NCBI GenBank assembly: GCA_963675755.2
Contig: CAXXMD010000003.1
Coordinates: 2,688,001-2,752,000, forward strand
DNA length: 64,000 nt
Direction: 5' to 3'
From: a bacterium
GTDB lineage: Bacteria; Zhuqueibacterota; Zhuqueibacteria; Residuimicrobiales; Krinioviventaceae
The notes beneath the pieces were generated by a model. That model was given only the letters and a program-made list of their open reading frames with translations, was not told the DNA's origin and searched no databases. A program made the translations under genes and the position numbers. Below, in pieces: positions 1 through 64,000 of the stretch (position 1 is its first letter; each line of letters opens with the position of its first letter).

Positions 1-437
1 GTCTGATACCAGCCTCTGGCGAGCGTGGGTTTTACCTCTAAAATCGTATAATCCGAACCTTGCAGACCTCCCTCGTAAAACTGGATCCAGTCATCCTGCC
101 AGAGTTTAATTCTCAAATCCTCATCATTCATAACTTTGATTGTTCCGAGCAGGGACAAACCGTGCGTTTCCGGGAAACTGCAATAATAGAGACACACCTG
201 TGGGTTCTTTTGGATCTGGTCCATTTTGAGCGAGAGTCGGTTGGTGGACATGTAGGTGATAAATTCATTTTCCTGTGATTTGAAAAAATCTGCCAGTCTT
301 GCAAATTGATCAAGATTATGCAGGTTACCCATAGCACGGGTTTGTGGACAGTTGTTCTCGTCTACTGTGGATACATAGACCAGATCTGCATTCTGCATGA
401 GCTGTATGCACGCTTTTTTTATGGTTTGTTGGTTCAT
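1..437 (-). CDS. pyridoxamine 5'-phosphate oxidase-like / general stress protein (FMN-binding split barrel), 3' end runs off the window
   Basis: Not in the ORF track because it has no stop in the window. Manual translation from ATG 437 (GAGGA RBS upstream) gives MNQQTIKKACIQLMQNADLVYVSTVDENNCPQTRAM...STNRLSLKMDQIQKNPQVCLYYC...GLSLLGTIKV...KLWQDDWIQFYEGG, with the S/TVDxxxxPxxR and KxxQIxxNPxVxL patterns of this family. Confidence 0.8.
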   Translation of the reverse strand, partial: MNQQTIKKACIQLMQNADLVYVSTVDENNCPQTRAMGNLHNLDQFARLADFFKSQENEFITYMSTNRLSLKMDQIQKNPQVCLYYCSFPETHGLSLLGTIKVMNDEDLRIKLWQDDWIQFYEGGLQGSDYTILEVKPTLARGWYQ

Positions 438-482
438 TTCATTCCTCTCGAATCAGTTAGCAAGTTTGATATTTTACCAAGT

Positions 483-1517
483 TTATTTTATAAACAATCC
501 CGCGCCCAGATCAGAGCCCGGGGTTCCTTCTTCCACTTGCAGATATTGTTGAGGTATTCCCATATCCAGGCCCGCGCCTTTGACCAGCTTGATCTCTCCG
601 GATTTTGTTATGTTTTGTTCAATATAGGGCATGTCTGCCCCCGACTCGCTCAGTTCAAAATTGGGACCGCTAAATCCTGAAAAGAATTCGAAATTGTTGA
701 TGATACAATCCCTGATTTTGTATGTTTTTTTATTGTCGTCATTGCGCATAAAGGCGTATTGACACCGTGTAATGATATTGTGATGGAATTCAAAATCCTC
801 TCCGGTCTGGCAGAGCCACACGCCGGAAACGTATCCACCGTCAATAATGCAGTGGGTCATGCTGTTGTTTTTGCTTATGCCGCCATCCGCGTTCCAGAAT
901 ACAACGGCGTTGGCGCAATCGTAAAACACACAGTGATCAATTTGAAGACCGTGGCCATGCACAATGATTGCCACATTCGAGCTGGTTACATACTGACTGC
1001 AGAGAAACATGCATTGCGTAACCACCAGGTCGTCAAGACTTTTACCCAGCCGGTAAACAGGATAATACATGACACCGGGAATGGGTGTGCCGATGAATTT
1101 TAATCCGCGTATCTTGACATGGTCCATTTCTACCTTGAATCCCGATGTTTCAATGTATTTGGCGTTTTCAGGCACAACCGGATTGAGCGTGGATACAATG
1201 ATGGGCATGTCGTTGGGCTTCCAATTGGGATCGTCCGGCAGGATGGCCGCTTCGATGGTCAATGGATTGTCTGACGAGTACCCGGCTTTGCTATTGATAC
1301 TGCATTCTTTATCCAGAGAATAGAGTCCCGGTGCGATTTTGATGGCCGCCGGTGTATCCGCGGTGTTGAGTACATCCACCGCTTTTTGGATGGTTTTAAA
1401 AGGCAGATCGCTGCTGCCAGGATTGGTATCGCTGCCGGTTTTTATGTCTACATAAAGATCACCGGCAACGGATGAACCGGCAAGACAGAGCAGAATGGTA
1501 ATGATTAAGGTTTTCAT
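483..1517 (-). CDS. secreted DUF1565 / right-handed parallel beta-helix protein
   Basis: Signal peptide MKTLIITILLCLAGSSVA, then LYVDIKTGSDTNPGSSDLPFKTIQKAVD...IKIAPGLY (DUF1565-type start) and beta-helix-like repeats (IDHCVFYDC, MTHCIIDG, FHHNIITRC). Confidence 0.75.
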   Translation of the reverse strand: MKTLIITILLCLAGSSVAGDLYVDIKTGSDTNPGSSDLPFKTIQKAVDVLNTADTPAAIKIAPGLYSLDKECSINSKAGYSSDNPLTIEAAILPDDPNWKPNDMPIIVSTLNPVVPENAKYIETSGFKVEMDHVKIRGLKFIGTPIPGVMYYPVYRLGKSLDDLVVTQCMFLCSQYVTSSNVAIIVHGHGLQIDHCVFYDCANAVVFWNADGGISKNNSMTHCIIDGGYVSGVWLCQTGEDFEFHHNIITRCQYAFMRNDDNKKTYKIRDCIINNFEFFSGFSGPNFELSESGADMPYIEQNITKSGEIKLVKGAGLDMGIPQQYLQVEEGTPGSDLGAGLFIK

Positions 1518-1552
1518 TTTATGCCTCTGATTAGTATTGAAATGTTCTATAT

Positions 1553-1581
1553 AATATAGTACGATATAGTACTAATTGCAA
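1553..1581 (-). promoter_or_regulatory. sigma70-like promoter with a tandem direct repeat in the spacer
   Basis: Minus strand reads TTGCAA-N17-TATATT upstream of the 1517 start. ATATAGTAC occurs at 1554-1562 and 1564-1572. Confidence 0.5.
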
Positions 1582-1716
1582 GAGATTTTTACGTGAGACG
1601 GCAAACGTAAGACGTGAGATTTGTGTAAAAAAGAAGCGTTTTTTTGTGGACTGTAAAGTGGAAATGGCCAAAAAGGAGAATAAAATCATATCAAATACTC
1701 GTTAATTCGGACATAA

Positions 1717-1777
1717 ATCAGTTCCCATCCGTGTTCATCTGCGCGTGTTCGCCTACTGGCGAATATATCTGTGGTTA
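1717..1777. repeat. ATCCGTG-family intergenic repeat (about 10-bp period)
   Basis: atcagttcccATCCGTGttcATCTGCG...ATCTGTGGTT, same family as copies at 3452, 3569, 7581 and 7704. Contains a small TTCGCC/GGCGAA hairpin. Confidence 0.55.
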
Positions 1778-1862
1778 ATATTTTTGTTTTTCCCCCTTGC
1801 CATTCCCCGATCTTTTCCTATATTACAGATAAAAATAGTATTGAAAAAAGAGGGACCCATTC

Positions 1863-3365
1863 ATGGACCGACGTCGTTTTATCAAATCCTGTGCTGTGGG
1901 ACTGGGGGCTTTGGGTAGTGGTTATTTATCCGGTTGCGGTAAATCCGGAAAAAGCGAGCTGCCGAACATTGTAGTGATTCTGGCGGATGATATGGGGTAT
2001 GGCGACATCCACGCTTATAATCCCGAATCCAGAATCCCAACGCCGAATTTGGATGGTCTGGCGGCTGACGGAGTGCGCTTTACCGATGCCCATTCCGGTT
2101 CATCGGTGTGCACACCCACGCGTTATGGATTGCTTACCGGCCGTTATGCCTGGCGCACCTGGCTGAAAAAGGGAGTACTGTTCCCACCCAAAGACAAGCC
2201 GCTTATAGACACAGACCGCCTGACCGTAGCGGGACTGCTAAAAAAACAGGGCTACATGACTGATATGGTGGGCAAATGGCACTTGGGTTTCGGTTGGGCA
2301 AAAGACGAGCAGGGAGAGGTGGATTTTAACAAGCCGCTCAACTATGGGCCCACCGATTCAGGATTTGACAGCTTTTTCGGTATTGCCGGTTCACTGGATA
2401 TGATACCTTATGGATTTTATAAAGATCATGAACCGTATCAGCCATTTACCAGAGAGCAGCCCGAACTGAAATTCCCCCATTTTGTACGCAAGGGCCCCAA
2501 AGCCGAGGGCTTTGAACCGGTGAATGCCCTTGATGATCTGACAAAACAGGCGGTTTCCGTGATTGAAAAACGGGCTGCGGACAGATCGCCATTCTTTTTA
2601 TATTTTGCCATGACTGCACCGCATAAACCGGCGTGGCCGCATAAACGTTTTGAAGGCAAAACCGGACTCGGTCCCTATGCGGATTTTGTACACCAGACCG
2701 ACTGGACCGTTGGCCAGGTGCTGGACGCGCTGGAGCGAACCGGCACAGCCGATAACACACTGGTGATTTATACCAGTGATAATGGTTCGTATATGTATCG
2801 ACGCGAAGCAGGCGGTATCGATCATGTGACCATACCCACCAACCAGGGCTACAGTCCTGAAAACCACAAACCAAATGGCGACTGGCGCGGTACCAAGGCT
2901 GATGTTTGGGAAGGAGGACACCGGGTGCCCTTTATTGTACGCTGGCCGGGCAAAGCCGCTGCCAATTCAACCTGTAAAAAGATCGTCTGTCTGACCGATA
3001 TTATGGCAACCTGCGCCGAGGCCGCGGGCATCGCTTTGCCGGATTCGGCGGGAGAAGACAGCTTTAGCCTGGTGCCGCTGGTGCAGGGCAAGGACTGGTC
3101 TGTTCCGCGTGCTCCGGTGATCAATCACTCTATTGACGGCATGTTTGCGGTAAGAGACGGACGCTGGAAAATGGTGTTTGGCAATGGTTCCGGAGGGCGT
3201 GAAAAACCCAAAGGCGAGCCCTTTGGTGAACCGTATGTTCTGTACGATCTGGCAAACGATCCGGGCGAGACCACCAATGTGCTCCATCAGCACCCGGATA
3301 TTGCGCAGCAACTGACATCCATATTGCAGCGCATACGCCAGAGCGGTGGGAGCAAGCATATATAA
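1863..3365 (+). CDS. Tat-exported arylsulfatase (S1 family, formylglycine-dependent)
   Basis: Twin-Arg signal MDRRRFIK with lipobox-like LSGC. PNIVVILADDMGYGD, CTPTR (CxPxR), GKWHLG, SDNG, EGGHRVPFIVRWPG, YDLANDPGE. Confidence 0.93.
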   Translation: MDRRRFIKSCAVGLGALGSGYLSGCGKSGKSELPNIVVILADDMGYGDIHAYNPESRIPTPNLDGLAADGVRFTDAHSGSSVCTPTRYGLLTGRYAWRTWLKKGVLFPPKDKPLIDTDRLTVAGLLKKQGYMTDMVGKWHLGFGWAKDEQGEVDFNKPLNYGPTDSGFDSFFGIAGSLDMIPYGFYKDHEPYQPFTREQPELKFPHFVRKGPKAEGFEPVNALDDLTKQAVSVIEKRAADRSPFFLYFAMTAPHKPAWPHKRFEGKTGLGPYADFVHQTDWTVGQVLDALERTGTADNTLVIYTSDNGSYMYRREAGGIDHVTIPTNQGYSPENHKPNGDWRGTKADVWEGGHRVPFIVRWPGKAAANSTCKKIVCLTDIMATCAEAAGIALPDSAGEDSFSLVPLVQGKDWSVPRAPVINHSIDGMFAVRDGRWKMVFGNGSGGREKPKGEPFGEPYVLYDLANDPGETTNVLHQHPDIAQQLTSILQRIRQSGGSKHI

Positions 3366-3451
3366 TATTTGATTTTGGATTGGGATTTTGATGTGGATTT
3401 GCGGGACATATGATCCAGTATGATATTTTGCAATGCAGTAAATAATAATTT

Positions 3452-3601
3452 AGCCACAGATCAACACGGATTGGTTTTCTTGTTGTTTCTGAGATGATTG
3501 ATATATTAAATTATAAATTTATTATTTCAAGAAATATAAATTGAATCCATGATCAATACCTGTAAAAAATCTGTGCAGATCTGCGTGAATCCGTGGCTGA
3601 T
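3452..3601. repeat. inverted pair of CACGGAT/ATCCGTG-family repeats
   Basis: AGCCACAGATCAACACGGAT (about 3452-3471) and ATCTGTGCAGATCTGCGTGAATCCGTGGCTGAT (3569-3601) face each other across about 100 AT-rich bases. Confidence 0.65.
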
Positions 3602-3685
3602 CAAGTTTTCGAACAGTGGAATGCTGCGCTGGTGATATAAATTATGATTTGAAATGGGGATTATGAAATACGGACCAGAATTTTA

Positions 3686-3714
3686 TTGCTTTTGGGCCGT
3701 ATTTCTTTTATTAT
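3686..3714 (+). promoter_or_regulatory. sigma70-like promoter of the barrel cluster
   Basis: TTGCTT-N17-TATTAT upstream of GGAGGGG RBS and ATG 3777. Confidence 0.4.
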
Positions 3715-3776
3715 TAGAAAAGAACTGCTCGGGGAAGTAATACCAGCAAATGTAGCTCATTCTATTTGGAGGGGAC

Positions 3777-4985
3777 ATGAAAAAACTACTTTTAGTATTG
3801 TTCTTGTCTACAAGTATATGCATGGGGAAAAATTATCGTTTTTTTAATATGCAGAATATAGGAGGTACCCGTTCCTATGCAATGGGAGGATGTTTCACCG
3901 CGTCCAATTATGGAATAGAATCCATGCTGGGGAATCCTGCGGGTTTGACTAGAGTTAAAAGTATACAAATTATGGCAAGCGGTCGTTCGTTTATTTCTGG
4001 TAGTGAAGACTATGAAGACCATGTTAAGGAGGGAACAGCCGCTCCTCAAGCTACCCATGAAACTGAGGTTGTACATAAATTTTACAATGGGGCAGTTGCA
4101 TTTCCAATATTCTCAGAAATGAATAAGAAAATTGTTGGGGTGGTTGGGTATCGAAATTTTTATGATTTATCTTTTAAAACAAATATCTCTACAAAATATA
4201 ATATTGTACCACCACGTGAGCGACAAACAATCCGGGAATACAATGGCTTGTTAAATGTGGTTACCCTGGGAACAGGTATTCAGCTTGATGAAAAGGTGAG
4301 TTTCGGATTGATGTACAATTTGCCAGTAAATACAGAATACCGGTCAGTGATTGAACAGGTTTATCCAGGCAGCAGGCGTGTTGGGCTTTACAAAAATATA
4401 GAAACAGCAGATGTTTCAGGAAATGGTTTTTTTCAGGCGGGCGTGCAGATCCGGCCTGTACCGCGCTTGACGCTGGGAGCCATGTATATAACGAGCCATT
4501 CCATAGAGTATAAACGCAGGATTGAAAAAAAATACGATATTGAAAATAGTCTGGATGATTATGAAAAGCAATTCCCCCGATACTGGAGTGTGGGTGGTCA
4601 GTATAATCTGTTTGATAATCTGTTATTTACTTTGGATGTTAAAAGTTTTGATTGGGCGGATTTTTATAACAAAGATTATTATGAAACCGGGAAAACATGT
4701 CATTTGGGTGCAGAGTTTGTAAAGTTTGCCAAGTGGAGAGTTGGGTATTATACCTCTGATTTACCTATGGGGATTTCCAGCAGTGATCCTTTTGAAAAGC
4801 ATGGTGTGAGTGCTGGTTTGGGATATGGTTATAAAGGATTGACGCTAAATTTAGCTGCAGTGTATCGTAAACTGGAATATGATGCTGTAATTGAACAAAG
4901 CCTTTATGATCCGGTTGATGCAGATGATCAGAATTATGAGATGCATGATTATTTGTTGCTTGCATCCTGCATTTATAATTTTTAA
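3777..4985 (+). CDS. outer-membrane beta-barrel, FadL/OmpP1/PorV-like (paralogue 1)
   Basis: Signal peptide. Hatch motif GGTRSYAMGGCFTA...MLGNPAGL resembles the family GARAxxMGGAF...NPAGL. Amphipathic strands and a C-terminal YNF. Confidence 0.78.
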   Translation: MKKLLLVLFLSTSICMGKNYRFFNMQNIGGTRSYAMGGCFTASNYGIESMLGNPAGLTRVKSIQIMASGRSFISGSEDYEDHVKEGTAAPQATHETEVVHKFYNGAVAFPIFSEMNKKIVGVVGYRNFYDLSFKTNISTKYNIVPPRERQTIREYNGLLNVVTLGTGIQLDEKVSFGLMYNLPVNTEYRSVIEQVYPGSRRVGLYKNIETADVSGNGFFQAGVQIRPVPRLTLGAMYITSHSIEYKRRIEKKYDIENSLDDYEKQFPRYWSVGGQYNLFDNLLFTLDVKSFDWADFYNKDYYETGKTCHLGAEFVKFAKWRVGYYTSDLPMGISSSDPFEKHGVSAGLGYGYKGLTLNLAAVYRKLEYDAVIEQSLYDPVDADDQNYEMHDYLLLASCIYNF

Positions 4986-5000
4986 TTGTTGAGAGTGAAT

Positions 5001-6211
5001 GTGAAAAAAATAATTTTTGTATTGTGTTGTTCTATGAGTTTGTGCATGGGGCAAAATTATCGTTATTTTAATATGCAGAATATAGGCGGTACCCGTGCAT
5101 ATGCAATGGGGGGGATGTTTTCACCGCGTCAAATTATGGAATCGAGTCCATGCTGGGGAACCCGGCAGGATTGACAACAATTGATAACCTACAAATCATG
5201 GCAAGTGGTCGTTCGTTTTTAGGAATAGATGAAGGCTATAATAAAGAGGGTGGATCCTATTCACCAGAAACAACTACTGAATCTTTGATTGATAATAAAT
5301 TCTATAATGCTGCAATTGCCTTCCCAATTAAAACAGATAATAACAAGAAAATTGTCGGGGTGATCGGGTATAGAAGCTATTATGACATTTCTTTCAAAAC
5401 AAGTACAACTAGTGAACAAACTGAATTTTCCAACCAAAGGCATAGGACCCTAGAGTATGATGGATTGTTAAATGTCGTTACCATTGGAACAGGAATACAG
5501 CTTGATGAAAAGGTAAAAATCGGGTTGTTATACAATGTCCCGGTAAATACTAAATACAAAATGGTGTCTGAGGATATTTATCAATACATCAGACTTGTTG
5601 GAAATAATAAAATCCTAAAAACAGCGGATGTTTCCGGTAGCAATTTTTTCCAGTTGGGTGTGCAGATCAGACCCATGCGACGATTGACCATTGGTGCTAT
5701 ATATATAATGGAACATTCTGTTGAACAAAAAAGCAGGGTTGAAATAGGGAATCATATCAAAGCTATCCTGGATGATAAGATATTGGAATTCCCTTATTTT
5801 TGGAGTGTGGGAGTACAATATCAACTGCCTTCTAAACTGATTTTAACCGTAGAAATGCAAAATTTTTCATGGGATGATTATTTGGTCCGTACGTATTACG
5901 AGACGGGTAACTCTTATCATATTGGCGCCGAGTATGAAAAAATATTAAAATGGAGGCTTGGATATTCTACAACCCGATTACCCTTTGATGATTCCAAGAA
6001 CAAGCCCTTTGATACCTATGGTATAACCGGAGGCGCGGGATACACATTCAAAGACCTCAGTTTTAACCTAAGCGCATTATACCGAATCATAAAATCTGAA
6101 GGTAATGAATATTCTCAATATGGATACGCCGTGATTGATTATGGAGAATATCACTATTATAATCATGATCTCCTTGTATATGCATCCTGCATTTACAATT
6201 TTGATTTTTAA
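5001..6211 (+). pseudogene. FadL/PorV-like barrel paralogue 2, split by a +2 frameshift in homopolymer tracts
   Basis: GTG 5001 gives MKKIIFVLCCSMSLCMGQNYRYFNMQNIGGTRAYAMGG, matching paralogue 1. The remainder (MLGNPAGL...CIYNFDF) is in the 5150 frame. Sequence is ATG GGG GGGA TGT TTTC ACC versus ATG GGA GGA TGT TTC ACC in paralogue 1: G7 at 5108-5114 and T4 at 5118-5121. Confidence 0.8.
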
Positions 6212-6228
6212 TTGTTTTGGGGGGATAA

Positions 6229-7467
6229 ATGAAAAAAATACTGGTTGTTTTCTTGCTCACCACGTCCGTAACTTTTGCACAAATTTATCAGTTGCTGAAT
6301 TCACCGGTTAATGGTGGTACACGTGCCTTTGCCATGGGGGGATGTTTTACTGCCACAAACGTGGGGATTGAATCCATGTTGGGGAATCCGGCAGGATTGG
6401 TTGATATGTCCCAATTTCAGGTTCTGATAAATGGCCGGTTTACGGTTACCGGTAATGAGACATATAATGATGAATATTATCGACAGGTGGGTTACAAGGA
6501 TTTTTCCGCATCATACAATTCGCAATTCAGGCCCTTAACCCTGGCAATTGCAGTTCCATTTGTTCTGCCTAAATTAAATGTAAACATGACCGGTGCTGTG
6601 GGATATCGCTGTTATTATGACTGGAATTATGATATTGAAAAAAATATCACGGCTATGCGAAATAGAAAATCTGTTTATCAAATCGAGCACAGGGGATTGC
6701 TCAACGTATTGACAATGGGACTGGGCATGCAAATATCAGAACGTGTTCAGTTTGGAATTCTGTATAACGAGCCTATGAATTCCAAATGGGAAAATACCAC
6801 AGAGGAAATATTTAGAGATACAAAATCAGTGTCCGGGAACCGGGCAGATATTTACGCAAACAATTTTTTCCAATTTGGCGGACTGTTTCATATTACGGAC
6901 CGCTTTTCTGTTGGTGCTGCCTATTATACGGGACACACTCTTGAATACAAGAATTTCGAGTGGAAAGCAAATGATGGAATCTATTATCCTCCCGAATATC
7001 CTTATGTGAAAAAATATGAATTTCCGCAATTTTGGAGCCTGGGTTTTAAAGCGGATTTGGATAAACGTATGATGGTTTCCGCTGAAATACAGAGCTTTCC
7101 CTGGGAAGACTATAAATACAAAAAATATGATATGAATTTTTTCAAGACTCCTATGGAAGTACATGCCGGATTGGAATTTCAACATGGCATACAATATCGT
7201 CTGGGAGCATATACAAACTTTTTTTTTCTACATCGGGATGAAATAGAATATGTTTCCAGATATGGCTTAACCGGTGGGGTAGGATTTGATGCAGGCGGAT
7301 TCAGTTTTGACGCCAGTGGTGTTTATCGAATCGTTGCGGATGAATCTCCGGTCAATGTTATTATCATGGAAGACGGTCCCGGCGGGTTTGATTTTGATTA
7401 CAGGATTAAAGAGTTTGTTTTATATCTGTCCTGTATTTATAGCTTTGATCTGGGTATTGGATTTTAA
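6229..7467 (+). CDS. outer-membrane beta-barrel, FadL/OmpP1/PorV-like (paralogue 3)
   Basis: Signal peptide, GGTRAFAMGGCFTA...ESMLGNPAGL, shared GLLNV and SCIY motifs, C-terminal Phe. Confidence 0.78.
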   Translation: MKKILVVFLLTTSVTFAQIYQLLNSPVNGGTRAFAMGGCFTATNVGIESMLGNPAGLVDMSQFQVLINGRFTVTGNETYNDEYYRQVGYKDFSASYNSQFRPLTLAIAVPFVLPKLNVNMTGAVGYRCYYDWNYDIEKNITAMRNRKSVYQIEHRGLLNVLTMGLGMQISERVQFGILYNEPMNSKWENTTEEIFRDTKSVSGNRADIYANNFFQFGGLFHITDRFSVGAAYYTGHTLEYKNFEWKANDGIYYPPEYPYVKKYEFPQFWSLGFKADLDKRMMVSAEIQSFPWEDYKYKKYDMNFFKTPMEVHAGLEFQHGIQYRLGAYTNFFFLHRDEIEYVSRYGLTGGVGFDAGGFSFDASGVYRIVADESPVNVIIMEDGPGGFDFDYRIKEFVLYLSCIYSFDLGIGF

Positions 7468-7536
7468 TAGAGCCAAGTCTGATTGAGATGTGATAGAGTT
7501 TGAAGAGTTTGTAAGACAAATGTCTCAATGAAGATT

Positions 7537-7567
7537 CCGTGATGTAGACATCTGCATCACGATCTGG
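7537..7567. repeat. REP-like palindrome, copy 1
   Basis: CCGTGATGTAGACATCTGCATCACGATCTGG; 30/31 identical to 8284-8314. Confidence 0.7.
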
Positions 7568-7580
7568 GGTCATTATTTTT

Positions 7581-7734
7581 ATCCGTGCAGATCTGTGTGA
7601 ATCCGTGGCTGATTAAAAAGTTTTTCCAGTTGGGTTGGGATTGACTGTTCTGATTTTATTTGTAGCGAGCCAGGGAACTCTTTTTTCAGTAAAATGATTT
7701 ATTAACCACAGACTCACACGGATGGAACACGGAT
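7581..7734. repeat. ATCCGTG/CACGGAT-family repeats (two oppositely oriented copies)
   Basis: 7581-7613 is 31/33 identical to 3569-3601. AACCACAGACTCACACGGATGGAACACGGAT lies at about 7704-7734 in the opposite orientation. Confidence 0.7.
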
Positions 7735-7850
7735 CCATAAAAACAGTGTAGAATACATCTTGAATTCAACGGATCAGCATGTAGATATCTACCGATTGGT
7801 GAGAATTGAGGAGGTAAGAGTCTGGTAAATAGTAGGATGGATGCTGATTG

Positions 7851-8240
7851 TTAACCACTCAGTGTGAAATTTTCATCACCCATTTCTATATACATTAAAA
7901 TTATCAATCCAACCATAGTGAGTAAAACTGTACTGACAACATGTTTTATTGCCTTGTCCCGAAATCTTGCCACTTTGAGAATTTCATCATAAAGAACGGT
8001 ATACTCTTTTCCAGCAAAAACGCCGCTAATGGAATTATCCGTAATTTCGGTTACTTTGAATTGTACTCTGCTGCTGTCCGTTTTCAGAATTTTAACAAGC
8101 TGGCCTTTATGAAATTGTTGTTTCCAATACTCATTGCTTTCTTGCCGGGTTTCCGGTTTGACCATGGTAGAGTAGCAGGATATATTAACTATTTGCGTTA
8201 TCAACAGGAGCAATGTTATTCCGATTAATTTTCGGTGCAT
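7851..8240 (-). CDS. small exported/membrane protein, possibly a lipoprotein (paralogue A)
   Basis: Hydrophobic N-terminus ending ISC, a beta-rich core (LVKILKTD...FKVTEI) and a C-terminal TM helix. Paralogous to 8316-8702. Confidence 0.7.
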   Translation of the reverse strand: MHRKLIGITLLLLITQIVNISCYSTMVKPETRQESNEYWKQQFHKGQLVKILKTDSSRVQFKVTEITDNSISGVFAGKEYTVLYDEILKVARFRDKAIKHVVSTVLLTMVGLIILMYIEMGDENFTLSG

Positions 8241-8283
8241 AACTTTTTCCTCAGGCTTGGGACGGATGCCTCTGTTTAATATC

Positions 8284-8314
8284 CCGTGATGCAGACATCT
8301 GCATCACGATCTGG
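8284..8314. repeat. REP-like palindrome, copy 2
   Basis: CGTGATGCAGA-CA-TCTGCATCACG is a perfect 11-bp stem, immediately after the stop of 8316-8702. Confidence 0.7.
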
Positions 8315-8315
8315 T

Positions 8316-8702
8316 TTAACCCGCTAATGAACAATTCCCATCACATGATTTACCGAGTAGATAGAAAAACAAAAACAGGCCTATGATTAAAGCGCTGACA
8401 CCGGTTTTTGCCACTTTGTCACGATAGCTTTTCACCTTGAGAATTTCGTTGTAATTGATGGTATAATTAGTTTCATCAAAGGTCCCGGTAACTGAATCAT
8501 TACCAACATCCGTGACGACCATTTTTGTCCATATATTGTCTGTTGTCAGAATTTTAACGAGTTGGTCTTTATGGAATTGCTGCTTCCAATAGTCGTTGTT
8601 TCTCTGTTGGATTTCCGGTTTGACCATGGTCGAGTAGCAGGATATATGTAGTATTTGCAATATCAGCAGGAGTAATGTTATTCCGATTAATTTTCGGTAC
8701 AT
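8316..8702 (-). CDS. small exported/membrane protein, possibly a lipoprotein (paralogue B)
   Basis: MYRKLIGITLLLLILQILHISCYSTMVKPE is nearly identical to the paralogue A N-terminus. C-terminal TM helix. Confidence 0.7.
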   Translation of the reverse strand: MYRKLIGITLLLLILQILHISCYSTMVKPEIQQRNNDYWKQQFHKDQLVKILTTDNIWTKMVVTDVGNDSVTGTFDETNYTINYNEILKVKSYRDKVAKTGVSALIIGLFLFFYLLGKSCDGNCSLAG

Positions 8703-8787
8703 AACTGTTTCCTTTGATTTGGGTCGGTTGTCAATGTCTAAAATTTTACTATGCAGGCATTTCTTTATTATTTGAACATTATTTTTT

Positions 8788-8878
8788 TACTGACTACTGA
8801 CTACTGACTACTGACTACTGACTACTGACTACTGACTACTGACTACTGACTACTGACTACTGACTACTGATAACTGAA
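8788..8878. repeat. heptamer tandem repeat (TACTGAC)11 plus 2 degenerate units
   Basis: 11 perfect TACTGAC units at 8788-8864, then TACTGAT and AACTGAA. Intergenic. Confidence 0.95.
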
Positions 8879-8950
8879 AGCTATTTACTACTTGATACAT
8901 TCGTCAAACATCAATGGGAACCAACACTTTGTCTTTACTTTTTCAATGTA

Positions 8951-9436
8951 TTATAGATATTTGGTCATTCGCATTGCCTTTATGGGCATTTCCGGGTATT
9001 TGTTCACCGTTTCCTGCGTGTGATTAAATCCCATTTTTTTATAAAATCCACTATTATTGTCTGGTACAATTGTATCTACAAACATTTTATTTACCGAGCC
9101 CCAATTGTCTCTAATCCACAATTCAGCAAAATGAATGCAGGATGTCCCAATGCCTTTACCCAGAAAATCCAGATGCAGATAGATTAGCGGAATTTCTGCG
9201 GTGGTTTCGTCAATACGCTTGATTATGAAAAATCCGGCAGCATCTTCTTCATGTTCTACAATAAAGACTTTGCTGGTTTTAGACATTTCAATAAAATCAT
9301 CCGTTGTATATGCGGTAACAGCAGCAGAGATCTGTTGTGGAGACAACTCGCCATAAAATTTTTGAATAAACGCGTCAATTCGGATCTTGAAACAGAAATA
9401 GGCATCTTCACGGTCAAAGGGTCGTATCTTCATCAT
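8951..9436 (-). CDS. GNAT family N-acetyltransferase
   Basis: AEIPLIYLHLDFLGKGIGT (motif A, xxGxGIG) and SGFYKKMGF (motif B). Overlaps the stop of the upstream gene. Confidence 0.85.
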   Translation of the reverse strand: MMKIRPFDREDAYFCFKIRIDAFIQKFYGELSPQQISAAVTAYTTDDFIEMSKTSKVFIVEHEEDAAGFFIIKRIDETTAEIPLIYLHLDFLGKGIGTSCIHFAELWIRDNWGSVNKMFVDTIVPDNNSGFYKKMGFNHTQETVNKYPEMPIKAMRMTKYL

Positions 9437-10674
9437 AGCTCCTGTTGTTGGTTTTTATCGAATACCTGCTCCCATTTGATTTTTGCAGTGATCTGCATGA
9501 GTATAAACAGCGTTATTACAGAACAGATGGTGACAATCACACCCGTAAATCCTTTGAAAAAGAAAGAGTATGAAAAGACAATCAGATACAGGACTTGAGT
9601 TACCGGTGCAACCAGTAATGCAAACTTTGCGGGTGTGAACAGACGCAGATAACTGATTGTGAGAAAAAGAGATACCACTGACGCGATTGCAAACGTCAGG
9701 TACAGATTGAGATGGTCCGAGAAATAAGAATACATGAGATGGAACGAGAAAAACGTTGCTGCCAGAAAAAAGTAATTCATGGGGTGCAAACGGGTTTTGA
9801 ATGTGATGGAAAAGATGAAAATTACAATAAAAAAGAACAACAATGAAACCGGTGCAAAAAAGGTCACGCGTGAGACAATTTTACCGGGATTCAGTTTGTT
9901 GGGTATATTCAGGCCAATATCTTTGCCCGTAACCGAGCTGTCCAGATTCCATTCAAGAGTATAGCCATCTTTTGTTTCGGTTTTGCTTGTGGGAGACATC
10001 ATATTGTTGGGAAAATCAATGTTTTTAAAATCGGTGGTCATAGTCAGGTTGAAATTGTTGATCTGGCTGATGTCTTTGTCTTTGGGCGTTATAAAATAGC
10101 GAATGTTTTCCATTCCGGTACAGTCGTAAGAGATTTCAAGCTGAATGTTGCCGTTTTCATCGGGTACAACGGGAATAGGCTCGCTTTGGACCAATGGTAA
10201 TATATCGTCTTTTAATTCACCGTTAACCCGCAGTGTGATGTTGTTATAGATCGAGTTTGAGGATTGTAACGATGCATTGATATAATAGGTCTCCAACGGC
10301 ACAAAATCGTTGATTGTATATTCATATTTTCCGGTGAATTTGGCTTTGAATGTGGGAAACCAGAGATTTCCTTTTTTACGCTGGTCCAGTTGGGTGTTGA
10401 TGGTTATGTCTGATTTGTTGGGCTCAATTTTATGAAAACCGGAATTTTCTGTATAGGTCTGGTCTGTGACGATTTTGTCCAGATTAATGGGGTGAATTCT
10501 GGAGCAGAACGGCGCATTAATAACCAGCTCATCGCCATAGAGATTGATAACCATACTTTTAATTGAAGAAAATGAAGAATCGGTACGAATTCCGGTAGAA
10601 ACCCCCAGTATCATCCATGCTATAGTGGTGCTTAGATAGATGAAAATGATCGCAATAATGCGTTTTACACTCAT
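9433..10674 (-). CDS. CreD-like inner membrane protein
   Basis: N-terminal TM, large periplasmic loop, six C-terminal TM helices with LHPMNYFFLAATFFSFHL (CreD-type HPxxYxL...F). Confidence 0.7.
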   Translation of the reverse strand: MSVKRIIAIIFIYLSTTIAWMILGVSTGIRTDSSFSSIKSMVINLYGDELVINAPFCSRIHPINLDKIVTDQTYTENSGFHKIEPNKSDITINTQLDQRKKGNLWFPTFKAKFTGKYEYTINDFVPLETYYINASLQSSNSIYNNITLRVNGELKDDILPLVQSEPIPVVPDENGNIQLEISYDCTGMENIRYFITPKDKDISQINNFNLTMTTDFKNIDFPNNMMSPTSKTETKDGYTLEWNLDSSVTGKDIGLNIPNKLNPGKIVSRVTFFAPVSLLFFFIVIFIFSITFKTRLHPMNYFFLAATFFSFHLMYSYFSDHLNLYLTFAIASVVSLFLTISYLRLFTPAKFALLVAPVTQVLYLIVFSYSFFFKGFTGVIVTICSVITLFILMQITAKIKWEQVFDKNQQQEL

Positions 10675-10771
10675 AGGTCCCCTTTCTGTGCATTGTTAGA
10701 CGGGCTATAACATTACACTCTCAGAGTAAACGCAGGTTCCAAAATGAAAGCCAGTTTTTTGTTGACTCCAT

Positions 10772-11083
10772 TCAGACAAGTGCTGTAACAATCCCCACCA
10801 GAGTCCCCAAAACTGCAGAAAAAATGGCAATGGGAATAATACTTTTAGGACTGTCTTTGAGCTGCTGAATCATGACCGGTACGGCAGCCATTTCTGCAAC
10901 CAAAAGTCCTTTAATCCAGGGCGCAACCGGGAGTTGTATGTACGCGATGAAAATTGTAACGACTATCCAGTGCACAAATGCCGAAATGTTGGCGTATTTG
11001 TGCAGTTTTTGTATGACCATGGGAATCACGTCAATGATCCCTGCAATTATTCCGATAGATATAATAATTAAAAGTTTGAACAT
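10772..11083 (-). CDS. small four-TM membrane protein
   Basis: 103 aa, almost entirely hydrophobic (GIIAGIIDVIPM, SAFVHWIVV). GGAAA RBS-like sequence upstream. Confidence 0.7.
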   Translation of the reverse strand: MFKLLIIISIGIIAGIIDVIPMVIQKLHKYANISAFVHWIVVTIFIAYIQLPVAPWIKGLLVAEMAAVPVMIQQLKDSPKSIIPIAIFSAVLGTLVGIVTALV

Positions 11084-11258
11084 AATTATTTCCTTTGCTA
11101 CAATTGTTCAAGGTATTGTAGAAAATATCAAAATTTTACATAATTTCCAAGTAATGCGCAAGTTATACTTTATAGATCAATTCGTAAATGGATCAAATAA
11201 CATAAAAACATTGGGCCTATGGTTCAGCAGGAAAATATGTTTATTATTTAAAAAGAGC

Positions 11259-12017
11259 TCATATTTTATCTGGAATGCGATTAACCATTTTTATAGTATT
11301 TTGGATAAATTGTTCTGCATTTGGGGAAGAATATTCCGAATACTCGCTATCTGACCAAAGAACTTTACCGGTTCCCGAATCAACAATATACAATGTAATC
11401 TGATAATGAGAAACCTGATAAAAAGATGCATAGCCCATTGTTAACAATCCGGTTAACAAGCCCTGACCTATGGATTTTGATAAAGGGACTTTGTTGCCTT
11501 TGCCATGAATTAATACAAGAGGTTTTATAGGTGCTTGAGAAATTGATTTGTGGCCCTGGGTTCCAATAGCAGCCAGACAGTCTTCAAGCATGTTTAATAA
11601 TTCGGGATCTGTACCGGTACTGTTAAAATAAAAGGGAGCATGATTTACCGGTAATTCTTTATGGTTCCAGGATTGCTGCTGTTCTGTTTCAATGGTTTTA
11701 GCTACCGCTTGTCCGTCAAGAAATCTGCCAACTGTTGGGGGAATCACGTTTTCTATGTAATAGCCTTTTTCATAAAATGTTTTTAAAAGCGTGTCTGATA
11801 GTGATTCTCCAATTTCGTGACTTGAGAATACATCTACAATCATTGTGTCGTTTTTACTGCCATGCGCTGCCATGATGTCTGTAAAGAGAGAGCATGATTC
11901 AAATTCATCTTTTTGCACAGAAAAATGCGGATATTTTTTTGCAGGATTTCCAGCCGCACAGTTTAATAATACACAAGACATTGCAAAAATGAATATCATC
12001 CCACATTATTTTTTCAT
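11259..12017 (-). pseudogene. lipoprotein with an in-frame TAA at codon 4 (may still be translated from ATG 11999)
   Basis: RBS GGGGA precedes ATG 12017, reading ATG AAA AAA TAA TGT GGG ATG ATA TTC..., in frame with ORF 11259-11999. Lipobox LLNC. C-terminal YIVDSGTGKVLWS motif is typical of periplasmic lipoproteins. Confidence 0.6.
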
Positions 12018-12117
12018 AACATCCCCTTGAATGATGAGTTTGGTTTGTAATTAGTTTTAACCCTGGGTGCCAATTATTATTGACATTCGAATATATTAAA
12101 TTCTATAGAAAAAGCAA

Positions 12118-12138
12118 AGGCCAAAAATCTTTTGGCCT
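12118..12138 (-). terminator. probable intrinsic terminator of 12161-13435
   Basis: AGGCCAAAA-ATC-TTTTGGCCT stem, followed on the minus strand by a T-rich run. Confidence 0.55.
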
Positions 12139-12160
12139 CTGTTCTGACAAAATTTATTCT

Positions 12161-13435
12161 TTATGATTTGGGCTCTTTGACGTATTTGTCTCCATCTTTG
12201 AGCCAGCGTTCAGGGCGTGACCAGCTTTCAGGATTCACATAAGCGGTTCTGTCCGTTCGTTCCAGTGTTTTCAGCAATTCCGGATCGCCCAGTTCACGGA
12301 ATATCTGGTCTTTTGGATTGAACCGGTTGAATGTATAAATGCCGTCTACTCCGGCTTTCCAGGCGTTCAGCGCTTCACCTCGCCAGATTTTCTCCTCGGT
12401 TACGCCTTCGGGTTCGCCACTGGATTGAATACGGCGTTTCACAAAACACGCGTATGCCGGTACGTCATACTTTTTGCCCAAAGCGGCCCAGTTTTCCCAG
12501 GGTTCCAGTTTGAAATAACCGCCGCCCACAATCAAATCCACCAGATCATCAGCCAGCCATTGTTCCAGATCAATGCCCAATGCTTTGCAATAATCCACCG
12601 AATCGGGTACCCGGATGCCAATGAGAAAAGGTCTGCCGCGTTTGAGGCCGATCTCTTCGGTCATGGTACGAATGCGTTTCATCAGACCGGTCATGAGGTC
12701 GCAATGTTCCTGCGTTACCGGTTCACCTGTCATTTGTGGTTTGAACAATACAGGGTGACGGAAAAAGTCCAATTCTATACCGTCAACATCATAGCGGGTA
12801 CATACATCCTGCAAAATGCGGAGCACCTTGTCCCTGACCGGCTGTAATCCATAATCCACAGACGACCAGCGATTTGCGCCATAAGGCAGAGTAACGTCTT
12901 TGGTGCCCACCATATAATCGGGATGCGCCTTTTTCCACTCGCATAAAGGCACAGAACTGCCGGAATCGTGTGTATCATTCATGCGCATGGACCAGAATAT
13001 TTCAAAATGATTTTCCTGGCAGTACTGTATCATGATTTTAAGCGGATCGGTGCCGTTTTCATTCAGGTGTTTCAGAAAGCGATGCGTAATGTCGTTACGG
13101 CCCTCGCGCAGGAACCACTCACTCTCATTGCTGGGATGGTAATAATAATTAAACACCCCGGTGCAATAAAAGATAGAATCCACATGTGTGCCGGGCAGAC
13201 CATAACTGCGTTTTTGCAGCATGGTTTCGGCGGTAAAGGGTTCGTCCGCTTTAATCAATACCGGCTCGTTGCCGTCATTGTTCATGATCACGCGGCGTTT
13301 ACGATGCGCGGCCTGCTTGCGGTCCTGCCTAAGATCGGCCAGACTGTATTTTTTACTGCATGCGGGAATCATTGAGGTGAGGGACACCGCACCCACGCTT
13401 TTTAAAAAACTTCGACGACTGGTAGGAATTTGCAT
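12161..13435 (-). CDS. Tat-exported glycoside hydrolase-like TIM-barrel protein (GHL10/DUF187-like)
   Basis: SRRSFLK Tat motif. IMNNDG, FWSMRMNDTHD and RYDVDGIELDFFR (YDVDGIxLD pattern), plus GVDGIYTFN. Confidence 0.7.
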   Translation of the reverse strand: MQIPTSRRSFLKSVGAVSLTSMIPACSKKYSLADLRQDRKQAAHRKRRVIMNNDGNEPVLIKADEPFTAETMLQKRSYGLPGTHVDSIFYCTGVFNYYYHPSNESEWFLREGRNDITHRFLKHLNENGTDPLKIMIQYCQENHFEIFWSMRMNDTHDSGSSVPLCEWKKAHPDYMVGTKDVTLPYGANRWSSVDYGLQPVRDKVLRILQDVCTRYDVDGIELDFFRHPVLFKPQMTGEPVTQEHCDLMTGLMKRIRTMTEEIGLKRGRPFLIGIRVPDSVDYCKALGIDLEQWLADDLVDLIVGGGYFKLEPWENWAALGKKYDVPAYACFVKRRIQSSGEPEGVTEEKIWRGEALNAWKAGVDGIYTFNRFNPKDQIFRELGDPELLKTLERTDRTAYVNPESWSRPERWLKDGDKYVKEPKS

Positions 13436-13664
13436 TGCCAGCTCCTGGTTTAAGAGAAAGGATCTATGCTTACAGGTCTAATCATTAGTTCTGTTTTTAT
13501 ATTCATTATGTTTACGGCTGTATGTATAGTATATGAGATTTTGGGAGAAATGCAATGCAAAAAAATGCCCTGTATCAATATCTGCTTCAGGGTTTGAGCA
13601 AGCGGATAATTGTTTTGATTAGGTGTTTTAACTAGTAATCAAATTTGCTGGCAGGAAATGGATT

Positions 13665-14429
13665 TTAATGAACAATTCCAATTTTATAGTTTTTCTTAAG
13701 ATCAGGAATTATATTTTCAACAGAATTGTCATCCAGTGGATTGCTTTCAAGCGCAATATTGATAGTTCTGCCTGATAAAATGCACTCTGAATCATACACT
13801 GGGGATAAATCGCTGATCTTGTTATCAAATAAATTCAAACTATGTATTGCAGGTGAGCATATAAACGGAACAATTGAAGTAACCTGATTGTGATTTAACA
13901 AAACATATTGTAAATTTACCATTTTAGATAAATTGGGAATGTGTTCGATATGATTGTAGTTTGCTGACAAAATTTCCAGCTTTTTCAAGTTTGTTATTGG
14001 AGTAATATCATCAATAGAATTATTATTTAAACTAAGTATTCTCAATTTTTTTAGATTTTCTAAACCCGACAAGTCATCTAACTTGTTGTTGTTGATATTT
14101 AGATATTCAAGTGTAATTAGTTGTTCAATCGGACCAATGTTTGTAATTTCACTGGAATGGATTTTCAAGGTTTTTAATTTGCAGCAATATTCAATACCTT
14201 TTAAATTTTCTATCTTGCCAGCAATTTCCAGTTTTTCGATCTTTTTGAGATCAGACGCTTCCAGGGGACCGGTTGGTTTTTTGATTTTGTCACGAATTGC
14301 TTTATCCAAAATCGGATCTTGAATTTCTACTATGATCACTTTGTCTGAGACCGGATTCTTGTCGCAAGAGAATATTAAGAGTGTGATTAAAAAAAGTTTT
14401 AATATTTGTTTGATTAATATTTTATTCAT
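13665..14429 (-). CDS. leucine-rich-repeat lipoprotein (internalin-like LRRs)
   Basis: Lipobox IFSC. Repeated 22-aa LxxLxLxxNxIxDIxPL units (LEYLNINNNKLDDLSGL, LRILSLNNNSIDDITPI). Confidence 0.88.
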   Translation of the reverse strand: MNKILIKQILKLFLITLLIFSCDKNPVSDKVIIVEIQDPILDKAIRDKIKKPTGPLEASDLKKIEKLEIAGKIENLKGIEYCCKLKTLKIHSSEITNIGPIEQLITLEYLNINNNKLDDLSGLENLKKLRILSLNNNSIDDITPITNLKKLEILSANYNHIEHIPNLSKMVNLQYVLLNHNQVTSIVPFICSPAIHSLNLFDNKISDLSPVYDSECILSGRTINIALESNPLDDNSVENIIPDLKKNYKIGIVH

Positions 14430-14696
14430 AATACTCCCCCTTTTTAGTAATATACTTGAATCTAAAAATATTCTTGAATAAAGACAAGATTTTTCTGTTT
14501 TTAGAGTTGTTTTGCTAAAAAAAGCATTCCCGATTATTTTAATCGGTGATTAAAAGCATAATAGTATTACATACCTAACTGCATGCCAATACTTGATATT
14601 CACGTTTCTACAAATATTCTGGGCCTGGCGGGACATTAAGATATGATACCAATTGATTGTTATTGTTTATTTTTAGTATCGGATTGTCTTGCAAAG

Positions 14697-14764
14697 GCCC
14701 CGTTAGGGGGGCATATATTTGTAGAAATGAAAAACAAAGCTTTTTCGCGTGCCGTTAGGTACGC
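14697..14764. repeat. pair of REP-like hairpins sharing a CGTTAG core
   Basis: GCCCCGTTAGGGGGGC (14697-14712) and GCGTGCCGTTAGGTACGC (14747-14764), each followed by AT..T(T/G)G(T/C)AGAA. Confidence 0.5.
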
Positions 14765-14804
14765 CATCTGGCAGAATGATAAATGATTTTTACTGCATCA
14801 GGTG

Positions 14805-16766
14805 TTATTTAACCAAGCTGATCTTTCGGGTTAGAGTTTGTGATGTTTGTTGTGTTTTGATATCTGCCTGAATCAGATAAATACCACTGGGATAGCTGGC
14901 CGCATTGAATTGAACACTGTGCTGTCCCGTGTCATAATGACGATTTGTCAACAATGCGATCTCTCTTCCCCGGATGTTCAAGATGCGAATCTCAACCTTT
15001 GCCGGTTTGAATAATATAAAGGGAATGGTTGTAACCGGATTAAACGGATTGGGATAATTTTGAGTTAATGAAAATAGAGATTCATTGTTCACAAGATTGG
15101 TGTTCAGTGAATCTAAAATCGTACTGTCACTTTTGACAATGTTTTTAATTTCTATGTTAAAAGTTTTAACAATCTGCACGGGTACAAAATCGGGACCTGC
15201 GTTATGAGGTACCAGTTCTGCGAATATTGCTGCTTTAACCGATTGCAATGCTTTTTGTCCGGTTGCGTGGGTGGGCAATTGAAAAGGATTTTCTGTTTCC
15301 ACTTGAGCGGAATTTACATAATGGAATGTTTGCCGATATTCATCATCGGGATCAGAATTACTGGTTGCCTTGAATGAACTGATGTCTTGTTCAGTAGAAA
15401 CAAAAGAAAATTTGACTGTACTTTTGCTGGTATCAAAGATATATGGATTAATAACAAAGGGTAAATCTCCGTTTATTTTAAAAAAATCATCATATTGGGT
15501 TGTATAGAGATTGTTGTCTTTATTTTTACGTACACTTTTAATTTTACATGTATGATCTACCTGCGGTTTTGAAACCATGTTAAAAATGCCCAACGGTTTG
15601 TCATACAAGGGCAGGGCGTTCGATTGTGCCGCAAAGAGTGTGTCAGGTAGAACGCATCCTGGCAGGTAAAAGAATAATGAATAGAGCCCCTGGCCGAGAC
15701 TTGTATTTTCAGGGAAGGTTATTTCTGTGGGTAATCCGGAAAACGTTCTGGGTAATAGAGAATTGTCCGGTGAGCCGCCGCCTTTGAGGAATTTATACAA
15801 TGTAGCAAAGGGCGCCATGGCGGGAATCCATTTATCACATAAAGTAGTTTCAGCGATTGATAATATATCGTCTGCATACCAGGTTTTGGAGTCCTTGTTG
15901 CCCAGGGCCCATTCCGCAAATGCGTTTTGCGCTTGTTCCACATTTTGATATTTGATCCTCATGTTTTTAAATGGATGGATACTGTTCTCCAGGCGCCCGG
16001 CAGGGTTTGCGCCCTCAAGTTGATTGTTGACAAGCCCGCTGTATGTATTGAACAAGGTAGATTCAAGATACTCTGCATTTTCAATGTTATTTTGATCAAA
16101 GTTTCGTAATGTCTCAATAGAAATGCCGGCACTGAATATTTTTGTACCAATGTCCGGATCATATCCTGAAACATCAAAGTCAACATAGTTCCATTGATAG
16201 GGTGCATACACACCTAAAACATGTATTTCTTCAAGTACGTCTGCATCGGTATAGTCTTTAACAAAACCGCAATTATTCAGATAACTGAGCTCAAACAAGG
16301 GTGTGGTTTTGTCCGGTCTTCCATAACGTGAGAACTCGCTATTGTACAGATATAGTGTAGCCAATATATAGGATGTTTCCGCTTTCTTGGTGCCATAATA
16401 GATATATCGGAGTATACCCTGGTATTCATTGTAAAGTAAGAGGAGGGGGTAGATAGACGAGGTGTTTTCATTTCCAAAATCGCGCAAGAATAATTTCCAT
16501 CCTTGTGATGGATAAATATCATATTTATCTCTGCCTTCCGCATTGAAAAATATGGGAAAGATAAAAGAACCCGCATCATTCCATGGAAGAGACATGTTTA
16601 ATTGTTCCTTACCTGGGTAGTATAAATCGATTTTCAAATTGGGGTCAGAGTACCAGTCCCAGTTTTTGTCTCGTCTTTCATCATCAATAGATCCCATAGT
16701 GCCTGCTTCAATTGAATTGACAAGCATCAAAAACAGGATTATTAAAAAATATGCAATTGATTTCAT
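14805..16766 (-). CDS. secreted protein of unknown function with a C-terminal T9SS/FlgD-Ig-type sorting domain
   Basis: Start moved to ATG 16766 (MKSIAYFLIILF signal, GGGGA RBS). C-terminus FSLTQNYPNPFNPVTTIPF...ILNIRGREIA...SGIYLI...RKISLVK. Confidence 0.8.
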   Translation of the reverse strand: MKSIAYFLIILFLMLVNSIEAGTMGSIDDERRDKNWDWYSDPNLKIDLYYPGKEQLNMSLPWNDAGSFIFPIFFNAEGRDKYDIYPSQGWKLFLRDFGNENTSSIYPLLLLYNEYQGILRYIYYGTKKAETSYILATLYLYNSEFSRYGRPDKTTPLFELSYLNNCGFVKDYTDADVLEEIHVLGVYAPYQWNYVDFDVSGYDPDIGTKIFSAGISIETLRNFDQNNIENAEYLESTLFNTYSGLVNNQLEGANPAGRLENSIHPFKNMRIKYQNVEQAQNAFAEWALGNKDSKTWYADDILSIAETTLCDKWIPAMAPFATLYKFLKGGGSPDNSLLPRTFSGLPTEITFPENTSLGQGLYSLFFYLPGCVLPDTLFAAQSNALPLYDKPLGIFNMVSKPQVDHTCKIKSVRKNKDNNLYTTQYDDFFKINGDLPFVINPYIFDTSKSTVKFSFVSTEQDISSFKATSNSDPDDEYRQTFHYVNSAQVETENPFQLPTHATGQKALQSVKAAIFAELVPHNAGPDFVPVQIVKTFNIEIKNIVKSDSTILDSLNTNLVNNESLFSLTQNYPNPFNPVTTIPFILFKPAKVEIRILNIRGREIALLTNRHYDTGQHSVQFNAASYPSGIYLIQADIKTQQTSQTLTRKISLVK

Positions 16767-17012
16767 GATTGTCCCCGCTAAAAAAAGTGCTTTAGGGTAC
16801 AAGTAAAGATAATCAAGACTATAGCGTTAAAATTCTGATCAAAGACATTGTTGATTTTCTCATGTTTATACCCCTGATAATATCTATATAAAATCTATTA
16901 TTTTTAACAAATAAAAGCAAGTCTATTTTTTCAAGAGCAAGGTTTTATAAAAAAGCGGTTGAATTCCTGCTCAGGTTTTAGTAATATTCTGAAACTAAAA
17001 TAGAGAGAGAAA

Positions 17013-17783
17013 ATGGACAATCATGACGAACAATTCATGTCATCTCTGGATGCGTGCGACCACGGAATCATCGAGTTTATCCCTTATCTGCTGCAAGACT
17101 TGTGGGAACTGGGTTCCCGACCATCGTTAATGTTAGAGATGATAGAAAAGCATATTGAAAATCCTGTCAAAATGCAGGTGCTGGACCTTTGCTGCGGTAA
17201 AGGCGCGGTGCTGGTGCAGATGGCGGCGCGATTCGGCTGTACCGGCGTGGGTGTTGACCTGCTGCCTGATTTTATTGCCGAAGCCAATGAAAAAGCGAAA
17301 AAGCAAAGTGTAGCTGAAAAATTACAGTTCATGCTGGAAGATATTGTAGAATCTGTTGAAAAATATCATGATAAAGATCTGGTGGTTTTTGGTTACGATA
17401 CAGAAGTTTTGGGAGATATTGGCGAGTCCCTGGTCAAGATTCAACCCTGTTTAAAGCCGGGCGGATTTGTACTGCTTGAAACGGTCTTTGCGGTGGATGA
17501 AGAGCTGCAATCGGAAGGTGTAGTCAGTCGGGAGCTTCTCATTCAAGAGATTGAGCAGACCGGTGCTGTTATTATTGATTCTTGTGAATGGACGCAAGAG
17601 GATATGCGGCAGTTGAATTCTGAAAATACCGCAAAAATTCGCAAGCGTACGGAAGAGCTGATTGAAAAATATCCTGACCATCAGGAGCTTTTTGAAGAAT
17701 ATATAGAAAATCAGGAAGCGGAATCTGCAATGCTGGAAGAAGAGATGCGAGGTATTACACTGCTGTTAAAACTGGAAGAATGA
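17013..17783 (+). CDS. class I SAM-dependent methyltransferase
   Basis: VLDLCCGKG motif I, GVGVDL, LKPGGFVLL. Confidence 0.88.
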   Translation: MDNHDEQFMSSLDACDHGIIEFIPYLLQDLWELGSRPSLMLEMIEKHIENPVKMQVLDLCCGKGAVLVQMAARFGCTGVGVDLLPDFIAEANEKAKKQSVAEKLQFMLEDIVESVEKYHDKDLVVFGYDTEVLGDIGESLVKIQPCLKPGGFVLLETVFAVDEELQSEGVVSRELLIQEIEQTGAVIIDSCEWTQEDMRQLNSENTAKIRKRTEELIEKYPDHQELFEEYIENQEAESAMLEEEMRGITLLLKLEE

Positions 17784-17790
17784 GGGCGCT

Positions 17791-18840
17791 TTGAAATATA
17801 AACTATTCTTGATCGTGTTTGTGGGACTGTTGTTAACATCATGTACGCACAAAGACGTACGGCGGATTAGTCCGGAAACCATGCAATCTATATATGAAAC
17901 GGTAAAAACTCCATATAAATATGGTATTGTTTATAAACATCCGGATGATAAAAAAATGGTTGATTCACCTACCATTTTTCGTCATCAGGGCCAGTGGTAT
18001 ATGAGCTATATTGTATTTGATGGTCAGGGTTACGAGACCTGGATGTCAAAGAGTGATGATTTGTTACATTGGCAGACTTTGGGTAAAATACTGGACTTTA
18101 CCGAAAATACCTGGGATGCTAATCAAAAAGCCGGTTATATCTCGCTGGTAGATATTAACTGGGGCGGCAGTTATTCTGTTGAGAAATACACCGGTAAATA
18201 CTGGCTGACCTACCTTGGCGGTGCCACTGAAGGTTACGAGGCCGGTACCCTGGGTGTGGGACTGGCTTTTACCAATGAACTGACACAGCCGGAGCCCTGG
18301 CAGCGCTTTGAAAAGCCCATTTTGCTGCCGGATGATAAAGATGCCCGCTGGTTTGAAAAAAAAACCATCTATAAAAGTCTGGTGTTCAGAGATCCGGAAC
18401 AGGTCACGGGCCATCCCTTTGTCATGTATTATAATGCCAAAGGTGATACTGCAAATTATGAGAGTATTGCTATGGCAGTCTCGGATAATATGACGGACTG
18501 GCAGCGCTTTGGCGATGACCCGGTAATTACCCGCTACAAGGGCATTTGTGGAGACGCGCAGATCGTCAAAATTGGGGATGTATATGTTATGTATTATTTT
18601 GGCGCGTTTTGGCGAGAAGGCGCGTTTGATACCTTTGCCTGCTCATACGATCTGGTCAACTGGACGAATTGGGACGGTGACGATCTTGTAGCTCCATCCG
18701 AATCTTTTGATAAAAAATACGCGCATAAACCGTGGGTGATTTATCACAATGATATTGTTTATCATTTTTATAATGCTGTTGGTGACCAGGGTCGTGTAAT
18801 TGCCCTGGCAACATCGAAACCTTTGAATGGATTGAAATAA
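17791..18840 (+). CDS. lipoprotein glycosidase, five-bladed beta-propeller (GH43/32/117/130-like clan)
   Basis: Lipobox LTSC. Blade repeats VDSPTIF..WYMSY, SDDLLHW, SDNMTDW, SYDLVNW, AHKPWVI. Confidence 0.72.
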   Translation: MKYKLFLIVFVGLLLTSCTHKDVRRISPETMQSIYETVKTPYKYGIVYKHPDDKKMVDSPTIFRHQGQWYMSYIVFDGQGYETWMSKSDDLLHWQTLGKILDFTENTWDANQKAGYISLVDINWGGSYSVEKYTGKYWLTYLGGATEGYEAGTLGVGLAFTNELTQPEPWQRFEKPILLPDDKDARWFEKKTIYKSLVFRDPEQVTGHPFVMYYNAKGDTANYESIAMAVSDNMTDWQRFGDDPVITRYKGICGDAQIVKIGDVYVMYYFGAFWREGAFDTFACSYDLVNWTNWDGDDLVAPSESFDKKYAHKPWVIYHNDIVYHFYNAVGDQGRVIALATSKPLNGLK

Positions 18841-18850
18841 AGGAAAGTAT

Positions 18851-19150
18851 ATGCAATTTGTAGTGGTGGCATATGACCACAAGGATGAAAACGCGCTTGA
18901 AAGGCGTATGGCAGTACGGGAAAAACATTTATCGGATGCTTTTAAATATTATGATGAGGGGAAATGGTTGTCTGCGGCAGGTCTTTTGGATGATGATGGG
19001 AAAATGATCGGTTCTATGATTGTCTGTGAATACGAGTCCAGAGAACAGTTGGAAATTGAATGGTTGGAGCATGAACCCTATGTGCTGAACAATGTTTGGG
19101 ACACCATAAATATCCATCCTGCTAAACTGGCACCCTTTGAAGAAAAATAA
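18851..19150 (+). CDS. YciI family protein
   Basis: RRMAVREKHL, AAGLLDDDGKMIGSMIV, EPYVLNNVW. Confidence 0.88.
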   Translation: MQFVVVAYDHKDENALERRMAVREKHLSDAFKYYDEGKWLSAAGLLDDDGKMIGSMIVCEYESREQLEIEWLEHEPYVLNNVWDTINIHPAKLAPFEEK

Positions 19151-19766
19151 TCGTGAGGAATATGTGGAAAAGCTGATAGCGAATTTGAAAAAGCGAAATA
19201 TGACAGGCTATTTTGTAGAGAATAAAGAACAGGCAGTTGAGAAAATATATGAATTATTGCCAGAAGGTGCATCTGTAGGGTTTGGGGGTAGTGTTACCCT
19301 TGAGCAGATTGGTATTCTTGACGAATTACGTCAACGGGATGATTTTGATCTGCTGGACCGCACCCAAATCAAAGATCCTGCCGATTTACCGGCATTATAC
19401 CAGTGCATGTTTGCAGCGGATGCGTTTTTGAGTAGCTGCAATGCGATAACCGAAAAAGGCCAGATCGTTAATGTGGATGGCCGGGGTAATCGCGTAGCCG
19501 CTATTACATTTGGGCCGAAAAAGGTGATCATTGTAGCGGGTAAAAACAAGATCACCCCGGATCTGGACTCTGCTATGGACCGCGTTAAAAAAGTTGCTGC
19601 CCCAATGAATATAAAGCGAGTGAATGAAGCGGCAAAAGCATCCGGGAATACCGCTGCATTTGAATGGAATGATGAAAATATCTGGGGACAGGTGGGTATT
19701 ATAGAGCGCCAACTGGACCCTGAACGTATACATGTGATTCTGGTTAATGAAGAATTGGGGTATTAA
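19137..19766 (+). CDS. LUD-domain (LutC/YkgG-like lactate utilisation) protein
   Basis: VGFGGSVTLEQIG, FLSSCNAITEKGQIVNVDGRGNRVAA, GPKKVIIVAGKNKI. Confidence 0.85.
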   Translation: MKKNNREEYVEKLIANLKKRNMTGYFVENKEQAVEKIYELLPEGASVGFGGSVTLEQIGILDELRQRDDFDLLDRTQIKDPADLPALYQCMFAADAFLSSCNAITEKGQIVNVDGRGNRVAAITFGPKKVIIVAGKNKITPDLDSAMDRVKKVAAPMNIKRVNEAAKASGNTAAFEWNDENIWGQVGIIERQLDPERIHVILVNEELGY

Positions 19767-20842
19767 TCTAACGGCAATCCATGTGTTAAAGTCAGGTGCG
19801 GTGCAGAGTGTCTGGCCGTTAGGGGACGATTCTCTTTTAATAATTTTATGACTGTCTCATTTTGCCAATGCCGGTTCAGGATTTCAAAATAGCTGTAATA
19901 GTTGTATCCGCTAATGAGCGAGGGATCGCCATCCCAATATGGAAAAGAAGCAGGATTTGCAGACCATTCTGCAAGGGGACCAGTATACGCAAGCTTTAAT
20001 GACCTGTTGTTGGGGGACACATATTCATACAGATCATATCCGTTGTTGTACAGAATTTCAGCTGCCAATGTCTGCGGCATGAGAGAAAAATGGGAATACC
20101 AGACACCCGAACGCCCATTGTTTCGATGGATTTCATGCGGTAGTACACCGTCTTCGTCAATCTGGCTTTCTATAAAATATTTCCAGCGGTTGGCACATGT
20201 GAGCAGCTTTTCAGTGTCTTCCAGGTATGCTGCGCAGGATGCTGCCAGTACAATACCCCAGTTTCCCCAGTTGTTTTTGCGGTGCATGGTGTTCATGTCA
20301 TAGGCGTTATCCCGCAGAAAGATGCTGAACACTTTTTGTTGTGATTCAGGCCATACTCTGGTATTTCTCAATAAATCCGCGGCAAAAACCATCGGAGGAA
20401 AATGATAGCTGAACGAGAGTAACGAATCATCAGCACGGCTCATGCTGTCTACCTGTGAAGCCCAGGCGTTTATAATGCGCATTGCCGATTCTGCGTATTT
20501 TTTATCCCCGGTTATGCGGTAACAAAGAGCAAAGGTATAGCTGAGATTGGCATCGTTTTGCAGTCCTTCTTTTGCAGTGCGGTGTCCTTCTGCGTCACGG
20601 TAATATCCCGGTACATACCAGATGGATGGGGGTGAAGGAGTATGGTTAATGTTGGCATCGGCTTCTTTTTCAAGTGCCAGAAACGCGCTGTACTGCGGCT
20701 CTGATTTATCATCAACAGCAGTTTTCAATGCTTTTATACGGGCATCTGAAATGAAAACCGGATTATAGTTTGGCTTATTTATTGTACAAGAGAGTAGCAA
20801 AATAAAAGCGAGAAATGAAATGATACATTTTATGGGCTTCAT
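19763..20842 (-). CDS. alginate lyase family lipoprotein ((alpha/alpha)n toroid, PF05426-like)
   Basis: Lipobox LLSC. ALCYRITGDKKYAESA...INAWA, NNWGNW (NNH/W motif), GVLPHEIHR, WYSHFSL. Confidence 0.75.
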   Translation of the reverse strand: MKPIKCIISFLAFILLLSCTINKPNYNPVFISDARIKALKTAVDDKSEPQYSAFLALEKEADANINHTPSPPSIWYVPGYYRDAEGHRTAKEGLQNDANLSYTFALCYRITGDKKYAESAMRIINAWASQVDSMSRADDSLLSFSYHFPPMVFAADLLRNTRVWPESQQKVFSIFLRDNAYDMNTMHRKNNWGNWGIVLAASCAAYLEDTEKLLTCANRWKYFIESQIDEDGVLPHEIHRNNGRSGVWYSHFSLMPQTLAAEILYNNGYDLYEYVSPNNRSLKLAYTGPLAEWSANPASFPYWDGDPSLISGYNYYSYFEILNRHWQNETVIKLLKENRPLTARHSAPHLTLTHGLPLD

Positions 20843-21074
20843 GTTTTTCCTTTGTTAATGTATAACAAGTTAGAAAATTTTGAAAAATTTCCAAGTTTGA
20901 AAATAAATGTAAACACATTTAGGCTAAAATTCGTTATATTAGTAACACCCCCGTAACCAAATAAACATAAAAAATATCTGCTAACGTCATGGAAATATGA
21001 ATTGTAGATCAGTTCATTAAATGACCATGTTGGGGATTAGCATGTAGCGACTATTTTTGAGGGAGAAAAGAGAA

Positions 21075-22460
21075 ATGCGTATTAAAAAGATCATGTTGTG
21101 CCTGTTTTTGTTTGCTGTCGGAATGTACGCGCAAGAGTCTGTGGGATTCAAAGATCCGAATGATATAAAACCTCTGCTGGACTATCGCCTGCCCGATTGG
21201 GGGTACAATGTCTTTCGACTTTCTTTGGATTTGAATGGCTCTGATAATTCATCTAAGCAAAGGGGTTATGAACGAAACGCAAATAATAATTCTTTAAACC
21301 TGGTTCCTAGAGTTAAAATATATAGAGAAAGTGAAAAACAAATTTTGACATTAAATGGATCAGTAGGTATATCTCGAAAGACAGAAAGTAATACAAGCAT
21401 TTCAATACTACCAGATAGTATATATTCAAAAAGTAATTATAAACAATATTCAGTTGCATATAATTTTGTGGTTAACTGGAATTATTATTTAAAAGGGCGG
21501 CATTTTCTAGATCTGAAATTGAATGTTAATCAAAAATATGAAGAAGTAAAAGGAAAGAGTTTATATCAATACCGCTCTGTTGGTCAAAGTCGTTCCAGTA
21601 AAACAGTTCAGCAGCGTGTTGAAACATACTCTTTATTGGGTTATGGTTTTGGACGCGTGCGGGATGTGACGCATACTATACGGGCAATGCGTTTTCGGGA
21701 AAGAGCCCGGGTTGTCGGAATTGATGCGCTTGATGATCCTAAAGCCGTTTATAAAATAGCGGAATTGTTAAGCAAATATAGCAGCTATAGAACCGTCTAT
21801 GACAGGTCTCAAAAATATTTTTGGCGGGATTATTACGAGTTATTTTCAGATCTGGAATTTGATGCTTATAAACATTATTACATTGCCGATGCCCTTTCAG
21901 AAAATATTGGGTCCCGATTCGAAGGATGGAAAGTAAGCTTTGGATTAAGTCATATAACGTATTTTAATCAAAGTATGAGCACATCAATTGAAAAATCAAA
22001 AAATAAAAGATATGGTGCTTATTTAAATTTTCAATATTATAAAAATTACAGCCTGAGAAACCAGTTCAGTACAAAAATCTCGGGTAATTATGAGGATTTA
22101 TCTGTTGAAGAATTTGTTTGGTTTAATCCCAAATCAAACTTTAGCTGCGAAATTAGGAATCTTACAGTTCTTACTGATCGGATTACCTGGTTAAATATAT
22201 TTTCTGCAAAAATGAATTATTTCAAATATAATCCAGAGGAGGAGGATATTACTGATCTGGAATCAAAATATTATTTGGACCAAAAATCGTTTGATTTAAG
22301 TACAATTTTCAGGTATTATATAGAAGATAATGTCGTTTTGACAGCAAATATGCAATATCTTTTGTCGCGTCCTGAATTTATCAATCCAAGATTTAATAGG
22401 CAGAACAGCTTTACATATAATATTGGCATTGATTATTATTTCGACAAGAGTTTATTTTAA
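21075..22460 (+). CDS. hypothetical outer-membrane beta-barrel protein
   Basis: Signal peptide from ATG 21075. Tyr/Asn/Ser-rich amphipathic strands, ending FTYNIGIDYYFDKSLF. Confidence 0.6.
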   Translation: MRIKKIMLCLFLFAVGMYAQESVGFKDPNDIKPLLDYRLPDWGYNVFRLSLDLNGSDNSSKQRGYERNANNNSLNLVPRVKIYRESEKQILTLNGSVGISRKTESNTSISILPDSIYSKSNYKQYSVAYNFVVNWNYYLKGRHFLDLKLNVNQKYEEVKGKSLYQYRSVGQSRSSKTVQQRVETYSLLGYGFGRVRDVTHTIRAMRFRERARVVGIDALDDPKAVYKIAELLSKYSSYRTVYDRSQKYFWRDYYELFSDLEFDAYKHYYIADALSENIGSRFEGWKVSFGLSHITYFNQSMSTSIEKSKNKRYGAYLNFQYYKNYSLRNQFSTKISGNYEDLSVEEFVWFNPKSNFSCEIRNLTVLTDRITWLNIFSAKMNYFKYNPEEEDITDLESKYYLDQKSFDLSTIFRYYIEDNVVLTANMQYLLSRPEFINPRFNRQNSFTYNIGIDYYFDKSLF

Positions 22461-22468
22461 AATGGCTT

Positions 22469-24574
22469 TCAGTTCTGATCAATTTTAAAGCGTATTTTAA
22501 ACGTTGCTCCATCTTGGTTCTTTACAGTCATTTTTCCGTCAAGCTGTTGAGATAGCATGTGCATTAATTGTAGTCCAAGAGTATTGCTGTTTTCAATGTT
22601 GAAATTTTCAGGCAGTCCTCTGCCATTGTCCTGAACAATCAATTCATAAGTCGAGTTACTATCGGATTGAAAAGAGATGTTGACCTTGCCATTGTTCGAG
22701 TTTGGAAACGCGTGTTTATAAATGTTTGTAAGCAATTCGTTTAATACCAGTCCACAGGGAATTGCGTTGTTGACATCAAGCTGAACGTCTTTGACATCCA
22801 TATTTAATTCAATGTTTTTTTCAGGTGCAAGGGTATGTTTAAGGTCAATAGCAAGGGTTTCTATATATTTTTTCATATCCACTTTTGAAAAGTCATCAGA
22901 TCTGTAAAGATGTTCATGGACAAGTGCCATTGAAATAATACGGTTTCGGCTTTCGTTAAAGGCTTCAAATGCCTGTTCTTTATCTGTGATGGTGCGCGCT
23001 TGTAGGCTGAGCAAACTGGTAATGACTGTGAGATTGTTTTTAACCCGATGGTGTACCTCTTTTAATAATACTTCTTTGACTTTGAGGTCCTGTTGTATTT
23101 GTTCTTCAGCCAGTTTGTGTTCTGTAATATCCTGATGTGTACCGGAACGTTCAATTTCTATACCATTTTCATCATATGTGCTGACCCAGTGATCATGAAT
23201 GTAACAGATTTTACCATCCGGACGCTTAATTCGAAATTCCAATAGTGTTTCAGGATTCCCTTTTTGTGCATCATTCCTTGCTTTGGTTAACAGGTGTAAA
23301 TCATCCGGGTGGATTAATGTTAAAATAAAATCAGATGTAATGGTATGCCCTGGTTCTACTCCCCAAATCAGATAGCTTTCATCTGACCAGTACAGTGTTT
23401 TAGCCACAAGATCTTCATAGAAATTACCGATTTTTGCCATGTGCTGTGCTTCTAGTAATTCATTCTGCTTTTGCAATATTATTGCTTCTGTTTTTTTCCT
23501 TTCAGAGATATCATGATAGTTCATCAAGACCCCTTTAATATTGGGATCATTTATACGATTAACGGCAGTGGATTTGACCCATTTATATTCACCGTTTTTG
23601 CATTTATATTTTACTTCCATGGTTTTAAAGACATTTTCAACCTTGATCAGTTCGTTGAAAATATTGTTAGCATATTCAAGAGAATCCGGGTGCAAAAGCT
23701 CCCAGGTGCTGCGACCAATCAGTTCTTTGGGTTTCCAGCCAAACCATTTTTCTATATTATTGCTTTTGTATCTAATAATACCATCCTTGTCAATAATTGC
23801 AATTACATCTGAAATGTTTTCAAGCATGGCTTTTTGTTTAGCTTCGTTGGTTTCCAATTCTTGTTGAGCAAGATCTCGTTCCCGGGATTTTTTTTGGATC
23901 TGGCCCATCATGTTATTAAAACCATGATACAATTGTGCAATTTCGTCAGCGCCATTGTATTCCACACGTTTCGAGTAATCCTGGGTGCTTGAAATATTGT
24001 TGATTACTTGGGCAAGATCCAGGATGGGCTGGGACAGTGTTCTTTGAAAACGATTTGCCAGGAAAAATGAGACAATTAGCATGGTAAGAAAAACAAGAAC
24101 CATTGTTAATTTGTAATCAGATAATTGGTCCTCCATTTTTAATACGGAAGCTTTAACAAAAATATATCCATAAAGTTTATTATTATAATTTATGGGTTGT
24201 ATGATATACAAATAATCACCTTCATAAGTACCGTTTATCTCCAGGTTGGGTCTTGGCAGACTGTCTTGAGTTGAAGACCTGCTAACCATTGCAAAGATTG
24301 CATCATTACTGTCGTACAACCAGCATTCATTAACCTGTTCAATAGTGAATATTTTGGTTAAAAGCTTATGGGCTCCATTTTGATCATAAAAAGAAAGGGG
24401 AGATACACAAATTTCTCCAACAAGTTTTGTTCCGGTCAAAACTTCATTGGCAAGATTTGTTTTTTCTTCATTGATTTCATAAGTAAGTATAGCTATCAAT
24501 CCCGATGTAACCACAAGTAATACTGTTACAAAAACGATGAGGATTAATTTATATTTTATGGATATGTTTTTCAT
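22469..24574 (-). CDS. membrane sensor histidine kinase (periplasmic sensor-HAMP-PAS-PAS-HisKA_2-HATPase)
   Basis: Two TM helices, HAMP (DEIAQLYHGFNNM), two PAS domains (LLHPD, LIHPDD), H-box EVHHRVKNNL, NELLTNIYKHAF, DNGRG, TLGLQL. Confidence 0.92.
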   Translation of the reverse strand: MKNISIKYKLILIVFVTVLLVVTSGLIAILTYEINEEKTNLANEVLTGTKLVGEICVSPLSFYDQNGAHKLLTKIFTIEQVNECWLYDSNDAIFAMVSRSSTQDSLPRPNLEINGTYEGDYLYIIQPINYNNKLYGYIFVKASVLKMEDQLSDYKLTMVLVFLTMLIVSFFLANRFQRTLSQPILDLAQVINNISSTQDYSKRVEYNGADEIAQLYHGFNNMMGQIQKKSRERDLAQQELETNEAKQKAMLENISDVIAIIDKDGIIRYKSNNIEKWFGWKPKELIGRSTWELLHPDSLEYANNIFNELIKVENVFKTMEVKYKCKNGEYKWVKSTAVNRINDPNIKGVLMNYHDISERKKTEAIILQKQNELLEAQHMAKIGNFYEDLVAKTLYWSDESYLIWGVEPGHTITSDFILTLIHPDDLHLLTKARNDAQKGNPETLLEFRIKRPDGKICYIHDHWVSTYDENGIEIERSGTHQDITEHKLAEEQIQQDLKVKEVLLKEVHHRVKNNLTVITSLLSLQARTITDKEQAFEAFNESRNRIISMALVHEHLYRSDDFSKVDMKKYIETLAIDLKHTLAPEKNIELNMDVKDVQLDVNNAIPCGLVLNELLTNIYKHAFPNSNNGKVNISFQSDSNSTYELIVQDNGRGLPENFNIENSNTLGLQLMHMLSQQLDGKMTVKNQDGATFKIRFKIDQN

Positions 24575-24585
24575 GTTCTATATTC

Positions 24586-25155
24586 TTATTCATTAATAAC
24601 CGTGCCAGCTGCCTGCAGTAAAAGATAGCTTATTGACAAGTTAGATTGTTTTACTGTTGAATTATTGATTGAAAAGCGTATTGAACCATTGGTTATAAAA
24701 AAGTTAATGTGAACTCCTTTTTCAATACATGTTTTGCAATCACTTATTGTTAATATGGGTTTATTTTTGGTGAAATTTAAAATGTTTACTAAATCCTGAT
24801 CTGTTTTTGGAGATACAAGAAGAATATGGGTGGTTTGTAAATCCGTATGCGATTTAAAATACTTGAACGATATTTTTTTGTCTTTAATTTTGACTTTTTG
24901 TTCTGTATATAACTGTTCAATGTTTGAATTTAATTGATTTTTCCCAATAATGCCAATTGTAAATTCCTGGTTGGTTTTTGTTGAATCCTGTGGCCATTCA
25001 ATAAAATGAGTAAATCGTTCTACAAAGGCAGCTTTAACAATATAGCTTTGTGTCTGTCCAAATGCAATGGATGATGACATGAAACAAACCACTAGTAAAT
25101 AGAGAAAGATACTTTTTATTTTTTTAAAAATATAATGTAACTTTATGATAAACAT
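24586..25155 (-). CDS. YfiR/HmsC (DUF4154) family periplasmic protein
   Basis: VKAAFVERFTHFIEWP, PILTISD, GVHINF...IRFSIN...LSISYLLL. Confidence 0.85.
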   Translation of the reverse strand: MFIIKLHYIFKKIKSIFLYLLVVCFMSSSIAFGQTQSYIVKAAFVERFTHFIEWPQDSTKTNQEFTIGIIGKNQLNSNIEQLYTEQKVKIKDKKISFKYFKSHTDLQTTHILLVSPKTDQDLVNILNFTKNKPILTISDCKTCIEKGVHINFFITNGSIRFSINNSTVKQSNLSISYLLLQAAGTVINE

Positions 25156-25171
25156 TCATAATACCATTTTA

Positions 25172-27325
25172 TTAAAATTTTCTACCCAATGTTAACATGA
25201 ATTCTCGTCCGTAACCCAATGTACCCTTGTCAGCCCATCGATTGTTTGTAAATGTGGGATATCTGATTTCAGAATCAAGCAGGTTGTATATATTCAAGTT
25301 AATAAAATAGCCTTTATTAAACAGGTTATTGTATCTAAAATTAATACTGGCTTGAAAATAACCGTCAGTTTTTTGTCCAATCCTTCCAATTGAAGTTTGA
25401 CCGGGTGTGTGCATGTCAGGCTCTGTATCCCAATATGGTTCCATACTGCTCACATATTGGCCCAAAATAGAGGCTGTCATTTGGTTGTTGATTCTATATC
25501 TTGCTTTCAAGTATCCCAGCTTTTGAGGAGAGTAGGCAACTTTGATGTCTTTAAATTCTGGCCTCTCGTCACTTGTGTTTTGTACTGAACCACTGGTTTG
25601 AATATATAAATTGTTCAGGGGAGTAAAAGTAATCCCCAGTTCTATGCCATTGGTTACAAACCGGCCTGCATTAGACGAAAAGGATTTGTAATAATTTTGG
25701 GTATCATCGATTTCAGTTACCCGGGTGATAAGGTTATCCAGTTTATTATGGAAAAAGCTAAAACTGGTTGTCAGGTTTGTATGCAGGACAGATTGATAAT
25801 TGAATTCCAGTGTTTCAATTTTTTCGGGTTGCAATACATCACTGTCCGAGCGTATCTGCAAATAATCCTGAAAAAAGGAGGGGCGGTTGATCGCCTTGCC
25901 GAATAAGAGTTTCATGATATGTTTGTTATTTATATTATAGATTGCGGCAATGCGAGGGATTTTCTCAATGGTATCTCGATCAATAATACTTGATATTTGT
26001 TTATGCATATTTGTTTTGTTATTAAAATCTGCCAATATCTCGTATTTTAGACTTTTCTCAAGTCGCAAACCTGCTACAAACATGAGACGGGATGTAGGTT
26101 TATATTCTATTTGTGAAAATGCAGCCAGCAAAGTTATCTCTTCATCTTGAGGGATTGTAGCCAATGTACGTTCAAAAGTTGGCATGTTGAATGAGGGTAT
26201 ATCATACAAATTGTAAGCGTCCAGAATACTTTTTAGTAAAGTGCCAAAAGTAATATTAATTTTATTATTCGGTTTGTAAAACATGTCTATTGTAAAATCC
26301 CACGCATTACTTTCCAACTGTTGCAATCCATAAAAATTGTCATCAATAAAACTATATTTAAACCAGGCTCTGTCTTTAAAATATGACAATTTTAAATCAA
26401 TATTTAATTTTTCAGTTAAATGTTTTTTATAACCCGTTGTTATATTGTAATCAATATATGTATTTGAATTTCCCTCCCCATAAGCCGGAATATTATATTG
26501 CATACCTTGCTCTGTTTCAACTAGAACAAAATTGTAATATATATTTTTGGTTGTACCGTTAATATCCAGATATTTATTCTTCATCTGCAATTTACCACCG
26601 GTCGTATATTCGGATGTTATTCCCCAATTTCGTAGTGATTTTACATTGGATACAAGCTGGTCAATGGGTTGATCGATTCCATCTGTGTGAAAACTTGCCG
26701 CATTGATTGAAAGAGAGCTGGTTTCTGTTTTATTATTAACGCTAGCAAAAAATTTATGGGTGTTTGAGGTTCCTATACTGGTTGATGAATAAAAATGTGG
26801 ATCTGTTTCTTCATTTGTGATTATGTTAATTGCGCCAAAAAACGCACCACTGCCATAAATAACAGACATGGGTCCACGAACAACTTCAATTCTGTCAATT
26901 GCTTCAACCGGAACCGGAATTTCAGGTAAGGGGTGATTTGATGCAACATTTTTAGTTTGAGGGATGTTGTTCACGAGTATAATCAAATTGTCGTTAGCAA
27001 CACCAGACCAAAATCCGCGAACTCCAAATTTAACGCCATCGTAAGAATAATCATTTATCATATAGAGGCCGGTAATGTTTTGTAAAATATCACTCAGGCT
27101 TGAATATCCAAAAGATTCAATTTCCTGACGAGTCAAAATGACAGTGCTTGCAGGGATTTCACTTATGGCCTGGGGGGTTTTTCCTGCGGTTGTAACTTTG
27201 ACAGACAACAACTCTTCAAGTGACATGTTGAATATTTGATCTATTTGCTGCGAGTTTGAATCTGAAGCGAATAGTAATTCTGCAAATATAAATATGAATA
27301 TTATAGATATTTTAATAGGATACAT
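25172..27325 (-). CDS. TonB-dependent outer-membrane receptor
   Basis: MSLEELLSVKVTTAGK, plug IDRIEVVRGPMSVIYGSGAFFGAINIIT, LQPEKIETLE, NIYNLLD, ending GREFMLTLGRKF. Confidence 0.93.
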   Translation of the reverse strand: MYPIKISIIFIFIFAELLFASDSNSQQIDQIFNMSLEELLSVKVTTAGKTPQAISEIPASTVILTRQEIESFGYSSLSDILQNITGLYMINDYSYDGVKFGVRGFWSGVANDNLIILVNNIPQTKNVASNHPLPEIPVPVEAIDRIEVVRGPMSVIYGSGAFFGAINIITNEETDPHFYSSTSIGTSNTHKFFASVNNKTETSSLSINAASFHTDGIDQPIDQLVSNVKSLRNWGITSEYTTGGKLQMKNKYLDINGTTKNIYYNFVLVETEQGMQYNIPAYGEGNSNTYIDYNITTGYKKHLTEKLNIDLKLSYFKDRAWFKYSFIDDNFYGLQQLESNAWDFTIDMFYKPNNKINITFGTLLKSILDAYNLYDIPSFNMPTFERTLATIPQDEEITLLAAFSQIEYKPTSRLMFVAGLRLEKSLKYEILADFNNKTNMHKQISSIIDRDTIEKIPRIAAIYNINNKHIMKLLFGKAINRPSFFQDYLQIRSDSDVLQPEKIETLEFNYQSVLHTNLTTSFSFFHNKLDNLITRVTEIDDTQNYYKSFSSNAGRFVTNGIELGITFTPLNNLYIQTSGSVQNTSDERPEFKDIKVAYSPQKLGYLKARYRINNQMTASILGQYVSSMEPYWDTEPDMHTPGQTSIGRIGQKTDGYFQASINFRYNNLFNKGYFINLNIYNLLDSEIRYPTFTNNRWADKGTLGYGREFMLTLGRKF

Positions 27326-27570
27326 GTGTGCCTCTACTACAATACTGCTGTACAGATTAATTTTAAAAATATAACAATTAATATGCCATTCTTTAAGATT
27401 CTGACTGAATATTGTGTGTGAGATTGTAAAATTTTGTCTATAAGAAATAGTAAAATAACTTGATTTAAATTCCTCTTGTTGTAAAAGGTCATTTTAATTA
27501 TATTTAATGATAACCAGGGGCATTGACGTTATGAATGGTCCGGATACATAATAATTTATTGGGGATGTAA

Positions 27571-30500
27571 ATGAATTATTTTTCTAGAATCGTAATTTTT
27601 CTTTTTGTGGTAACCAGTGCTGCAAGTGCTTTACCCCTGCGATATGGATTTGTGCTGTCAGGTGAGGCAACTGTTTATGCGGATTCGAGTTTAGGTGCGG
27701 AGGTGCTTGAAACACTGCAAATGACAGCCTATCGATATGTTGCAGGTGAAGCGGTTGGTGAGGAATATAATTTTAATTTCAACGGTTGGGCCAAAATCTT
27801 AACCGCAGACAGTACCTGGGGGTGGATTGACTATCAAAATTTATTAATTTCCAGTATGTTGACTTGTTTTGCGGATAAAGATGAACCCCTTTTTCAGGAA
27901 ATCGATCCGAATGGGGAACCTGTTGCTTATCTGAGATCTGACGAACAGCTTCAGATTTTTGATATAGAGTTTGTTGATAATGTGTATTGGTTCAAGGTGA
28001 AATATCGTCAACATAATTACTGGTATAAACCCAAAGAGAATTTACTGGATTTTAATTTGTGGGGCGCTTTATATGCTGCCAGTGAATATATGCTATATGG
28101 AACAAGTTCCTCTGCATGCGACGCATTTATTGAATACCCCGGAATCCGAAATTGGTATCCACATGCAGAAGCTTTTTTGCTGAAATTAAAGTCTATAATT
28201 GATCCTTATGCCGGAATGTATCTATTGCCTATTTACGATGAGTATTTTGATGATTGGCGTGAATATGGCGCTGGTGCTTTTGTAAACCGGGAGCTGGCCC
28301 ATTTTTATGAAACTGTTGAAAACTGGAATGCAGCTATTCAGGTTATGGAAGAAATAGTTGTTAAATATCCCAATCAACAGATACATTTTTATAAAGCAGG
28401 CCCCAGTGTAAGCCTGGATATTGCCCGTATTTACAGATACAAGTTGGGAGATGAAGAAAGGGCAATTGAAAAATATCACTTTGTTATTCAAGAATATCAA
28501 AAGCAGATTATGATCGGATGGGAAAGCGAAGGTTATGCTGATGAATCTGCCGCGGAGATGTTATACTCGATGATTGAATCCAAAACCCCGGAAATTATTT
28601 CAGAGCACGCAAACCGGATGTCAAAGGAAACCCATAACCCGACTGTGAAATTAATAGCAAATAAAGCCAGCGTGTTGGTTAAAATTAAACAAGGTGATAT
28701 TCGTTCAGTAGGTAACTATGTATATGCCGTATTAGAAAGATATCCCAATGAAACAGTTTCTGCCGGAATCAAAGTTCACCGTAACATTTCTGCTGAGATT
28801 CTTGAAATGATGTTTGATTTTTATTACAAGAATCAAGAGTTCGAGATGTGTATTGAATGGACGGATAAAATCCTTGCAGATGTCCCGTCAATATACGCTT
28901 TACACGCCTTTTGTTTGTTTAAAAAAGCAGAGCTTTATGATAATATACATCAGGATAAAGCGTATGCAAGGCATTTTTATGAATCCGCTATCAAAAGTGA
29001 GAAACACTATAACTTTTATTGCAAAGAATCCGGAATTGATTTTAGTGTGTATCATGCTGAAAAACGTTACAGTGTGTTAAACGAGTCTGTATCTGTTGAT
29101 GCAACAGTTTTGTTGGACAGTACCTGGGTTTATAAAATGCGATATGATACAACATCAATCATTAGTGTGTTAAATAAAGATGATCATGTTATCAGACTGT
29201 GTACTGATAATAATATGATAGATTATAATGAAAAGTATTATGTAAAGACACCCCGATTTGCCAAAGTTTTACTTTCGGATTCTACAATCGGCTGGGTGCA
29301 CTCTCGTAATCTGTTTGTAGAATCCCCTGCTACGGGTATAGCTGACAGCAATTCGAAAACCTGGAGTATGCCATATGGAGATTCGCAGAACAATCTATAT
29401 TTCAAGGGACCGGATATTTATAATCCCGCGATATCCGGTGGTGTTTTTGATCAATCGTTTTCCAGTATTCGATTTTCTGATGTAAATCAAGACGGGGTAT
29501 TGGATTATGTACTGGATGGATTTTTGGATAATAGTATTACAACAATAAACGGGAAAAATCATCTTGAAATTGCAAGAATTGGATCTTCATTGCGTGATTG
29601 TTATCCTATCTTTGTAGATAATAAAATTATATTCAAAGATTATGATTATACATATGGGGTTAAACAATTTAAAATAAAATGTTTCGAGTATGGAAATAAA
29701 GCTAGAAAACAATTGTGGGAATTGGATACTGTTGAGGAATCTTTTCCAGTGGTTCATAACAACCACCTATACTATTTTACGTTGGACAGTTTGGTTGCCT
29801 GTGTTGATGTTGCAGACGGCAACCGTGTTTGGAAATCCAAAGGTGCTAACGCAACACCTTTGGCAATCGGTTTGAATAACAAAGCTGTGGTTTTTACCCA
29901 AAAAGGAGCGGTAACGGCGCTTGATCCCAAAACCGGTGAGGAAATCTGGAGTAAGAGTACAAGTAAAGACCTGGATGAGCCAATTCCTGTTTTGGATGAG
30001 AATCATGTGTACACCATGCTGGACAGAAAATATTTAGCCGCAATAAATTTAGAAAGCGGTGAAATTCTTTGGTCAGTTACGCATGTTTATTATTACTCTT
30101 ATCTAAATGATCCATTGCAGCCTATCGTTACTCCGGATTATATTTTATTTTCAGATTCCAATAAACAAATCGTAGTTTTGGACAAGTATACCGGAAAGCT
30201 CTTGTATAGAAAATCTTTTGACCGTTTTATTGATTCGTATTGTATTGGTGGAAACACAATCTATGTACAGTTAACGTACGATAATTACCCCATTAATATA
30301 GACAATAATATTTACGCCTTTAATCTGACTACTGGTAAAGAACAATGGCGCAGATATTTCAGCAATGACGCGCATATTGTTTATCAGGCGGGCAAGCTTT
30401 TTATCTCAGGAGAAAGTGGTGTTGTGATTGTTGAAGATGGTGAAACGCTGGACGCTCCCGCGGATAAAGGTTTTACATTGCACCCCAATTATCCCAATCC

Positions 30501-30744
30501 CTTCAATTTGCGCACGGTCATACAATATGTGCTGTACAATGACAGCCAGGTTAACGTGGATGTGTTTAATGTACTGGGGCAAAAAGTAGCTTCGATAGTT
30601 GATGAAAAACAGCTCAAAGGGGTGTATCATGCTTCCTGGAACGGGCGTACTGAGACAGGCCAGCCGGTAAGCAGCGGTGTATACCTGTGCCGGATAAACG
30701 TCGGGGGAGAGGTTGAAACCCGAACCATGATGTTGTTAAAATAA
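27571..30744 (+). CDS. secreted multidomain protein: SH3-like, TPR-like, SH3-like, PQQ-type beta-propeller and C-terminal sorting (FlgD-Ig/T9SS-type) domain
   Basis: Signal peptide. GWIDYQNL and GWVHSRNL SH3b-like ends, TPR-like helices, propeller blades (ALDPKTGEEIWS, AINLESGEILWS, AFNLTTGKEQWR), then NYPNPFN...WNGRTETGQPVSSGVYLCR. Confidence 0.8.
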   Translation: MNYFSRIVIFLFVVTSAASALPLRYGFVLSGEATVYADSSLGAEVLETLQMTAYRYVAGEAVGEEYNFNFNGWAKILTADSTWGWIDYQNLLISSMLTCFADKDEPLFQEIDPNGEPVAYLRSDEQLQIFDIEFVDNVYWFKVKYRQHNYWYKPKENLLDFNLWGALYAASEYMLYGTSSSACDAFIEYPGIRNWYPHAEAFLLKLKSIIDPYAGMYLLPIYDEYFDDWREYGAGAFVNRELAHFYETVENWNAAIQVMEEIVVKYPNQQIHFYKAGPSVSLDIARIYRYKLGDEERAIEKYHFVIQEYQKQIMIGWESEGYADESAAEMLYSMIESKTPEIISEHANRMSKETHNPTVKLIANKASVLVKIKQGDIRSVGNYVYAVLERYPNETVSAGIKVHRNISAEILEMMFDFYYKNQEFEMCIEWTDKILADVPSIYALHAFCLFKKAELYDNIHQDKAYARHFYESAIKSEKHYNFYCKESGIDFSVYHAEKRYSVLNESVSVDATVLLDSTWVYKMRYDTTSIISVLNKDDHVIRLCTDNNMIDYNEKYYVKTPRFAKVLLSDSTIGWVHSRNLFVESPATGIADSNSKTWSMPYGDSQNNLYFKGPDIYNPAISGGVFDQSFSSIRFSDVNQDGVLDYVLDGFLDNSITTINGKNHLEIARIGSSLRDCYPIFVDNKIIFKDYDYTYGVKQFKIKCFEYGNKARKQLWELDTVEESFPVVHNNHLYYFTLDSLVACVDVADGNRVWKSKGANATPLAIGLNNKAVVFTQKGAVTALDPKTGEEIWSKSTSKDLDEPIPVLDENHVYTMLDRKYLAAINLESGEILWSVTHVYYYSYLNDPLQPIVTPDYILFSDSNKQIVVLDKYTGKLLYRKSFDRFIDSYCIGGNTIYVQLTYDNYPINIDNNIYAFNLTTGKEQWRRYFSNDAHIVYQAGKLFISGESGVVIVEDGETLDAPADKGFTLHPNYPNPFNLRTVIQYVLYNDSQVNVDVFNVLGQKVASIVDEKQLKGVYHASWNGRTETGQPVSSGVYLCRINVGGEVETRTMMLLK
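30491..30743 (+). repeat. direct repeat of C-terminal-domain coding DNA, copy 1
   Basis: Aligns without gaps at offset 1990 with 32481-32733. The last 110 bp (30634-30743 vs 32624-32733) differ at one base. Confidence 0.9.
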
Positions 30745-30778
30745 AACGCGTAATTGCAAAGGATGGGTAAAGGATTTT

Positions 30779-32734
30779 ATGGGACCGTTTAAGGGGATGT
30801 TGAAAGTAGTATTACCGCTGTTATTAATTTTTTGTGTTGATTCTGGTTTTGGGCAATTGTTATTTCATGGCCTGGGGTATATACCTGAAACTCAACGGGT
30901 GGATTGGAGTTCTGCGGGACTTGTTTCAACTGAAAGACGTGTAGCTGATCATGTGTTTGATGTAACGAAGGAGCCGGGTGAAACACTGTACCAACAGTTT
31001 TATTCCGCATTAGACAAGGCCAGAACATTTTCCGCATTACCTTTTAATGAAATGTCGGTAATCTATTTCCCTGGTGGTGAATATTTTTTGGATTTTCCTA
31101 TATCTTTTTCATATGGTGATAGTAATATAGTCATTCAGGGAAACGGTGCCGGGGGAGAGAATCCCACTGTTTTAAATTTTCAGGTGGGTAATGATAGGAA
31201 TTGTATTGTAGCCAGAGGTTACCCCATTGGAAATGCCGTTCAACTGAATGAGAATATACCCAAGAATACCAATATATTATGTCTTGGCCAGAACAGTCCC
31301 ATAGAGCTTCAAAGGGATGACTGGGTAATATTTTGGGAAGAGGCATTACCCGAGGCTGCAGGATATTCAATTGGGCAGGTAGAGCAAGTCTGTTCAGTAT
31401 CTTTAAATCAAATAAAATTAAAAGAGAGCGCTTCAAAAGACTATTCAATATCTAACCGAATTTGGGTACAGCAAATCAGACCGGTTAAAAATATTGGTAT
31501 AGAGAATCTCAAAATTGTGCGTTTGGATGAAGAAAAATCAACAGAAAATTTGTATGATAAAGGGTGTAATGTCTATTTGCATAATGCGGTCAATTGCTGG
31601 GTCCGGGGTGTTGAATTTGAGCAGACTTGCAGACACCACATTTTTGCTATTTACTGTTCTCATATTGAGATCAGTGGCTGCTATTTTCATGAGTCCCGTT
31701 GCTATGGCGGTAATTCTTATGGTTATGGTGTGATTCTGGCAAACAACAGTACCCATTGTCTCGTTGAAAATAATATTTTTCAGAAATTGCGACATGCCAT
31801 GTCTTTGTCTGTTGGGGCTAATTGTAATGTAGTAGCATTTAATTATTCTACGGATCAGTATTCTACTATGGCTTTTGGCGGGAGTGAAATCAAGTACCCT
31901 GATTCAGATATTTGCATTCATGGTCGTTATTCTTTTGCCAATTTGTACGAGTATAACAGGGTTGTGTTTATTGAAGCAGATGATGTACATGGCAATAATG
32001 GCCCTTTTAATGTGTTTTTGCGTAATATGGCGCAGTTTCAACTTGTTCTATGCAATACTCCCGATGCTGGTGTGATGGGATGCGTTATTCCATCGGTCGC
32101 ACCATACGGTTCTACCAGTTTTAGCCGGTTATGCTATGCCCAAAATTTTTGTTGTCTTGCAGATTCTTTTACCTGGATATCTCATGGCGAGATATTCAAT
32201 GACTCTGTCGAACCTTGTGCCGTTCTTAAGGATGTGTCGTATTATTACAGTGAACGTCCTGATTTTTTTGGACCGGAATGTGACTGGCCAACCATAGGCC
32301 CGGCTGCCTATAGAGGGGGACAATATGGGGATAACGAAATACCTGCTTACACGCGTTTTGATTATTCATGCAAGACATTTATTGAAAATACAACGAACGT
32401 TGAGGGACGGACGCCTTCAACAGGGATTACTGAAGCGGATTGTACGCAATCGGGAACGGATTTTACACTTCAAGACTGCTATCCCAATCCCTTTAATATG
32501 CGCACGGTTATTCAATATGCCTTGTACAAGGACAGTCATGTTCAGGTGGATATATTTAATATTTTGGGACAAAAAGTAGCTGCGCTTGTTGATGAAAAAC
32601 AGATCAAAGGGGTATATCAAGCATCCTGGAACGGGCGTACTGAGACAGGCCAGCCGGTGAGCAGCGGTGTATACCTGTGCCGGATAAACGTCGGGGGAGA
32701 GGTTGAAACCCGAACCATGATGTTGTTAAAATAG
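30779..32734 (+). CDS. secreted pectate-lyase-like parallel beta-helix protein with a C-terminal sorting domain
   Basis: VIYFPGGEY, NIGIENLKI, NCWVRGVEF, GYGVILA...CLVENNIFQKLRHAM, CYPNPFN C-terminal domain. Confidence 0.78.
   Translation: MGPFKGMLKVVLPLLLIFCVDSGFGQLLFHGLGYIPETQRVDWSSAGLVSTERRVADHVFDVTKEPGETLYQQFYSALDKARTFSALPFNEMSVIYFPGGEYFLDFPISFSYGDSNIVIQGNGAGGENPTVLNFQVGNDRNCIVARGYPIGNAVQLNENIPKNTNILCLGQNSPIELQRDDWVIFWEEALPEAAGYSIGQVEQVCSVSLNQIKLKESASKDYSISNRIWVQQIRPVKNIGIENLKIVRLDEEKSTENLYDKGCNVYLHNAVNCWVRGVEFEQTCRHHIFAIYCSHIEISGCYFHESRCYGGNSYGYGVILANNSTHCLVENNIFQKLRHAMSLSVGANCNVVAFNYSTDQYSTMAFGGSEIKYPDSDICIHGRYSFANLYEYNRVVFIEADDVHGNNGPFNVFLRNMAQFQLVLCNTPDAGVMGCVIPSVAPYGSTSFSRLCYAQNFCCLADSFTWISHGEIFNDSVEPCAVLKDVSYYYSERPDFFGPECDWPTIGPAAYRGGQYGDNEIPAYTRFDYSCKTFIENTTNVEGRTPSTGITEADCTQSGTDFTLQDCYPNPFNMRTVIQYALYKDSHVQVDIFNILGQKVAALVDEKQIKGVYQASWNGRTETGQPVSSGVYLCRINVGGEVETRTMMLLK
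32481..32733 (+). repeat. direct repeat of C-terminal-domain coding DNA, copy 2
   Basis: See 30491-30743. Confidence 0.9.
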
Positions 32735-32750
32735 GATTTTGGAGATTATT

Positions 32751-35603
32751 ATGAAAAAGTACAGTCTGTTTATGTTTTTTGTATTGTTTTCCGGGATTAC
32801 ATCGGCTGTACCGTTGCGTTATGGATTTGTTGTTTCAGAAACCGCAAAGGTGTATGCAGATTCCAGTTTGGGTTCAGAAGTGCTTGAAACGCTCGAAATG
32901 ACAGATTACCGGTTGGTGGCGGGTGGTGAACAAATAGATGAATTTGGTTATAAATATAATTTTGATTCCAGAGGTCTAATTAAAATTTTAACATCTGATA
33001 ATGTTTGGGGTTGGATAGATACTGACAGTTTAATTGTTTATACACATCATATAACATATCTTTCAAGAAAAGGAGATTCGTATTATAAAGATCCAGACAC
33101 GACTGCTGAACGTAAGTTGATATCCGCACAAGACGATTATTGGCCTGTGTTGGACGTTGAACATAAAAAAGAAAAGTACTGGCTTAAAGCTGCCCGAAAT
33201 GGAAAATTTTACTGGTTTATAACGGATTCTTTAATCTTTGAACCTCAGGATGCTTATTATGATGTTGCTACAAGAATTGCCAGATCATATCGTGACAGAA
33301 GAACAGGTAAATATATTAACAGCGACAAAGAAAAAGCATACAAGTTTGCGCATAAATTTCAAAAATCCTTTAATCCTGATAGTATCACCTGTGTAGCAAG
33401 TTATGATGGTGAAGTGGGGAATTCGTATTTGGGTACTGGTGCTTTTGGTTATTTTATGATTTATAGAATTGCCAAAAGACATCACGATTGGGATATTGCC
33501 ACAGAGGCTCTTTATGATATGGAACAAAAGTATCCTGAACAAAAGTTTTATCGTGGCAAGGCAGGACCCTTTGCTTATTTGGAGTTGATAAATCTATTAA
33601 GTAAGGATATAAAAGATGTTGATAGAGCAATTGATGTGTGTAAAGATACTATTTTGAAATTTCCTTATGTTGTTCTTGAAGCCGAAGAATCTACATTGCG
33701 ATTAGATATTTATACTGCAGAAAAAATTTTAGAAAACCTTGTTGATCAAGATTTGTTATTATTCCTCGAGAATGGAGATTGGCTAATAAATATTGGTGAA
33801 AATCCGGCCGTTAAACTGTTAGGATATAAAGCTAAAGCCCAATATTACGCCCGAGAACATGATTGGTTAAGATTAGAGGAGACTGTATATAAAGCTATAT
33901 CCCAATATCCTGATGAATATCGGTTTTATTATTTGAGTACAAAAAATTATACTTGTGATGTATTAGATATTTTGTTTGAAACATTGATGAAAGAACATAT
34001 TTATGACCGGTATTTCACGCTTACAGAAAAATGGAAAACTGAGTTTATACAATATCCAATAGGAGGATATTGTGCGTTTAAGCAGGCAGAGATGGTTGAT
34101 CGGACACAGGGCGATATTTCGACCGTTCTTGGTATGTATAAAAATACAATCGATATGTTTAATGTCGATCAATCAAATACGTCATCAAATAGACAACTAA
34201 TTGGTGTTGTTCTTGCAAAAGCACGATATAATGCGATTTTGGAGAGTGTCAAAGCACAATTCAGAATTGTATCTGATTCAACAATCGTGTTTTCTGGTCA
34301 AGGGGAGGATTTCCCCATTGTTGATGTATTATATGAAAACGATCTGGTTGAAAGTATATATACTGACATCAATTTATTAGATTATGCGGACAATAGATCC
34401 AGGCGAATTCGATTCGCCCATTTTATAAAAATTAAATTTAATAATGATAGAATTGGGTGGGTGGAATATGATCGCGTAGAGAAAATTGATGATAATGTTA
34501 TTTATGAAAACACGAACAAACGATCCTGGTGCATGAGGAATGGTGATGCGGACAATAATTTGTTTTTCCCTGGCCCTGATATTATATCTCCAACAATATT
34601 TTTAAATTTGGGCAAGCTTGATATGGCCAGTGTTAGATTTTATGATAATAATGAGGATAATGTATTAGATGTTTTTGCAAGAGGTGGAAATAGTGGTTAT
34701 AATGTTTTAGATGGTAAATCTTTTCAGCCAATTGCAAGAGTGCATAATAATAGAGGTATAGCACCTATTATTAAAAATGGTATACTGATACTGCAAAGTC
34801 ATAATAATAAAAGAGATCGTAACAAAAAATTAAAAGCATTTGATATAAAAGCTAATAAAGAATTATGGGAAAGAAATGCAGGTTTTCAAGTAGTTGCTAT
34901 TGCATATGAGAATAAAGTTTACCAAGTAATTATGGATGCTAATCATTTTTCAACATTAGAGTGCCTTGATATTCAATCCGGGATTGAATTGTGGAAGTCA
35001 GAACCCCATTGGTTTCATTGTTCAGGAATTGGTGTAAATGATGTTGCTCTTGTTACTGTTCATTCGGACTCTATTAGAGCGTATGACCCATCTGAAGGAA
35101 TTTATTTGTGGGGAAAACAGGGCAATAGATGGACAGGCTTTCCAGTTATGGATGATAAGAATGTATTTGTATCAATGACTAATAAGTCTTTATGCTCTAT
35201 AGATTTAAACACTGGTCAAGAAAATTGGGTTGCTCGTGGACTTTGGGAAGGGGAAATTAATTTTTCTATATCACCTTTAGTAACCTTTGATAAAGTGATT
35301 TATTCTCCAACAATTAATACAATAGTTGCAATTGATAAAATGTCAGGTAAAAATGTTTGGACTCGGCAATTTGAAAACAAGATCATTTCCATGTGTGCAA
35401 GTGATAATATGTTGTATGTTTATGTTGCTGATGAAAATACAAGGTCTATCTCGACAAAAGAGAATCTCTTTGGTATAAATTGTAAAACCGGAAATATAGT
35501 TTGGGGAAAGCACTTTTCATCCAGAAAAGAGGTTATTTATCAATCAGGGAGATTATTTATTGATACTAATAATGGTGTGTTGGTTTTGAGTAACGATAAT
35601 TAG
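32751..35603 (+). CDS. paralogue of 27571-30744 (SH3-TPR-SH3-PQQ propeller) lacking the C-terminal sorting domain
   Basis: Start ATG 32751 after GGAG. N-terminus VPLRYGFVVSETAKVYADSSLGSEVLETLEMT matches LPLRYGFVLSGEATVYADSSLGAEVLETLQMT. Ends at YQSGRLFIDTNNGVLVL, equivalent to YQAGKLFISGESGVVIV. Confidence 0.8.
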   Translation: MKKYSLFMFFVLFSGITSAVPLRYGFVVSETAKVYADSSLGSEVLETLEMTDYRLVAGGEQIDEFGYKYNFDSRGLIKILTSDNVWGWIDTDSLIVYTHHITYLSRKGDSYYKDPDTTAERKLISAQDDYWPVLDVEHKKEKYWLKAARNGKFYWFITDSLIFEPQDAYYDVATRIARSYRDRRTGKYINSDKEKAYKFAHKFQKSFNPDSITCVASYDGEVGNSYLGTGAFGYFMIYRIAKRHHDWDIATEALYDMEQKYPEQKFYRGKAGPFAYLELINLLSKDIKDVDRAIDVCKDTILKFPYVVLEAEESTLRLDIYTAEKILENLVDQDLLLFLENGDWLINIGENPAVKLLGYKAKAQYYAREHDWLRLEETVYKAISQYPDEYRFYYLSTKNYTCDVLDILFETLMKEHIYDRYFTLTEKWKTEFIQYPIGGYCAFKQAEMVDRTQGDISTVLGMYKNTIDMFNVDQSNTSSNRQLIGVVLAKARYNAILESVKAQFRIVSDSTIVFSGQGEDFPIVDVLYENDLVESIYTDINLLDYADNRSRRIRFAHFIKIKFNNDRIGWVEYDRVEKIDDNVIYENTNKRSWCMRNGDADNNLFFPGPDIISPTIFLNLGKLDMASVRFYDNNEDNVLDVFARGGNSGYNVLDGKSFQPIARVHNNRGIAPIIKNGILILQSHNNKRDRNKKLKAFDIKANKELWERNAGFQVVAIAYENKVYQVIMDANHFSTLECLDIQSGIELWKSEPHWFHCSGIGVNDVALVTVHSDSIRAYDPSEGIYLWGKQGNRWTGFPVMDDKNVFVSMTNKSLCSIDLNTGQENWVARGLWEGEINFSISPLVTFDKVIYSPTINTIVAIDKMSGKNVWTRQFENKIISMCASDNMLYVYVADENTRSISTKENLFGINCKTGNIVWGKHFSSRKEVIYQSGRLFIDTNNGVLVLSNDN

Positions 35604-35617
35604 AAAAGATGGTTTGT

Positions 35618-37063
35618 TTATATATTACTAACCAAATTGCAATAGATTACAGTTTTATACCCTTTATTCAACGTATGCATCTTGGCATTTACGGATTTTA
35701 GCCAGTCATCCAGTTTTTTACCAAGTTCTTGCACCTTTTCAGGCATTTGTTCGTACAGGTCATGCTGTTCGCTGAGGTCATTTGACAGATCATAAAGCTC
35801 GGTTTTTACGGGATCGTAAAAACGTAAGAGTTTGTATTGTCCGTCACGGATTGCCGCGGCCGGCTGTTTGGCCTGGGGACTGTAGTGGGGATAGTACCAG
35901 TACAATTCACGTTCTGCGAGTTGAGTGTTGCCCGTCAGTACGGATTTCAAGCTGGCACCCTCAACGTCTTGAGATATTTGCGAGTTGTGAACAATCTCTG
36001 CGATTGTGGGGAGAATGTCGTGGCTGATGACTGGTGTATTATTTATAGAACCCGATTTGACCTTGCCCGGCCATTTAACAATCATGGGCACACGGATACC
36101 ACCCTCGTATAGAAATCCTTTGCCGGCGCGCAGGGGAGCGTTATTAGTAACCGTTGCCAGTCCGCCATTGTCGCTCACCAGAATTACCAGCGTGTTGTTG
36201 TCAATCTGTTTTTCTTGCAGATATGCCATTAAACGGCCCACATTGGTATCCACTTTTTCCACCATGGCGGCATAGACAGCGTTTTTTTGAGATTTGTCTC
36301 GTTCGAGTTTCTTTTCATATTTTTCAATCAACTCCTGCGGCGCCTGTAGTGGTGTGTGCACGGCATAGTAGGGGAGATAGACGAAAAAGGGCTGCTCGCC
36401 GGATTCCTGCATAAAGTTAATGGCTTCGTCTGTTAAGCGATCTGTAAGATACTCGCCCGGTTTACCACCATGCAGGGTGGGTATGCCGGGATTCCATTCT
36501 TTGTCCGGATCGGTATAGGGCCAAAAATATCCCGGTGGACTGCCGTGATTATAACCTGCAATATTGACATCGAATCCCTGTGCGGTGGGGTAATACTTTT
36601 CCTCATCACCAACATGCCACTTGCCGATACTGGCACTGCGGTAACCGGCAGGCTTGAGCGCTTCGGCAATAGTAATCTCTTTTAAACGGATGTGCATAAG
36701 ATCGTCCGGCGGGATGATTCGCGAATTCTCGGGATGGCGGTGTCTGCCAATCGCAGTAATATGGCCGGTAAACTGTAATTTTGCGGGACTCTTGCCGGTG
36801 AGTAGTGCCGCGCGTGTTGGGGAGCATACAGGACACGATGCGTAAGCATTGGTAAAACGCATGCCCTGGCTTGCGAGCCGGTCTATATGGGGCGACTCAT
36901 AAAAGGAACTGCCGTAACAGCCCAAATCCGTCCAACCGAGATCGTCCACTACAATCAGCAGGACGTTGGGATTCGTCTGCTTTTTTGTACAGGCAGTAAA
37001 TGCACCTGTAGTCATTGCGGTTGCTCCGAGTGCAAAGGATTTTAGAAATTTTCGGCGATGCAT
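35618..37063 (-). CDS. Tat-exported sulfatase (S1 family)
   Basis: MHRRKFLK from ATG 37063. PNVLLIVVDDLGWTD, CSPTR, GKWHVG, SDNGG, LYEGGIRVP. Confidence 0.93.
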   Translation of the reverse strand: MHRRKFLKSFALGATAMTTGAFTACTKKQTNPNVLLIVVDDLGWTDLGCYGSSFYESPHIDRLASQGMRFTNAYASCPVCSPTRAALLTGKSPAKLQFTGHITAIGRHRHPENSRIIPPDDLMHIRLKEITIAEALKPAGYRSASIGKWHVGDEEKYYPTAQGFDVNIAGYNHGSPPGYFWPYTDPDKEWNPGIPTLHGGKPGEYLTDRLTDEAINFMQESGEQPFFVYLPYYAVHTPLQAPQELIEKYEKKLERDKSQKNAVYAAMVEKVDTNVGRLMAYLQEKQIDNNTLVILVSDNGGLATVTNNAPLRAGKGFLYEGGIRVPMIVKWPGKVKSGSINNTPVISHDILPTIAEIVHNSQISQDVEGASLKSVLTGNTQLAERELYWYYPHYSPQAKQPAAAIRDGQYKLLRFYDPVKTELYDLSNDLSEQHDLYEQMPEKVQELGKKLDDWLKSVNAKMHTLNKGYKTVIYCNLVSNI

Positions 37064-37071
37064 AGGTGGCC

Positions 37072-37740
37072 TCAAAAGTGAGCGGTTAGCAGGTTTGTTG
37101 ATATTGTCTTGTTGTTTAATTTAAAAAATGTTTGTTCATTATCAACCTTGAATGATGGAATACCAAAACATAGTTTGTCTTTTTCAATATTCAGCATGCC
37201 CCAGGAATCGTCATTGTTTTCTGCTTTTATCTTGTCCGAAAGATTGTAGCCTATGATTGAACCTGCTGTTGTGGTTGCAAAAGTGAAGATAATTTGTACA
37301 AGAGCTTCCCAACCATCATTATCTGCTTCAAGAAATAATAGCGTACCCACACCTAATCCTACGGTGCTTCCCAGAAATGTTGCTGCAAATGAGCCGTTGT
37401 GCCCCTTGATTTTGCTGATCAGATAAACGCCCAAGGTGCTTCCTACTGTATAGCCACCTAAATATGACCATAAAACAGTTTTGTTTTGGTCATCTTTTGG
37501 ATTAACAATAAGACAAGTCGCATAGCCCATACCAAGGCCTGCTATAGTACTGAATCTATATTGCCACGTAGAAAGGCTTGGTTCATCATATTTGACTGAA
37601 ATAAATTTGGCACTTTGTTCAAGTGTAGAGGCTACATCATACGCGTTTTCTACAGATAAACCCGAATTTTGATATACAAGAGATTGTCCAAATACCGCAA
37701 TGCTTGTTAATAGCAATATACTGATGGTGCGGATTATCAT
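37072..37740 (-). CDS. hypothetical exported/membrane protein with Gly-rich hydrophobic helices
   Basis: Signal peptide, several GxxxG-rich hydrophobic segments, C-terminal Phe. GGGGG RBS. Confidence 0.6.
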   Translation of the reverse strand: MIIRTISILLLTSIAVFGQSLVYQNSGLSVENAYDVASTLEQSAKFISVKYDEPSLSTWQYRFSTIAGLGMGYATCLIVNPKDDQNKTVLWSYLGGYTVGSTLGVYLISKIKGHNGSFAATFLGSTVGLGVGTLLFLEADNDGWEALVQIIFTFATTTAGSIIGYNLSDKIKAENNDDSWGMLNIEKDKLCFGIPSFKVDNEQTFFKLNNKTISTNLLTAHF

Positions 37741-37811
37741 AATACCCCCTTGGCGTGTTAAGAGTCTGTAGTTATTATGATTTATTATATTAAAAAGTAA
37801 ATTATTTGGTC

Positions 37812-38639
37812 TTAATGTTCAATCTTTTTGCCTAAAATGATCTCTGCAACCAGATTGGGGCGTGTTTGGGCACCGCTTGCTAGGGTGCGCAGATTATCAT
37901 TTGCTGATGCTTTGATGCCGCCAGCCTTTAACCTGTCGAGTCCGGTTTGCACATCAATTCCCGCTTCACTGCACACCTGGGCAACGGATTTTTGTCCCCA
38001 GCCGCCACCTTGACCGCTTGCATTGGATAGCTGCTTTGACTGGGTTGCTCTGTAAATATCCGCGGGAGAGATGTTGTTATTTTGGGCGATGGTTTTAATC
38101 GTTTGATCAGGAGTGAATTGCCAGTTGTGCCGCTGCATACTTTGTCCAAAGCGTTCAATGTCCAGATTGATTTGTTTACAGAATTCATTAACTGTCATTT
38201 CTTCAGCATGGGGAATAGGGGGCTGGTTTTCAGCTTCGTATGCCCAATAGTCTTTTATGTCTGTATTCCAACGGATTATTGTGGCAAAGGGTTGAATATC
38301 TGCAACGGATGCCCAGATTATAAAAAGTGAAAAAACAAGCGCAAGCGCAAGCTCTAGTTTCAAATTCATGGCTTTTTTGAATCTGCTGTAAATGTAGCCT
38401 GTTATGGCTCGCCAGTTGTAATAAATATGAAATGCGGCTATGATAAAAAATATCAAAGATGAATTGATATGCAAAGCGCCCCATGTTTCTTTATCAAGAC
38501 CCCAAAACGTCCAGTTGGTCCAGTGGGCGATTTTTCCCTGGGGTGTGAAATAGAGAACAATACCAGATATGAGTGATATGATAAAACTAAACGTGTTCAA
38601 TAGCGAAACAAAACCGCGGTACCTGAAATTCTTTTTCAT
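37812..38639 (-). CDS. DUF4405-domain membrane protein
   Basis: ISGIVLYFTPQG...FWGLDKETWGALH...FHIYYNW, with two conserved His in TM helices (cytochrome-b-like). Soluble C-terminus. Confidence 0.75.
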   Translation of the reverse strand: MKKNFRYRGFVSLLNTFSFIISLISGIVLYFTPQGKIAHWTNWTFWGLDKETWGALHINSSLIFFIIAAFHIYYNWRAITGYIYSRFKKAMNLKLELALALVFSLFIIWASVADIQPFATIIRWNTDIKDYWAYEAENQPPIPHAEEMTVNEFCKQINLDIERFGQSMQRHNWQFTPDQTIKTIAQNNNISPADIYRATQSKQLSNASGQGGGWGQKSVAQVCSEAGIDVQTGLDRLKAGGIKASANDNLRTLASGAQTRPNLVAEIILGKKIEH

Positions 38640-38723
38640 ATGTACTTCCTCAAAAAATATTCAAATTTCGATTAATTTAAGAAATTTGGGAATAAGAACA
38701 AAATAGTATCTGTTGAATGATTT

Positions 38724-38748
38724 AAATGAGACTAAAATGGTCCTATTT
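38724..38748. promoter_or_regulatory. candidate Rrf2 operator upstream of the suf operon
   Basis: Imperfect inverted repeat AAATGAGAC-N7-GTCCTATTT, ending 9 bp before ATG 38758. Confidence 0.5.
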
Positions 38749-38757
38749 GAGAGAAGG

Positions 38758-39159
38758 ATGTTTAAACTAAGTAAAAAGACAGAATACGGCCTGCTGGCCC
38801 TGCAGTATTTGGCTGATAGACCCGAAAATGTGGCAACGGTAAGAGAGATTGCAGAGTTTCACAATGTCTCTAAAACTTTGCTTGCAAAAGTACTGCAAAT
38901 GCTTGCAAGAAAGAATATAGTTGAATCAGTACAGGGCGCTCAAGGCGGTTATGTCATTGCTGATGATATAGATAATATTACCATAGCGCGAATCTTGGAG
39001 GCTATCGATGGCCCTATACACATAACGGATTGTTATGATAAAGAATCCGGATGTGATCGTACTCGTGATTGCACGCTGAAACATCGTTTTGTACCCATAC
39101 AAAAAGGTATAATGCAGCAATTGAGCAGTATGTCACTCGCGCAGTTTTTTAAGGAGTAA
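38758..39159 (+). CDS. Rrf2 family (IscR-like) transcriptional regulator of suf
   Basis: [15 protein letters not shown]...[25 protein letters not shown]...ILEAIDGP, with three Cys ([14 protein letters not shown]). Confidence 0.9.
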
Positions 39160-39161
39160 TT

Positions 39162-40610
39162 ATGGCAAGTGAAACAGATTTTTTAAATGAATTTGCAAAC
39201 CGTGAGTATAAATACGGATTTGTTTCTGATATTGAGAGCGAGGCGGTTCCAAAGGGATTGAATGAGGATGTGATCCGTTTGATCTCGGCAAAAAAGGAGG
39301 AGCCCGAGTTTTTGCTTGAATGGCGCTTGAAAGCGTTTCGTCATTGGCAAACCATGAAAGAACCGAGCTGGGCCAATGTGAAATATGATCCAATCGATTA
39401 TCAGGATATTGTTTATTATTCCGCTCCCAAGAGCAAGGCAGATGGCCCCAAGAGCCTGGAAGAGGTGGATCCAGCAATTCTTGAAATGTATAACAAACTC
39501 GGCATCCCCCTGGAGGAACAGGAAGTTTTGGCGGGTGTGGCCGTTGATGCTGTGCTTGACAGTGTCTCTGTTGCGACTACGTTTAAAGAAAAATTGTCCG
39601 AGTTGGGCATTATTTTTTGTTCATTCTCAGAAGCGGTAAAAAATCATCCGGACCTGGTAAAACAGTACCTGGGAAGTGTGGTGCCCTATACAGATAACTT
39701 TTTTGCGGCCTTGAATTCCGCAGTGTTTAGTGACGGATCGTTTGTTTTTATTCCCAAAGGTGTCAGGTGTCCCATGGAGCTGTCTACTTATTTCCGTATC
39801 AATGCGGCAAATACCGGACAGTTTGAGAGAACGCTGATTATTGCAGAAGATGACAGCTATGTCAGTTATTTGGAAGGCTGTACAGCCCCCATGCGGGATG
39901 AAAATCAACTTCACGCCGCGGTTGTAGAATTGGTGGCATTGGATAATGCTCAGATTAAATACTCTACCGTTCAAAACTGGTATCCGGGAGACAAGGATGG
40001 TAAAGGCGGTATCTATAATTTTGTTACAAAACGTGGTTTGGCCAAAGGTGTGAACTCTAAAATCTCATGGACACAGGTTGAAACTGGTTCTGCAATTACC
40101 TGGAAATACCCGGGTTGTGTGTTGCAGGGTGATGGATCCGTTGGCGAGTTTTATTCCGTGGCGTTGACTGCAAACAGACAGCAGGCCGATACGGGTACCA
40201 AGATGGTGCACATTGGCAAGAATACAAAAAGTACCATCATTTCTAAAGGTATCTCTGCGGGATTTGGACAAAACAGTTACCGTGGACAGGTCAAGGTGCT
40301 AAAAGGTGCAACCAACGCGCGTAATTTTTCACAATGTGATTCCATGCTTATTGGTGACAAATGCGGTGCGCATACATTCCCTTATATTGAAGTGAAAAAC
40401 AGCACCGCCCAGGTTGAGCACGAGGCAACCACCTCGAAAATTGGTGAAGATCAGATATTTTACTGTAATCAACGTGGTATCAGTACCGAGGATGCAGTAT
40501 CTATGATTGTAAATGGTTTTTGTAAAGAAGTATTGGCAGAGTTGCCCATGGAGTTTGCGGTTGAAGCGCAAAAGCTGTTGGGTGTTAGCCTTGAAGGCAG
40601 TGTAGGATAA
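39162..40610 (+). CDS. sufB: Fe-S cluster assembly protein SufB
   Basis: [51 protein letters not shown]. Confidence 0.98.
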
Positions 40611-40634
40611 GGATAACGTTTTTTGGAGATAAAT

Positions 40635-41399
40635 ATGTTAACTATAAAAAATTTACATGCTTCCGTTGAAGGAAATGAAATTTTAAAAGGTATAGATTTA
40701 GAGGTCAAAGCGGGTGAGATTCATGCAATTATGGGCCCCAATGGCTCAGGAAAGAGTACTCTGGCATCTGTATTGGCGGGTCGAGAAGAGTATGAGGTGA
40801 CGGACGGTTCGGTTGATTTTGATGGGAGTGACCTTTTAGATATGGATCCTGAAGACCGCGCCAGAGAAGGATTGTTTCTGGCTTTTCAGTACCCTGTAGA
40901 GATTCCGGGTGTAAATACATCCTATTTCTTGCGTACAGCTTTGAATGAAAAACTGGATTATCAGGGCAAGGATAAAATCAGCGCCGGCGCCTTTTTAAAA
41001 CTGTTGCGTGAAAAAATGAAGCTCGTACAAATGGATGAAAAGTTTTTAAAACGTGCTGTAAATGAAGGTTTTTCCGGTGGTGAGAAAAAACGTAACGAGA
41101 TTTTGCAAATGGCAGTACTTGAGCCTAAACTTGCCGTGCTTGATGAAACCGATTCCGGTTTGGATATTGATGCGCTCAAGATTGTTGCCAATGGTGTGAA
41201 TACATTACGCAGTAAAGATAATGCGGTTATAGTTGTAACCCACTATCAGCGTTTACTTGATTATATTGTACCGGATTATGTGCATGTGTTATACAAGGGC
41301 AAAATTGTTAAATCCGGAGATAAAACACTGGCCCGTGAACTTGAAAAGCAGGGTTATGACTGGTTAAAAGAGCAGGAACCTGCAGCGGCTAATGTTTAG
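40635..41399 (+). CDS. sufC: Fe-S cluster assembly ATPase SufC
   Basis: [43 protein letters not shown]. Confidence 0.98.
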
Positions 41400-41411
41400 G
41401 AGTGTGAGATT

Positions 41412-42743
41412 ATGAGTACAATTAATGATAATAAAATTTGGCCTCTGCTGAACTTTGAAACGTTTGAAAAACAATTAAATGGCCAGGCGGAATCACCTCT
41501 GCATGATTTGCGAAAAAAAGCCATTGAACGGTTCAGTGAAATGGGATTCCCAACAATGCGCAAAGAGGCATGGCGGTTTACCAATATTTCTCCGGTTGAA
41601 CAGCAGTCGTTTAAACTGGATGCGGGAGACGTTCCGGTCAGCCTTGATGAGATCAAACCCTTTTTGTTGAATGAAAACGACCCTGTACAGCTCGTTTTTG
41701 TTAACGGTGTGTTTAAACCGGAATTGTCTGAAATACATGTTAAAGACGGTATTGTTGTTCAAAATCTCGGGCAGGCTATCAAGGATGATCCTGAACGGGT
41801 ATTGACGTATTTGAAGAAAAATGAAAATGTTTTTGATTACGAATTCTCTGCGTTAAATACTGCATTTATGAAAGAGGGTGCTTTTATTTACATCCCTAAA
41901 AATGTAGTTTTTGACAAACCAATCCATCTTTTATATATTTCACGTGCAAAAGACACAGAAATTGTAAGTCACCCTCGCAATTTGATCGTGGCAGAGACAA
42001 ATTCTCAGGCAACTATAATGGAATCGTATGCTGGTTGGAATAATGAGGTTTATTTTTCCAATCCTGTTACTGATGTTGTATTGGGCGAGAATGCAATTGT
42101 GCACCATTATAAAGTACAGCGTGAAAGTGAAAAGGCATATCATATTGCTTTACAGCACATCCATCAGGAACGCAGCAGCCATTTTGCATCGTATTCTTTT
42201 TCAATCGGTGCGGCTATTTCGCGAAACGATATTCACAATGTATTGGATGGTGAAGGATGTGATTCTGTGTTGAATGGGTTGTATCTGGCGCATGATCGTC
42301 AGGTTGTTGACACACATTCACTTATCGATCACGCTCAGCCACATTGTAACAGCCGTGAAGTATATCATGGTATTTTAGATGACAAGGCCAAGACAGTATT
42401 CAGCGGCAAGATTCATGTGAGAAAAGACGCACAGAAAACCGATGCAATCCAGAGTAACAAGAACATCTTGCTTTCTGAAGAAGCTACTGTAGATACACAG
42501 CCGCAGCTCGAAATTTTTGCGGATGATGTGAGATGTACACATGGCGGCACAGTTGGACAGATCGATAATAATGGTGTGTTTTATTTACGTTCGCGCGGTA
42601 TTGGTGAAATAAAGGCGAGAAATATTATGATCCATGCTTTTGCCGGTGAAATTTTTAACGAAGTCAAGTTTGATTCCGTAAGAGAATTGATGGACGACCT
42701 GGTATTGTCGCACCTTGAAGACGGTCATTTGAAACATTCATAA
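41412..42743 (+). CDS. sufD: Fe-S cluster assembly protein SufD
   Basis: EAWRFTN, AQKTDA, PQLEIFADDVRCTHG, FYLRSRGI. Confidence 0.96.
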   Translation: MSTINDNKIWPLLNFETFEKQLNGQAESPLHDLRKKAIERFSEMGFPTMRKEAWRFTNISPVEQQSFKLDAGDVPVSLDEIKPFLLNENDPVQLVFVNGVFKPELSEIHVKDGIVVQNLGQAIKDDPERVLTYLKKNENVFDYEFSALNTAFMKEGAFIYIPKNVVFDKPIHLLYISRAKDTEIVSHPRNLIVAETNSQATIMESYAGWNNEVYFSNPVTDVVLGENAIVHHYKVQRESEKAYHIALQHIHQERSSHFASYSFSIGAAISRNDIHNVLDGEGCDSVLNGLYLAHDRQVVDTHSLIDHAQPHCNSREVYHGILDDKAKTVFSGKIHVRKDAQKTDAIQSNKNILLSEEATVDTQPQLEIFADDVRCTHGGTVGQIDNNGVFYLRSRGIGEIKARNIMIHAFAGEIFNEVKFDSVRELMDDLVLSHLEDGHLKHS

Positions 42744-42758
42744 ACATGAGGCAGTTTA

Positions 42759-43079
42759 ATGTACGAACCTGATATGAAATCGATCATGCAGGATGTGATA
42801 GAAGTTTTGCAGAATATTTATGACCCTGAAATTCCAGTGAATATTTATGATTTGGGACTTGTTTATGAGGTTGATGTGGATGAAAACGGACATGTAAATA
42901 TTGTGATGACATTAACATCACCAGCATGTCCGGTTGCAGAAGCGTTGCCCAATGAAGTTAAAGCTACAGTACATCATGTTGAAGGAGTTAAGGGTGTGGA
43001 TGTGGAAGTGGTTTGGGATCCTCCATGGAATTACAATATGATGACTGAAGAAGCAAGGCTTGAACTTGGAATGATGTAA
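42759..43079 (+). CDS. DUF59 (SufT-like) Fe-S assembly protein
   Basis: YDPEIPVNIYDLGLVY, MTLTSPACP, WDPPW. Confidence 0.92.
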   Translation: MYEPDMKSIMQDVIEVLQNIYDPEIPVNIYDLGLVYEVDVDENGHVNIVMTLTSPACPVAEALPNEVKATVHHVEGVKGVDVEVVWDPPWNYNMMTEEARLELGMM

Positions 43080-43100
43080 ACCTGGCGAGAGGGAGGTTGA

Positions 43101-43412
43101 ATGAGCAGGTTTGTTGAAGCGTGTGAGCTTCAAACTCTGTTTTCCGGAAAGTTGAGACGCGTCAATTTGGATGGTGAGCAGATTCTTCTTGTGCGAGATG
43201 GAGATAATGTATATGCGCTCGAAGACAGATGTACCCACGAAGATTTTCCATTATCCGATGGATGGGTAGATGACGGATGTGTTTATTGTCCTATGCATGG
43301 CGCTAAATTTGATATAAAAACCGGCGAGGCTTTGTCTTTACCGGCTTATGAGGATGTAAAATCGTTTCCTGTAAGAATACAGGACGATAAAGTTGAAGTA
43401 GATATTGGGTAA
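43101..43412 (+). CDS. Rieske [2Fe-2S] ferredoxin
   Basis: CTH...CPMHG Rieske ligands, FDIKTGE. Confidence 0.92.
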   Translation: MSRFVEACELQTLFSGKLRRVNLDGEQILLVRDGDNVYALEDRCTHEDFPLSDGWVDDGCVYCPMHGAKFDIKTGEALSLPAYEDVKSFPVRIQDDKVEVDIG

Positions 43413-43417
43413 CTATA

Positions 43418-44677
43418 ATGGCTATACCTAAAATTTTTGTGTCTGACACAGAAAATATAAATGTTGAGGATGTTCGCAAGCAGTTCCCTGTTTTCTCTCA
43501 AGCTGAAAATCGGGAATTGATTTATTTTGACAGCGCTGCAACGTCCCAAAGACCCCAATTTGTATTAGATGCATGGAACAAATTTAATACAAATTATAAT
43601 GCCAATGCACATAGAGGTGCCTATCGGATGGCTGAACTGGCAACCCTGGAATATGAAAAAGCCCGTTCAAAGGTTGCTGGTTTTATTGGTGCATCATCCG
43701 AAGAAGAAATTGTATTTCTACGTGGAGCAACCGAAGCGTTTAATTTAGTTGCTTATGGATGGGCGTTAAAGCATGTTGGTAAAGGTGATGAGATTATTGT
43801 CAGTGAATTAGAACATCACAGTAACCTGATACCCTGGCAGATGGTCGCTCAAAAGACGGGTGCAGCGTTGAAATTTATTCCATTTGACAATGAAGGCCAG
43901 TTGGTTCTGACCGAATATGAAAAATTACTCTCATCCCAAACGAAATTGGTTGCTATAACACAAATGTCAAATGTTATGGGCTCACCCATTCCGGTTAATA
44001 AATTTATTAAAGCCGCGCATCATGTTGGAGCGGTGGTTGTTATTGATGGAAGTCAAAGCGTTCCGCATTTTAATATTAATGTGTCTGAAATGGATGCAGA
44101 TATTTTTGCATTTTCCGGACATAAAATGCTGGGTCCTATGGGCACGGGTGTTTTGTATGCCAAACAAAAGCTTTTAGAGGATATGGATCCCATGATGTTT
44201 GGCGGTTCAATGATTGAAGATGTTGATTATTTAAAATCCACTTGGAATCAGGTTCCCTGGAAATTTGAGGCAGGTACCCAGAATATACCCGGAGTGATCG
44301 GTTTGGGTGCTGCTATTGATTATTTGAATGCATTGGGTTTGCAGAATATAAAACAGCACGATAAAAGCCTGACTGTATATGCATTAGAGCAAATGCAGTT
44401 AATTAAAGGCCTGGAAATTTATGGCAGTGTTGTTGAACGTGGCCCGGTTATCGCCTTTGGTCTGGATAATGTGCACCCACATGATTTATCTACATTTCTG
44501 GATAACAAGAATATTGCTGTACGTTCAGGTCATCATTGCGCAAAACTGATTATGAAACGCCTGGCAGTAAATGCAACAGCAAGAGCCAGTTTTTATCTCT
44601 ATAACAGTAAAAATGAAATAGACGCTTTTATAAAAGCGTTGGATCAGGCAAAGGAATATTTTTCAAAATGGAACTAG
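43418..44677 (+). CDS. sufS: cysteine desulfurase SufS
   Basis: YFDSAATSQRP, EHHSNLIPW, FSGHKMLGP (PLP Lys), RSGHHCA. Confidence 0.96.
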   Translation: MAIPKIFVSDTENINVEDVRKQFPVFSQAENRELIYFDSAATSQRPQFVLDAWNKFNTNYNANAHRGAYRMAELATLEYEKARSKVAGFIGASSEEEIVFLRGATEAFNLVAYGWALKHVGKGDEIIVSELEHHSNLIPWQMVAQKTGAALKFIPFDNEGQLVLTEYEKLLSSQTKLVAITQMSNVMGSPIPVNKFIKAAHHVGAVVVIDGSQSVPHFNINVSEMDADIFAFSGHKMLGPMGTGVLYAKQKLLEDMDPMMFGGSMIEDVDYLKSTWNQVPWKFEAGTQNIPGVIGLGAAIDYLNALGLQNIKQHDKSLTVYALEQMQLIKGLEIYGSVVERGPVIAFGLDNVHPHDLSTFLDNKNIAVRSGHHCAKLIMKRLAVNATARASFYLYNSKNEIDAFIKALDQAKEYFSKWN

Positions 44678-45129
44678 ATGACCTTTATCAGGAAATTATT
44701 TTAGACCATTACAAACAACCCCGAAATCAGGGACAGTTGAGTAATGCTACCGTTCATATTAGCGGTAAAAATCCTTTTTGCGGTGATGAACTGGATCTGT
44801 CATTGATCATAAAAGATGATCTTGTGCAGGATATTGCCTTTAAAGGAAGCGGATGTGCCATTAGCCAGGCATCTATATCCGTTATGACTGAGCAGGTAAA
44901 AGGAAAAACTGTAAATGAAGTTAGAGAGTTGATAGATAAATTTTCAGGAATGGTTAAAGGTGAAAAGAAAATTGATCTTGATACACTTGAAGATTTATCC
45001 GCATTCCAGGGAGTATGTGAATACCCAACCCGGGTAAAGTGCGCCATGCTTGGGTGGAATGCATTAAAAAAAGCGATTGATTCTGAACAAAATAATGAAA
45101 AAACGGAGCAAAATGATGCCAAAAGTTAA
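44668..45129 (+). CDS. sufU: SUF system NifU-family scaffold/sulfur-transfer protein SufU
   Basis: LYQEIILDHYKQPRN, NPFCGD, GSGCAISQAS, RVKCA. Confidence 0.94.
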   Translation: MELDDLYQEIILDHYKQPRNQGQLSNATVHISGKNPFCGDELDLSLIIKDDLVQDIAFKGSGCAISQASISVMTEQVKGKTVNEVRELIDKFSGMVKGEKKIDLDTLEDLSAFQGVCEYPTRVKCAMLGWNALKKAIDSEQNNEKTEQNDAKS

Positions 45130-45310
45130 AACTTTTACTTCCGAGATGGCAATATTTAAAAGTATTGGTCAACTGGAAGCACTCGATAAAACTGTAAACG
45201 ATTTCATTAAAGAAAATAATGTACAAAAGGTTTATTCTGTTAGTGATGCTACAACAACAAATGACCAGGGTGCAACTATGGGAATAATCCGCACACTGGC
45301 ATATGATTGA
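45113..45310 (+). CDS. small hypothetical protein at the end of the suf operon
   Basis: ATG 45113 after GGAG, overlapping the sufU end. 65 aa, MMPKVKTFTSE...LDKTVNDFIKEN...LAYD. Confidence 0.65.
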   Translation: MMPKVKTFTSEMAIFKSIGQLEALDKTVNDFIKENNVQKVYSVSDATTTNDQGATMGIIRTLAYD

Positions 45311-45316
45311 TTAAAA

Positions 45317-45340
45317 AGGTCCGTGATACTTTACGGACCT
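45317..45340. terminator. hairpin after the suf operon
   Basis: AGGTCCGT-N8-ACGGACCT. The T-run is only on the minus side, so the orientation is uncertain. Confidence 0.45.
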
Positions 45341-45411
45341 GAAAAATCATATATTGCATTTCATTATTAAATCTGTATATTATAGTAAAAATAATACAAA
45401 CATTGCAGAGA

Positions 45412-46059
45412 ATGATGAAATATATCTATTTTTTCCTATTTGCTACATTTATTTTAATCCTATCACAATGCAGCGAACAGTACCGACCTGTTGACTATTA
45501 TCCTGTAGATATTGATAATACCTGGCTCTATACGGGAATTCTTTCCAAAGTTCAAGTTACGGAAAAAGAAAAAAAGAAGAACCAGACTGAATTTATAATG
45601 GTTTACTTTGATTCTACGGGTATACCCATCTGGAAAGAAAAACATATTTTACGAAACAATAAACTGTTATGGACCACTTTTTCTCCGCAGACTCCTTATA
45701 TCCCGGAAATTCGGTTTGATCCTCCCATTCCTACCGCGCCTTTTTCTGATAAACTGGGTGATAAAAAAAGAATTGAAAGTACCGAAGTCCGCCTGGATTC
45801 TTCCATAACTACCGTACGTGTGTTTGTAGATTATGAAGTAGAGTCTATTGAGAATGTAGAACTGCCAACGGGATTTTTCCCCGAGTGTGTAAAAATGAAA
45901 ATGACTATATCCTACCCTGATCCTGTAACGGAACCTTATATGGCGGGGACTAGTTATTTTTGGTTTGCAAGGGGAGTTGGGCCCATAAGTTTTATAATGC
46001 CGTCGGGGCAGGGGAGTTTGATAAGTGCCAAAGTTGGAAATAAAAAAGTACCACAATAA
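45412..46059 (+). CDS. hypothetical lipoprotein
   Basis: Lipobox LSQC. DYYPVDIDNTWLY, VELPTGFFPECVK and WFARGVGPI motifs are typical of beta-sheet lipoproteins. Promoter-like TTGCAT-N16-TATATT at 45354-45381. Confidence 0.7.
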   Translation: MMKYIYFFLFATFILILSQCSEQYRPVDYYPVDIDNTWLYTGILSKVQVTEKEKKKNQTEFIMVYFDSTGIPIWKEKHILRNNKLLWTTFSPQTPYIPEIRFDPPIPTAPFSDKLGDKKRIESTEVRLDSSITTVRVFVDYEVESIENVELPTGFFPECVKMKMTISYPDPVTEPYMAGTSYFWFARGVGPISFIMPSGQGSLISAKVGNKKVPQ

Positions 46060-46092
46060 AAAAAAGCCCGCTAATTTAGCGGGCTTTTTTTT
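46058..46092. terminator. bidirectional intrinsic terminator
   Basis: A8-GCCCGCTAA-T-TTAGCGGGC-T8 between convergent genes. Confidence 0.92.
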
Positions 46093-46093
46093 A

Positions 46094-47902
46094 TTAGAAA
46101 TATAATTCTCGATAATCTTTAATGTTTGCATTTTCTTTTAATTCTGCATACCATTTAGAGTATATTCTCTGTTTGGCTCGAACCATCAACTGAAGTTTTA
46201 AATCTTCTTTTTGTTTTTCAAATTCAGCCGAATCAAAGTCTTTTTTGTCTAAAAGTTGAATGACATAATATCCGCGTGTACCTTTAACAGGTTCGGAATA
46301 ATCACCAACTTTTAAGCTAAATGCTTTACCAGCAAGTTCAGGCTCTTTACCCACTTTGGGGATAACACCAGTCATGCTGAATTCATCGGTTTCCTGAACG
46401 GTCAGGCTGTCTTTAGCCGCAACATCTTCCATAGAGCTGCCCGCTGCAATTTTTTCATAGGCTTGTTGGGCCTGAGCTTTGGCCAGTTCCATTTTCTTTT
46501 CACTTTTCAAAGAAGTTACAATGCGGTCTTGAACATCTTCAAGTGGTTGAACATGTTCTTCAACAACATCTTTTAATACAGCTACCAGGTATCCCTGGTC
46601 AACTGAAATGACACGACTAAGGTCACCTTTTTTGCTGCGATACGCAAAATTGTTAACTCGTGATTCCATGCCAATACCCGGAATAAAACCGCCTTTTTCA
46701 AAAGGCTGGGTAGTTTGTACATTCAAACTGTCACTTTTTGCGCGATCATAAAATTCTTCTGAAGAAATTTCTTCATCTGCAAGGTATTCGGCATTGTCAA
46801 GCAGGTTGTTACGTGTAGTTGGAGAAGTCTCTATTTTTAAAAGAATGTGTTTAGCTTTGACTTTTAATTCACCATCTTCACGTTTTTTATCTTCAACTTT
46901 GATGATGTGGATACCAAACCGTGATTCTACAGGACCAACAATGTCTCCAGGTTTGGCTGCAAAGGCTGCATCGGAAAAAGGTTTGACCATTGCATTTTTG
47001 TTAAAATAACCCAGGTCGCCACCGTTTTCAGCAGAGCCTTCGTCTTGAGAATAGAGGCGAGCAAGCTGTTCAAAATTGCTGCTGCTTTTTGCTTCTTCAA
47101 GAATATCCTGTGCTTGTTTCATGGTAGCTTCAGAATCTGCTTTTGTGGGTTTGGTTTCAAACAATACATAATCTAAAACACGTTTTTCAACTTGTTTATA
47201 ATCATCTTTATGAGCATCGTAATAAGCTTTAATCTCTGATTCTGATGGTTCTTCAGTTGATGCCATCTGATTCGAGTTGAAAAAGATGTATTTGATTTTA
47301 GCATTGGTGTTGTTTTTCATGAATTCAATGCGTGCATCATCATCGGTAATATGAATGCTTGATGTAAGCAGCATATTCAATTTTTGCATGGGGATTGCAG
47401 AACGCAGGTATTGTTCAACACCCATCCAGAACTGAGAAACCTGAGGATCAGGATTGTTAAGCGCAGCCTGATATTGAGCCATGTTGAAATTACCAGAAGA
47501 ATCTACAAAAGCCTGCTGTGAGCGAAGAATTTCAGGAGGATTGTTCCAGATTTCTTCAGTGATTTCAGCATCTGTTGCTGATAAATTAAAAGCGTCAATT
47601 ACATCCGTCATTAATTGCTGTTGAACCAATGTTTCATAAACCTGTGATTCGATCTGGGTAAGTTCAAACGCTCTGGGATCTTGACCTCTGTTTTCGCGAA
47701 ATGATTGCAGCTCAGAGTCATACATCTGTTTGTATTGTTCGTACATGATCTCATCACCGTTAACCTCGGCAATAACACCGGGTTTTTGGCCGGATTTGAA
47801 ACCACCCATACCCCAGTCAATAATGATGGTCAACATGAACGCGAAAACCAAAATTAACAAAATTACTTTAGTGTTTTCACGCATTCGATTCATTAAAGCC
47901 AT
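46094..47902 (-). CDS. PpiD/SurA-like periplasmic chaperone-peptidylprolyl isomerase (parvulin)
   Basis: N-terminal TM anchor, IAEVNGDEI, parvulin [24 protein letters not shown]...[10 protein letters not shown]...[12 protein letters not shown]. Confidence 0.9.
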
Positions 47903-48152
47903 GGAAACCCTCTTGTATTTATTGTTTTTATATAATTCATATCATAATAGTACATCCGATTAATGTAATAGGAAAAAAGAATAAATGCAAGATTTTTCTG
48001 GTAGATATCAATAGATGTTTGATGGATTTGAGCTACAAAATGGAAAAAATTGCTGTTGCAGTGTATAATGACAAGTGCACTAACCTCTATTATTTTTTAT
48101 TGCTTATTAAGGCAGAATTGGTTAATTTGATATCTTGTAAACTTTGGAGCAT

Positions 48153-48842
48153 ATGATGTGGTTAGAGTTATTGGCTCTCGGTTTGTGGAGTGGTGTTGTC
48201 TCGATGGATACAACTGCTGTAATGCAGGTTATGATATCAAGGCCACTGGTCAGTTGTTTGATAACGGGTGCTATTCTTGGTGACTATCAACTGGGTTTGA
48301 TAATTGGGATTTATCTGGAACTCTTGTGGATAAACGAACTCCCTATAGGAGCAGCAAAATTTCTGGAAGGAAATGTTGGCGCTACTGCAGCGGCAGCTAT
48401 AGCAGTTTATTCTTTTCAGAACAGTTTACGGATTGTACCGTCAATTGTTTTTTCTTTATTGCTTGCTCTTGCAATTAGTCATTTAGGTGGTTATCTGGTT
48501 AAAAAAATGCGTTATGTCAATGGAGATGCATTTGATAAATTGTTAGTTGATCCCAATATCTCTGCTGCCAAAGTTGAAAAATTGCATTTTAAAGGCATAT
48601 TATATTCGTTTTTAATTGGCATTGTGATTATACCCGTGTTTGCGGTTGTTTTAGGTTGGTTTGCTTTGCCTTTGTTGATTTCTTGGTTACCCGTTTCGGT
48701 CGATCAATTTTTAGAACCTGTCAATGCTGCTTTTTTGGGTGTAGGAAGTGCAATTTTAATGTTCATGTTTACCCGTCATAAGCAATGGTGGATGATTTTC
48801 ATCGGCTTTTGTGCAGGCTTGTTGTATTTACTTATAAAATGA
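48153..48842 (+). CDS. PTS mannose/fructose/sorbose family IIC component
   Basis: QVMISRPLV...GAILGD...GIYLELLWINELPIGA. Confidence 0.85.
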   Translation: MMWLELLALGLWSGVVSMDTTAVMQVMISRPLVSCLITGAILGDYQLGLIIGIYLELLWINELPIGAAKFLEGNVGATAAAAIAVYSFQNSLRIVPSIVFSLLLALAISHLGGYLVKKMRYVNGDAFDKLLVDPNISAAKVEKLHFKGILYSFLIGIVIIPVFAVVLGWFALPLLISWLPVSVDQFLEPVNAAFLGVGSAILMFMFTRHKQWWMIFIGFCAGLLYLLIK

Positions 48843-48852
48843 AACCAGAACA

Positions 48853-49611
48853 ATGAATAGACGTTTAAAAACTGTTGATCTGTTCAAAATGCTCTTTCGG
48901 TGTTTCCTGATTCAGGGATCCTGGAATTTTAAAGTACTTATTGGTACTGGGTTTTGTTTTTGCGCATTGCCTATTACCCGTCGTTTATCGGAAACAACTG
49001 AAGAACAAAAAGAGTTCCTTTACGAACATTTGACCTTTTTTAATGCTCATCCTTATTTTGCCAGTTGGTGCCTTGGTGCTGTTGCAAAGCTGGAAGAGGA
49101 AGCTGCTGCAGATAATTGGGAAAGTAAACAGATCATTTCTCAATTTAAAAAAACGTTAACCGGACCATTGGGCTCTATTGGAGACAGGATCTTTTGGAAT
49201 GGAGTAAAACCATTGGCATCTGGTATTGGATTAATACTGGCTCTGTTAATTGGTTGGTATGCGTTCATAGTTTTTTTGGTTTTATATAATATACCCCATT
49301 TTTATTTTCGTATAAAAGGATTGTTTATTGGGTATAAAAACGGTTTTGATATTGTTACAATAATATCTGAAAAACCATACCGTAGATTTATTGTATTCCT
49401 TTCCATTCTTGGAGCTATTGTTGCTGGTATTTATGCCGTTTTAGCTTGTAAATGGAGTTATGATCAAAACCATTATTTGGCTGTTGCTTTTGCCGTATCT
49501 GTTTTAACCACATTGGTTTTTTTAGATTTAAACAAACCCGTGTGGATGTCACTCGTGTTTTCTGTAATATTTAGTATTGTTGTAAAAATCATCTTTTTTT
49601 TCACAGTTTAA
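48853..49611 (+). CDS. PTS mannose/fructose/sorbose family IID component
   Basis: FLIQGSWNF, HLTFFNAHPY, GPLGSIGDRIFW, LYNIPHF. Confidence 0.9.
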   Translation: MNRRLKTVDLFKMLFRCFLIQGSWNFKVLIGTGFCFCALPITRRLSETTEEQKEFLYEHLTFFNAHPYFASWCLGAVAKLEEEAAADNWESKQIISQFKKTLTGPLGSIGDRIFWNGVKPLASGIGLILALLIGWYAFIVFLVLYNIPHFYFRIKGLFIGYKNGFDIVTIISEKPYRRFIVFLSILGAIVAGIYAVLACKWSYDQNHYLAVAFAVSVLTTLVFLDLNKPVWMSLVFSVIFSIVVKIIFFFTV

Positions 49612-49669
49612 TTTAAATTCGTAGGTTAGGAAAGTTAGCCAGGCAAAAAGGTTTGCAAAGAGAGACTTT

Positions 49670-49939
49670 ATGTTAACAAAAGAATTTACAATAAAAAACA
49701 AATATGGCATTCATGCCAGACCTGCAGGTTTGCTGGTCAAAACATCTTCGCAATTCAAATCATCAGTTTATATTTCCAAAGATGGAACCGAAGTCAATGC
49801 AAAAAGTATCATGGGTGTATTGATGCTTGAAGCTGCTTTTGGCAGTGTTGTTCAAGTACGTATTGATGGTGAAGATGAACATAAAGCCATGGATGCTATT
49901 GGTCAGCTTATTGCTGATCGGCAATTTGATGAAGAATAA
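49670..49939 (+). CDS. ptsH: phosphocarrier protein HPr
   Basis: GIHARPA (His15) and NAKSIMGVLML (Ser46). Confidence 0.96.
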   Translation: MLTKEFTIKNKYGIHARPAGLLVKTSSQFKSSVYISKDGTEVNAKSIMGVLMLEAAFGSVVQVRIDGEDEHKAMDAIGQLIADRQFDEE

Positions 49940-49944
49940 TCAGG

Positions 49945-51732
49945 GTGAGTTTTATGCCTGTTAAAAAAACTACAAAGGAAATTCGTTTAACCGGAGTTGC
50001 TGCTTCGCCCGGTATTGCATTGGGGCCTGTATATTTTATGGGTTCTGATATAGTTTCTGTTGAAGCCAGAAAATTAGAATCGGGAGAAGTAGAATCAGAG
50101 GTTACGAAATTTTGTTCCGCTATTGACAAGTCAAAACAGGATTTACAAGAGCTTGTTCAGCGTACATCACTAACTATTGGTGAAGAAAGCGCAAAAATAT
50201 TTGAAGTTCATCAACTCATGTTGGAAGATGTGATGATTGTTGATGAATCTGTGCGCAAGATTCGCGAAGACAAAGTAAATGCTGATCAGGCATTTCTTGA
50301 AGTCATGGAGCATTTTGAAGTTTCTCTTGAATCTATAGAAGGAGAATATCTCAAAGCGCGTGCTGCAGACATTCGCGATATTAAACGCAGGGTTATCCGG
50401 AACATTCAAGGAGATAAACGACCCTCACTGGCAAGTCTTAAAGAACCCGCAATTATATTTGCCAAAGAATTAACACCTTCAGATGCTGTGAATCTGGAAC
50501 GTGAAAATGTTTTGGGGTTTGCCATGGATTTTGGTGGCAGAACATCTCATACCGCAATTATGGCCAGGGCTATCCGGGTACCCTCTGTTGTTGGTTTGAA
50601 AAAAATTGGACAATTGATTCACAGTGGTGATTTTGTAATTCTTGATGGAAATACTGGATTATTAATTGTAAATCCTACCGAAGAAACTGTGAATGAATAC
50701 CGGAATCGTTTTTCTGATTATAAAATCTTTAAAGAGAAGCTGGAACACCTTAAAGACTTGCCCGCCAGAACACTTGATGGTAAGGATATTGAACTGGCGG
50801 CAAATATAGAGTTCCTTGAAGAAGTTGAAGAAGTTGTAAACGCAGGTGGAGAGGGTGTTGGGCTTTTTAGAACTGAATATTTATATCTTACCAATGAAGA
50901 ACTTCCTTCAGAAGAAGAACAATTTGAGGAATATGTTAGTATAGTTAAAGCGTTGGATAATAAGCCGATTATTATCCGTACTTTTGACTTGGGTGGCGAT
51001 AAAATGCCCAAGTCTATCAACTTACCCCCTGAAACCAATCCATTTTTGGGAGCACGGGGTATCCGTTTGTATCGTGAAAAAGGCGGACAGCAATTATTCA
51101 AAACCCAGTTAAGGGCGATTGTAAGAGCAAGTGCGTATGGCAAGGTCCGGATCATGTTCCCCATGATCTCTTGCATTACCGAAGTCCGTTTTTGCCAAAA
51201 TATGTTGACCGAAGTTAAGCTCGAGTTGAAAAAAGAAGGGCTTCCCTTTTCGGATGATATACCCGTCGGCGCTATGATTGAGGTACCGTCTGCGGCAGTT
51301 ATAGCGGATATTATTGCCAGGGAATGCGATTTCCTCAGTATTGGTACTAACGATCTGGTTCAGTACAGCCTTGCGGTTGACCGCGGTAATGAGCATATTG
51401 CGTATCTTTATCAGCAATATAATCCATCGGTGTTACGTTTGATTAAAAATGTAATTGAAATGGGGCACCAGAAAGGTGTTTGGGTTGGTGTTTGTGGTGA
51501 AATGGCCAGTGACCCCCTGTTAACAATGATATTAATTGGTATGGGACTTGATGAATTCAGTGTGAGTCCGGTATCATTATTGCTGATCAAAGAAATTGTT
51601 CGCCGTGTTGAAGTTGGTGAATGTATTGATCTTGTTGAAGAAATGATTAATTATGATACGGCTGAATCTGTTGAAACCAGCTTGAAAGCGTTTATGAAAC
51701 AAAAATTTTCCGATTTATATCTATTATTTTAA
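49945..51732 (+). CDS. ptsI: phosphoenolpyruvate-protein phosphotransferase (PTS enzyme I)
   Basis: GGRTSHTAIMAR (phospho-His), GVGLFRTEYL, NPFLGARGIR, SIGTNDLVQY, CGEMA. Confidence 0.96.
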   Translation: MSFMPVKKTTKEIRLTGVAASPGIALGPVYFMGSDIVSVEARKLESGEVESEVTKFCSAIDKSKQDLQELVQRTSLTIGEESAKIFEVHQLMLEDVMIVDESVRKIREDKVNADQAFLEVMEHFEVSLESIEGEYLKARAADIRDIKRRVIRNIQGDKRPSLASLKEPAIIFAKELTPSDAVNLERENVLGFAMDFGGRTSHTAIMARAIRVPSVVGLKKIGQLIHSGDFVILDGNTGLLIVNPTEETVNEYRNRFSDYKIFKEKLEHLKDLPARTLDGKDIELAANIEFLEEVEEVVNAGGEGVGLFRTEYLYLTNEELPSEEEQFEEYVSIVKALDNKPIIIRTFDLGGDKMPKSINLPPETNPFLGARGIRLYREKGGQQLFKTQLRAIVRASAYGKVRIMFPMISCITEVRFCQNMLTEVKLELKKEGLPFSDDIPVGAMIEVPSAAVIADIIARECDFLSIGTNDLVQYSLAVDRGNEHIAYLYQQYNPSVLRLIKNVIEMGHQKGVWVGVCGEMASDPLLTMILIGMGLDEFSVSPVSLLLIKEIVRRVEVGECIDLVEEMINYDTAESVETSLKAFMKQKFSDLYLLF

Positions 51733-51805
51733 AATGTTTATCAGCATATTATTGATTTTTATATATTGTAATAAGAAATAGGAAAAGAGAAAGGAGCTGC
51801 CATAA

Positions 51806-52945
51806 ATGTCCGAAATGTTATTTACTTCAGAATCCGTAACTGAGGGACATCCAGACAAAGTTGCAGATCAAATATCCGATGCGGTACTTGACGCTGCTTT
51901 TACTGATGATCCTATGAGCCGGGTTGCCTGTGAAACATTTGTAACTACAGGTTTGGCCCTGGTTGGTGGTGAAATTACCACCGAAACCTATGTTGACATC
52001 CCTCAGGTCGTCAGAAATACCATTAAAGAAATTGGGTATACTGATGCTTCGTATGGGTTCGATTATGAAACCTGTGCTGTGTTAACAACTATTGATCAGC
52101 AATCTGCTGACATTGCTATGGGTGTAGACAGGGATGGAGCAGGTGACCAGGGAATGATGTTTGGTTTTGCCTGTGATGAAACCCCTGAATTGATGCCTTT
52201 GCCAATTATGTTGGCCCAGCAACTGACTCAGCGTTTGGCCCAGGTGAGAAAAGATGGCCTGGTTTCTTATTTGAGACCTGATGGCAAATCTCAGGTATCT
52301 GTGAATTATGTTGATGGCAAACCTGTCTCAATTGATACTGTTGTGATTTCAACCCAGCATAATCCTGATGCAACCAATGAGCAGATAAGAGAAGATATGA
52401 TTGAAAAAGTTATTCTTCCTGTGCTGCCAAAAGAATTGATTGCCAAAGGTGATCCTGTTTATCATATCAATCCTACCGGTCGTTTTGTTGTTGGCGGTCC
52501 ACAAGGTGATGCAGGATTAACCGGTCGTAAAATTATTGTAGACACCTATGGTGGGTATTCCCGTCATGGCGGTGGTGCTTTCTCGGGCAAAGATCCAACG
52601 AAAGTTGACCGTTCAGCCGCTTATGCATCACGTTATATTGCCAAAAATATTGTTGCAGCCGGTATTGCAACAAAATGCGAAATTCAACTGGCATATGCAA
52701 TTGGTGTTGCAGAACCTGTTTCCATTCATGTGGATACATTTGGTACCGGAAAACTGGCAGATGATGCTATTGTTAAACTGGTACGTGAAAATTTTGATCT
52801 TACCCCCAAAGGTATTATCACCATGCTTGATCTGCGTCGTCCTATTTACAAAGCTACTGCAGCTTATGGTCATTTTGGCCGTACCGGCGATGGTTTTACA
52901 TGGGAAAAAACAGATAAAGCAGATGTATTGAAAAAAAGTTTGTAA
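51806..52945 (+). CDS. metK: S-adenosylmethionine synthetase
   Basis: [35 protein letters not shown]. Confidence 0.99.
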
Positions 52946-54741
<1,796 letters not shown>

Positions 54742-55104
54742 GGTGTAAAACTCTAAACTTTGTAACGTATAGGGGCCAATAGATCACCCTACGGGTAAAC
54801 CCTTGCCCCGGCTCTTGTTTCTTTGATTTATTATTTCCCATAATCGAACTCCCCGCTGCAATTACGACATGCAAATTATAAAAATATTAAATACTTGATA
54901 AAACAGTTGATGCTTTGGATAATTTATTGTATATTATAATGCAAATTTAGTATGCTGTTTTTTGCAATTTTGATTTAGTGTAATGAGTTTCATGTTACTT
55001 TCTAATCCAAAATAATCGTTAAGAATGGTAACACTATTCGGAACGATTTTTTTTTGCCAAGAATAGATATACAAAACATTTATTTATTATAAAGGACACG
55101 TTCA

Positions 55105-55305
55105 ATGGAAAATGGAACTGTCAAATGGTTCAATGGCTCAAAAGGCTATGGTTTTATCACTTCAGAAAGTGGTAGTGATGTATTTGTACATTTTAACGCA
55201 ATCGTAGGTGACGGCTACAAGTCACTTGATGAAGGAGACCGGGTTCAGTTTGAAGTAGAGCAGGGACCCAAAGGACCACAAGCAATTAAAGTTTCAAAGA
55301 TATAA
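55105..55305 (+). CDS. cold-shock protein (CspA family)
   Basis: GTVKWFN, KGYGFI (RNP1), DVFVHF (RNP2), GPKGPQA. AAGGA RBS. Confidence 0.97.
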
Positions 55306-55326
55306 TTTAAAATTTTTTCTTTGTAC

Positions 55327-55360
55327 AACCCCAGTCTTTAATAGCTGGGGTTTTTTGTTT
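55327..55360 (+). terminator. intrinsic terminator of the cold-shock gene
   Basis: AACCCCAG-loop-CTGGGGTT followed by TTTTGTTT. Confidence 0.85.
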
Positions 55361-55469
55361 TAGGTGGATTTCCTTTAAATACTGGGAAAAGGGTGTGGTC
55401 AATATCCACCCTAAAAGATTATTTTATTCAGAATCCAATTAGTGGGCAGGTGGCCAATCCCTGGAGCTT

Positions 55470-55744
55470 GCACTGGATAATAATCGTCAGGTTATTTATA
55501 CCGCCGGTGCGAGAAAATTCCCTCCGGAAGCTGCAAACACGGCAATGGCCCGGCAATCCGCTGAACGCGCGGCGTTTATTGACGCGTGCCGCTGGGGAGC
55601 CTATGCGCTAAAATGGAAGGATAATCCTGCATCTCCCGATTATGGTGACATACAAGGCAATCTGCCCAACGCAAAGCTGCTGTACAAAATCGGCTCCGGC
55701 AACGGAGTACAGACGGTTGTTGAGATTGGGTTGATGTATTAGGG
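55470..55744 (+). pseudogene. 5'-truncated duplicate of the 3' half of 54202-54741
   Basis: Gap-free alignment at offset 1001 with 54469-54743. Upstream in-frame TAG at 55440-55442, no signal peptide. Confidence 0.8.
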
Positions 55745-55760
55745 GAGAAGGGAAAAGAGT

Positions 55761-57686
55761 TTAATAGTTATGCTTGGAAGTGTAAAGAATTTTGTGTTTG
55801 TCGTATTCTTTTTTTTCTTTAAATATTTGTGATTTAGGATTAATAATGTCTTCTCTACTGATTAAGTAATGATGTTTTAAAAAAGATTTAATTTTTTGAG
55901 GACAATTTAATTCTTGTATGTTTTGGAATTGATTTATTGCAATTATTTTTTTAGTTATTTCAATTTCGTTTTTCGATAAATTATTGAAATCATCCCACCA
56001 TTTTTGGGTATACCCCTTTTCTTTAAAAAAGAACCTATATAAGATATATGTTTCCGGCATATATAATAGTTTAAAATATTCTTCTTCATTATGACCAAAT
56101 GCTTCATAAAAAAATGATTTACCTTTACCAATTTTACCTTTTGTTGCATTAAGTATTGTCTGTATTGCTCGAATAAATTTTTTATTCCAATGTTTACCAA
56201 TGTAATTTCTGTTTGCGAACCAATTTTGTCCATTGATAGGGTGGTATTTCATTGGAAAAGAATATATGTTTAAATTATATTGTTCACATAATTCAATGTT
56301 AATTTTTAACCGTTGATACAATTCAATTGGTTTATCGTTTTCATTATATAATAAATAATTTGAAAGATTTGTAATTCCATATTTAGCTGCTAGCTCAACA
56401 GCTTTTATATATGTCTTTTCCCACTTCATACTATCAAAAGCGATACGCAATGGTTTTATTGGTATTTCACTTAAAAGTTTCATTTTATATTCGTCAGCAA
56501 CTAAATATCGCGCATCTATCCCTTGGTTAAAATCAACATATCGTTGTTTTGGCATTTTATTTCTATGTTTTTCATAGAGGTCTTTTACTTTAGGATAAAT
56601 TATAATAAGGTTTTCTTTAGTTGATTTATCTTTTGATAATAAGTTTAATGATTTCATTAAGTCATATAGATACTGTTGCTTTGAATTTGGTAGTTTATCA
56701 AGTAAAATGTGTAAAAGATCGTATGATTTATTTATAAATGCTTTGTCATTATAATTTGATTTAAGATTTGCTATTGAAATATCCAATTGATTAGGTTCAA
56801 TATATTTAGAACCTTTTGAGAAACCGCACTCCTTAATTTCTTCAATTATTTGTTCAAAACAATTAGATGCTAAAACATTATTATCTAAGAGTAAAAGATT
56901 TCTTTTTTCACCATATCGTTTTGATGTTGCATTAATTTGTTCTTTAATTGGTATGTAATGTTGGAATTCAGGTTCAAGCTTTGGAACTGCGCAAAAAGCA
57001 CATTGTCGTTTACAACCTCTTGTCATATAACCATAATATGCATTATTTTCTGGATATTTATAATCGATTTCGTCTAGGATTGAATAGTCGAGAGGTAAAG
57101 TGTCAATAATTATTTCATTGTCATCAAGTATTCCTGATTTATCAAGTAAGCCTTCATGAGGTTTAATTCCAGTTTTTTCTTGTAATTCTTTTGCTAAAAC
57201 TGTCGCCAGTACACCACCTACCCAGAGTTCATTTAAATCTTTTACAAGTTTTTTGGCAAACTCAATAGTTTCAATTGTTATTATCCAATGAAAAGTGAAT
57301 AGTGTTGTAATGCAGATTCTGTCCCATTTAGGTTGCTTAAAATAGTGACCTTTTCTGTACAAATTTTTATAATGTTCAAGCCAATAATTTATAGTTATTT
57401 CATATTGTGTTTGTTTTGGTAGTTCAGCCTTAAATGAATTTTTGCCTGTACGGATATATTGGAGTAAACTTGTTTTATAATTTAACCAATCTAATGAGCT
57501 GTCTACTTCATTTAGCGTGGCAATTAACTGATTATTTATATCATTAAGAATGAATTCTTTTAAATCACCTTTATAAAAGGTGACATTGTCACCAAGCATT
57601 CTGTGATAAGAGGCCAACTTCATTAAGCCTATGGGTGGGTATTTATTTTTATAGTTTGGTTCGAGCAGGAGAACGTTTCTTGGCAT
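55761..57686 (-). CDS. radical SAM protein with a B12-binding-like N-terminal domain
   Basis: N-terminus VLLLEPNYKNKYPPIGLMKLASYHRMLGDNV. TRGCKRQCAFCAVP (CxxxCxxC), LLLDNNVLAS, DFNQGIDAR, LRIAFD. Start overlaps the upstream stop (TAATG). Confidence 0.85.
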   Translation of the reverse strand: MPRNVLLLEPNYKNKYPPIGLMKLASYHRMLGDNVTFYKGDLKEFILNDINNQLIATLNEVDSSLDWLNYKTSLLQYIRTGKNSFKAELPKQTQYEITINYWLEHYKNLYRKGHYFKQPKWDRICITTLFTFHWIITIETIEFAKKLVKDLNELWVGGVLATVLAKELQEKTGIKPHEGLLDKSGILDDNEIIIDTLPLDYSILDEIDYKYPENNAYYGYMTRGCKRQCAFCAVPKLEPEFQHYIPIKEQINATSKRYGEKRNLLLLDNNVLASNCFEQIIEEIKECGFSKGSKYIEPNQLDISIANLKSNYNDKAFINKSYDLLHILLDKLPNSKQQYLYDLMKSLNLLSKDKSTKENLIIIYPKVKDLYEKHRNKMPKQRYVDFNQGIDARYLVADEYKMKLLSEIPIKPLRIAFDSMKWEKTYIKAVELAAKYGITNLSNYLLYNENDKPIELYQRLKINIELCEQYNLNIYSFPMKYHPINGQNWFANRNYIGKHWNKKFIRAIQTILNATKGKIGKGKSFFYEAFGHNEEEYFKLLYMPETYILYRFFFKEKGYTQKWWDDFNNLSKNEIEITKKIIAINQFQNIQELNCPQKIKSFLKHHYLISREDIINPKSQIFKEKKEYDKHKILYTSKHNY

Positions 57687-59239
57687 TATTTAAATTCTTC
57701 TTCAATTTTGCATTTTAATTCTTCACCCCTATCTTTTATATCGGGTAACATTAAATCAATTATTTCAAAAACTTTTCTAATGATTTTTTCCTCTTTTTTG
57801 GATAGTTTACTTAGTTTCTGTGAACGATATTTTGTTTTTAAATTTGTATTATTAGTTTTTACTACTTCATCAAAGTTGGTTATTGTTTTTGGATCAACTA
57901 TTTTATTAAATACTCTATTAAGAGCTGGGTTTGAAGAAGCTTTTTCTTCTAACCGTTTAAGATCTTTTTCCTTTTTAATTGCTTCGATTCTGGCTTTTTC
58001 AATATCTTCAATGAATTGTGATTCTTGATTTTTACTTGAAAATGTACCTAAATTTTGTTTTTTTTCATACTCATTTTTAATATTTTTATAATTTTGAATC
58101 CTTTTTACAGCATTTTTAATTTTATTAGCATCATGATATAAACTGTGTAGTTTAGTATAAAAAAAATCTTTTAATTTTTTGTCTAATAAGTTAGATATTT
58201 TGTTTTCGTTAAAATAATCTCGTCGTGAATTAGGAATTAAGTCTGAATGGAAACCATGAATTTCGCCTATAAAGTAAAAATTACCTCTTTGTTCTTTATG
58301 CAATTTTACTAATGTATTTTCTGAACCAATCTGAATATTCCCTTTACGTAGTCTTAATCCACGAGCGCAATTCCCGACAGCAGGTATTTGTTTCTCAAAT
58401 TTTGATATACCGTACCATCCCCATGCAATTATTTCATCTTTATCTTTAATAGTTAATGTTTCTATATCATAAATTTCATCAAATTTTTTATTGTTTGGAG
58501 GTGCACCATCATATAAATAAGTTGAATATGCTTTAAATAATTGCTCTGTGTTAATATAAATACGATATTCATCAAGTGCAAGGTGATTTGCTATTAATCC
58601 TTCATGAATTAAATTTTTAAAAATAAAATGGGAGTTGAAAGGGACTGGGGCAACCATTGACAAATATTCTTCAATATTATTTTTATCCAATAAACTATCG
58701 TTTTTGACATCACACATGATAACTTTAAAATAATGATCATTTTCATCTGCATTGTCTTTGGCAAAATTAATTACAGAATTTACTACAGTTGCTGCATCCA
58801 TATCAATATTACTATCAATTAATTTGTTTTGTAGCTTTTCTGCATCCCAGAGCATAAGATTTTTGACATTTTCACCTTTGAAGCTTGATTCAAAAATAAG
58901 TTTACGACAATACCCCAGACCTCCCAATCTACCTATACCTCTAAATCCTTTGTCTTTTGTTCTATCTTTTGCAGATAGGGCAATATTTGTTAAAGATGAA
59001 GAAAAGTTTTCCGAATTAATGCCTGTTGCATTATCTTCAATAATTATTTGTTTATTATTTTTATCAATAGAAATATGAATGATACCTTCATTTCTATTAG
59101 GAATAATACCAAGCTCAACAGCTTTGTCGATTTGATCTACAGCATTTTGTATATATTCACGATATACAACTCTTGCATCCTCATACATCCCAGATGTCAA
59201 AGTTTCAATAACTGTTTTTCCAATTCTTATATTTGGCAT
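57686..59239 (-). CDS. GHKL-superfamily (Hsp90/MORC-like) ATPase with S5-like domain and C-terminal coiled coil
   Basis: Bergerat motifs REYIQNAVDQID (N box), IEDNATGI (G1), GFRGIGRLGGL (G2). FIGEIH...LIPNSRRDYF. K/E-rich heptad-like C-terminus. Confidence 0.85.
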   Translation of the reverse strand: MPNIRIGKTVIETLTSGMYEDARVVYREYIQNAVDQIDKAVELGIIPNRNEGIIHISIDKNNKQIIIEDNATGINSENFSSSLTNIALSAKDRTKDKGFRGIGRLGGLGYCRKLIFESSFKGENVKNLMLWDAEKLQNKLIDSNIDMDAATVVNSVINFAKDNADENDHYFKVIMCDVKNDSLLDKNNIEEYLSMVAPVPFNSHFIFKNLIHEGLIANHLALDEYRIYINTEQLFKAYSTYLYDGAPPNNKKFDEIYDIETLTIKDKDEIIAWGWYGISKFEKQIPAVGNCARGLRLRKGNIQIGSENTLVKLHKEQRGNFYFIGEIHGFHSDLIPNSRRDYFNENKISNLLDKKLKDFFYTKLHSLYHDANKIKNAVKRIQNYKNIKNEYEKKQNLGTFSSKNQESQFIEDIEKARIEAIKKEKDLKRLEEKASSNPALNRVFNKIVDPKTITNFDEVVKTNNTNLKTKYRSQKLSKLSKKEEKIIRKVFEIIDLMLPDIKDRGEELKCKIEEEFK

Positions 59240-59243
59240 GATT

Positions 59244-60899
59244 TTACTTAAATTGTTTATATAATGGTTTAGGGAATTTTATATTTAATAGAGAACGAAA
59301 TATTGGATTTTGAATAATATATTCACCCTGTTTCAATCTAGTCATCATATTTTTATATACTGGAGGAATAAATCTATAATCGTTTTTTGATATTTCTATT
59401 GCATTGGTGCGACCATATGCATGTGTTGCACAATTCCCTTTTACTCTATCATGTATTGCACTTTTAAATTGTTCTGCAGAAAATAAAATAATTCCTAGCG
59501 ACCTGCCTCTTTCGGTAATATCAATTATTTGTCTAAGAATTGGTGAATTTTTAGGGATATCATTTGAAGCATATTTATTTAATTCATCAATGAAAATGAT
59601 TATCCTTGATGGGATATCTTCTTCAGGGATTCCGTCAAATTGTCCTAATTTCAAATCATAGACTGCTCTCATTACATCGCCAAAAATAAAACTTTGCATC
59701 CCTTCGTCCAATTTTGCAATATCAATAACAAAAATTTCATTTTTTTTAATTGATTTAATACTATCTTGAAGTCTTGTTTCCCTGTCTTGCTCCGATGCTC
59801 TTAGAGCAAAGATATGATTATTTAACGCTTTACGTACAATTCTTTTAAATTTCCTCCAACTTGCTACTGTTATTTCTTTATCCTTAGAAGAACCTGCTTG
59901 GCAATGTTTATCAATTTCGGCTAAAAATTGATCCCAATTTCTAATATTACCAAAATTTCCTTGTTCTGAAATAATATAATTTATTATTGATTCCATAGTC
60001 TGGGCTGGATCGTCAATGTTAGAGAACAGCAAGTCAAGATTTTCTTTGTCATATTCAAAAATATATTTATACCAATATGCTTTATCTAAGTTCGTTTGAT
60101 GTTCAATGAGGTTTTTATCAGCATAGGTGTTAGTATGAATGTTGTCGGCATATGGATAGAAGTATTTTACATGTTTGAATGGTTCATCGTCTAAACCAAG
60201 GTTTAAATAACATTCTTTATCTATTTTTGAGAGTTCATCGTTTGATTCGTCAATTGCTAATAAATCTTTACCTTTAACATTTAACAGTACAAATGCGACA
60301 TTATCTTCTATTTCCATATTTAAATATTTATATTGAATCGCTTTTAGCAAGAACATTGTATATGATGTTTTTGCTGCTAATCCACTTATGCCAGATATAT
60401 TCATGTGAGCTCCTTCTGGCCCTATTAAAAATTGTGAATTAAGATGTATTGGAAGACTTACCTTTTCGTCACTAGAACTTTCATACATTTCTAAATAGCC
60501 ACAAACTAAAGGATTTTTTATATTATCTAATCCCAATGCTTGTCTAATTTCTTGAGCAGTAGCTAAACTAACAGGTTCTCCATCCCTAACTGGAATGTAT
60601 ATATTTTTAGTATTTCCAACAACTTTTGCCCTAACATAGTTCATACCTATTCGTTGTGTGTTAGGTTGTATATTGACATCTCCAAAGTCATTTGAGATAA
60701 AACTTGTAAGATAACTAGCAGTGTCTGTGATATGTGAAATCTCTTCGACAACTCCGTAAGTTATAGATTCATTAATGTGATTAACTTTAATAACATCAAA
60801 TGGATTTAAAATCATATCCTTTGATGTCCAAAAAAAGAAGTCATCAATGGTTGTTGGATTTTTTTCTGTCGCCGCTATTCTACCAATTATTTTTCCCAT
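59244..60899 (-). CDS. herA: HerA-like (FtsK/HerA superfamily) ATPase with N-terminal HAS barrel
   Basis: N-terminal beta-barrel (IIGRIAATE...TYGVVEEI), HMNISGISGLAAKTSY (variant Walker A), LNVKGKD, IIFIDELNKYA (Walker B), ERGRSLGIILFSAEQ (Arg finger/Q motif). Confidence 0.85.
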   Translation of the reverse strand: MGKIIGRIAATEKNPTTIDDFFFWTSKDMILNPFDVIKVNHINESITYGVVEEISHITDTASYLTSFISNDFGDVNIQPNTQRIGMNYVRAKVVGNTKNIYIPVRDGEPVSLATAQEIRQALGLDNIKNPLVCGYLEMYESSSDEKVSLPIHLNSQFLIGPEGAHMNISGISGLAAKTSYTMFLLKAIQYKYLNMEIEDNVAFVLLNVKGKDLLAIDESNDELSKIDKECYLNLGLDDEPFKHVKYFYPYADNIHTNTYADKNLIEHQTNLDKAYWYKYIFEYDKENLDLLFSNIDDPAQTMESIINYIISEQGNFGNIRNWDQFLAEIDKHCQAGSSKDKEITVASWRKFKRIVRKALNNHIFALRASEQDRETRLQDSIKSIKKNEIFVIDIAKLDEGMQSFIFGDVMRAVYDLKLGQFDGIPEEDIPSRIIIFIDELNKYASNDIPKNSPILRQIIDITERGRSLGIILFSAEQFKSAIHDRVKGNCATHAYGRTNAIEISKNDYRFIPPVYKNMMTRLKQGEYIIQNPIFRSLLNIKFPKPLYKQFK

Positions 60900-60914
60900 A
60901 AATTATCCCTATTT

Positions 60915-62081
60915 TTAAAAAAGATTTAAAAAGTATTCATTACTTAAATATTTGCTTTTAATGAATACTTCTGTTAGGTAGACAGGATATAAGTGATTAG
61001 CCCAACGATTATCTTTGCCGTAGCAAACGGGATTTCTTTCATTTATAAGATTTGCACTAATAGTGTCAATTTCTTCAGTTTTTAAACCATATTTTTGTTC
61101 TTGCTCAGAAATTAATATCTTTTCAACTTTAATTATTCCTTCAAATGGGCTTGAAGTATATTTTGCATCTCTAATGCGTAAATACCATATTGAAAATTTT
61201 ACATTTCCTTCAGTCCCTCTTGAAACTTTTGATTCCCACATAAATGCTGGTGTCCGATGATATAATTTTAGTTCAGCAATCTTCTGGGCATTACTATGTC
61301 CTCGAGCATCAATGCACTTTTCTGGATTAAATGATTTTGAAACACCTACTACACATTTGTAGTTACTTTTTATTATTGATAAATCTTTAAAATCACCAGT
61401 TTTCATTGTTTTATACTCTAAAGAACCGTCTTTTAATAAATATGAATCCTCATTGAGTAAATTTTTATAAACAAGAGAAGAAACTATTCTTTTCTCCTGT
61501 TCAATCATTTCATCTTGTATTTTTGCTATTCCAAGGTTTTCATATTTTTCACCTATTTGTAGTTTAATATCAGCATAATCCAATATTTTGCTAAAATTTA
61601 AGCCACGTGTTTTGATGAAATTCTGTTCATTGATTTTGGTTACTAAATTATTAAAGAACAATTTTTTTTTGTTGTCTTTTGATGCATTTTCTGGAACTGC
61701 CATTACTAATTGGTGTTCAATTAGTTTACTTTTTAAATTTTTTCTTTTATCTCGTTCACAACACCCAACTCCTATTTGGCCAGCAATAATCGGGTAAACA
61801 CGGTTATCATAAGCCATATCATCTACTTTATATGTTCTTCTGGAGCCATCAAGAAAATATTTGAAAAGTGGTTGTGAAAATTTTTCTATTTGTTTAGACT
61901 TGTTATAAAGGTGACGAGGAGATGTGATTTTTTCTGATTCACCATATTGCTTTAATGTAAGATTTGGTTGGTCATCATATACTAAATGGGGCATTTCTAT
62001 CCCATCGAAACAATATTTATGAGTTTTATAACTTTTCCCACTTGTTTCAGTTTCAACAAAAGACAATATTTTGTTCAACAT
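60915..62081 (-). CDS. nurA: NurA-like nuclease (RNase H-like fold)
   Basis: YFLDGSRR, LLKDGSL, VVGVSKS, WYLRIR and WANHLYPVYLTE match the two acidic DGS motifs and the C-terminal helix of NurA. Directly upstream of a HerA-like gene. Confidence 0.75.
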   Translation of the reverse strand: MLNKILSFVETETSGKSYKTHKYCFDGIEMPHLVYDDQPNLTLKQYGESEKITSPRHLYNKSKQIEKFSQPLFKYFLDGSRRTYKVDDMAYDNRVYPIIAGQIGVGCCERDKRKNLKSKLIEHQLVMAVPENASKDNKKKLFFNNLVTKINEQNFIKTRGLNFSKILDYADIKLQIGEKYENLGIAKIQDEMIEQEKRIVSSLVYKNLLNEDSYLLKDGSLEYKTMKTGDFKDLSIIKSNYKCVVGVSKSFNPEKCIDARGHSNAQKIAELKLYHRTPAFMWESKVSRGTEGNVKFSIWYLRIRDAKYTSSPFEGIIKVEKILISEQEQKYGLKTEEIDTISANLINERNPVCYGKDNRWANHLYPVYLTEVFIKSKYLSNEYFLNLF

Positions 62082-62266
62082 GTAACCTTCATTTTTAAAA
62101 TCTCAAATGTATGAAAATACGACAAAAAAGATCAAGTATAATATTGTATTATGTTATTTATTGAGTATGAAAAAATAAAATTCACCCCCTCCCAATAATC
62201 AATTATCACTAAATAAAGTGAAAATCCGTAAAAGAAGCAAGATAAATTTAAAATTATAAATCCCGA

Positions 62267-62665
62267 TTATACCCAGTTTTCCACTTTTATCCCTGAAACA
62301 CGATTAAATTCTTTGGTGTTGGCGGTTAACATGATCAGTTTGTGTCTTTTGGCTTGGGCAGCTATCAACAGGTCATTTGCGCCAATGATTTGGCCCTTTA
62401 TTTCAAGCTCTGCACGGATGTTGCCATATTCCATTGCATCCGTGCTGTCAAAATCCAGGATGGTAAGGGGAGAGAGGATTTTTAGTACCGCAGTGAGATT
62501 TTTGGATTTGTGCTGACTTTTTTTCGCCCCGTATATCAGTTCCGCAACAGTGATTGACGATACCCCAAAATCTCGAATGTCTTTACTGGTAAATTTTTTT
62601 TCGAGTGATTTAGATTTTGAATTCATCAAATAGATGAGAATGTTCGTATCAACAAGATATTTCAT
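62267..62665 (-). CDS. vapC: VapC PIN-domain toxin
   Basis: YLVDTNILIY, SSITVAELIYG, IGANDLLIAAQA, TANTKEFNRVSGIKVENW. Confidence 0.95.
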   Translation of the reverse strand: MKYLVDTNILIYLMNSKSKSLEKKFTSKDIRDFGVSSITVAELIYGAKKSQHKSKNLTAVLKILSPLTILDFDSTDAMEYGNIRAELEIKGQIIGANDLLIAAQAKRHKLIMLTANTKEFNRVSGIKVENWV

Positions 62666-62883
62666 TACATTTTGATTTCGGTTAAATTTAAATCATCAAC
62701 ATCCGGAAAATCAACAGCTTCATGTATACCTTCAACAAAATTTGTCCAGGGATCGTCTTGCGGTAAAAGTACCAGTAAATTACCGATTTTATTAATATTA
62801 ACCGTGTCAGCATCCAACCTGTATTCTTTGGGCAAACGTATTGCCTGGCTGTTTCCGGATTGGAAAATTTTTGTAGTTTTCAT
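62665..62883 (-). CDS. vapB: VapB (AbrB/SpoVT-fold) antitoxin
   Basis: TKIFQSGNSQAIRLPKEYRL. Stop overlaps the vapC start (TAATG). Confidence 0.95.
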   Translation of the reverse strand: MKTTKIFQSGNSQAIRLPKEYRLDADTVNINKIGNLLVLLPQDDPWTNFVEGIHEAVDFPDVDDLNLTEIKM

Positions 62884-62893
62884 TTTACACCTC

Positions 62894-62935
62894 TTGTATA
62901 TACATGAATATATACAAATAAGGCCCTAAATGCAA
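62894..62935 (-). promoter_or_regulatory. vapBC promoter with overlapping palindromic operator
   Basis: Minus strand TTGCAT-N17-TATATT. The perfect inverted repeat TTGTATATA-CATGAA-TATATACAA (62894-62917) covers the -10 box. Confidence 0.75.
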
Positions 62936-62975
62936 GAAATTATTTGTTTATATATTTTATTGAATGGGAAAGAAT

Positions 62976-63000
62976 CATGGCGGGCCATTGGCCCACCATG
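62976..63000. terminator. GC-rich hairpin downstream of the AraC gene (terminator or REP-like)
   Basis: CATGGCGGGCCA-T-TGGCCCACCATG, 19 bp after the minus-strand stop at 63020. Confidence 0.5.
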
Positions 63001-63019
63001 TATTGGGGAAAAGGGTACT

Positions 63020-63922
63020 CTAGTTCATTGGTTGGTTTCTAAATTCTATGGGACTCATGCCCACTTCTTTTTTAAACAAGCGGGAAAAGTAGGGCTGGTT
63101 TTCAAAACCTAGCTCATGAGCAATATCGGCAATGCTTTTATTATCTGCAATTAGCATGTTTTTCGCTTGTGAAACAACATGCAAATGGATCAATTCAAGG
63201 GCTGTTTTGCCTGTTTCATGTTTCAACAAGTCGCTCATGTATTTGGGAGAGATATAAAGTTGCTCGGCCATATATTTAACGGAGGGCAAGCCTTTTTCTT
63301 CAGCCTCGCCGCTTTCAAAATACGAGTTTAAATGCTCGGTGAATTTTGTTACGGTTGAACCCGAGAGTTGTTTACGGTCAATAAACTGACGCTTGTAAAA
63401 GCGTTGAGCGTATTTTAACAGGGTGTCCAGATGAGAGAGAATGATTGTTTTGCTGAATTCATCGGGATTGTTGTAATACTCCATTTTTATCTTGTTGTAT
63501 ACAGACCACATGATCTCTTTTTCTCTGGGAGTAAGGTGGAGTGCCTCATTAATTTCATAATCAAAAAAGTTGTATTTTTTGATTTCATTATACAACGGAT
63601 GACCTATTAAATAATCTTCATGCAGGTAGATTGAAAATCCATCTTCCTTAATTACCACATCGTGAATGGATAGCTTTTGTCTGGGTTTGAAAAAATACAT
63701 GAATCCTTTATTGCTGTCATATTTTGTTTTCCCATACAAAAATTCACCGCTTTCAACTTTTTTAAAGCACATAACATAAAAGTTATAAGAGACCTGTTGG
63801 TTTATCAGGCAGGTGCTGCAACTATTGAATTCTACCAACCCTAAAAAAGGATTTTCAGGGGCTGGTGCACCTTCATGTTCGTACAGGTCACCAATATTTT
63901 CAAAATGTAACAAATTTTCCAT
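63020..63922 (-). CDS. AraC family transcriptional regulator
   Basis: LPSVKYMAEQLYISPKYMSDLLKHETGKTA and IADIAHELGFENQPYFSRLFKKEVGMSP (double HTH). Confidence 0.95.
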   Translation of the reverse strand: MENLLHFENIGDLYEHEGAPAPENPFLGLVEFNSCSTCLINQQVSYNFYVMCFKKVESGEFLYGKTKYDSNKGFMYFFKPRQKLSIHDVVIKEDGFSIYLHEDYLIGHPLYNEIKKYNFFDYEINEALHLTPREKEIMWSVYNKIKMEYYNNPDEFSKTIILSHLDTLLKYAQRFYKRQFIDRKQLSGSTVTKFTEHLNSYFESGEAEEKGLPSVKYMAEQLYISPKYMSDLLKHETGKTALELIHLHVVSQAKNMLIADNKSIADIAHELGFENQPYFSRLFKKEVGMSPIEFRNQPMN

Positions 63923-64000
63923 AACTCACACCTTGTGTATTTCCATTCATACTTATACTACAAATAATGTAATTAAATTAAAATAAAATTCTGCTTTTTT

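Follow-up and report, generated by a model that had tools for sequence, protein, structure and literature searches.

A four-gene cassette joining a radical SAM enzyme and a GHKL ATPase to a NurA-like nuclease and HerA on a mobile bacterial island, with a possible role in marking or attacking DNA

Among radical SAM enzymes of known structure, AprD4 (6fd2), TsrM (6wte), MgmA (9ccb), TokK (7kdx), CysS (9n1b) and OxsB (5ul2) share a two-domain architecture in which an N-terminal Rossmann/cobalamin-binding-like domain is followed by a partial TIM barrel with a CxxxCxxC motif. The predicted structure of the 641-aa protein described here has the same architecture and resembles these structures at Z 11.3-15.3 over ~330-370 aligned residues (Foldseek E 3e-6 to 1e-3), at 10-17% identity, although no solved structure matches it by sequence. 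Its family motifs differ from those of the B12-domain enzymes, and its two insertions and C-terminal helical domain have no counterpart in their structures, the last of these (residues 526-615) having been barely covered by the fold searches. The genomic contexts differ as well, with DNA and defence genes around our enzyme in contrast to antibiotic or cofactor biosynthesis genes around the others.

The operon that carries this enzyme can be compared with several described gene systems. The tdtA operon of the Thermus thermophilus element ICETh1 consists, in the accessible part of its report (PMC5365140), of genes for the restriction enzyme Tth111II, NurA, TdtA/HerA and an N4/N6 methylase; like the operon in our window (the whole 64,000-nt stretch of DNA that was analysed), it is a mobile four-gene operon built around a NurA and HerA-family pair in a low-GC island. 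There the NurA-HerA pair is accompanied by DNA-cutting and DNA-marking enzymes, whereas the window has a GHL ATPase and a radical SAM enzyme where ICETh1 has the restriction enzyme and the methylase, and the function that the same part of the report shows in Thermus is DNA donation, not defence (PMC5365140). The likeness to DISARM and Dpd (DpdA-C plus DpdD-K) comes through relatives of the GHKL and radical SAM pair at other loci, which sit with DrmA/DrmB at the place of the DNA-modifying genes of DISARM (L094), or beside DpdB-like and DpdE-like genes in the modifying-gene position of Dpd (L090, L098 and others); the window has none of the DISARM or Dpd partner genes and no methyltransferase or transglycosylase, its partners being NurA-HerA.

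Prokaryotic viperins are radical SAM defence enzymes that make chain terminators. In both viperin and Ophion a radical SAM enzyme is essential to the defence system, but viperin is without the N-terminal Rossmann domain, and its match to our model is confined to the barrel (Z 7.5). Ophion (OpnA-C), described in the accessible part of its preprint as a radical SAM system paired with PHP and PRTase proteins and with an unknown product (bioRxiv 10.1101/2025.09.30.679545), differs from the window in these partners, which are GHKL, HerA and NurA-like proteins in our case. Finally, Sir2-HerA, DUF4297-HerA and Menshen (NsnABC) resemble the cassette in combining a HerA-family or ABC-type ATPase with a nuclease-type effector, although the window has no Sir2, DUF4297 or ParB-DUF262 (NsnA) component. 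At Menshen-like loci of our survey (15 of 80) the GHKL and radical SAM pair takes the third-component position, immediately downstream of NsnB-like (PADLOC 3.3e-65) and NsnC-like genes, which is the position of the sensor gene according to the accessible part of the Menshen report (PMC12065111).

The cassette in the window spans 6.3 kb in the order NurA-like, HerA, GHKL and radical SAM, the last being the final gene (Table 1). The open reading frame that an earlier, sequence-only reading had proposed as a radical SAM gene proved to be a real gene, to which we add the minus strand that was not given there. Its overlap with the GHKL gene was also confirmed, the GHKL stop and the radical SAM start sharing one base in the string TAATG. 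The upstream NurA-like and HerA genes and the island character of the locus had been overlooked in that reading. A promoter scan was uninformative, with 46 sites against 44.7 expected by chance.

Table 1. Features of the cassette and its proteins (window positions; residue numbers refer to the protein named)
Feature	Position	Strand	Details
Left island edge	55470..55744	no strand	Second copy of a 275-nt direct repeat, 87% identical
Radical SAM enzyme gene	55761..57686	minus	641 aa, ATG-to-stop ORF
CxxxCxxC cluster motif	56991..57014	minus	C225, C229, C232; aromatic F231 precedes the last Cys
Insertion 2	56562..56792	minus	Residues 299-375, four helices, between beta2 (LLLDNN) and beta3 (VDFNQG)
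Insertion 1	57342..57554	minus	Residues 45-115, helical, inside the Rossmann-like domain
Rossmann/B12-binding-like domain	residues 1-190 of radical SAM protein		Split by insertion 1
Partial (beta/alpha)6 barrel	residues about 210-525 of radical SAM protein		Split by insertion 2
C-terminal helical domain	residues 526-615 of radical SAM protein		
GHKL/GHL ATPase gene	57686..59239	minus	517 aa
GHKL protein domains	residues 5-369; 347-435		Bergerat ATPase and transducer (5-369); long coiled coil (347-435); C-terminal helices
HerA-type FtsK/HerA-superfamily ATPase gene	59244..60899	minus	551 aa
NurA-like nuclease candidate gene	60915..62081	minus	388 aa; directly upstream of HerA

All of the motifs quoted in the sequence-only reading were found in the radical SAM protein, namely YPPIGLMKLASYHRMLGDNV (residues 16-35), WDRICITTLFTFHW (121-134), VGGVLAT (156-162), LLDNNVLAS (266-274) and DFNQGIDAR (385-393). 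The cluster motif CKRQCAFC conforms to CxxxCxxC and is intact: in an alignment of 40 sequences, C225 and C229 were invariant and C232 was present in 39, the sole exception being an X at locus L030, and no other cysteine was conserved above 53%. Further motifs of the family are EPNYKNKYPPIGLMK, LLLDNNVLAS, VDFNQGxDAR and SFPMKYHP. The protein is basic (pI 9.05), with a net charge of +9 to +12 in the second half of the barrel. Pfam Radical_SAM (PF04055) scored 27.9 bits on the window protein, under the gathering score of 29.5, and superfamily membership therefore rests on the cysteine motif and the fold. The same Pfam label is precomputed on many homologues; the shortfall reflects divergence and is outweighed by motif and fold, on which, the latter as modelled, the protein is a member of the radical SAM superfamily.

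The AlphaFold model of this protein (pLDDT 91, pTM 0.86) contains six barrel strands (residues 216-219, 263-266, 384-386, 413-415, 440-447 and 473-480). In VIA-align comparisons the best match was AprD4 (Z 15.3, rmsd 3.4, 349 residues aligned), and further matches included TsrM and MgmA (13.7 each), TokK (12.9), MiaB (12.0), RimO and OxsB (11.3 each). Radical SAM enzymes with a B12 domain match the model across residues 1-550, whereas PFL-AE, QueE, viperin, LipA and HemN match the barrel only, at Z 7-8 versus 11-15 for the full-length matches. Residues 1-190 by themselves aligned with the cobalamin-binding domains of MetH, methylmalonyl-CoA mutase and corrinoid proteins at Z 6.7-8.9, a likeness of fold only. 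The B12-binding-like N-terminus that the earlier reading had ascribed to an uncharacterised radical SAM enzyme is thus borne out by the predicted structure and the fold matches. Pfam B12-binding (PF02310) had no match on the window protein and matched 3 of 10 distant relatives, all below threshold; AprD4 has the same N-terminal domain yet works without cobalamin. Searches of solved structures by sequence, with the single protein and with a profile, returned only spurious matches (an acetyltransferase and a tubulin cofactor, E 0.01-0.1), and in the longer relatives (677-824 aa) Pfam found Radical_SAM and B12-binding only, so fusions gave no functional clue.

Two assignments to known families were rejected. 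For MiaB/RimO, the NCBIfam RimO model (TIGR01125) scored 17.9 bits against a cut-off of 356.95, the N-terminal cysteine triad that forms the UPF0004-type three-Cys auxiliary cluster is lacking (C125, the sole N-terminal cysteine, is conserved in 40%), and the C-terminal TRAM domain had no Pfam match in the window protein. Clustering with MiaB/RimO, which the sequence-only reading had named as one outcome that would speak against it, did not occur. For viperin/pVip, there was no PADLOC match and the likeness is at barrel level (Z 7.5).

The boundaries of the two insertions were taken from a MAFFT alignment with 21 shorter relatives, in which residues about 45-115 are lacking in all 21 and residues about 297-378 in 13. 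In the AlphaFold model the first insertion contains helices at residues 42-61, 67-80 and 96-111, and the second at 300-309, 314-331, 334-346 and 357-374. The two helical insertions proposed earlier were upheld and are sharply bounded, but their sizes were revised from 80 and 90 aa to about 71 and about 77 aa. They are variable, yet not hypervariable, with mean column identities of 0.46 (first) and 0.58 (second) versus 0.70-0.84 in the core; within the second, N299 and N313 are invariant, and conservation is 90% or higher at Y341, L349 and K357. A binding role of these segments towards nucleic acid or protein partners, suggested earlier, did not gain support; they are the least conserved parts of the protein and only mildly basic.

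The 517-aa neighbour is a GHKL/GHL ATPase by its Bergerat motifs and transducer domain, with a Pfam HATPase_c_3 match at 5.8e-12 (46.2 bits against a cut-off of 25), a PDB profile match to HtpG (4.3e-11) and invariant residues E28, N32, D35, D69, G73 and G98-G103. Its model (pLDDT 86.8) aligned by VIA over residues 5-369 with GRP94 (Z 21.2), TRAP1 (19.8), SMCHD1 (18.9), MORC2/3 (17.2) and MutL (15.2), and the protein has a MORC/SMCHD1-like coiled coil and no match to the Hsp90 C-terminal domain. Structurally it is nearest to Hsp90 chaperones, and because these do not act as DNA clamps, the likeness counts against the DNA-marking reading given below. Complex prediction for radical SAM (residues 1-620) and GHKL (1-380) reached 0.27 and 0.20, where the mark was 0.32, and speaks neither for nor against a complex. 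As to the complex or chaperone dependence suggested in the sequence-only reading, only a joint function of the two proteins is supported, by the conserved adjacency of their genes.

By homology and Walker motifs the 551-aa neighbour is HerA: its profile matched Deinococcus radiodurans HerA in the PDB (7f6d_B, E 2.4e-46), and Walker A G170-S179 (GISGLAxKTS) and Walker B D438/E439 are invariant. It also gave a weak match to PADLOC mad8 (3.3e-9). For the NurA-like protein, the sole PDB profile match was NurA from the same entry (7f6d_H), weak at E 0.34, and there was no Pfam or NCBIfam match, while an Atlas feature search returned a 'NurA domain-containing' cluster with a score of 0.96 and 222 of 256 features in common. 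Invariant in this protein are D78-G79-S80 and D218-G219-S220-L221, DGS/DGSL motifs that may correspond to NurA active-site motifs. No family of PADLOC-DB v2.0.0 matched the radical SAM, GHKL or NurA-like proteins at E<=0.01, and the short radical SAM forms returned no PADLOC family either.

The radical SAM family is large, with at least 7,610 homologues at E<=1e-3 among 8,000 scored candidates; the best 120 are 563-696 aa long and 57-75% identical. Of 348 stretches that pattern matching picked out in species genomes, 327 encode relatives, and loci were found in Bacteroidota, Ignavibacteria, Bacillota, Desulfobacterota, Melainabacteria, Lentisphaerota, Alphaproteobacteria, Deferribacterota and one archaeon. 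The earlier description of the enzyme as unusually long holds against shorter paralogues and is limited to that comparison because 620-690 aa is the norm within its own family. Likewise, shorter relatives, said to be common in phages, are carried by at least 530 viral-contig stretches (phrog_9298 match at 3.7e-33), but 'common' is true for metagenomic viral contigs only because just 7 of 50,697 cultured phage records had a match, one of which spans most of the protein. Loci on viral contigs could be cargo carried by prophages and not genes of the phages themselves.

Operon structure is conserved across this range. Using tblastn over 80 genome loci, we found GHKL in 79, HerA in 70 and NurA-like genes in 68, in the same order, and several of the partner misses were loci truncated at contig ends. 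Where the radical SAM start could be defined (62 loci), GHKL lay directly upstream in 46, and in 44 of these the two genes overlap or are no more than 15 nt apart. The GHKL and radical SAM pair is the constant core of the cassette, kept even where the order is reversed to radical SAM then GHKL in the viral-contig short-form loci L090, L093-L098 and L101; short forms stand without GHKL at 68 of 88 viral loci.

The cassette in the window lies on a mobile, accessory island that was probably acquired horizontally. Synteny with a same-genus genome (G001, 92% identity) stops at window position 55742, 19 nt past the radical SAM stop codon and within the second copy of the direct repeat. The other copy (54469-54743) forms the 3′ end of an upstream 179-aa gene. 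GC content is 26-30% across the operon versus 37-45% in the flanks. The radical SAM gene was not found in G001, which is 100% complete, and a true homologue was present in only 1 of 40 relatives searched. No right-hand boundary was found within the window. Integration linked to a tRNA was rejected, as positions 50000-64000 contain no tRNA gene, and no conjugation or integrase genes were seen in the scanned part of the window. A VapBC-type pair adjoins the operon; besides this toxin-antitoxin pair, no known defence gene adjoins the cassette in the window.

At other loci the association with defence and DNA modification is modular. Locus L050 has a DarT-Macro fusion inserted between the GHKL and radical SAM genes, and L003 has an HNH gene. 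The order in L094 is DrmA (3.1e-161), DrmB (1e-52), a NERD/SF1 helicase, radical SAM, GHKL and an Mrr-like nuclease; neither DISARM methylase class (PF02384, PF00145) was found in the entire 38-kb record, a single example that runs to the contig end and has a PF01555 methylase 19 kb off. In L090, L100 and L101 the gene immediately upstream of radical SAM is DndB/DpdB-like, and seven loci combine SNF2 (DpdE/ZorD-like) and ParB-like genes with radical SAM and GHKL. Standalone phage forms are located in replication modules beside DNA methylases, such as L102, where the gene lies between those for a UDG-exonuclease and PolA and adjoins a Dam methylase, and L139, where its neighbours on either side are DnaB and an N6/N4 methylase. 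The DNA-linked role put forward in the sequence-only reading fits these contexts, from NurA-HerA, DrmA/DrmB and DpdB/DndB-like partners to the phage replication modules with DNA methylases.

The most likely role of the four-gene cassette is to mark or attack DNA when bacteria and their viruses are in conflict. Our tentative preference, held at somewhat less than an even chance, is that the GHKL and radical SAM pair marks DNA within a defence of the restriction-modification type, in which NurA-HerA does the degrading. Counting in its favour are the intact cluster motif and the modelled fold, the conserved operon, the persistence of the pair through rearrangement, the mobile and accessory character, the defence and DNA-modification contexts (the VapBC-type pair in the window among them), the analogous gene positions in ICETh1 and the basic charge of the protein. 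The radical SAM protein would be the catalytic subunit of a two-gene core with the GHL ATPase, joined here to the NurA-like nuclease and the HerA motor in an anti-phage or anti-mobile-DNA cassette. The GHL ATPase, as a dimeric ATP-driven clamp of the Hsp90/MORC/MutL type, may engage DNA and cooperate with the enzyme, whose single [4Fe-4S] cluster and SAM would generate a 5′-deoxyadenosyl radical, with cobalamin in the Rossmann-like domain possibly used too. A covalent mark on a DNA base or sugar may then serve as a self/non-self label, and NurA-HerA would degrade DNA by ATP-driven action, its place being filled at other loci by NsnB/NsnC-like, DrmA/DrmB or SNF2/ParB-like modules.

A more specific form of the DNA-marking reading, which we regard as doubtful, is that this label is a DNA modification new to science, which the pair installs by radical chemistry. 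The mark may be, for example, C-methylation or another C-H functionalisation of base or deoxyribose; defence islands may couple it to NurA-HerA, Menshen-like, DISARM-like or Dpd-like degrading modules; and phages and mobile elements may protect their own DNA with the short forms. Against DNA marking count the closest structures, whose substrates are small molecules, proteins or tRNA rather than DNA, and the fact that no recognisable sequence-specificity (target recognition) domain was identified. Further points against it are that the insertions fall short of hypervariability, that L094 stands as a single example, that the viral-contig loci may belong to prophage cargo, and that in the window the toxin-antitoxin pair is the one known defence neighbour. 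To our knowledge, no radical SAM enzyme writes a protective DNA mark; spore photoproduct lyase performs DNA repair, not marking.

Of the competing explanations, one that we think unlikely is that the radical SAM enzyme is an effector which, like viperin or OxsB, makes an antiviral analogue or another toxic compound out of a nucleotide. Self-marking would play no part; the GHL ATPase would sense infection or regulate the response, and NurA-HerA would be a further effector that degrades DNA. Radical SAM defence enzymes that make chain terminators do exist, the fold neighbours include the radical dehydratase AprD4 (Z 15.3) and the deoxyadenosine phosphate enzyme OxsB (Z 11.3), and two-gene GHKL and radical SAM modules occur without a nuclease partner. 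The pair's place at the Menshen sensor-gene position (accessible part of PMC12065111) and the radical SAM system Ophion (accessible part of bioRxiv 10.1101/2025.09.30.679545) also favour this explanation. However, the recurrent partners DrmA/B, DpdB/DndB-like, SNF2/ParB-like and NurA-HerA typify modification-linked systems, a host-toxic product makes little sense for phage homologues beside DNA methylases in replication modules, and the viperin match is confined to the barrel.

We consider it improbable that the cassette is a DNA repair or transfer machine, in which NurA-HerA resects, the MutL/MORC-like ATPase handles DNA and the radical SAM enzyme processes a lesion on the model of spore photoproduct lyase, or in which DNA is exported as in Thermus transjugation. 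Analogues exist for all four components, HerA is closest to the Deinococcus protein, MutL N-terminal domains match the GHKL model, and the Thermus NurA-TdtA operon works in DNA donation in the accessible part of its report (PMC5365140), but the patchy, strain-variable distribution in a low-GC island, the known defence genes embedded within the operon at other loci and the absence of conjugation or integrase genes from the scanned part of the window argue against such a machine. Slightly less probable again is a protein-directed role, with the radical SAM enzyme modifying its GHKL, HerA or NurA partner, or relying on the Hsp90-like ATPase as a chaperone dedicated to its folding or cluster loading. 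The start/stop overlap and near-constant adjacency of the two genes would fit, as would the Hsp90-family neighbours of the GHKL model and the fold neighbours MgmA and RimO, which modify proteins; yet most viral loci lack the GHKL partner, the ATPase has a MORC/SMCHD1-like coiled coil instead of an Hsp90 C-terminal domain match, and a 640-aa enzyme retained just to mature one partner is uncommon. That the protein is a housekeeping enzyme akin to MiaB/RimO or the class-B methylases, modifying RNA or proteins and adjacent by chance, is close to refuted: RimO is the sole NCBIfam match and the fold matches include both MiaB and RimO, but the NCBIfam match is weak (17.9 bits versus a cut-off of 357), the auxiliary-cluster cysteines are not conserved, the gene is missing from 39 of the 40 relatives searched and the operon partnership is kept across phyla.

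We found no description of the NurA-HerA-GHKL-radical SAM cassette or its enzyme family in the searchable literature, although subscription journals and supplementary tables may hold one, so that under the rival readings too the four-gene cassette is undescribed in that literature. Papers on the Dnd reappraisal, Tiamat, archaeal dark matter and Deinococcus RecJ-like proteins use such terms in passages on other matters. If the DNA-marking reading is true, restriction-modification biology would gain both a new DNA mark and a new enzyme class; in the more specific form of that reading, the label would found an epigenetic class of its own beside methylation, phosphorothioation and 7-deazaguanine. 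Bacterial NurA-HerA pairs would have a defined anti-invader role, and Hsp90/MORC-like ATPases would have a function in prokaryotic immunity. A large, phylum-spanning family, comprising over 7,600 homologues and present in at least 327 species-level genomes, with short forms on hundreds of viral contigs, would perform radical chemistry on DNA in virus-host conflict.

The radical-SAM gene is clearly a real gene. Its product carries the cluster motif CKRQCAFC (C225, C229 and C232) along with every motif quoted in the sequence-only reading, and it falls just under the gathering score of Pfam Radical_SAM (27.9 against 29.5 bits). The sole NCBIfam match, to RimO, was negligible (17.9 bits vs a cut-off of 357), and a PADLOC search with the protein gave no match. 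Homologues at E ≤ 1e-3 made up 7,610 of the 8,000 candidates scored from a 5.8-billion-protein collection; the best 120 (563-696 aa, 57-75% identity) were named, if at all, as 'hypothetical' or 'radical SAM domain-containing'. Among 50%-identity representatives, 1,640 clusters matched at E ≤ 1e-3 and 262 at E ≤ 1e-30.

Three same-strand genes lie upstream with successive gaps of 15, 4 and -1 nt, the last being a TAATG overlap of the GHKL stop with the radical-SAM start. For the 388-aa NurA-like protein, neither Pfam nor NCBIfam gave a family and the sole PDB profile match, to NurA (7f6d_H), was weak (E 0.34); an Atlas feature search returned a NurA-labelled cluster (score 0.96), and its DGS and DGSL motifs are invariant. 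The 551-aa HerA matches Deinococcus HerA (7f6d_B, E 2.4e-46) and has invariant Walker A and Walker B motifs. The 517-aa GHKL ATPase matches Pfam HATPase_c_3, and residues 5-369 of its model (pLDDT 86.8) resemble GRP94 (Z 21.2), TRAP1 (19.8), SMCHD1 (18.9), MORC2/3 (17.2) and MutL (15.2); residues 347-435 form a long coiled coil, and no nuclease domain was seen in the protein.

Features at and around the radical-SAM gene (window coordinates)
Feature	Position	Strand	Details
MetK and S-adenosylhomocysteine hydrolase genes	51806-54220	+	Converge on the radical-SAM gene from about 1.5 kb away
179-aa gene	54202-54741		3' end formed by repeat copy 1
Direct repeat, copy 1	54469-54743		275 nt; copies 87% identical, 1001 nt apart
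Stretch of inter-repeat spacer	55045-55305		About 200 nt of the 1-kb spacer matches two other places in G001 (72-73% identity)
Direct repeat, copy 2	55470-55744		Abuts the radical-SAM stop codon
Radical-SAM gene	55761-57686	-	641 aa, by ORF reading
PIN-domain protein and overlapping MazE/AbrB-type antitoxin	62267-62883	-	132 aa (Pfam PIN 1.3e-22) and 72 aa

The operon has a GC content of 26-30% vs 37-45% in its flanks, where the genes are housekeeping ones (PTS components, MetK, AdoHcy hydrolase and an AraC regulator). MetK and AdoHcy hydrolase are core genes on the basis of their GC content and conservation in G001, a complete genome of the same genus, and their closeness to a SAM-using enzyme looks coincidental. 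The radical-SAM gene was not found in G001, and only one of 40 relatives searched (G014) had a true homologue, with 49% identity and at a contig end; a match in another (G007, 4.2e-5) was set aside as no more than a remote radical-SAM relationship. Synteny with G001 (92% identity) ends at window 55742, in the second repeat copy and 19 nt past the radical-SAM stop codon. Since this synteny spans both repeat copies and then breaks, the two genomes seem to share an insertion hotspot that holds different cargo in each. The spacer stretch is a dispersed repeat, given its matches elsewhere in G001. Just upstream of the cassette, where GC is still low, the PIN and MazE-type genes form a VapBC-like toxin-antitoxin pair.

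An AlphaFold model of the radical-SAM protein built from a 40-sequence alignment (A1) had a mean pLDDT of 91 and a pTM of 0.86. Foldseek and VIA-align found the same neighbours, all with a Rossmann/cobalamin-binding-type N-terminal domain followed by a radical-SAM barrel: AprD4 (VIA-align Z 15.3, rmsd 3.4 over 349 residues), TsrM and MgmA (both 13.7), TokK (12.9), MiaB (12.0), CysS (11.8), RimO and OxsB (both 11.3). Taken alone, residues 1-190 of the predicted structure align with classical cobalamin-binding domains as a fold match (Z about 7-9). The only conserved cysteines in the family are the three cluster ligands, the next best being kept in 53% of sequences, so the enzyme has no auxiliary cluster. 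For this reason the MiaB/RimO assignment, which the sequence-only reading had set against its proposal of a DNA or nucleotide modifier, fails. The protein has a pI of 9.05; net charge is +9 to +12 over the latter half of the barrel.

That reading had also described two helical inserted segments, and an alignment to 21 shorter relatives, drawn from the search of representatives, bears out this anatomy. Relatives of 447-484 aa lack residues of about 45-115 and about 297-378, those of 533-594 aa lack 45-115 only, and the full 620-690-aa family has both insertions, which are helical in the predicted model. With one or two exceptions, the shorter proteins retain the CxxxCxxC, DNN and FNQGxD motifs. 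Both insertions carry only mild basic charge and are the least conserved regions (mean column identity 0.46 and 0.58 vs 0.70-0.84 in the core).

Relatives of the radical-SAM gene were encoded in 327 genome stretches. In the best 80, drawn from many phyla and including one archaeon, tblastn found radical SAM in 80, GHKL in 79, HerA in 70 and NurA-like in 68, and the order was NurA-HerA-GHKL-radical SAM throughout; several missing genes reflect loci truncated at contig ends. Where the radical-SAM start was definable (62 loci), GHKL lay directly upstream in 46, and in 44 of these the two genes overlapped or were at most 15 nt apart. A 320-377-aa protein with a weak PP_RS20740-family match, preceded by a divergent 555-aa GHKL, took that position in 15, and one locus had neither. 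Four loci (L019, L051, L060 and L068) had only this second arrangement, with no NurA/HerA in view. Based on the upstream-gene counts and the loci without NurA/HerA, the constant core is GHKL plus radical SAM.

The second module recurs in 14-15 loci (among them L005, L023, L032, L034, L035, L040, L045, L051, L060, L067 and L068), where it either separates the radical-SAM gene from the first GHKL or replaces NurA-HerA-GHKL entirely. Its GHKL has weak MzaB/Tiamat/sacsin-like matches.

Other defence genes are nested in the cassette elsewhere. In 15 of the 80 loci an NsnB-like ATPase (PADLOC 3.3e-65) and NsnC-like partner directly precede the GHKL-radical SAM pair; L050 has a DarT-Macro fusion and L003 an HNH protein. 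The reversed order, radical SAM then GHKL, is joined to other DNA-handling modules (L090, L093-L098 and L101). In L094 it follows DrmA (3.1e-161), DrmB (1e-52) and a NERD plus SF1-helicase protein and precedes an Mrr-like nuclease; PF02384 and PF00145 methylases are absent throughout this 38-kb record, and a PF01555 methylase is 19 kb off. A DndB/DpdB-like protein is directly upstream of radical SAM in L090, L100 and L101, and an SNF2 (DpdE/ZorD-like) helicase and ParB-like protein join the pair in seven loci.

Nine viral contigs had full-length or near-full-length relatives, six with the whole cassette, and at least 530 viral-contig stretches matched short forms. Among 88 viral loci examined, 20 had GHKL and 11 had NurA and HerA; relatives were few in cultured phage records (7 of 50,697). 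More remote standalone relatives, about 290-510 aa long, occur in true phage replication and packaging regions, between DnaB and an N6/N4 methylase (L139) or between SSB and terminase (L148). In L102 (5474-9968), where Dam methylase and clamp loader genes adjoin, the gene splits the usual single PolA unit, lying between a UDG plus 3'-5' exonuclease fusion gene and a family-A polymerase-domain gene. In the viral contig L099 (6896-9606), a short form is directly followed by another, different radical-SAM gene of the B12-binding type (411 aa; TIGR04013/TIGR03960-like).

The pair and its relatives occur in both hosts and phages, a spread also shown by DNA methyltransferases, Dnd and Dpd. We tentatively favor a reading in which the pair would be the DNA-marking module, and NurA-HerA the degrading arm, of a restriction-modification-like system, because the pair has four kinds of ATPase/helicase and nuclease partners (NurA-HerA, NsnB/C-like, DrmA/B and SNF2/ParB-like), its relatives occupy the place of the DNA-modifying genes of DISARM and Dpd, and phage versions lie beside DNA methylases. 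That the enzyme is instead a viperin/OxsB-like nucleotide-analogue effector appears unlikely. A repair or DNA-transfer machine is improbable, a protein-maturase or chaperone-client role less probable again, and a housekeeping modifier very improbable.

The nearest studied arrangement is the Thermus ICETh1 operon of restriction enzyme, NurA, TdtA and methylase (PMC5365140). Three of the four cassette proteins lack a model in PADLOC v2, and no description of the cassette was found in the main text of openly accessible papers. We would class it as a multi-gene defense cassette that joins an ATPase-nuclease pair to a modifying enzyme. In the DNA-marking reading, the pair would mark DNA and NurA-HerA would degrade. 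The chance that the radical-SAM chemistry is a categorically new DNA mark is considerable, though below even.
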